A stretch of 11,118 nt of DNA, from assembly GCA_019115185.1 (NCBI GenBank), contig DXDZ01000064.1, forward strand, positions 1 to 11,118, read 5' to 3'. This document shows positions 1 to 11,118 of this stretch, in pieces. The stretch is from Candidatus Agathobaculum merdipullorum (GTDB lineage Bacteria > Bacillota > Clostridia > Oscillospirales > Butyricicoccaceae). The notes beneath the pieces are model-generated. The model was given only the letters and a program-made list of their open reading frames with translations, ran no database searches and was not told where the DNA came from. Both the position numbers and the translations under genes were made by a program. How positions within the stretch are numbered: the stretch's first letter is position 1; every line of letters begins with the position of its first letter.

Positions 1-846
1 ATCGCCCTGATCGCAGGCGCGATTTTCGACAACGCGGGCTGGGTGGCCTTCTCGGCCTACTTCATTGGCGTGCTGGCGATTATTGTATCCGGCATCATGC
101 TCAAGAAGTTCAGGATGTTCGCGGGCGAACCGGCTCCGTTCGTCATGGAGCTGCCGAGCTATCACATGCCGACCGCGCGCAACGTGCTCCGCTCGATGGG
201 CGAGCGCGGCGGATCGTTCATCCGTAAGGCAGGCACCGTTATTCTGCTCAGCACGGTTGTGCTGTGGTTTTTGCAGGCTTACGGCTGGGAAAACGGCGCG
301 TTCGGTTCGGTTTCCGACATCAACAACAGCGTGCTTGCTGCGATCGGCAACGGAATTGCGCCGCTGTTTGCGCCGCTCGGCTGGGGCAACTGGCAGAATG
401 CGGTCGCGTCGGTCACCGGCCTGATTGCTAAGGAAAATGTGGTTGCCACCTTTGGCCAGACGCTTGGCTTTGCCGAGGTTGCCGAGGACGGTGTGGAGAT
501 TTGGAGCCAGCTGGCGGCTTCTTTCACTCCGGTCAGCGCGTTCTCGTTCATGTGCTTTAACCTGCTGTGTGCGCCGTGCTTCGCGGCGATGGGCGCGATC
601 AAGCGCGAGATGAACAACGCCAAGTGGACGGCGTTCGCCATCGGCTACATGTGCGTGTTTGCATACTGCGTGGCGCTGATGGTGTACCAGTTCGGCGGTC
701 TGTTCACGGGCGAGGTTTCCTTCGGCCTCGGTACGGTTGCCGCGGTTCTCGTGCTGGCGCTGATAATTTTCCTGCTGGTGCGCAAGCCGGCGAAGGCGGA
801 CGACACGGCGGAGCTGCGCCGTATGAGCGTGCAGGCGAACGGCTGA
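1..846 (+). CDS. feoB: Ferrous iron transporter FeoB, C-terminal membrane portion (5' end outside window)
   Basis: Frame 1 is open from base 1, so track ORF 43..846 is only the internal part. Polytopic hydrophobic protein with FeoB-type segments (GGSFIRKAGTVILLSTVVLWFL, GLIAKENVVATFG, LCAPCFAAMGAIKREM). Followed by the small Cys-rich peptide gene that typically trails feoB in Firmicutes. Confidence 0.85.
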   Translation: MALIAGAIFDNAGWVAFSAYFIGVLAIIVSGIMLKKFRMFAGEPAPFVMELPSYHMPTARNVLRSMGERGGSFIRKAGTVILLSTVVLWFLQAYGWENGAFGSVSDINNSVLAAIGNGIAPLFAPLGWGNWQNAVASVTGLIAKENVVATFGQTLGFAEVAEDGVEIWSQLAASFTPVSAFSFMCFNLLCAPCFAAMGAIKREMNNAKWTAFAIGYMCVFAYCVALMVYQFGGLFTGEVSFGLGTVAAVLVLALIIFLLVRKPAKADDTAELRRMSVQANG

Positions 847-906
847 TTTGGGGCTTGTCCGCAGAGCAATCCTGTTTTACAATGAAAAGGAAAGGAGGCG
901 AAACAG

Positions 907-1077
907 ATGACGACATTGATCGTGGGCCTGTTGGTGGCGCTGCTGGTGTTCTTGGCTGCGCGGTCGGTGGTGCGCCAGTCCAAGACGGGCGGATGCAGTG
1001 GATGCAGTGGCTGTTCGGGCTGCGGCGGCAGCTGCGGCTGTCATACCGACACGCCTCCCGAAGAGCAAAACCGATAA
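907..1077 (+). CDS. FeoB-associated Cys-rich membrane peptide (56 aa, below ORF-track cutoff)
   Basis: ATG 907 preceded by AGGAGG (893-898, 8-nt spacer). Product is MTTLIVGLLVALLVFLAARSVVRQSKTGGCSGCSGCSGCGGSCGCHTDTPPEEQNR: one TM helix, then a CSG/CGG repeat. TAA at 1075-1077. Confidence 0.7.
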   Translation: MTTLIVGLLVALLVFLAARSVVRQSKTGGCSGCSGCSGCGGSCGCHTDTPPEEQNR

Positions 1078-1090
1078 CCAATTTCTTTCA

Positions 1091-1130
1091 GCCGTCCGGC
1101 GCAATGCGCCGGGCGGCTTTTGTGTGTTTG
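1091..1130 (+). terminator. Rho-independent terminator of the feoB operon
   Basis: 12-bp GC-rich stem 1091-1102 / 1106-1117 (one G-U pair), 3-nt loop AAT, followed by TTTTGTGTGTTTG. Confidence 0.7.
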
Positions 1131-1187
1131 CAGTCGGTCACGGACGGAGGGTGCGCGGCATAGACTGGGGAGAAAGGTGGTTTTTCT

Positions 1188-2030
1188 ATGGTGATCCATG
1201 TTGTTCAGCCGGGGGATTCCCTGTATCGCATCGCGCAAGCCTACCATGCGCCGCTCCAGCTGCTGATCCAGCAGAACGAGCTGCACGAGCCTTACCGGCT
1301 CACGCCCGGGCAGACAATCGTCGTGCCGCAGCCCGTGCAGGTACATACCGTCCGGCAGGGGGATACGCTGTCCGGCATTGCCGCGCAGCATAATACGACC
1401 GTGCTGAAACTGCTGCAAAACAATCCGCAGCTCGGCGGTGGGGACCGCATCTGGCCGGGACAGACGCTGGTGATCTCCTATGGCCCCAAGCTGGGCACGT
1501 TTGCGGTCAACGGCTATGCGTATCCGAACATTGACCAGCGAGTTTTGCGTAAAACGCTGCTCTATCTAACGTACTTATCGGTGTTTTCCTACGGATTTGA
1601 CAGTCTGGGCCGCATCCTGCCGCAGAATGCGGAGGCGCTCACGCGCATGGCGCGGCAATACGGCGTGCTGCCGCTGCTGGTGCTGACGACGCTCGGCGAG
1701 GACGGTCAGTTTTCGGGCGAGCGGGCGCAGCAGCTGTTGCGCGACCCGGTCGCACGCGGTGCACTGATTGAAAATCTGGCACAGACCATCGCGGCGCAGG
1801 GCTTCGCAGGGGTGGATATCGACTTCGAGTATATCCCGTCCGAGGATGCGGCGGCCTATGCCGACTTTGTCCGCGCGGTGCGCGCGCGGCTCGAGCCGTC
1901 CGGGCTGACGGTCATGGTCGCGCTCGCGCCCAAGACCTCGGCCGACCAGCCGGGGCTGCTGTACGAGTCGCACGACTACGCGGCACTCGGCGCGGCAGCG
2001 AACGATGTACTGCTCATGACGTATGAATAA
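1188..2030 (+). CDS. LysM-LysM-glycoside hydrolase family 18 protein (YaaH/SleL-like spore peptidoglycan hydrolase), 5' fragment truncated by prophage insertion
   Basis: ATG 1188 follows GGAGAAAGGTGG. Two LysM repeats (VVQPGDSLYRIAQAY..., HTVRQGDTLSGIAAQH...) precede a GH18 region with catalytic GVDIDFEY. The ORF ends ...NDVLLMTYE + TAA (2028-2030), inside the conserved GH18 MxYD/E motif and exactly where GC-rich coding sequence gives way to AT-rich DNA. The rest of the barrel is missing. Confidence 0.8.
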   Translation: MVIHVVQPGDSLYRIAQAYHAPLQLLIQQNELHEPYRLTPGQTIVVPQPVQVHTVRQGDTLSGIAAQHNTTVLKLLQNNPQLGGGDRIWPGQTLVISYGPKLGTFAVNGYAYPNIDQRVLRKTLLYLTYLSVFSYGFDSLGRILPQNAEALTRMARQYGVLPLLVLTTLGEDGQFSGERAQQLLRDPVARGALIENLAQTIAAQGFAGVDIDFEYIPSEDAAAYADFVRAVRARLEPSGLTVMVALAPKTSADQPGLLYESHDYAALGAAANDVLLMTYE

Positions 2031-2045
2031 GTTATTTTATGATAC
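2021..2045. other. Candidate att junction (attL/attR core) of the prophage
   Basis: Imperfect inverted repeat GTATGAATAA (2021-2030) N6 TTATGATAC (2037-2045) at the composition break, 25-50 bp from the recombinase stop codon (2070-2072). The exact crossover dinucleotide cannot be determined from one junction. Confidence 0.4.
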
Positions 2046-2069
2046 ATACAATTGACCGGCTAAGGTTTA

Positions 2070-3620
2070 CTATTCAAATCGTCGTTCGATTTGGATATAG
2101 ATGGTTGCGTCGCCAGCACTGCGCTCGGCGGCGTTTTTTTCGTATGTGATGCGGCTGACTACACTTTTCAGCAGGTCGTTTCGCTCCTGCGCGGTCGCGG
2201 CGTTGGGATAGGCTTCGATCACATGCTCCAGACGCGGGCGCATGGCAGGTGCGCCGCGGCGCTCTTGGTCGATTGCCAGCGCGCGGGCGCTGGCCTTGGC
2301 AAGTGCGCGGTCCAGCTCGGCGAGCTGGCTGTCCAGTTGGCGGCGGCGGGAAACGAAATACTCCGGCGTGTAGACCTCCTGCTCGACCAGCTCGGCGGCG
2401 CGGTCAAGCTGTGCGCGCAGCTTGCGCTGGGCGGCGTGGATCGCGCGAATCTCTTCGTGCGCCTGCGCGGCGCGTGCGTCCAGTTCGCGTTCGACTGTAT
2501 TCTGATGGTCGATGTCCACCTCGTACTCGGCCAGCCATAGCCGCAGCGCGTGCAGCACCGCGTCCTCCACGTCGGCGCAGAATGAGCTGACATTATTGCA
2601 GTCTGCCCAGCGGCAGTCCAGCCGACCGGTGCAGGGCAGGGCAGCGGCCGGTGCACCGTAGGTCATCACATGGCCGCACTTGGCGCAATACAGCAGGCCG
2701 ACAAACGGGTTTTTGAGTTCGTGGTTTTTCTTGAGCGGCAAGCCGGGGGTGTTGTCCAGCAGACGCTGCACGGTACCAAAATCCTCGTCACTGACGAGCG
2801 CTTCATGCAGGCCGCGCGCCTTGACGTAGTCATCTACATACCGGCGCGGCTTGGTCAGCACACCGTCGCGCACGGTGGGCTGCGCGGCCTTGCGTCCCCA
2901 TGTCACATAGCCCGCGTACAGGCAGTTGCGCAGCACGTTGCGCACCGACTGGGCGCTCCACGCGACACCAGCAGAGGTGCGTTCCCCGCGTGCATTGAGA
3001 CGGCAGGCAATGACATAGCAGCCGACACCTTGCAGACGCAAGTCGAAAATCTCACGCACGATTGCGGCCTGTGGCGGGTTTGGTTCAAGCGTGTAGCCTT
3101 TGCCGTTCCGCACCTTGACACGGAAATAGCCGTAGGGGTCGGTCTTGCCCATGTATTTGCCCTCTTTGACCGAGGCGATGCGCCCGGCGATCATGCGGCG
3201 CTTGATGGTCTTATATTCGCGGCGCGACATGAACAGGCCGAACTCGAAGTACTCCTCGTCGAATTCGTTGGCGGGGTCGTAGGTTTTTGCCGGGGTGATG
3301 ATGCGTGTGCCAGAGTATTTGAACGCCTGCGCGACGATGCCCTGGTCGATGCTGTCGCCGCGGGCGAGACGTTCGATCTCCATGACCAGCACGCCGTCCC
3401 ACTGACCGGCCTCGACCTCGGTCAGCAGCCGCTGCATCTGCGGCCGGGCGGCGATGGTTTCGCCCGAGACAATTTCCTCATAGATCCCGCCGATCTCCAG
3501 CCCCATGCGGCGCGCGAGTGCGAGCAGCGCGGCACGATGCCGGGCAAGGGTTTCGCCCTCGCCGCGGGCTTCGGCTTCGGCGTCCGCGCGCGATTTTCGG
3601 AGGTATATCAGATATGCCAT
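2070..3620 (-). CDS. Large serine recombinase (phage integrase)
   Basis: 516 aa. N-terminal resolvase-type domain (AYLIYLRKSRAD with presumptive nucleophile Ser10, VLVMEIERLARG), a recombinase domain, and a Cys cluster/zinc ribbon (YCAKCGHVM...PCTGRLDCRWADC). The long coiled-coil-like C-terminal region is typical of large serine recombinases. SD AAAGGTGA precedes ATG 3620. Confidence 0.9.
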   Translation of the reverse strand: MAYLIYLRKSRADAEAEARGEGETLARHRAALLALARRMGLEIGGIYEEIVSGETIAARPQMQRLLTEVEAGQWDGVLVMEIERLARGDSIDQGIVAQAFKYSGTRIITPAKTYDPANEFDEEYFEFGLFMSRREYKTIKRRMIAGRIASVKEGKYMGKTDPYGYFRVKVRNGKGYTLEPNPPQAAIVREIFDLRLQGVGCYVIACRLNARGERTSAGVAWSAQSVRNVLRNCLYAGYVTWGRKAAQPTVRDGVLTKPRRYVDDYVKARGLHEALVSDEDFGTVQRLLDNTPGLPLKKNHELKNPFVGLLYCAKCGHVMTYGAPAAALPCTGRLDCRWADCNNVSSFCADVEDAVLHALRLWLAEYEVDIDHQNTVERELDARAAQAHEEIRAIHAAQRKLRAQLDRAAELVEQEVYTPEYFVSRRRQLDSQLAELDRALAKASARALAIDQERRGAPAMRPRLEHVIEAYPNAATAQERNDLLKSVVSRITYEKNAAERSAGDATIYIQIERRFE

Positions 3621-3666
3621 AAAATCACCTTTTTTCAGTATATGGGGCGGGAAAATGGATAAAAAC

Positions 3667-3680
3667 AGAACATTTGTTCG
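3667..3680 (-). promoter_or_regulatory. Cheo-box-like (Gram-positive LexA/DinR) operator upstream of the recombinase gene
   Basis: The minus strand reads CGAACAAATGTTCT, a 13/14 match to CGAACRNRYGTTYC with a perfect GAAC-N4-GTTC core. It lies 47 nt upstream of the recombinase ATG and abuts a weak candidate promoter TTTTTA (3665-3660) 17 nt TATACT (3642-3637). Confidence 0.5.
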
Positions 3681-3691
3681 GTAAAAGCGGG

Positions 3692-3736
3692 TGTAAAAAT
3701 GCAGACCACAACAAACGGTGTTCGGTTGTGGTCTGC
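3692..3736 (-). terminator. Rho-independent terminator downstream of ltp
   Basis: Perfect 12-bp stem 3701-3712 / 3725-3736. On the minus strand it is followed by ATTTTTAC. Located 9 nt after the ltp stop codon. Confidence 0.75.
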
Positions 3737-3744
3737 GGGGTTAT

Positions 3745-4281
3745 TTAGTAGCCTGCGGCCGTGACGCCGTATTCGGCTTGCTCCTGCGTAAAGCCATCGT
3801 ACACAAGTTGGTCGATCAATTCTTGACGTGAAAACGACATCATTTCCAGATAGCTTTGAGCGGATTTGGCGGCCTGCTCATTCCAATCTGCGCCGCAATT
3901 ATCTACTGCAAATGTTGCATCTTCAGTGGAGTAGCCTTCAAATTCAAGCTGGCTAATTAGGCCGCTACGCGAAAAAGCTGTAAAAGAAAGATAGCTTTCA
4001 GCCGATCCCAATGCATTTTTCTGGCCCATAGTCATGGTGTCGGCGGGTTCTTCCGGCTCTTCAACCGGTGCAGCAGTCTGCTCAGTCTGCTGTCCATCTT
4101 CTGGCTCGGCATCTGTCAGCTCGGTTGTGGTGGTCTGCGTTTGCTCAGCGGTCTGCTGGTCATCGCCCTTGGTTTCGGTATCATCCGAAGGAGCAAACAT
4201 GCCGATAACAAGCACGATTACGATTGCCCATACCCACCAGCGTTTGTAAAACGGTTTTTTGGCCTTTGCTTTTTCTTCCAT
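3745..4281 (-). CDS. ltp: Ltp-family host-surface superinfection-exclusion protein (TM-anchored, two Ltp repeats)
   Basis: 178 aa. N-terminal TM helix (WWVWAIVIVLVIGMF, no lipobox Cys), an acidic T/E/Q-rich linker, then two ~48-aa repeats matching the Ltp repeat (QKNALGSAESYLSFTAFSRSGLISQLEFEGYSTEDATFAV; AAKSAQSYLEMMSFSRQELIDQLVYDGFTQEQAEYGV). SD AAGGGGGA precedes ATG 4281. Confidence 0.85.
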   Translation of the reverse strand: MEEKAKAKKPFYKRWWVWAIVIVLVIGMFAPSDDTETKGDDQQTAEQTQTTTTELTDAEPEDGQQTEQTAAPVEEPEEPADTMTMGQKNALGSAESYLSFTAFSRSGLISQLEFEGYSTEDATFAVDNCGADWNEQAAKSAQSYLEMMSFSRQELIDQLVYDGFTQEQAEYGVTAAGY

Positions 4282-4300
4282 GATAAATCCCCCTTAAAGA

Positions 4301-4328
4301 TTGACAAAATTAGCCAATCATGTATAAT
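4301..4328 (+). promoter_or_regulatory. Near-consensus sigma-A promoter driving a short rightward RNA
   Basis: TTGACA (4301-4306), 16-nt spacer, TATAAT (4323-4328). Its -10 overlaps a candidate leftward ltp promoter: TTCACA 4349-4344, 17 nt, TATACA 4326-4321. Confidence 0.6.
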
Positions 4329-4334
4329 GGTGTT

Positions 4335-4405
4335 GGAGGACTGTGTGAAACACTCCATATTTGCCCGTTCCGGTGGTGGTGCACTGGGACGGGCGTTTTT
4401 TATTT
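4335..4405 (+). ncRNA. Predicted ~70-nt small RNA (orphan promoter-terminator unit)
   Basis: The predicted start lies ~7 nt after the -10 element. A 13-bp terminator stem (4363-4375 / 4382-4394) has two G-U pairs that would be A-C mismatches on the opposite strand. It is followed by G TTTTTT A TTT (4395-4405). No credible ORF: the only candidate, GTG 4345, runs through the terminator. Confidence 0.5.
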
Positions 4406-4939
4406 CGGGTATCTGCCGTTTGGTAATTCATAGACAGCACAGGTGATTACCGCACTGGTAAACTCGTAATCACTCAGCTTTGGATCGTTCTCGTCCAGAT
4501 CCCAGCCACCTACTTGGATGAACGTCGTATGCTCAAAGCGTGCCAACACTTCAAGTCCATGTGTCAATCGCTTGAAAATCATGTCTTTTACATCGCGTTC
4601 AGATAAAGAAATATTACTGGCGGGAAGCCAGCCAATGTATTGACCATTATATAGAACCTTGACAGCTGTTCCGTCATACTTATTCTTTGGGTCAGCCTGC
4701 AAAGTCAGCCATTGGCCTTTCATGTTACGGTTAATCACTTTTTGCGGGTCAGAGCCGTCGTGAACATGATTAACGCCAGACAGAGTAAACTCCATCGTCC
4801 TCATTAGCTTTGTGCCATCTTTACTGGTTTGCGGAAAGTCTGGGATAGGGATTGTGTCATACTGGCGTTGTTCTCGGATACCCTTGACGATGCCCCAGAT
4901 GAAAAGAGCAACAATAACAATAACTATCAGTGTACACAA
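4400..4939 (-). CDS. Membrane-anchored HIRAN-domain protein (start uncertain; track ORF extends to TTG 5080)
   Basis: A TM helix (LIVIVIVALFIWGIV) is followed by KGIREQRQ and a domain with the HIRAN signature (SGVNHVHDG...GQWLTLQADPKNKYDGTAVKVLYNGQYIGWLPA...LEVLARF). The preferred start is TTG 4939, 9 nt after AAAGGGG. TTG 5080 has no SD and would overlap the rightward promoter at 5012-5040. Confidence 0.6.
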   Translation of the reverse strand: MCTLIVIVIVALFIWGIVKGIREQRQYDTIPIPDFPQTSKDGTKLMRTMEFTLSGVNHVHDGSDPQKVINRNMKGQWLTLQADPKNKYDGTAVKVLYNGQYIGWLPASNISLSERDVKDMIFKRLTHGLEVLARFEHTTFIQVGGWDLDENDPKLSDYEFTSAVITCAVYELPNGRYPK

Positions 4940-5011
4940 GGATTTCAACCCCTTTGCGGTGTCCAAATTGAACACCGATTTTTTAATGCTATGCAATATA
5001 TTGATTTGCCC

Positions 5012-5040
5012 TTGCCAAAACCCAAGATGTGGTGTATTAT
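5012..5040 (+). promoter_or_regulatory. Rightward promoter of the 49-aa ORF / anti-repressor-gene transcript
   Basis: TTGCCA (5012-5017), 17-nt spacer, TATTAT (5035-5040). It shares the pattern TTGNCAAAA...TGTATWATG with the promoter at 4301. Confidence 0.55.
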
Positions 5041-5080
5041 GAAAAACACAAACGCTTGTTCGGTTTCTGGAGGGGATCAA

Positions 5081-5230
5081 ATGACGGATCGAGAAAAATA
5101 TATGCTCAAGCTGATTCGGACTTCGGCTGATCCGTCAGCTGCCATGGAAAAGGTCAGGAAGATTCTTTCTTTTGATCCGTCTCCAACACACGAAGCGCAG
5201 CGTCCTGCAAGGCAGGAGAAGCGTTTCTGA
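5081..5230 (+). CDS. Small hypothetical protein (49 aa) convergent with and overlapping the repressor gene
   Basis: GGAGGGG (5069-5075) lies 5 nt before ATG 5081. Product: MTDREKYMLKLIRTSADPSAAMEKVRKILSFDPSPTHEAQRPARQEKRF. It has its own promoter upstream and an intrinsic terminator downstream. The last 77 nt overlap the 3' end of 5154..5495 on the other strand. Confidence 0.5.
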   Translation: MTDREKYMLKLIRTSADPSAAMEKVRKILSFDPSPTHEAQRPARQEKRF

Positions 5231-5495
5231 ACAATTCAAGCAGCTCGTTTTCTTCGGCGCTTAATCCTGCGTCCTCTTCGGAGGACGCATTTTTATTTTT
5301 CGCGCGCCCCATCAGAAAATCTAAAGAAACATCAAAGTAGGTTGCGATTTTTAGCTTAATATCATCGGGGACAGAGCGTGCACCATTTTCGTATTGAGAT
5401 AGCGTGTTGTTTTTAATGCCCAAAATTTTTGATAGTTCAATCTGGCTCAGATTTCGAGCATTTCGCAATGATGTGATTGTTTGGCCTATTGTCAT
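5154..5495 (-). CDS. XRE-family HTH repressor (CI-like)
   Basis: 113 aa. HTH_XRE core (LRNARNLSQIELSKILGIKNNTLSQYENGARSVP), a linker, and a C-terminal helix (ENELLELFRNASPALQDAALRVL). SD GGGAGGAG lies 7 nt before ATG 5495. Divergent from a Cro-like gene across an operator-rich region. Confidence 0.9.
   Translation of the reverse strand: MTIGQTITSLRNARNLSQIELSKILGIKNNTLSQYENGARSVPDDIKLKIATYFDVSLDFLMGRAKNKNASSEEDAGLSAEENELLELFRNASPALQDAALRVLETDQKKESS
5269..5300 (+). terminator. Plus-strand intrinsic terminator embedded in the repressor coding sequence
   Basis: Perfect 8-bp stem GCGTCCTC / GAGGACGC (5269-5276 / 5281-5288) with a UUCG tetraloop, then A TTTTT A TTTTT (5289-5300). There is no U-tract on the minus side. 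It coincides with repressor linker residues K66-A76 (KNKNASSEEDA). Confidence 0.65.
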
Positions 5496-5640
5496 TGCAA
5501 AGCTCCTCCCAATTTCTCATTTTGTTAAAGTATAACACATATTTTCAAAATGTGAATATCATTGCACAAAATGAGAAATAATACTTGACATTCGCAAAAT
5601 GAGAAAGTATAATAAAATCACGAATTGAGAAAGGAGGAGA
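5496..5640. promoter_or_regulatory. Lysis-lysogeny switch: divergent promoters plus reiterated operator 12-mers
   Basis: Rightward: TTGACA (5585-5590) 17 nt TATAAT (5608-5613), then AGGAGG. Leftward candidate: TTCACA (5556-5551) 16 nt TGT-TATACT (5537-5529). Exact 12-mer CAAAATGAGAAA at 5567-5578 and 5595-5606, with an inverted copy at 5513-5524. 10/12 copies at 5546-5557 and 5621-5632. Confidence 0.8.
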
Positions 5641-5892
5641 ATGATGATGAGATTGGATGTCGTTCGGACGGAAATGGGTATTACACAAGAAAATATGGCA
5701 AATCGGCTTAATATTGCCACTACAACATATTGCCAATATGAGAATGGAAAGCGAATGATTCCTCGAGATATTGCGGAAAAGGTTGCAAAGATTCTTTGTT
5801 GCCCCGTAGAAGAAATTTTTTTACCTGTAAAATTCACAATTTGCGAACATGAGGCGGACGAGCCGGAAAAGGAGGCGGGGCAAAGGAGGTGA
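5641..5892 (+). CDS. Cro-like XRE-family HTH protein
   Basis: 83 aa. HTH_XRE core (VRTEMGITQENMANRLNIATTTYCQYENGKRMIP). There are three tandem ATGs (5641/5644/5647) after AGGAGG (5633-5638), so the true start may be 5644 or 5647. First gene of the rightward operon. Confidence 0.85.
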   Translation: MMMRLDVVRTEMGITQENMANRLNIATTTYCQYENGKRMIPRDIAEKVAKILCCPVEEIFLPVKFTICEHEADEPEKEAGQRR

Positions 5893-5898
5893 GAGAGG

Positions 5899-6015
5899 AT
5901 GAAGAAAGAAAAACCCCACTTGCGGCTACAAGTGAGGTTAAACCAGACTTTCGCCGAATTTACGGAGTGCATGCCATGCATCGCTGCATGGCAGGGCGAG
6001 CGTTCACCTTCTTAA
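5899..6015 (+). CDS. Hypothetical mini-protein (38 aa)
   Basis: AGGAGGTGA (5884-5892) lies 6 nt before ATG 5899. Product: MKKEKPHLRLQVRLNQTFAEFTECMPCIAAWQGERSPS. Its 3' end overlaps the minus ORF 5960..6253. Confidence 0.35.
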   Translation: MKKEKPHLRLQVRLNQTFAEFTECMPCIAAWQGERSPS

Positions 6016-6253
6016 CAAAAGATTCAGATGTGCGATTATGTGTAATTGAATCTTCCGGTGCGGCCAGACCGAACGGGCTGAGTTTCTTCCACTGAGCCAG
6101 TGCGATCAGTCCGGAGGATGGCTTGACGAAACTAATTGCACCATCAGCGCTTGTAAATGCGCTGGTAACAGGGCTTGTCAGGCTACTCTTCACTACGGTC
6201 GAACGCAGCGAAGTGATAGCACCGGACATGATATCATTCTTCGTCGCGTTCAT
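5960..6253 (-). CDS. Hypothetical protein (97 aa), reverse-oriented in the early region
   Basis: Longest open frame in the 5.9-6.5 kb stretch. ATG 6253 follows a weak, close SD (GGAGAAAT). About 65% purine at first codon positions (hand count). S/T/A-rich with no family recognised. A competing plus-strand TTG ORF at 6123..6278 cannot be excluded. Confidence 0.4.
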   Translation of the reverse strand: MNATKNDIMSGAITSLRSTVVKSSLTSPVTSAFTSADGAISFVKPSSGLIALAQWKKLSPFGLAAPEDSITHNRTSESFVKKVNARPAMQRCMACTP

Positions 6254-6485
6254 ATTTCTCCAAATTTGTTACCCATAAGTGGGGCTGCGTCATTTCTGCG
6301 TAGCTCTCACGGTCGCCCGTGAGTTCAGACTGTGCCTTCAACCACGAGGGTTGCTCCGTGTCCAGTCGTTACACCTTCCGCATCAGCGGCTTGGCTCGGC
6401 GTTATCTGGTTGTGATGTCAGTATACAACACGAACAGGGAAAACACAAGCAACGTCCGGATATGGGAGAGAGGAGGTGAGAGGGG

Positions 6486-6626
6486 ATGGAAATCATCATT
6501 AAAGCAACGTCTGAGGAAGTCGCCGCCCTTGTAGTAGCGTTGCAAGGGCGGCAAGAAATCATCGCGGATCAGGTTGCGAAGAATATCACTGCTTGTCTTG
6601 ATCGAGCAATGCGTGATATTTCTTGA
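6486..6626 (+). CDS. Hypothetical mini-protein (46 aa)
   Basis: AGGAGGTGA (6471-6479) lies 6 nt before ATG 6486. Product: MEIIIKATSEEVAALVVALQGRQEIIADQVAKNITACLDRAMRDIS. It contains the 6522-6552 hairpin and overlaps 6586..6759 by 41 nt. Confidence 0.4.
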   Translation: MEIIIKATSEEVAALVVALQGRQEIIADQVAKNITACLDRAMRDIS

Positions 6627-6759
6627 GCATTTCCGCTGTGACTTTCGAGGAAAGCTCAGCTTGTTTTTGGATCATTCGGCCAATGCTATCATCCGGTAAG
6701 TTTGCGGTGCAGCTTTCCAGTGCGTCTTTGCGGAGTTGCTCAAAATCAATATTTTGCAT
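6586..6759 (-). CDS. Hypothetical helical mini-protein (57 aa) with its own leftward promoter
   Basis: AAAGGAGG (6775-6768) lies 8 nt before ATG 6759. Promoter: TTGCCC (6812-6807) 17 nt TGC-TAATAT (6792-6784). Product: MQNIDFEQLRKDALESCTANLPDDSIGRMIQKQAELSSKVTAEMLKKYHALLDQDKQ. Confidence 0.5.
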   Translation of the reverse strand: MQNIDFEQLRKDALESCTANLPDDSIGRMIQKQAELSSKVTAEMLKKYHALLDQDKQ

Positions 6760-6834
6760 CAGTTTTGCCTCCTTTCTCGTTCCATATTAGCACACAGAAC
6801 GGGAAGGGGCAAGAAGCGATAGGGAGGTGAGCGC

Positions 6835-7014
6835 ATGGACCAATCCTTGCAATTTCATGATGAAATCATCTTGAGGTTTAGGCAGGGTCGATTGCAGGAA
6901 GTCATTATCGACGGTATACGGCAAAATGATGTGAAAGCCTTTTCAATTGCGGCATCTCCGACGCAAGTCGCTTCCTATCTGATTGAGCATTCGACCGTAT
7001 ATTCAGATTCCTGA
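6835..7014 (+). CDS. Hypothetical mini-protein (59 aa)
   Basis: GGGAGGTGA (6822-6830) lies 4 nt before ATG 6835. Product: MDQSLQFHDEIILRFRQGRLQEVIIDGIRQNDVKAFSIAASPTQVASYLIEHSTVYSDS. It is just below the ORF-track length cutoff and is followed 28 nt later by a short HTH gene. Confidence 0.45.
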   Translation: MDQSLQFHDEIILRFRQGRLQEVIIDGIRQNDVKAFSIAASPTQVASYLIEHSTVYSDS

Positions 7015-7042
7015 GAACAAGAACCGGAAAGGGGTGAATAAC

Positions 7043-7249
7043 ATGAAAACCATCAAGCGATACCGCGAAGCGCGCGGCATTAAGCAGACCGAATTGGCCG
7101 CGCACTTCGGTATTGCGCAGTCAACCGTGGTCAAGTGGGAAAGTGATGGTAAGTACCCGCCCTGCCAGGTGATGCCCGAACTTGCGGCCTTCCTCGGCTG
7201 CACGACCGACGAACTGTACGCGCACAAACCAGAAAAGGAGGCAATTTAA
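7043..7249 (+). CDS. Short XRE-family HTH protein (68 aa)
   Basis: The true start is taken as ATG 7043 (SD GGAAAGGGGTGA), not the track start 6983. HTH core: IKRYREARGIKQTELAAHFGIAQSTVVKWESDGKYPP. Confidence 0.8.
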   Translation: MKTIKRYREARGIKQTELAAHFGIAQSTVVKWESDGKYPPCQVMPELAAFLGCTTDELYAHKPEKEAI

Positions 7250-7292
7250 CCTGCTATGCCCGCATTATACCACCATGAAAGGAGGGGACACC

Positions 7293-7745
7293 ATGAACCC
7301 AGAGTATCAAAATGCGTGGAAAACCGCCCGCGAAAGGGCAGATCTGACGCAGGAAGCGGCCGCCGAGCTGGTAGACGTGTCGGCAAAGTCGATTGGCTAC
7401 TATGAATCCGGCGCGCGGCACATGACGCCGCAGGTCGCCGCGCAGCTGGCCGACGCCTATCATGCGCCGTGGCTGCGCAACCTGTACTGCACGGAATGTC
7501 CAATCGGCTGTCACCGCAGCCTGCCCACCGAGCCGACTGATCTGCGGGAAGCTGCTATCGGTGCACAGTGTGATTTCCGAGCAGCGGAAATTGGGAAACG
7601 CTTGGATCGGATGATGGAGATTGTAAGAGACGGACGGGTTGACGAGATCGAAATGCCGGAATTTATGGCGATCTGCGACCGGTTCCGTGAGATGCAATAT
7701 ACGCTGGCTAAGTTTGAACTGCTCGTCGAGATGCTGTGTAAGTGA
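7293..7745 (+). CDS. XRE-family HTH protein with Cys-containing C-terminal domain (150 aa)
   Basis: The start is taken as ATG 7293 after GAAAGGAGGGGA (track start 7182 is unlikely). HTH core: ARERADLTQEAAAELVDVSAKSIGYYESGARHMTP. It is followed by YCTECPIGCH and a helical tail. Confidence 0.8.
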   Translation: MNPEYQNAWKTARERADLTQEAAAELVDVSAKSIGYYESGARHMTPQVAAQLADAYHAPWLRNLYCTECPIGCHRSLPTEPTDLREAAIGAQCDFRAAEIGKRLDRMMEIVRDGRVDEIEMPEFMAICDRFREMQYTLAKFELLVEMLCK

Positions 7746-7785
7746 CCAAGCCCTGATGAATACAATACCCAGAGGAGGTGCGCTT

Positions 7786-8016
7786 ATGGCAAACAAAACA
7801 CGCAGGCTGGTCATGGAGCAGGAATTCACGCTGAAAAGCGGCCGCAAAGCCGTTTGTCAGATCTACGATACCGAGGATACCGTGCCGAAGTCCAACGTCG
7901 AAGAGCACAAGAAGTGCGTCGACCACATGAAGGAGGTCGCCGCGAATATCTTCATGCGCGCGGAAATGGCAAAACAGCAAAAGGAAAGCGCCCAGAGCGG
8001 CGGCAACCGCGACTGA
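7786..8016 (+). CDS. Hypothetical protein (76 aa)
   Basis: AGAGGAGGTG (7771-7780) precedes ATG 7786, so the upstream part of track ORF 7639..8016 is discounted. No family recognised. Confidence 0.6.
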   Translation: MANKTRRLVMEQEFTLKSGRKAVCQIYDTEDTVPKSNVEEHKKCVDHMKEVAANIFMRAEMAKQQKESAQSGGNRD

Positions 8017-8098
8017 GCGCAAGCGAAATATTACTTATTTACAGGATACCGGAAAATCCCGGCGCTGTCAAGCGGCTGCGCCGGGGGAAAGGGAAAGT

Positions 8099-8299
8099 AT
8101 GAAACTCGTAGAGGTGAAATTTGAGATCCCGGAGGATCTGGAGCCGCGCATTGCGGCGTTAGCTGCGGAAATGGGGCTATCTTTTGATTGGGCCGCGCAG
8201 CTATTGCTGTGGGATGGATATGTCACACACTTGCGCAGCTCGATTGAGCGGGCGGAAAAAGAACTGCGAGAGCCGTTAGCGGAGGAGGTGGCGGTATGA
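8099..8299 (+). CDS. Hypothetical protein (66 aa)
   Basis: ATG 8099 follows GGGGGAAAGGGAAAG. The stop overlaps the next start (ATGA at 8296-8299), suggesting translational coupling. Confidence 0.55.
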   Translation: MKLVEVKFEIPEDLEPRIAALAAEMGLSFDWAAQLLLWDGYVTHLRSSIERAEKELREPLAEEVAV

Positions 8300-8403
8300 T
8301 CTACGCCATCCTCGCCATGCTCGGGGTGGGCTGCGCCTACCTCGCCCTTGGCATGCTGGTGGACAGGCTCACCCAGCCGATGGAAAGGCGGGGGCGCAGG
8401 TGA
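8296..8403 (+). CDS. Hypothetical single-TM mini-protein (35 aa)
   Basis: GGAGGAGGTG (8281-8290) precedes ATG 8296. Product: MIYAILAMLGVGCAYLALGMLVDRLTQPMERRGRR. Both ends are coupled: ATGA at its start, and GTGA joining it to the next gene at 8400-8403. Confidence 0.4.
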   Translation: MIYAILAMLGVGCAYLALGMLVDRLTQPMERRGRR

Positions 8404-8870
8404 GAACGTTTTCGCCGAAAACACTGGCTGAGATTCGCGACAGTTACCGTCGTGCTGCTGATCCAGATGAGCAGGTCTATGTATTGGCTGGGTTATATTT
8501 CTGTAACGTGGAGGATATACAGCGTGCGCTCGGATTGCCAGTAAGGAAACCATGGGAAAAGCATTCGTCAGTTCGCACTGTCCAGATTCCTACGCATCAT
8601 GCGTGGACAAAAACGCAGGACAAACGTCTCGCTATGCTCTATAAGCAAGGACTGAACATCGGAGAGATTGCCGACAAAATAGGGAACAGAAGGAAAGATG
8701 TGCAAGATCGGCTGTATGTGCTGCGTAAACTGGGCGTGATACAGGCGCGGCCCCGCTGTGACTGTGCCGCGCAGGGGATGGCTGTCGAGCTGGAAAACCT
8801 ATGCGACGCCTTGCGCGAACTGATAGCGGTGCTACGTGTACTGTCCGAGAAGGGAGGCGGCGATGCGTGA
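8400..8870 (+). CDS. Putative DNA-binding protein (GcrA/Myb-like HTH segment)
   Basis: 156 aa. The GTG start overlaps the preceding stop. The segment WTKTQDKRLAMLYKQGLNIGEIADKIGNRRKDVQDRLYVLRKLG resembles a GcrA-type or Myb-type HTH. Confidence 0.55.
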   Translation: MRTFSPKTLAEIRDSYRRAADPDEQVYVLAGLYFCNVEDIQRALGLPVRKPWEKHSSVRTVQIPTHHAWTKTQDKRLAMLYKQGLNIGEIADKIGNRRKDVQDRLYVLRKLGVIQARPRCDCAAQGMAVELENLCDALRELIAVLRVLSEKGGGDA

Positions 8871-9718
8871 ACTTTATCCTGAACACCGAACTGAGCCGCT
8901 GGCTAAGGGATGAGAAAATCGGCGGCGACCGTGAGGCGATCTTCCTGTATGCGCTCTGGACGTGGTGCGAGAAAAACGCAGCCAACGAGCATAACTACCA
9001 CGAGGGGCGGTACTGGTCGTACAACAGCCTGCGCGGCCTGACGCGCATTTTCCCGTGGACGAAGAGAGAACTTGAAAACACGGTCAACCGGCTGCGCGAC
9101 GCCGGTCTGATCCTGACCGCCAAACTCTCCAAAGACCCCAAGGACACGACGCTGTCTTACACGGTTATCGCGGAAAAAATAGGCGTTTCCCCGTTCAGGG
9201 AAACGGTGTCCCCCACGGGGGAAACGGTGTCCCCCACCGGGGACGCATCCCCGTCCCCCAGCGGTGAAACGGTGTCCCCGCACGGGGACAACCTGTCCCC
9301 CACGGGGGAAACATTAGATGAACAATATAAGACACATATAGTACTACAGGCAAATAAGAATAAACAAGACGCAAATAAGGACGGGCAGCAGGAAAATAAG
9401 CTGACGCCGCGGCAGGCCATGGAGCTGTACAACCAGATCTGCGTTGATCTGCCGCCTTGCATCCGACTGACCGACAAGCGGCAGCGCAGTGTGCGCGCGC
9501 TGTTCAAGAAGGGCATCACGCCTGAGCAGCTGGAAAGCTCATTCCGCATCGCGCAGTCGAGTGAGTTCTGCCGGGGCAAAAACAAGACAGGCTGGCGTGT
9601 TGACTTCGACTGGCTGCTGGACGAGAACAACATCGTCAAGGTGCTCGAGGGCAAGTATGGCGGCAGCGCCATGCCGCCGACCAAGCAGGAAGGGAGTGGC
9701 CGTAAATGGCTGAAATGA
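8867..9718 (+). CDS. Phage replication initiator / replisome organizer (contains ori iterons)
   Basis: The start is taken as GTG 8867 (GTGA overlap with the preceding stop), with GGGAGG 8852-8857 nine nt upstream. The C-terminal WRVDFDWLLDENNIVKVLEGKYG resembles the conserved C-terminal domain of Gram-positive phage replication proteins. There is an internal 7-aa/21-bp repeat block, and a DnaB helicase gene lies immediately downstream. Confidence 0.75.
   Translation: MNFILNTELSRWLRDEKIGGDREAIFLYALWTWCEKNAANEHNYHEGRYWSYNSLRGLTRIFPWTKRELENTVNRLRDAGLILTAKLSKDPKDTTLSYTVIAEKIGVSPFRETVSPTGETVSPTGDASPSPSGETVSPHGDNLSPTGETLDEQYKTHIVLQANKNKQDANKDGQQENKLTPRQAMELYNQICVDLPPCIRLTDKRQRSVRALFKKGITPEQLESSFRIAQSSEFCRGKNKTGWRVDFDWLLDENNIVKVLEGKYGGSAMPPTKQEGSGRKWLK
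9184..9310 (+). repeat. Iteron array (putative phage origin of replication) inside the replication gene
   Basis: GAAACGGTGTCCCC at 9200, 9221 and 9266. Degenerate copies at 9287 (GACAACCTGTCCCC) and 9239 (GGGGACGCATCCCC). Spacing is 21 bp or multiples. Inverted repeat CGTTTCCC/GGGAAACG at 9184-9191/9198-9205. An AT-rich tract follows at 9311-9400 with reiterated AAATAAG. Confidence 0.7.
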
Positions 9719-11007
9719 TGGAGCTGTACCAGCAGGCCGAAAACAGTGTGCTGGGCGTGCTGATTGCCGAGGCCGAGGTGAACGCCGCCGAGGTGTTCTC
9801 GCGGGTAAAGCCCGAGGACTTTGTCACCGGCATCTCACGGTCGATCTTTGAGACCTGCCGCGAGATGTACCGACAGGGCGATGCAATCGACCCGCTGACC
9901 GTCAAGGCAGCCTGCGGCAGCGAGTACATGGCGTGGCTCAAGGAGTTGGACCTGATCACGCCCAGCTCGCGCTACTGCTCGGCCTATGTGGACAAGCTGC
10001 TTGAGCTGTCCAAGCGCTACCGGCTGCAAAAGCTGTTCCGCGAAGCGCTCGACCAGAACCTTGCAGGCGTGCCGATGGAGGAGCTGATCGGCAAGGTTGA
10101 GTGCATGAACGAGGTGCTCGCGGCGGACAACGACCGGCGCAGCCGCACGATGAAAGACTTGATATTTGGCTTTTTCAGCCGCGTCGGACAAAAGCGTACA
10201 TTTCTCGATTGGGGCTTCGACGAGCTCAACCGCTATGTCAAGGTCAAGCGCAAGCACTATGTTGTCATCGGTGCGCGACCCTCGGCGGGCAAGACCGCCT
10301 TTGCGCTGCAAACCGCGATGTACATGGCGCAAAAGCACAACGTCACGTTTTTCTCGCTGGAAACCGATGAGGAGACCATCGAAGATCGCATCATGGCGGC
10401 TGCTGCCTGCATCGATATGGCGCATATCCAGTCCGGCGAGCTGAGCGAGGACGAGCTGCGGATGCTGGTCGAGAAAAAGAGCACGCTGCTCGACCGGAAT
10501 TTTCATTTTTACGAAGCGACCGGCATCACCGCCGAGGAAATCCGCGCGGTGACGAACCGGAACAAGTCGGACGTGATCGTGATCGACTATTTGCAGCTCA
10601 TCCGCGCCCGTGGGCGGCACAAGGACGAGTACGGCGAGATCACCGAGATCACGAAGGCCTTGCAGCGGCTGGCAAAAAGCGGAGTTTGCGTGATTGCACT
10701 CAGCCAGTTGTCCCGCGGCGGCGAGGGCATGAGCGCGCTGCGCGGTTCCGGTCAGATCGAACAGGACGCGGATGTGGTCATGATGCTGGACTACCCAGAC
10801 GAAGATGACATCAAAAGCGAGGAGGAGAAGGCGGACTTCAAAGCGGGTCGCCTGCGCGTGATCGACATCGTTAAGAACAAAAATGGACGGCGCGGTCCGC
10901 TGCAGTTCTGGTTCTTCGGTGCGCAGCAGCGGTTCCTCGCCCAGTGGAAGGGCTTTTATCAGACCCAGCTGCGGATGATGGAGGACGAAACCGACGCATC
11001 CGCGTAA
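9706..11007 (+). CDS. dnaB: Replicative DNA helicase, DnaB family
   Basis: 433 aa. DnaB N-terminal domain (AENSVLGVLI...), Walker A GARPSAGKT, VIVIDYLQL, ALSQLSR and RGSGQIEQDADVVMML motifs. The start overlaps the end of the upstream gene by 13 nt. Confidence 0.9.
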   Translation: MAEMMELYQQAENSVLGVLIAEAEVNAAEVFSRVKPEDFVTGISRSIFETCREMYRQGDAIDPLTVKAACGSEYMAWLKELDLITPSSRYCSAYVDKLLELSKRYRLQKLFREALDQNLAGVPMEELIGKVECMNEVLAADNDRRSRTMKDLIFGFFSRVGQKRTFLDWGFDELNRYVKVKRKHYVVIGARPSAGKTAFALQTAMYMAQKHNVTFFSLETDEETIEDRIMAAAACIDMAHIQSGELSEDELRMLVEKKSTLLDRNFHFYEATGITAEEIRAVTNRNKSDVIVIDYLQLIRARGRHKDEYGEITEITKALQRLAKSGVCVIALSQLSRGGEGMSALRGSGQIEQDADVVMMLDYPDEDDIKSEEEKADFKAGRLRVIDIVKNKNGRRGPLQFWFFGAQQRFLAQWKGFYQTQLRMMEDETDASA

Positions 11008-11025
11008 CAAAATGGAGGTACATAC

Positions 11026-11118
11026 ATGAGTAAGATGAAGAAAATCCGTCTCTGCCTTGAGGTGCAAGGCCTCGGGCAGGATGATTTGGGCACGCCGTGC
11101 CCTGCGGGCGTCTGCCTG
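11026..11118 (+). CDS. Hypothetical protein, 5' fragment (runs off window)
   Basis: GGAGG (11014-11018) lies 7 nt before ATG 11026. The frame is open to the window end (MSKMKKIRLCLEVQGLGQDDLGTPCPAGVCL...). Confidence 0.4.
   Translation, partial: MSKMKKIRLCLEVQGLGQDDLGTPCPAGVCL

Follow-up and report, generated by a model that had tools for sequence, protein, structure and literature searches.

A temperate Agathobaculum prophage within the coding sequence of a yaaH/sleL-type gene, with predicted restoration of the gene on excision

Elements that interrupt sporulation genes

SPbeta of Bacillus subtilis is a full temperate prophage that occupies the coding region of the mother-cell gene spsM, carries the large serine recombinase SprA (YokA) at its edge together with SprB, restores the interrupted frame by conservative excision and has a link to the SOS response (PMC4191935, PMC5499854). 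The skin element, a serine-recombinase element with SpoIVCA in B. subtilis or CD1231/CD1234 in C. difficile, splits sigK and is likewise removed to restore the gene, being a defective remnant in a sporulation-essential regulatory gene (PMC5025042). In Clostridium botulinum the yabG gene carries yin (PMC10747680), and in B. cereus gerE carries gin (PMC5595907); both are small, strain-restricted serine-recombinase elements in sigmaK-class mother-cell genes, with growth-phase- or sporulation-linked excision. The class also takes in vfbin and vrin. The tested sporulation-gene elements of this kind all excise during sporulation (PMC4191935, PMC5595907, PMC10747680). According to Kohm et al. (bioRxiv 10.1101/2021.11.22.469490), Abe et al. 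2013 listed yaaH as a phage/transposon integration target, with examples outside the Subtilis clade; on the strength of that listing, yaaH is not a new target. No report of a test of yaaH insertions was found, Abe et al. 2013 being known through its citation.

In Listeria, the comK prophage phi10403S also lies in a coding gene and its reversible excision is a possible switch, one unrelated to sporulation. Its active lysogeny involves excision inside host cells without virion production.

Like SPbeta, the element analysed here is a full temperate prophage inserted in the coding part of a gene that is predicted to act in the mother cell, with a large serine recombinase (LSR) at its edge, predicted restoration of the frame by conservative excision and a predicted SOS link. 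Its target is yaaH/sleL rather than spsM, its host belongs to the Oscillospirales of the gut rather than to Bacillus, and, to judge by the complete relative, it is myovirus-like and about 40 kb long, compared with 134 kb for SPbeta. Moreover, a predicted LexA box stands on the recombinase gene itself, unlike in SPbeta, and no homologue of SprB was found. Whereas skin is a remnant in a regulatory gene, the present element interrupts a hydrolase gene with no regulatory role and, on the evidence of the complete relative, is a full phage, again with restoration by excision predicted; in contrast to yin and gin, it is one of a family of full prophages found across the genus. What the present analysis contributes is the set of Agathobaculum cases, the anatomy of the att sites, the use of two positions within yaaH and the occurrence of both orientations.

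The split gene, its junctions and the recombinase

The window, that is, the whole 11,118-nt stretch of DNA analysed (contig DXDZ01000064.1), comes from an Agathobaculum MAG (G000; 86 contigs, 1.7 Mb, 90% complete), and coordinates given without a contig label are positions within it (Table 1). The contig stops at 11118, still within the prophage. The gene order feoA-feoA-feoB-yaaH is also found in L137.

Table 1. Features located in the window, with strand and basis of assignment
Feature	Position	Strand	Basis
Host feoB 3' end (left chromosomal flank)	1..846	+	FeoB_C and Gate domains
Candidate mother-cell (sigmaK/sigmaE-type) promoter of the hydrolase gene, CAC-N16-GCATAGACT	1139..1166	+	Conservation
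yaaH/sleL-type LysM-LysM-GH18 5' fragment, codons 1-280 plus phage-supplied TAA	1188..2030	+	ORF, Pfam, join
attL: host B arm, core, phage P' arm	2005..2046	.	Core shared with attR on C64
attL shared core TATGAAT	2022-2028	.	Also in attR on C64
Inferred crossover dinucleotide GA	2025-2026	.	Junction comparison, inverted G023 element
Phage P' arm ATAAGTTATTTTATGATACA	2027-2046	.	Part of attL
SprA-like large serine recombinase, 516 aa	2070..3620	-	PF00239, PF07508, SprA alignment
Conserved LSR control region	3637..3736	-	Kept in 9/9 aligned elements
Invariant CCATATACT, then RBS	3637-3645	-	Conserved in 9 elements
Predicted LexA/Cheo box CGAACAAATGTTCT before LSR	3667-3680	-	Conserved in 9 elements
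Terminator hairpin in LSR control region	3701-3736	-	Conserved in 9 elements
Ltp-type superinfection exclusion	3745-4281	-	Pfam and PHROGs
Unknown membrane protein	4400-5080	-	Pfam and PHROGs
CI-like repressor	5154-5495	-	Pfam and PHROGs
Cro-like	5641-5892	+	Pfam and PHROGs
Further HTH regulators	6983-7249, 7293-7745	+	Pfam and PHROGs
76-aa ORF, candidate recombination directionality factor	7786..8016	+	Co-inheritance alone
Prophage replication module	8801..11007	+	PHROGs, Pfam
DnaD/O-like initiator	8801-9718	+	PHROGs
DnaB-type helicase	9706-11007	+	Pfam DnaB/DnaB_C

A temperate Agathobaculum prophage sits within the yaaH/sleL coding sequence. The truncated hydrolase ORF of the preliminary description is recovered with its two LysM repeats (Pfam, E 1.5e-28), its catalytic GVDIDFEY and its ...LLMTYE-TAA terminus at 2028-2030, and the GH18 profile is covered at positions 78-182 only, as expected of a truncated domain. 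The opposite end of the prophage, which that description had proposed to seek, lies on contig C64 of the same genome, where the yaaH 3' fragment occupies positions 31847-32293 on the minus strand and contributes codons 281-425 (145 aa). When the two flanks are joined in silico at the shared core, the anticipated single LysM-GH18 ORF of 425 aa emerges, reading ...MTYEWGY.... In the rebuilt protein a pair of LysM repeats at the N terminus precedes a GH18 barrel bearing the DxDxE signature (DIDFE). The protein is colinear with two SleL/YaaH structures, 4S3J and 4S3K, at E about 1e-82, residues 3-423 aligning to 4S3K with E 9.6e-83; by sequence, the rebuilt gene encodes a predicted spore cortex-fragment lytic enzyme of the YaaH/SleL family. 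Homologues do not end naturally at MTYE, a concern raised earlier, for 13 intact genes in the genus run past this residue, and in the sister species G001 the flanks are contiguous, so that its uninterrupted homologue defines the empty site. With a TAA coming directly from the phage arm, the lysogen is left with no more than a 280-aa stump that has lost half of the GH18 barrel, and because serine-recombinase excision is conservative, excision would rebuild the 425 codons exactly. Taken jointly, integration, reversibility and in-silico restoration are held with near certainty.

Alignment of the junction to the empty site of G001 reveals a 7-nt overlap, and we infer that crossover takes place at the GA of TAT-GA-A, within the MTYEWGY-coding motif. 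After excision, the attB junction would read ...TATGAATGGGGC and the attP junction ...CCCTTATGAATAAGTT. The rebuilt attP, TGTATCAT-N7-CTTAT-GA-ATAAG-N7-ATGATACA, is a symmetric site of 42 bp in which imperfect inverted half-sites, arranged as 8+7+5 / GA / 5+7+8, flank a 2-nt non-palindromic centre. Strong symmetry is confined to this reconstructed attP; the imperfect inverted repeat previously noted across the break at 2021-2045 is present with about 8 of 12 arm positions matching, a weak repeat that a search with a 6-nt seed missed. The GC drop described at the same point is likewise borne out in part, applying to the 39-nt spacer at 2031-2069 (about 31% GC) and not to the LSR gene, which has a host-like 62-69% GC; the real low-GC island begins past the LSR, at about 3600-7000.

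The same GA dinucleotide is the point of interruption in 10 of the 25 Agathobaculum genomes (species representatives) from which split and intact alleles were counted, cultured isolates included, and this recurrence shows that the junction is neither chance nor an assembly effect. Examples of lysogenic isolates are A. ammoniilyticum Sanger_34 and Agathobaculum sp. Marseille-P7918 and LCP25S3_E8. An identical junction is present in two independent metagenome contigs, and attB is conserved among all intact alleles. Two further genomes of the genus carry an insertion at a second yaaH site, in the NYGYDW motif, and in G024 both yaaH att sites are occupied simultaneously. In G023 the element lies in the opposite orientation, and its central dinucleotide is complemented, reading TC when the phage sets the frame. 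Exact-pattern scans of viral and metagenome contigs returned no match to attP, an uninformative outcome, and a pattern fitting attL as well as attP found two contigs, both attL, which is uninformative for excision. The metagenome contig L144 is near-identical and measures 41 kb.

The LSR is convergent with the hydrolase gene, reading toward the junction as initially reported, and its stop codon lies 39 nt from the hydrolase TAA. Pfam assigns an N-terminal resolvase domain (PF00239, E 5.8e-16) and a Recombinase domain (PF07508), and the protein aligns full-length to SPbeta SprA/YokA (PDB 9DXH, E 8e-41, residues 4-492 against 16-509), its sole PDB relative. Specifically, YLRKSRAD is matched to YLRRSRQD of SprA in the serine nucleophile region, and the alignment extends to residue 492 with the CxxC included, Pfam Zn_ribbon_recom not being reported. 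Orthologues with 84-99% identity adjoin the same gene in 8 Agathobaculum records, and 48 of 80 related LSR loci examined adjoin fragments of yaaH-like (29) or CotJC-type Mn-catalase (19) genes. The targets of this LSR clade thus appear to be dominated by mother-cell genes, which indirectly favours a functional link.

Within the control region preceding the LSR, GAAC-N4-GTTC occurs once in the window against 0.10 expected, and the predicted LexA box suggests control by the SOS response rather than by development. For neither the LSR nor the 76-aa ORF was a sporulation promoter called, as the invariant CATA-type boxes present there lack a matching -35.

Prophage content, selection and sporulation context

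The lysogeny/immunity module (3745..7745) is mosaic across related elements. A complete relative of 40 kb is a myovirus-like full prophage with terminase, protease, major head, sheath, tape measure and fibre genes; these structural genes have no homologues in the G000 MAG, where 9.1 kb of prophage are assembled on the attL side and 2.9 kb on the attR side. Mosaic in make-up, the elements are probably active phages. The 76-aa ORF is a candidate directionality factor, retained with 82-100% identity in all Agathobaculum elements that have this LSR and enough sequence, while its flanks differ, and a 66%-identical homologue appears again within a yaaH-inserted LSR element. It was not found in the surroundings of the distant LSR relatives searched and has no Pfam, PHROG or PDB match; its AF2 model is weak (pLDDT 63), and Foldseek gave no match with E below 1.

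All nine of the nine rebuilt split alleles are open (425-426 aa), with dN/dS between them of 0.02-0.16. For six split lineages, the terminal branches carry N=13 and S=116, an omega of about 0.04 compared with 0.095 for the intact sister. As judged from these substitutions, selection on split yaaH is not relaxed, and none of the nine split alleles shows signs of decay. In the G000-G018 pair the LSR dS is 0.146 versus 0.63 for yaaH, and on the tree the intact G001 is nested among split species, requiring at least four gains or losses. Strict vertical inheritance of the element, under which the selection argument would have been decisive, is rejected given the mismatch between LSR and yaaH synonymous distances in some pairs, together with the mosaicism. 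The insertions may be recent, since LSR divergence departs in detail from host divergence and the elements are mosaic, and recent insertion alone would account for the intact gene halves and the low omega.

Upstream of the hydrolase gene, the candidate promoter, which can also be written AC-N17-CATAnnnT (genus form AC-N17-CATAgAyT; proposed AC-N17-CATAGACT), is the only block conserved ahead of the gene in 23 genomes of the genus, whether the allele is split or intact, in a region that otherwise cannot be aligned, and its strict motif occurs five times in the 1.7-Mb genome. We take it to be of sigmaK/E type from the Bacillus consensus, and it is a candidate for recognition by sigmaK/E in the mother cell. 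The source genome carries Spo0A, SpoIID and two sigE/K-like sigmas; searches of the MAG, which is 90% complete, did not recover SpoIVA, SpoIIE or a SleB/CwlJ-type hydrolase (Hydrolase_2). In a genus sample of 31, SpoIVA is present in 25, SpoIIE-like in 29 and SpoVAD in all 31. To our knowledge, Agathobaculum has been described as non-spore-forming.

Elsewhere in the genus, a non-phage LSR element with metabolic cargo is inserted in spoVAD. A split of spoVAD in the source genome itself was not called, contigs C58 and C68 overlapping by 105 nt at the site. In Bacillus, spoVAD is a forespore gene, and restoring it by excision would call for a mechanism that lets the germ line keep the element; we know of no such mechanism for elements of this kind, all known ones lying in mother-cell genes. 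That Agathobaculum, a common butyrate producer of the gut, conceals a sporulation programme for which several independent serine-recombinase elements act as gates is an unlikely, speculative extension.

Timing of excision and alternative readings

The SprA-family LSR recombined the 42-bp attP with attB in the MTYEWGY-coding motif, and in the proposed mechanism the element would behave as SPbeta does in spsM. Upon DNA damage, LexA release and repressor inactivation would allow the recombinase and the directionality factor to be made, whereupon the phage would exit and replicate. During sporulation, the recombinase and factor would act in the terminally differentiated mother cell to restore yaaH, which would then be driven from its own sigmaK/E-type promoter, while the prophage would be retained in the forespore. 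By analogy with the tested elements, the case for a restoration timed to sporulation is evenly balanced; the conserved promoter, the unrelaxed purifying selection and the bias toward mother-cell targets lend it indirect support.

Rather than a developmental switch, the insertion may be a tolerated knock-out in which lysogens live without SleL/YaaH and excision accompanies SOS induction and the lytic cycle alone, a reading whose probability falls somewhat short of even. The MTYEWGY-coding site would then have been chosen as an invariant, widely shared sequence in a dispensable gene that is silent during growth, and the gene would appear healthy since insertions are recent or regularly cured precisely. 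Such a view accommodates the LexA box ahead of the LSR in nine of nine elements, the full and mosaic phages, active by appearance, the discordant LSR and host divergence in some pairs and the intact G001 among split species, with its minimum of four gains or losses; the attB kept in all intact alleles would make reinfection easy. In Bacillus, moreover, yaaH/sleL mutants still germinate and the gene is non-essential. It accommodates less readily the high prevalence among species representatives (10 of 25), the nine of nine split alleles free of relaxed selection or decay, the promoter kept by lysogens and the strong bias of the LSR clade to two mother-cell genes, and the experimentally tested analogues all behave as sporulation-linked.

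A locked-in or decaying prophage, having lost excision in the source genome and left the gene permanently broken, is improbable: the missing homologues of the complete relative's structural genes and the short assembled stretches at the two ends would fit it, but the LSR ORF with its control region and the two att sites are all intact here and have near-identical counterparts in relatives, and missing phage contigs are expected because the MAG is binned and in 86 contigs. The same fragmentation might suggest an assembly or binning artefact fusing phage to host DNA, which has next to no probability and is effectively refuted by attL and attR, whose junctions recur identically at either side across 10 genomes, isolates among them, as well as in the two metagenome contigs.

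If restoration is developmental, phage-gated rebuilding of sporulation genes would reach beyond the Bacillus and Clostridium models into an abundant human-gut genus, and yaaH/sleL would become a tested target after its 2013 listing. Additionally, the system offers a recombinase toolkit comprising the 42-bp attP, an attB that lies in a coding motif under conservation, a natural GA/TC pair that flips orientation, another site within yaaH and one short-listed candidate for the directionality factor. With the insertion present in 10 of the 25 species representatives, lysogens and non-lysogens may differ in how their spores germinate, and through that in how they pass from host to host.

Interruption and in silico restoration of yaaH/sleL

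The yaaH/sleL spore hydrolase gene of G000 (1.70 Mb, 86 contigs, 90% complete, 56% GC) breaks off on the 11,118-bp contig C41, which is the entire window, its 5' fragment ending in LLMTYE followed by TAA at 2028–2030. As the preliminary description held, this reading frame carries two LysM repeats and the catalytic DIDFEY, here within GVDIDFEY, and converges with a large serine recombinase (LSR) gene whose stop, placed about 40 bp further on, lies 39 nt from the TAA. Its GH18 match is limited to positions 78–182 of the 317-position profile. The proposed change from GC-rich to AT-rich DNA at the break holds within the 39-nt spacer but not beyond it, the LSR gene being as GC-rich as the host; the true low-GC island occupies approximately 3600–7000. 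The inverted repeat proposed at 2021–2045 is only weak and is absent from the repeat search output.

A GH18 profile search of the whole genome places one further GH18 piece on contig C64, starting, in gene orientation, with ...CCCTTATGAATGGGGCTATGCC. TATGAAT is common to attL (...ACGTATGAATAAGTT...) and attR, and joining the flanks at this core in silico generates an uninterrupted 425-aa LysM-GH18 ORF (...LLMTYEWGYALSEPMAV...). Residues 3–423 of the rebuilt protein align to the structures of YaaH from B. megaterium (4S3K, E 9.6e-83), where MTYEWGY is identical, and of SleL from B. cereus (4S3J). Additionally, the sister species G001 (95% protein identity) presents an empty site with both flanks on one locus, L003: positions 311–2341 match C41 1–2028 and positions 2335–3817 match C64 32287–30820, the 7-nt overlap of the two matches being the TATGAAT core. 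Because the 3' half, the join, the structure alignment and the G001 empty site agree, the possibilities that homologues end naturally at this residue or that a matching 3' fragment is missing are settled in favor of a split gene. Confidence is very high that the gene is split, that a recombinase gene adjoins the break, that C64 holds the second end and that the in silico join restores the gene.

Features of the split genes and associated elements (window coordinates unless a contig or locus is named)
Feature	Location	Strand	Description
yaaH/sleL 5' fragment	1188–2030	+	280 aa; two LysM repeats and partial GH18
Further GH18 piece	G000:C64:31910–32230	-	profile positions 207–314
LSR	2070–3620	-	516 aa; Resolvase and Recombinase domains; convergent with hydrolase ORF
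Predicted LexA/Cheo box	3667–3680	-	CGAACAAATGTTCT; between terminator hairpin and recombinase gene; GAAC-N4-GTTC
Conserved short islands	4287–4403, 4959–5074		82–91% conserved
Conserved cassette	7745–8095		350 bp
Candidate directionality factor ORF	7786–8016		76 aa; own strong ribosome-binding site, downstream hairpin
attR-side cargo	G000:C64:32398–34841		42% GC, AT-rich; within the 2.9-kb attR side
Second SprA-like LSR	G000:C3:88–1958 (L134)		525 aa
One G024 insert	C10 22244–56896		~34.6 kb
L058 element locus	L058 1185–9614		7.1-kb LSR element
spoVAD split loci	G045:C30:36500–46200 (L141); G023:C12 94217–110013; G042:C8 98943–141388
CotJC-type/asparagine synthase cases	L039, L053, L057, L061, L063, L065–L067, L071, L075, L080, L083, L099, L100, L102; L055, L081, L094, L096

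Recurrence, att anatomy and the prophage

Across G000 and 24 other genomes of the genus, the gene is intact in 13 (424–426 aa), split after codon 280 (site 1) in ten (G000, G006, G007, G010, G011, G014, G018, G020, G023, G024) and split at a second site in G021 and G024. Records with the closest recombinases are all Agathobaculum, including A. ammoniilyticum Sanger_34, Agathobaculum sp. Marseille-P7918, LCP25S3_E8 and Candidatus A. stercoravium.

The junctions of site-1 split genomes align base for base. The attL comprises the B arm followed by TAT-GA-ATAAGTTATTTTATGATACA, attR reads TGTATCMTCCCYACCCTTAT-GA-ATGGGGCTATGC, and the reconstructed attP is TGTATCAT-N7-CTTAT-GA-ATAAG-N7-ATGATACA, displaying two inverted motifs per half-site, the usual att design of large serine recombinases. 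The G023 element is inverted, with the recombinase adjoining the 3' fragment, the phage arms swapped and the central dinucleotide TC, not GA, in the phage frame; the G011 element, judged at one end only, appears inverted too. Since the central dinucleotide sets polarity in serine integrases, this natural GA/TC pair leads us to infer crossover at GA (2025–2026). Every intact allele preserves attB. The second att site (core TATGACTGG) lies inside the NYGYDW motif of yaaH and serves a different LSR element, at L121/L122 in G021 and L114/L115 in G024; both sites are occupied in G024, leaving the gene in three pieces.

In G023 both gene halves lie on one contig, ~40.2 kb apart, and the interval encodes a terminase large subunit, head protease, major head protein, tail sheath, tape measure and tail fibre, a gene content that marks a complete-looking myovirus-type prophage. 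Phage structural genes are absent from the G000 MAG; missing prophage genes are common in binned genomes. The phage part of the window has genes for an exclusion protein of Ltp type, a CI-like repressor, a Cro-like protein, further HTH regulators, a DnaD/O-like initiator and DnaB helicase. On the attR side lie genes, probably with accessory or defence roles, for a 284-aa protein without family, a 319-aa membrane protein with coiled coils and a protein with a SocA/Panacea domain. Conservation between related elements is limited to the recombinase cassette, two short islands amid unrelated lysogeny genes, the 350-bp cassette and portions of the replication genes; elsewhere they are mosaic.

The recombinase clade and its targets

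In the PDB, the LSR is related only to SPbeta SprA/YokA, present by itself or as a fusion with the directionality factor YotN, with a full-length alignment (E 8e-41) that includes the catalytic YLRxSR motif. Among 80 related LSR loci (at least 42% identity) from Lachnospiraceae, Oscillospiraceae, Anaerocolumna and others, 29 have a yaaH-like fragment within 160 nt of the recombinase stop: 26 of these break at a position aligned to residue 280–285 (site 1), where the fragment ends or, for the inverted elements L035 and L040, begins, and three break at the second site. CotJC-type manganese catalase fragments, split near Pfam positions 60–66, are adjoined by 19/80 LSRs (43–48% identity, diverse Clostridia), and asparagine synthase fragments by 3/80. 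Judged by these adjoining fragments, the targets of the family are dominated by mother-cell sporulation genes. Serine-recombinase prophages or prophage-like elements excised in sporulation are known to split the mother-cell genes sigK, spsM, spoVFB, spoVR, gerE and yabG (PMC4191935, PMC5595907, PMC10747680), and a passage of Kohm et al. (bioRxiv 10.1101/2021.11.22.469490) citing Abe et al. 2013 names cotJC, gerE, yaaH and yhbH as genes often targeted for integration.

At L058 (Lachnoclostridium sp. UBA6558), the element splitting a yaaH-like gene carries, on the opposite strand, a full-length 432-aa LysM-GH18 paralogue that may be a replacement copy. The second SprA-like LSR of G000, 46% identical to that of the window, is convergent with a Cys-rich 110-aa ORF without Pfam match and overlaps its end; this ORF may be another split gene.

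Sporulation, selection and regulation

That the phage would act as a sporulation-timed switch, a possibility raised in the preliminary description, stands at an even chance. G000 encodes Spo0A (297 bits), SpoIID (293 bits) and two sigE/sigK-like sigma genes adjoining a sigG-like gene. Of 31 genus genomes, G000 included, 25 contain SpoIVA, 29 a full-length SpoIIE-like protein and every one SpoVAD. The 90% complete G000 MAG itself yielded no SpoIVA, SpoIIE or SleB/CwlJ-type Hydrolase_2. Agathobaculum is described as non-spore-forming, and our literature search turned up no paper addressing its sporulation. Upstream of yaaH, the 23 genus sequences can be aligned only at CAC-N16-GCATAGAyT, kept in lysogens, and at the ribosome-binding site; AC-N17-CATAnnnT fits the Bacillus sigmaK consensus, and its -10 also fits sigmaE.

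All 9/9 rebuildable split alleles are open (425–426 aa), with dN/dS of 0.02–0.16 between them at dS of 0.34–1.4. Within the clade formed by intact G001 and six split species, lineage-unique codon changes amount to N=13 and S=116 in the split lineages (omega ~0.04), against N=6 and S=21 in G001 (omega 0.095), and neither measure gives any sign of relaxed constraint in split alleles. Synonymous distances of recombinase and yaaH correlate broadly, with some discordant pairs (G000–G018, 0.146 vs 0.63), and the tree requires at least four gains or losses; insertion may thus postdate the species, which weakens the selection argument for gene use. A tolerated knock-out, with the phage leaving only on SOS induction, is a serious possibility, if somewhat short of even. 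The region upstream of the recombinase holds, in 9/9 elements, a terminator hairpin, CGAACAAATGTTCT and an invariant CCATATACT. The GAAC-N4-GTTC pattern, which we take to be the Gram-positive LexA box, is present a single time in the window, where 0.10 occurrences would be expected; its conservation and single occurrence argue for SOS control of the recombinase.

The candidate directionality factor, the 76-aa ORF, put forward on the single basis of co-inheritance, is 82–100% conserved in every element with enough sequence, inverted G023 included, between differing flanks, and has a 66%-identical homologue in another yaaH-inserted element; family, PDB and fold searches returned no match.

To the known systems, the Agathobaculum case adds genus-wide frequency, att anatomy in both orientations, a second site and double occupancy, together with SprA kinship, the LexA box and the candidate directionality factor. 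The gene spoVAD is split between NNMGAAMAP and AAYD in 8–9/31 Agathobaculum genomes. The ~8-kb G045 insert, whose 596-aa LSR adjoins the 3' fragment, carries non-phage cargo (cyclophilin, ClpP-like protease, Fe-alcohol dehydrogenase, asparaginase), and in G000 contigs C58 and C68 both end at the spoVAD site, overlapping by 105 nt exactly there. In Bacillus, spoVAD is a forespore gene, and the mother-cell rule would not accommodate intervening elements in genes of that compartment.

Follow-up and report, generated by a model that had tools for sequence, protein, structure and literature searches.

A prophage lysogeny-module slot carrying an Ltp-type gene and a predicted membrane-tethered HIRAN protein

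We read positions 3745–5080 of the Candidatus Agathobaculum merdipullorum window (the whole 11,118-nucleotide stretch of contig DXDZ01000064.1 that was analysed) as the part of a prophage's lysogeny module in which cargo genes are carried, here two of them, stackable, separately acquired and encoded on the same strand as the repressor. One encodes an Ltp-type protein and the other a protein in which a HIRAN domain is joined to a transmembrane (TM) helix. Taken as a whole, with a probability of roughly one half, the slot would combine Ltp exclusion with a membrane-tethered HIRAN barrier to incoming DNA. The features on which this reading draws are as follows.

2070..3620, minus strand: large serine recombinase (prophage integrase); Pfam Resolvase, Recombinase and Zn_ribbon_recom; NCBIfam CcrC-/XisF-like
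3701..3736, minus strand: intrinsic terminator 3' of ltp; 12-bp perfect stem GCAGACCACAAC/GTTGTGGTCTGC, then a gene-strand T-run
3745..4281, minus strand: Ltp-type gene, 178 aa
4289–4295, minus strand: ltp ribosome-binding site (RBS) AAGGGGG, read from the sequence
4301..4405, plus strand, convergent with the HIRAN gene: candidate ~70-nt antisense sRNA unit, from promoter and terminator scans
4400..4939, minus strand: TM-HIRAN gene, 179 aa, TTG start
4403..4843, minus strand: HIRAN-like domain, residues ~33–179; predicted 3'-end pocket H58, N86, Y88, D89
4959..4975, no strand: 17-bp palindrome GTGTTCAATTTGGACAC, immediately 5' of the HIRAN RBS and marking the left boundary of the HIRAN insert
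5012..5289, plus strand: small opposite-strand unit between cI and HIRAN, with promoter, RBS, ORF and terminator
5154..5495, minus strand (that of HIRAN and ltp): XRE/cI-type repressor, Pfam HTH_3
5529–5556, minus strand: promoter-like site of the repressor, from the promoter scan
5641–5892, plus strand: divergent cro-like gene, with a perfect promoter at 5585–5613 (promoter scan)

The slot and its Ltp-type gene

The original prediction placed two leftward genes in an integrase–repressor slot, and both are found there, with the serine recombinase on one side and the XRE/cI repressor on the other. The recombinase sits at the junction with a disrupted host LysM-GH18 gene, while the prophage replication module occupies 8.4–11 kb of the window and does not include the HIRAN gene. 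GC content is 0.37–0.45 over the repressor–HIRAN segment, ~0.5 over ltp and ~0.6 elsewhere in the window. Among the species-representative genomes searched, the sole match was to Candidatus Agathobaculum pullistercoris, where the integration site is not the same.

The Ltp protein matches the Pfam family Lipoprotein_Ltp (PF07553) over two repeats (E = 4.4e-33; 113.6 bits against a cut-off of 23.2), so the profile search that had been proposed for it is significant. It is also matched by phrog_4980, annotated as 'superinfection exclusion' (E = 6e-50), and the structure of TP-J34 Ltp (4EQQ) aligns with both repeats at residues 87–174 (E = 1.6e-13). From its N-terminus the protein comprises a K/R-rich cytoplasmic tail, a TM signal anchor (~15–32), an acidic Q/T/E-rich linker and the two repeats (~86–174), which bears out the architecture first described. 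The TM helix is flanked by six K/R residues on its N-terminal side and by acidic residues on its C-terminal side, and this charge bias supports the outward-facing orientation predicted for the repeats. The first 125 residues are free of cysteine, the only one in the protein lies within a repeat, and no lipobox was found. A lipoprotein reading was dropped for both the Ltp and the HIRAN protein because a lipobox is absent from each; lipoboxes are present in the Ltp relatives of loci L007 and L011.

Like TP-J34 Ltp, the window protein has two tandem repeats, has its gene in the lysogeny module, beside the integrase and on the strand of the repressor, and is predicted to be tethered at the outer face of the cytoplasmic membrane. 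It differs in lacking the signal peptidase II lipobox and cysteine, being anchored instead by an uncleaved TM helix, and in its K/R-rich cytoplasmic tail and long acidic linker. The hosts are also unlike: Streptococcus thermophilus for TP-J34 and a high-GC, gut Clostridia-like bacterium here. TP-J34 Ltp acts through the tape measure protein, and by homology the window protein may have the same target.

A divergent HIRAN domain on a predicted membrane anchor

For the HIRAN gene we favour a start at TTG 4939, which follows an RBS (AAAGGGG) at 4949–4955 and aligns with the codon at which homologues begin, whether that is ATG, GTG or TTG. Two longer versions, one of 226 aa read from TTG 5080 and one of 198 aa given by the database gene model P0001, which starts upstream of 4939, were rejected on three grounds, namely the RBS, the homologue starts and the conserved non-coding signals within 4940–5080. 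The 179-aa protein contains a TM segment at residues 2–19 (helix 2–28 in the model), the basic juxtamembrane stretch KGIREQRQ, a conserved FP..D..G lead-in and a beta-barrel (~44–170). The helix, the KGIREQRQ stretch and the HIRAN signature quoted in the original prediction are all there.

On its own the window protein falls below the Pfam threshold for HIRAN (PF08797; 16.2–16.6 bits against 24.7, E = 0.007), and the proposed profile search thus failed for the single sequence but succeeded for its relatives: 25 of 27 family members match (Pfam, E ≤ 0.1; best E = 4.7e-6), and several relatives carry precomputed PF08797 matches. When the family profile was compared with the PDB, the best five matches were all HLTF HIRAN, at E ~0.03 over a 30-residue stretch. 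The AlphaFold2 model, made as had been suggested (pLDDT 92.9), has the predicted HIRAN fold of a six-stranded beta-barrel with two helices. Its top 17 Foldseek matches in the PDB are all HIRAN domains (3K2Y, 4S0N, 6KCS, 4XZG and others; E down to 1.7e-4, TM-scores 0.6–0.65), the E-value step to the first non-HIRAN match (E = 0.3) is ~100-fold, and structure matches from a viral library carry HIRAN annotation. Could this nevertheless be an unrelated small beta-barrel in which the DP.N.YD motif arose by chance? The sub-threshold Pfam score and the weak, 30-residue profile match leave a little room for this, but it is very improbable given the relatives' matches, the Foldseek ranking and the fit of PADLOC HIRAN-protein profiles (E = 1e-9). 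On sequence and model together, the assignment of a divergent HIRAN domain to the 4400–4939 protein holds.

The domain carries the motif D-P-x-N-x-Y-D-x-x-A-[VI]-K-V, in which N86, Y88 and D89 align with N91, Y93 and D94 of HLTF (N-x-Y-D). These positions are conserved in 93–95% of 143 aligned representatives (N in 134, Y/H/F in 136 and D in 133). In HLTF, Y93 and D94 clamp the terminal bases and recognise the 3'-OH, and Y72 is among the other residues with a role in the pocket (PMC5773155, PMC4666394). H58 is the likely equivalent of Y72, judging from its position in the motif only; sequence-only alignment to HLTF spans just the central 30 residues, and the position of F142, which HLTF needs for duplex binding, lies outside that stretch. 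The predicted fold is like those of HLTF (4S0N, 4XZF, 5BNH, 6KCS) and of the stand-alone bacterial HIRAN lp_0118 (3K2Y). However, the window domain is joined to a membrane anchor, whereas that of HLTF is joined to a SNF2/RING remodeller, and it has a conserved lead-in and a GVNHxHDGxDPQ loop longer by ~9 residues.

Members of the family with an N-terminal anchor have 0–2 K/R residues on the N-terminal flank of the helix and 2–6 on the C-terminal flank, the former count falling to 0–1 with the short, homologue-supported start; this bias is the opposite of that around the Ltp helix. In six relatives (L026, L027, P0024, P0032, P0034 and P0041) the HIRAN domain comes first and is followed by a C-terminal TM segment, and the L030 relative is anchored by a TM2 domain (Pfam E = 1e-16). 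The charge bias, together with these tail- and TM2-anchored relatives devoid of a signal peptide, supports a HIRAN domain on the cytoplasmic side of the membrane, the topology that had been claimed and the one we predict. Across the family the anchor may be an N-terminal TM segment, a C-terminal TM segment, TM2, bPH or none at all, and the anchors are free of polar pore-lining residues. The close relatives P0009, P0010 and L012 have no clear TM helix, so tethering may not be indispensable.

Family context and flanking elements

The HIRAN family comprises 409 clusters (50% identity, E ≤ 1e-3), with a TM segment in ~77 of the best 145 of them, and is common in prophages of human-gut Clostridia. 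Wherever there is enough flank, the gene adjoins a phage repressor (XRE), an integrase (Ser or Tyr type) or both. The recurrence that the original prediction proposed to survey thus extends to relatives of 30–40% identity (L026, L030, L031 and L032); the distant representatives P0049, P0060 and P0041, whose contigs are too short for context, fall outside this position survey. A tblastn search found the family in none of 50,697 deposited phage genomes, and literature searches returned no characterised TM-tethered HIRAN protein, in agreement with the novelty originally claimed. Its absence from all deposited phage genomes searched makes the family invisible to current annotation.

The HIRAN gene behaves as a clean presence/absence insert of ~575 bp. 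Two related loci, L117 and L118, have an empty site that retains a palindrome and a hairpin with the ORF missing, which indicates that HIRAN was gained or lost as a single gene. At both, the palindrome abuts the terminator hairpin of the candidate sRNA. The hairpin of 3701..3736 is also present in L117, where it precedes the integrase.

Several small elements surround the gene. The candidate sRNA has a promoter at 4301–4328 (TTGACA-16-TATAAT, a 12/12 match), a 5-bp stem-loop and then a 14-bp terminator hairpin (4362–4395) with a T-run ending at the HIRAN stop codon. RNAalifold gives 19 pairs, two of them compensatory, and an Rfam search returned no family. The unit is conserved in L002, L004, L007, L010 and L013–L017; it is also present in the HIRAN-less L117 and L118 and missing from several HIRAN clades. 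The palindrome, a possible operator or 5'-UTR hairpin, occurs only once in the window (chance expectation 0.03) and is conserved across loci. The unit at 5012..5289 has a promoter at 5012–5040 (TTGCCA-17-TATTAT), an RBS (GGAGGGG), a terminator at 5268–5289 and a 49-aa ORF at 5081–5230 on the plus strand (MTDREKYMLKLIRTSADPSAAMEKV...), overlapping cI at the latter's 3' end. Ten loci whose cI genes differ keep the RBS, the ATG and ~30 N-terminal residues of this ORF, with its start 138–152 nt from that of HIRAN; Pfam and PHROG searches assigned it to no family. These conserved flanks had suggested that HIRAN might come as a cassette equipped with an operator, an antisense RNA and a small ORF of its own, but this was rejected since the same flanks are joined directly, without the HIRAN ORF, in L117 and L118 and hence belong to the phage backbone. 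The scan found no consensus promoter immediately 5' of HIRAN in the direction of the gene, and inspection by hand gave weak candidates only. A convergent small gene also lies between cI and HIRAN; both points weaken the case for expression in the lysogen, and the strand alone is no proof of it because the integrase is needed outside lysogeny too.

Alternative functions and a proposed barrier role

The original prediction joined the two proteins in an outside-plus-inside cassette, an idea that finds partial support. In its strictest form Ltp outside and HIRAN inside would act at the same injection site and need one another, and we consider such a dedicated two-component system unlikely. Ltp adjoins HIRAN in ~5 of 13 distinct contexts, few and mutually related as these are, compared with a background of HIRAN in 1 of 80 Ltp-seeded loci and Ltp in 1 of 14 loci with a related integrase. 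The association persists with the gene order reversed (L011, L018, L019, L021 and L028), with differing anchors, with lipoprotein as well as TM-anchored Ltp variants, and in the distant homologue L032. Intergenic gaps of 10–30 nt in L011 and L032, and the lack of a gene-strand terminator between HIRAN and ltp in the window, suggest co-transcription. Against mutual dependence, 79 of the 80 Ltp loci have no HIRAN, and HIRAN elsewhere neighbours BRCT/phrog_3989, NYN or RNase_T (exonuclease)+BRCT genes, or the integrase directly. Moreover, the empty site in L118 records the gain or loss of HIRAN alone, and TP-J34 Ltp is effective on its own (PMC3952083). We read Ltp and HIRAN as two stackable cargo genes, often co-transcribed but not an obligate pair, which probably act independently at successive steps.

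Two further alternatives concern HIRAN itself. It might be an abortive-infection sensor-effector or toxin, in which binding of accumulating 3' DNA ends would cluster the TM helices and damage the membrane while the antisense RNA restrains expression as in type I toxin-antitoxin modules. Sensor domains coupled to TM helices are common among defence effectors, type I modules in which the RNAs overlap at their 3' ends are a typical feature of prophages in Firmicutes, and a strong, conserved promoter/terminator unit does lie antisense to the HIRAN 3' flank. However, interchangeable anchors lacking polar pore-lining residues fit a tether better than a pore, and the distribution of the sRNA unit described above means that it is not dedicated to HIRAN. 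Type I toxins are hydrophobic proteins of <60 aa with a dedicated convergent RNA, and the window protein, at 179 aa, is far bigger, so we doubt this explanation. Less probable still is a role in serving the phage's own DNA, by anchoring or protecting the ends of its replicating or excised genome at the membrane. The layout resembles that of phi29 p16.7, a TM helix with a DNA-binding domain that organises replication, and the same-strand integrase is likewise required outside lysogeny. Against this, HIRAN is dispensable, being missing from L117, L118 and 13 of the 14 loci that carry a related integrase; its low GC and insert-like behaviour are those of cargo; and it occupies the classic slot of exclusion genes between int and repressor (PMC3952083) rather than the replication module.

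Comparison with known systems gives precedents for parts of the arrangement. PADLOC PDC-M03B profiles match the HIRAN portion (best E = 1.1e-9; profile positions 106–185, 80 of 245), and this HipA-partnered candidate system is the only HIRAN link in PADLOC. PDC-M03 is equivalent to HipI/HipN-type modules, in which a HipA-like kinase is accompanied by a HipS-HIRAN protein (Gerdes et al. 2021, PMC8262856), the PDC-M03B protein being the HIRAN-bearing partner of HipA (PMC13245101, PMC8262856). Membership was rejected: the match is to the HIRAN domain of the partner, and no HipA-family kinase was found in the window, where the neighbours are the XRE repressor and Ltp, or at any related locus examined. 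Both proteins are proposed conflict-system components with HIRAN as a DNA-end sensor, but the window protein has a TM helix in place of the N-terminal HipS-like domain and is partnered by repressor and Ltp. Shield ShdA of Pseudomonas offers a works-like analogy only: it is a single gene whose product is held in the membrane at its N-terminus and has, in the cytoplasm, a domain that acts on DNA. ShdA confers phage protection and reduces transformation, and is a functional precedent for a defence protein that is bound to the membrane and acts on DNA (PMC10270631). It is, however, an RmuC nuclease of a chromosomal defence island, in contrast to a non-catalytic HIRAN in a prophage lysogeny module, and Pfam and PADLOC gave no RmuC or Shield match in the window. 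Lactococcal Sie2009, HK97 gp15 and P22 SieA are, like TM-HIRAN, small prophage membrane proteins encoded in or near the lysogeny module; they are single-pass exclusion proteins that stop DNA entry (PMC3952083, PMC10883804). Unlike TM-HIRAN they have no DNA-binding domain and act on the injection conduit or the tape measure protein, and no sequence similarity to TM-HIRAN was detected for any of the three.

On the reading that we prefer, TM-HIRAN is probably a second, independent anti-phage gene, judging from the conserved 3'-OH pocket motif and from its place beside repressor and/or integrase. We infer that it is expressed in the lysogen, binds DNA ends and is protective. Ltp, by homology with its TP-J34 counterpart, would block DNA injection by incoming siphophages, and the tethered HIRAN domain would bind free 3' DNA ends emerging at the membrane. 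Transforming single-stranded DNA in Gram-positive competence enters 3' end first, and candidate targets are phage genome ends, cos overhangs and possibly this DNA. Such binding could hinder circularisation, replication or recombination; since HIRAN domains have no known enzymatic activity, it would have to suffice by itself. A broader proposal, more tentative than the reading above, is that TM-HIRAN proteins form a widespread class of prophage immunity that seizes 3' ends, of phage genomes and perhaps of transforming DNA, just after injection and makes a layered barrier with Ltp.

The family is sizeable and many of its members are membrane-anchored. Should TM-HIRAN prove protective, a stand-alone bacterial or phage HIRAN domain would for the first time have a function assigned to it, and exclusion would follow a new principle, operating at the membrane through a generic feature of entering DNA, the free 3' end, rather than through a phage protein or sequence. 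The HIRAN-plus and HIRAN-minus versions of one lysogeny module, L004 and L118, provide a natural comparison.

Prophage setting and distribution of the TM-HIRAN gene

The window covers the left end of a prophage; chromosomal GC is about 60%. Its features are as follows.

43–846: host gene, C-terminal part of FeoB
907–1077: host gene, FeoB-associated Cys-rich peptide
1188–2030: host gene, LysM-LysM-GH18
2070–3620, minus strand: large serine recombinase
3745–4281, minus strand: ltp (178 aa)
4301–4405, plus strand: candidate ~70-nt antisense small RNA (promoter 4301–4328, terminator 4362–4395)
4400–4939, minus strand: TM-HIRAN gene (179 aa)
4959–4975: 17-bp palindrome GTGTTCAATTTGGACAC, upstream of the HIRAN ORF
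5012–5289, plus strand: small opposite-strand unit between cI and HIRAN (promoter 5012–5040, RBS GGAGGGG, terminator 5268–5289 inside cI)
5081–5230, plus strand: 49-aa ORF overlapping the cI 3' end
5154–5495, minus strand: XRE/cI-type repressor
5641–5892, rightward: cro-like gene, with further HTH regulators also on this side
8801–9718, rightward: DnaD/O-like initiator
9706–11007, rightward: DnaB helicase

GC content is 0.37–0.45 in the repressor-HIRAN segment, about 0.5 in ltp and about 0.6 on both sides (host flank and replication module); the low value across 3500–6000 would fit a foreign origin of the segment or its mosaic exchange. The domain of the GH18 gene is cut short at profile position 181 of 317. 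The gene is interrupted by the prophage (1188–2069), ending ...LLMTYE-stop at the phage junction, and the C-terminal remainder (MTYEWGY...) is present in the related locus L012 (8840–9304), which has a 55%-identical serine recombinase. Some LysM-GH18 proteins, for example YaaH/SleL and YdhD, are spore proteins, and the interruption brings to mind SPbeta and skin, elements that have large serine recombinases and split spore-related genes. Between L001 and L002/L003, the repressor and HIRAN products are 100% identical and the Ltp products 92% identical; in one contig these genes adjoin a serine recombinase placed at GH18 and in others a tyrosine integrase beside a TatD/RelA/RecJ locus, which shows that integration modules were swapped recently.

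The original prediction placed the TM-HIRAN gene in an integrase-repressor slot, and this position recurs. Wherever the flank suffices, an XRE repressor is found on one side and a serine or tyrosine integrase on the other, including in relatives of 30–42% identity (L026, L030, L031, L032). A word-indexed search returned only 28 clusters at 90% identity, whereas an exhaustive profile search, with clustering at 50% identity, returned 409 clusters at E≤1e-3, 52 of them with E≤1e-10. A hydrophobic TM-like segment is present in about 77 of the best 145 clusters; in the 89 that match the HIRAN columns only, it is N-terminal in 19 and C-terminal in 14. Close relatives number 18 in metagenome contigs (human gut is named for several) and two in IMG/VR; of 185,579 species-representative genomes only one has any (Candidatus Agathobaculum pullistercoris), and 50,697 deposited phage genomes have none.

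Domain identity and predicted topology

The ltp product is by sequence clearly an Ltp-family protein. It matches Pfam Lipoprotein_Ltp with two repeats (E 4.4e-33), phrog_4980 'superinfection exclusion' (E 6e-50) and, with both repeats covered, the crystal structure of TP-J34 Ltp (4EQQ; E 1.6e-13). A lipoprotein was considered and rejected, there being no Cys before the repeats. Instead, a hydrophobic N-terminal helix is preceded by six K/R and followed by an acidic stretch (net −4), so that the protein is predicted to be N-in/C-out with outward-facing repeats, as had been proposed. Ltp relatives elsewhere have genuine lipoboxes (LLAAC in L007, LSAC in L011), indicating that the anchor type is interchangeable; taken alone, ltp is an ordinary new family member with an unusual anchor.

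The correct start of the TM-HIRAN gene is TTG 4939, which is preceded by AAAGGGG (4949–4955) and aligns with the ATG, GTG or TTG starts of homologues. Extension of the coding region upstream to 5080 was rejected, as that stretch holds conserved non-coding signals. A single N-terminal helix opens the protein, followed by KGIREQRQ and a domain of ~145 residues. By itself the protein scores 16.6 bits against Pfam HIRAN, under the 24.7-bit cut-off, and the identification comes instead from converging evidence: Pfam HIRAN is matched by 25 of the 27 family members (best E 4.7e-6), the five top PDB matches of the family profile are HLTF HIRAN chains, and an AlphaFold2 model (pLDDT 92.9) returns exclusively HIRAN structures as its first 17 Foldseek matches in the PDB. 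These include bacterial lp_0118 (3K2Y) and HLTF 4S0N, 6KCS, 4XZG, 4XZF and 5BNH, with E down to 1.7e-4 and target-normalised TM 0.6–0.65; the following match has E 0.3. Matches in a viral structure library are likewise annotated HIRAN, and a false HIRAN call is very improbable.

In HLTF, D94 recognises the 3'-OH, and the last two bases are gripped between Y72 and Y93 (PMC5773155, PMC4666394). Profile alignment places Y88-D89 of TM-HIRAN on Y93-D94 and N86 on N91. Of 143 aligned representatives, 134 have N at the position of N86, 136 have Y/H/F at that of Y88 and 133 have D at that of D89. Judged only by motif position, H58 (H/Y/F in 107/132) is probably the counterpart of Y72.

The HIRAN domain is predicted to be cytoplasmic and membrane-proximal, in agreement with the original prediction, on two independent grounds. 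In N-terminally anchored members, the stretch ahead of the helix is acidic or contains 0–2 K/R (0–1 with the short start that homologues support), against 2–6 K/R behind it. In addition, HIRAN-first relatives lacking a signal peptide are anchored by a C-terminal TM helix (L026, L027 and the family representatives P0024, P0032, P0034 and P0041) or TM2 domain (L030; Pfam TM2 E 1e-16), an arrangement in which HIRAN could only be inside. A clear TM helix is missing from a few close relatives (P0009, P0010, L012), and P0023 and P0025 have a bacterial PH domain in its place.

Gene gain and loss, and neighbouring cargo

Loci with differing repressors share conserved DNA on either side of the HIRAN ORF. 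Upstream lies the palindrome (conserved form GTGTTCAA(T/A)TTG(G/A)ACAC), found once in the window against 0.03 copies expected by chance, and downstream a 14-bp hairpin. In L117 and L118, which lack HIRAN (palindrome at 3287–3303 and 1760–1776, respectively), the two abut directly; ~575 bp with the RBS and ORF are absent and the rest of the module is kept, the next gene in L118 encoding the same BRCT protein as in the HIRAN-plus L004. TM-HIRAN is thus an optional insert in a shared backbone, and behaves as a prophage cargo gene and not as half of a fixed operon. The palindrome may serve as an operator or an insertion hotspot, or may form an RNA hairpin. In ten loci with different repressors, the 49-aa ORF, which has a strong RBS and may be part of the lysis-lysogeny switch, keeps its RBS, ATG and ~30-residue two-helix N-terminus, and its distance from the HIRAN start is constant; it has no Pfam or PHROG match.

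Neighbours of the TM-HIRAN gene in the related loci

Ltp downstream, TM-anchored, two or three repeats: window, L001–3, L013, L014, L010, L016
Ltp downstream, lipoprotein: L007–9
Ltp upstream, lipoprotein, 10-nt gap: L011, L018, L019, L021, L028
Ltp downstream, fused to zinc ribbon: L032 (distant homologue)
phrog_3989/BRCT protein: L004 (6603–7589), L005
NYN-domain protein: L015 (3144–3839), L017
RNase_T exonuclease with BRCT: L022 (2364–3544)
HigB-like/XRE pair: L011 (6680–7476), L020
Integrase itself: L006, L023, L024, L026, L030, L031

Cargo is variable in the slot that separates HIRAN from the integrase, and several occupants are, like HIRAN, nucleic-acid-directed.

A two-part cassette had been proposed, and the evidence supports this in part. 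Ltp is enriched beside the TM-HIRAN family in at least three arrangements, although the numbers are small and the contexts related. For comparison, a HIRAN gene lies within 3.5 kb in only 1/80 Ltp-seeded viral loci and Ltp in only 1/14 loci with a closely related integrase, the single positive in both being the same contig as L011. In the window, the hairpin that separates the two genes carries its T-run on the other strand, so HIRAN transcripts are predicted to read into ltp, at whose end lies a strong terminator (3701–3736). An obligate pair is nevertheless unlikely: HIRAN genes occur without Ltp, TM-HIRAN is gained and lost singly, and neither gene requires the other.

A putative barrier to incoming DNA at the membrane

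The sequence analysis establishes the domains, fold and pocket of TM-HIRAN, its position and optional presence, and the Ltp enrichment; its cytoplasmic, membrane-proximal place is a prediction. We infer that lysogens produce TM-HIRAN, which would bind 3' ends and give protection. In the reading we favour, with a probability of about 0.5, it is a prophage-encoded barrier: as DNA emerges at the membrane, the tethered domain would capture free 3' ends. It would act independently of Ltp and at a later stage than Ltp's blocking of the injection machinery.

Another scheme involves the candidate small RNA: an abortive-infection sensor-effector held in check by antisense RNA. The RNA unit occupies the ltp-HIRAN interval, runs convergently with the HIRAN gene, and has a 12/12 consensus promoter, a short stem-loop and a strong terminator at the HIRAN stop codon; it matches no Rfam family, and is conserved in nine other loci (L002, L004, L007, L010, L013–L017) with two compensatory pairs. 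However, it is also present in the HIRAN-less L117 and L118, and the anchors are interchangeable, which makes this scheme doubtful. Service in the phage's own DNA handling, as for phi29 p16.7, is less likely still, given that the gene is dispensable and given its position.

For a membrane barrier, the closest functional precedent is Shield ShdA, a membrane-bound RmuC protein that by itself gives protection against phages and reduces transformation (PMC10270631). TM-HIRAN also matches PADLOC PDC-M03B (E 1.1e-9), the HIRAN partner of HipA-like kinases (PMC13245101, PMC8262856), but the kinase and HipS domain are absent here and the likeness is therefore at domain level only. Neither a membrane-tethered HIRAN nor a HIRAN exclusion protein turned up in literature searches, in line with the original prediction. 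We see the finding as a variation on known kinds: the exclusion and defence cargo genes of prophages and the end-binding HIRAN domains.

Follow-up and report, generated by a model that had tools for sequence, protein, structure and literature searches.

A candidate LexA-repressed antirepressor gene convergent on the 3′ end of a short XRE repressor gene in a Clostridia prophage

Introduction

In the "extended arbitrium" system AimX-AimC-AimL, found in the phages phi106, phiW23, Wbeta, BMBtp14, and Waukesha92, the repressor gene aimC faces a convergent small gene that overlaps it (Kabel et al., bioRxiv 10.1101/2025.11.23.689978). This gene lies downstream of a LexA site and encodes AimX, a protein of 29 to 80 amino acids (aa) that the authors call highly divergent. 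Recoding of the AimX/AimC overlap had no effect, a start-to-stop mutation abolished function, and a full-length antisense transcript carrying a stop codon in place of the start codon indicated that the RNA plays little role; it is the small AimX protein, and not an antisense transcript, that inactivates the repressor in these Bacillus phages (bioRxiv 10.1101/2025.11.23.689978).

Antirepressors under LexA control have also been described for coliphage 186 (Tum), N15 (AntC), the Gifsy and Fels prophages (PMC3121763), and SPbeta-like phages (Sar; bioRxiv 10.1101/2025.11.27.690993). For the modules of a transcription factor and a small ORF in Vibrio and enterobacterial phages, and for Qtip of phage VP882, Silpe et al. 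(2023, PMC10432266) describe a small protein that inactivates the master repressor and whose expression is the regulated step. We considered phage phi105 as a further Bacillus comparator and set it aside, since the ImmR/ImmA type of its immunity region, in which a repressor goes with a metalloprotease, is not comparable.

Here we analyze a prophage locus in an 11,118-nucleotide stretch of DNA from Candidatus Agathobaculum merdipullorum (GenBank assembly GCA_019115185.1, contig DXDZ01000064.1), which we refer to at its full length as the window. An earlier note, made from the sequence alone, had read a plus-strand unit overlapping the repressor gene as an anti-repressor device that acts by antisense pairing or polymerase collision, and it had suggested that such a device would be an unusual switch layer. 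The latter was overstated, because the convergent small-antirepressor design is already known from Bacillus arbitrium phages. We put the probability at roughly 0.6 that the locus is a LexA-repressed small antirepressor gene, convergent on the 3′ end of the gene for a short XRE repressor that is not cleavable. Our comparison suggests that the AimX/AimC design is present without arbitrium and beyond the Bacilli.

Results

The unit and its relatives

The promoter, Shine-Dalgarno element, and 49-aa ORF lie where the earlier note had placed them (Table 1), and the complete unit is found again in 23 related prophage loci, which have serine or tyrosine integrases and varied cargo genes. These loci represent 16 distinct sequences, 14 of which were used for substitution counts. 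Over the 14 aligned loci, TGTATTAT of the small-gene promoter and CTT of the −35 region are invariant, and the next G is present in at least 90%. A purine-rich GGAGG-type Shine-Dalgarno element occurs in all aligned loci, and both this element and the ATG are conserved.

Distant homologues of the small gene were found by profile search at the same genomic position. In every case it is convergent with an XRE repressor gene, and it occurs in three sequence types, which we call the window, L031, and L027 types. The L031 type combines a different 45-aa ORF and a different repressor C-terminal domain with the same promoter, LexA box, and hairpin. In the L027 type, the peptide and its convergent position are kept, the ORFs do not overlap, the antisense overlap is ~32 nt, and the plus-strand terminator lies within the last ~10 repressor codons. 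The type of small ORF co-varies with the type of repressor C-terminal domain, and the helix-turn-helix (HTH) domain swaps independently; this co-variation is owed in part to physical overlap and linkage.

Table 1. Coordinates of the small-gene unit and of neighboring prophage features in the window
Feature	Position	Strand	Description
Second LexA-type box AGAACATTTGTTCG	3667..3680		47 nt upstream of integrase start codon (3620, minus strand)
17-bp palindrome GTGTCCAAATTGAACAC	4959..4975		Conserved; upstream of small-gene promoter, just before minus-strand cargo-gene RBS; candidate operator or module boundary
Promoter of small gene	5012..5040	+	−35 TTGCCA, 17-nt spacer, −10 TATTAT; 10/12 consensus matches (consensus scan)
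Putative LexA (Cheo/SOS) box CAAACGCTTGTTCG	5049..5062		Minus strand CGAAC-AAGC-GTTTG = GAAC-N4-GTTT; motif match
Shine-Dalgarno GGAGGGG	5069..5075	+	5 nt 5′ of ATG 5081
Small protein gene, 49 aa	5081..5230	+	Residues 1-30 conserved helix-loop-helix; 31-49 unconstrained tail
XRE-type maintenance repressor gene, 113 aa	5154..5495	−	HTH 1-61, disordered linker 62-79, C-terminal helices 80-90 and 94-111
Predicted intrinsic terminator of small gene	5268..5300	+	9-bp stem, UUCG loop, then TTTTTATTTTT; inside repressor codons 66-76 (KNKNASSEEDA)
Immunity region	5514..5613		Four CAAAATGAGAA-type operator copies
Repressor promoter	5556-5529	−	Back-to-back with lytic promoter
Lytic promoter TTGACA-17-TATAAT	5585-5613	+	Within immunity region
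cro-like HTH gene	5641..5892	+	Pfam HTH_3 at 1.8e-8; divergent from repressor gene, AimL-like position

Ltp-like and HIRAN-like genes lie between the integrase and repressor genes of the window, and the small gene has the palindrome and the minus-strand HIRAN-like cargo gene upstream of it. In relatives, either a different cargo gene on the minus strand or a conserved RNA unit of ~70 nt takes this upstream place. In most relatives, this constitutive RNA unit and the palindrome abut the small-gene unit. No trans target of the RNA at 4335-4403 scored above shuffled controls. The palindrome is found once per locus in 20 of 33 loci, has no second copy in the window (0.06 expected by chance), and folds weakly as RNA (−8.5 kcal/mol). 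We rejected it as a terminator, given this weak fold and a 3′ T-run that is not conserved, and as an immunity operator, given that it is unrelated to the CAAAATGAGAA repeats and stays conserved among phages with differing HTH domains. A 389-aa neighbor in one relative (L007) was likewise rejected as an AimR-like gene, as it has no Pfam match and lies on the opposite strand.

Coding signature of the small gene

Comparison among loci indicates that the 49-codon ORF is a real gene, the non-overlapping half of which is under purifying selection as a protein, because the length of its homologues is conserved (nearly all 49 aa among the 15 called as genes), variation is enriched at third codon positions (15/24 versus 13/48, p = 0.005), pN/pS is 0.30, and the peptide is kept despite synonymous saturation. 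This pN/pS value applies to the non-overlapping codons 1-24 and in the ORF frame only; in codons 26-49, variation tracks the repressor frame, and the tail of the protein (residues 31-49) is encoded antisense to the repressor C-terminus. Against the distant L027 and L030 loci, pS is ~1.0 (saturated) and pN 0.32 to 0.38, with the peptide retained. The ORF finder also listed a 133-aa ORF (4829-5230), which we rejected as a gene, since conservation, Shine-Dalgarno element, and homologues all begin at ATG 5081.

AlphaFold2 predicts a two-helix hairpin for the small protein, with helices at residues 3-14 and 18-30 (pLDDT ~88). Searches of Pfam, PHROGs, NCBIfam, PDB sequences, and PDB structures with Foldseek gave no credible family for the protein or its distant relatives: its profile matched no PDB chain at E up to 10, the AimX chain of 9sf2 included, and Foldseek returned no significant fold match. 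There was no match by blastn or tblastn in a collection of 50,697 phage records, and Rfam, searched with the full window at E up to 1, gave nothing.

LexA-type boxes

A putative LexA box begins 9 nt 3′ of the −10 element, at about +2 to +16 of the predicted transcript. The earlier note had overlooked it. This box is the sole strict match in the window (0.04 expected), and across loci its half-sites are conserved and its N4 spacer is variable. L026 and L030 have perfect CGAAC-N4-GTTCG boxes, and L027-type relatives have no recognizable LexA box. In Clostridia, the LexA operator reads GAACnnnnGTTT/C (PMC4234289); the small-gene box fits this consensus, which comes from Clostridia other than the host. 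The second LexA-type box in the window precedes the integrase gene, and L007, L008, L020-L023, L026, L030, and L033 likewise have such a box, 17 to 48 nt upstream of a serine- or tyrosine-integrase gene.

No CAAAATGAGAA-type operator copies lie near the small-gene promoter, so the small gene appears to stand outside immunity control. From the position and conservation of the motif, we infer that the LexA box supplies the input signal of the small gene.

A predicted terminator inside the repressor linker codons

The hairpin at the predicted 3′ end of the unit (5268-5289) has 9 bp, where the earlier note had counted 8, of which 6 are GC pairs, and the TTTTTATTTTT that follows at 5290-5300 reads U5AU5 as RNA. 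Its free energy is −16.9 kcal/mol (z = −5.7 versus shuffles). Read on the minus strand, the hairpin has no T-run after it and is therefore predicted to terminate in one direction, on the plus strand.

Comparison of homologues, the check that the earlier note had proposed, found the hairpin and U-tract kept and so came out in favor of that note. The stem is invariant across loci save for one A/G change that preserves pairing (A-U to G-U), the loops come in eight different variants, and every locus has a T-run of at least 5. Synonymous variation is suppressed in the stem, where none of the 4 repressor third positions varies, versus 12 of 12 in the adjoining 5231-5267 (Fisher p = 5.5e-4). These substitution patterns argue that the hairpin is selected as nucleic acid, and it is kept in L031, a locus with another type of small ORF and of repressor C-terminal domain.

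Hairpin and T-tract together correspond to repressor residues 66-76. This had been taken for a flexible linker, and the AlphaFold2 model of the repressor agrees: the helices of residues 3-61 end at 61 and helices restart at 80 with the two C-terminal ones, and pLDDT falls below 50 at residues 70-75. The terminator imprints a K-K-(A/S)-(P/S)-S peptide motif on this disordered segment.

We consider it extremely unlikely that repressor codons and an AT-rich intergenic region produced the ORF, promoter, and hairpin by chance. Promoter-like and terminator-like matches are indeed common, and the terminator scan gave 5 versus 4.2 expected in shuffles. However, conservation in 23 loci, a coding signature, suppressed synonymous variation in the stem, and distant homologues recovered by profile search at the same genomic position all speak against a unit that has no function.

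Cis-antisense RNAs are known in lysogeny control, where lambda OOP and P22 sar, both non-coding, target cII and ant rather than the maintenance repressor. The geometry of such a mechanism is present here as the earlier note had claimed, with an overlap of 147 nt between the predicted transcript and the 3′ end of the repressor gene (5154-5300), compared with 77 nt for the ORF itself. In addition, the terminator scan found no minus-strand terminator past the end of the repressor ORF; transcription of the repressor gene therefore probably continues over the small gene, which would make the two RNAs complementary over long stretches. With OOP and sar as precedents, the unit could be mainly a cis-antisense RNA that pairs over 147 nt with the repressor mRNA, or a source of polymerase collision, with the ORF being incidental or accessory. 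Nucleotide-level selection on the intragenic terminator, an overlap fixed at 147 nt across loci, and an L027-type terminator that still lies within the repressor gene are all consistent with this. Yet the non-overlapping 5′ half evolves as a protein and not as an RNA, its Shine-Dalgarno element and ATG are conserved, and distant relatives keep the peptide but not the extent of the overlap (147 versus ~32 nt). The recoding and stop-for-start constructs of AimX/AimC likewise point to an RNA of little role, and conservation of the terminator is equally explained by an mRNA 3′ end and insulation of the lytic operon. A mainly antisense unit thus appears quite unlikely. The anti-repressor role that the earlier note proposed stands as the best reading of the unit, while the antisense RNA is probably not the main effector, given the pN/pS of the ORF (0.30) and the short overlap in the L027 type (~32 nt).

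The repressor as candidate target

The repressor matches Pfam HTH_3 at 5.9e-13, and its only Pfam matches are of the HTH_3 type; Pfam showed neither an S24 peptidase nor an autocleavage domain, and the adjoining genes include no ImmA-like protease. Within the repressor family, the HTH is variable, and there is almost no variation in the linker and C-terminal domain. Foldseek with the repressor model gave SinR of the SinR/SinI complex (1b0n_A) as the top match, and it also matched the phi106 AimC-AimX complex (9sf2_A) and AimC (9iaq_A). The repressor profile matched 9sf2_A at 6e-10 and 9iaq_A at 1.8e-9, essentially via the generic HTH only. Besides the four operator copies of the immunity region, a fifth CAAAATGAGAA-type match with one mismatch lies at 5734-5744, inside the cro-like gene.

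We also compared the small protein with the repressor's C-terminal domain. The helix hairpins of the two are similar in size in the AlphaFold2 models, and hhalign placed small-protein residues 1-35 on repressor residues 78-110 (probability 2.9%, E = 0.016), with a common helix-1 motif, [ST]xxExx[LM]LxL[IF]R. The HMM score against 2000 shuffles corresponded to p ~0.026, and in each of the three repressors that gave a score the best match fell in the first C-terminal-domain helix. The register in these profile-profile and shuffle tests is suggestive, the scores are not significant, and we do not claim homology between the two.

Alternatively, the small protein may be real and SOS-induced and have another target, such as LexA or RecA, host division, or some other function of phage or host, in which case its position would reflect module packing. 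The weak statistics of the mimicry and the absence of a sequence or structural family assignment leave room for such a target, and small phage proteins acting on LexA exist, an example being gp7 of GIL01 (PMC4551915). However, the small gene stays paired convergently with an XRE repressor gene through large divergence and in three sequence types that look unrelated, and the small ORF changes type with the repressor C-terminal domain while the HTH swaps independently. The repressor has no other visible induction route, lacking both an S24 domain and an adjoining ImmA-like protease, and the small protein, unlike SOS division inhibitors, has no transmembrane segment. We therefore regard a different target as rather unlikely and favor the repressor.

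Discussion

The product of the small gene is most likely a DNA-damage-induced protein that switches the prophage repressor off, rather than mainly an antisense RNA. In the lysogen, host LexA would bind the GAAC-N4-GTTT box just 3′ of the −10 element and keep the small-gene promoter off. DNA damage would then, through LexA cleavage, allow synthesis of a ~250-nt transcript that ends at the hairpin and U-tract in the repressor linker codons and is translated into the 49-aa protein. The helix-loop-helix of this protein (residues 1-30) would bind the two-helix, putative oligomerization domain at the C-terminus of the repressor, which would block repressor dimerization and operator binding and thus de-repress cro and the early lytic operon. 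The integrase gene, with a LexA box of its own, would be induced simultaneously with the small gene.

The terminator may play two roles in this scheme: it would give the small-gene mRNA a defined 3′ end, and it would keep transcription from the SOS promoter from running on past the repressor gene to the lytic operon, which has the same orientation. The 147-nt antisense overlap would be mainly a by-product of tight packing. An antisense contribution to repressor control is possible, as a knock-down of repressor mRNA that is secondary at most.

A more elaborate proposal, which we regard as doubtful, is that the unit is a bifunctional mRNA that combines antirepressor coding with cis antisense or interference, the reach of which into the repressor gene is set precisely by the terminator embedded in the linker codons. 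This mRNA, the ~70-nt RNA unit, and the palindrome would jointly make up a control region free of arbitrium that gates SOS induction in prophages of gut Clostridia, possibly as an evolutionary precursor or replacement of the AimR/AimP input.

To our knowledge, many gut Firmicutes prophages have short XRE repressors without a cleavage domain, and their route to induction by DNA damage is mostly unknown. The locus offers a concrete candidate route, from LexA box to 49-aa antirepressor to repressor C-terminal domain. It also provides a clean natural case of a predicted intrinsic terminator inside the disordered linker of a protein encoded on the opposite strand. Overlapping small genes escape annotation, as here, where no Pfam, PHROGs, or NCBIfam family covers the small protein.

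As with OOP and cII, the unit is predicted from sequence to give a short transcript that starts at a promoter of its own, ends at an intrinsic terminator, and can pair with the 3′ part of the mRNA of a lysogeny regulator. Unlike OOP and sar, the 5′ half of the transcript is protein-coding and under purifying selection. As in the Tum, AntC, Gifsy, and Sar systems, a non-cleavable repressor would be paired with a separate antirepressor and a LexA box at its promoter (here predicted), which amounts to indirect SOS sensing. The sequences are unrelated, however, and the genes of those systems lie elsewhere, neither convergent with nor overlapping the repressor gene; Sar of SPbeta-like phages mimics DNA and in this way acts on a repressor with an integrase fold. 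The modules of Silpe et al. and Qtip differ further, being driven by dedicated activators, SOS-independent, located at another genome position, and built from other protein families.

A likeness in protein architecture is found in SinI/SinR (PDB 1b0n), in which the small helical protein SinI antagonizes an XRE-HTH repressor by occupying its C-terminal helical oligomerization domain. Unlike the present unit, SinI/SinR is a chromosomal developmental switch of Bacillus subtilis, with sinI upstream of sinR in the same orientation and no LexA control.

In extended arbitrium, aimR (for a TPR receptor) and aimP (for a secreted peptide precursor) lie immediately upstream of the small ORF and in its orientation; the locus has neither gene there, and its host belongs to an Agathobaculum-type lineage of gut Clostridia, unlike the Bacillus hosts of AimX/AimC. 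The small protein, unlike AimX, has no detectable sequence similarity to solved chains, and the similarity of the repressor to AimC is significant over the HTH only. The ORFs overlap by 77 nt here versus 30 bp in phi106, and the transcript is predicted to end at a conserved terminator in the linker codons. The repressor resembles AimC, a short XRE repressor (80 to 140 aa for the AimC type) with an HTH, an unstructured linker, and a helical C-terminal oligomerization domain and without an autocleavage domain, and the divergent cro-like gene next to it resembles that for AimL. As with AimX, a very small helical ORF is convergent with the repressor gene and overlaps its 3′ end, giving a transcript antisense to it, and a LexA-type motif, well placed and conserved, lies just upstream of the small ORF, where the phi106 family has a LexA site.

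A convergent ORF with the marks of a protein-coding gene

Within the window lies the left end of a prophage with its lysogeny module, and the closest genome matches are Agathobaculum assemblies. All of the elements that the earlier note listed for the small gene convergent with the repressor gene are present at the sequence level. That note took the unit for an anti-repressor device acting by antisense pairing or polymerase collision, possibly also encoding a small protein, with its terminator overprinted on tolerant repressor codons. More likely, the unit acts mainly through the 49-aa protein that it encodes.

Features of the prophage left end and lysogeny module
Feature	Position	Strand	Remarks
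Host FeoB C-terminal fragment			host side of prophage left end
Host LysM + GH18 gene	1188-2030	+	interrupted at 2030
Serine integrase	2070-3620	-	
Second LexA-type box, AGAACATTTGTTCG	3667-3680		47 nt upstream of serine integrase start codon
Ltp-type superinfection-exclusion lipoprotein	3745-4281	-	
Weakly HIRAN-like cargo gene	end at 4400	-	start probably TTG 4939
Small-gene promoter	5012-5040	+	TTGCCA-17-TATTAT
LexA-type box, CAAACGCTTGTTCG	5049-5062		conserved 5' UTR element; starts 9 nt after -10
Shine-Dalgarno	5069-5075	+	GGAGGGG
Small ORF	5081-5230	+	49 codons, ATG 5081 to TGA 5230
XRE repressor	5154-5495	-	113 aa
Terminator hairpin	5268-5289	+	9 bp, UUCG loop; then TTTTTATTTTT
CAAAATGAGAA operators, four copies	5514-5605	both orientations	repressor-cro intergenic region
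Repressor promoter	5556-5529	-	overlapped by CAAAATGAGAA copies
Perfect lytic promoter	5585-5613	+	overlapped by CAAAATGAGAA copies
Cro-like gene	5641-5892	+	divergent from repressor; then more HTH genes and DnaB-type helicase
Fifth CAAAATGAGAA copy	5734-5744		weaker, one mismatch; inside cro-like gene

The repressor ORF is overlapped for 77 nt by the small ORF and for 147 nt by the predicted transcript. A search of about 5.8 billion proteins returned 15 homologues of the small ORF that had been called as genes, almost all with a length of exactly 49 aa, and we collected 23 loci, 16 of them distinct. These are prophages with serine or tyrosine integrases and varied cargo genes. In every collected locus apart from L025, whose repressor gene is deleted, the small ORF is convergent with and overlaps an XRE repressor gene; the 77-nt figure for relatives refers to loci whose gene tables were returned.

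Across the 24 small-ORF codons outside the repressor gene, codon positions 1, 2 and 3 have 8, 5 and 15 variable sites, and pN/pS is 0.30 in the ORF frame versus 0.5 to 2.4 in the other five frames. In comparisons with L027 and L030, which are distant relatives, pS is saturated (about 1.0) and pN is just 0.32 to 0.38. Inside the overlap, variation tracks the repressor frame, with a pN/pS of 0.13 for the repressor and 3.1 for the small ORF. From protein constraint outside the overlap and repressor-frame variation within it, we infer that the functional peptide is residues 1 to about 30. AlphaFold2 places helices at 3-14 and 18-30 (pLDDT about 88), with a disordered tail after them. Only a small family (motif MT[DE]+EKxLIxLIRxSxDPxxA) came out of a profile search against 1.84 billion cluster representatives, and we found no Pfam, PHROG, NCBIfam or PDB assignment for it.

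On the 1.6-kb metagenomic contig of L025, the small ORF's N-terminal 25 codons continue in frame into a cro-like C-terminus (695-868, protein P0097), joined at the microhomology GAAAAGGT..AAGATTCTTT (EKV.KIL; compare window 5149-5171 and 5776-5798). Either the contig represents a natural repressor-deletion (virulent) variant, or it is an assembly chimera.

LexA-type boxes at the small gene and the integrase

The earlier note overlooked the LexA-type box in the 5' UTR of the small gene. Its minus strand has the form GAAC-N4-GTTT, that of the LexA operator in Clostridium species (PMC4234289), and it is the sole strict match in the window, where 0.04 would be expected. In an alignment of 14 loci the half-sites show little or no change and the 4-nt spacer is variable (GCTT, ACTT, ATAC, ATTT, ATAT, ATTA, GGAT); two related prophages, L026 and L030, carry perfect CGAAC-N4-GTTCG boxes. 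Judged as a sequence pattern, fixed half-sites around a free spacer are the signature of a dimeric protein site, not of an RNA element. The second box, upstream of the integrase gene in the window, has equivalents in related prophages at 17-48 nt from the start of the integrase gene, on its upstream side, for serine and tyrosine types alike, which suggests that integrase expression is SOS-induced.

The CAAAATGAGAA copies, five matches versus 0.33 expected by chance, are presumably the immunity operators, and none was found near the small-gene promoter. Given this, and the LexA box at that promoter, the small gene would be kept off in the lysogen by host LexA, not by the phage repressor, and switched on by SOS.

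A terminator written into repressor linker codons

The hairpin has a free energy of -16.9 kcal/mol (z = -5.7), and since no U's follow it on the minus strand, it is predicted to terminate plus-strand transcripts only. Hairpin and T-tract are encoded, on the opposite strand, by repressor residues 66-76, which lie within a disordered linker (the AlphaFold2 helices stop at 61 and start again at 80, with pLDDT <50 at 70-75). We compared substitutions among 14 sequences between the hairpin and a repressor-only flank of 37 nt reaching from the small-ORF stop to the hairpin (5231-5267). Repressor third-codon positions were variable at 12/12 in the flank versus 0/4 in the stem arms (Fisher p = 5.5e-4), and nucleotides at 24/37 versus 1/16 (p = 7e-5), the sole stem change being an A/G that preserves pairing. 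All four loop positions varied, giving eight loop sequences. A T-run of at least 5 follows in every case, coded by AAA lysine (or AAT asparagine) and never by AAG; elsewhere in the phage, lysine codons are AAG 69 times versus AAA 49.

Three related loci, L031-L033, keep the stem GCGTCCTC...GAGGRCGC and the T-run, and their promoter, 5' UTR and 77-nt overlap are those of the window type; they differ in the sequence type of both the repressor C-terminal domain and the convergent small ORF (45 aa, MNYETELLEIIRGSEYSADL...). The two ORFs of the distant L027 type do not overlap; there, the last ~10 repressor codons contain a strong plus-strand terminator, whose T-tract is again a Lys-Lys pair. The stem third-position constraint, L031-L033 and L027 together support well the earlier proposal of a terminator overprinted on tolerant repressor codons. 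It probably provides a protected 3' end for the small-gene mRNA, and probably also blocks read-through from the SOS promoter across the repressor gene into the lytic operon, which runs in the same direction as that promoter. Its conservation would be accounted for by either role, without any antisense function.

A mosaic breakpoint also falls at the terminator junction (window 5262-5300, repressor residues 62-79): the linker and C-terminal domain are common to repressors whose HTH domains differ, and the reverse is also seen. As a consequence of the antisense-encoded terminator, the peptide motif K-K-(A/S)-(P/S)-S recurs in the repressor, here as KKAPS or KKASS in the linker and, in L027 (1975-2006), as KKSPS at the C-terminus.

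Insertion site and neighboring elements

The GH18 domain of the interrupted host gene ends at Pfam profile position 181 of 317, and the gene's stop lies about 40 nt from the end of the integrase gene. Since the gene is broken so close to the integrase, the insertion site of the prophage appears to lie inside a GH18 gene that may be of the spore-cortex-lytic type.

A perfect sigma-70-type promoter (TTGACA-16-TATAAT, 4301-4328, plus strand) precedes a ~70-nt transcript (unit 4301-4405) that carries a 5' hairpin (GGAGG...CUCC) and, at 4362-4395 with a T-run, a strong plus-strand-only terminator. The unit is 81-96% identical in 11 other loci, with promoter and stems invariant and the terminator loop variable. 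Rfam gave no match to it and no trans target scored above chance; it is a candidate new phage sRNA or leader. In most loci it directly adjoins a 17-bp palindrome (GTGTCCAAATTGAACAC, window 4959-4975) and the small-gene promoter; a cargo gene sits between them in L006, L020 and the window. Each of 20 loci has a single copy of the palindrome, which bears no relation to the immunity operators and sits at the junction where varied cargo (moron) genes insert, just before the cargo RBS. A conserved factor may use it as an operator, or it may mark a recombination/module boundary. A candidate binder is a second HTH_3/HTH_31 protein of 150-157 aa (window 7287-7745, plus strand), kept in L006, L007, L020, L030 and L031 as well despite their differing immunity repressors.

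A putative antirepressor and its known counterparts

We found neither an S24 cleavage domain in the repressor nor an ImmA-like protease gene adjoining its gene, and SOS must therefore reach the repressor indirectly. In the repressor family the HTH is highly variable and the linker and two-helix C-terminal domain are nearly invariant. The best structural match of the repressor model was SinR of the SinR/SinI complex (1b0n_A); it also matched the phi106 repressor-AimX complex (9sf2_A) and AimC of BMBtp14 (9iaq_A). The small protein is modeled as a helix hairpin with dimensions similar to those of the repressor C-terminal domain, and hhalign set it on repressor residues 78-110 in a weak match (probability 2.9%, shuffle p about 0.03) with the common motif [ST]xxExx[LM]LxL[IF]R. 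Small-ORF type changes along with repressor C-terminal type, HTH domains being exchanged independently; this fits a specific partnership, with the linkage partly forced by physical overlap.

We give a probability of roughly 60% to the whole mechanism, in which an SOS-induced small protein inactivates the repressor via its C-terminal domain. DNA damage would lead to LexA cleavage, and the small-gene promoter would fire to yield a ~250-nt mRNA ending at 5297-5300. The 49-aa protein would then bind the repressor C-terminal domain, so that the repressor vacates its operators and allows expression of cro and the early genes, with the integrase co-induced via its own LexA box. Antisense RNA or collision, for which the earlier note argued, is improbable as the primary mechanism and clearly less likely than a protein antirepressor; either may have an auxiliary effect on repressor expression.

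The same layout has been described, in a 2025 preprint, in most Bacillus arbitrium phages (10.1101/2025.11.23.689978). There, aimC encodes a short XRE repressor with a five-helix HTH, an unstructured linker, a two-helix oligomerization domain and no autocleavage; aimL is divergent and cro-like; and aimX, a helical ORF of 29-80 aa just downstream of a LexA site, is convergent with and overlaps aimC. AimX binds AimC's C-terminal domain, forming a heterodimer that prevents oligomerization and DNA binding, a mechanism that the preprint's authors themselves compare to SinI/SinR. They also tested the older antisense hypothesis, with a recoded allele and start-to-stop alleles retaining the antisense transcript, and found the antisense RNA largely inconsequential (10.1101/2025.11.23.689978).

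By analogy, the present unit would work like the AimX-AimC-AimL module. However, it lacks aimR/aimP, the defining arbitrium feature, whose position in the Bacillus phages is taken here by the ~70-nt RNA unit, and we found no sequence homology to the arbitrium module beyond generic HTH. The wider class of antirepressors under LexA control fits equally: 186 Tum, the Gifsy antirepressors (PMC3121763) and Sar (10.1101/2025.11.27.690993). We conclude that the unit is most likely a small SOS-controlled antirepressor gene convergent with its repressor gene, of a kind already known. The locus documents a terminator embedded in a protein linker, and it would extend a just-discovered antirepressor design to arbitrium-free prophages of gut Clostridia.
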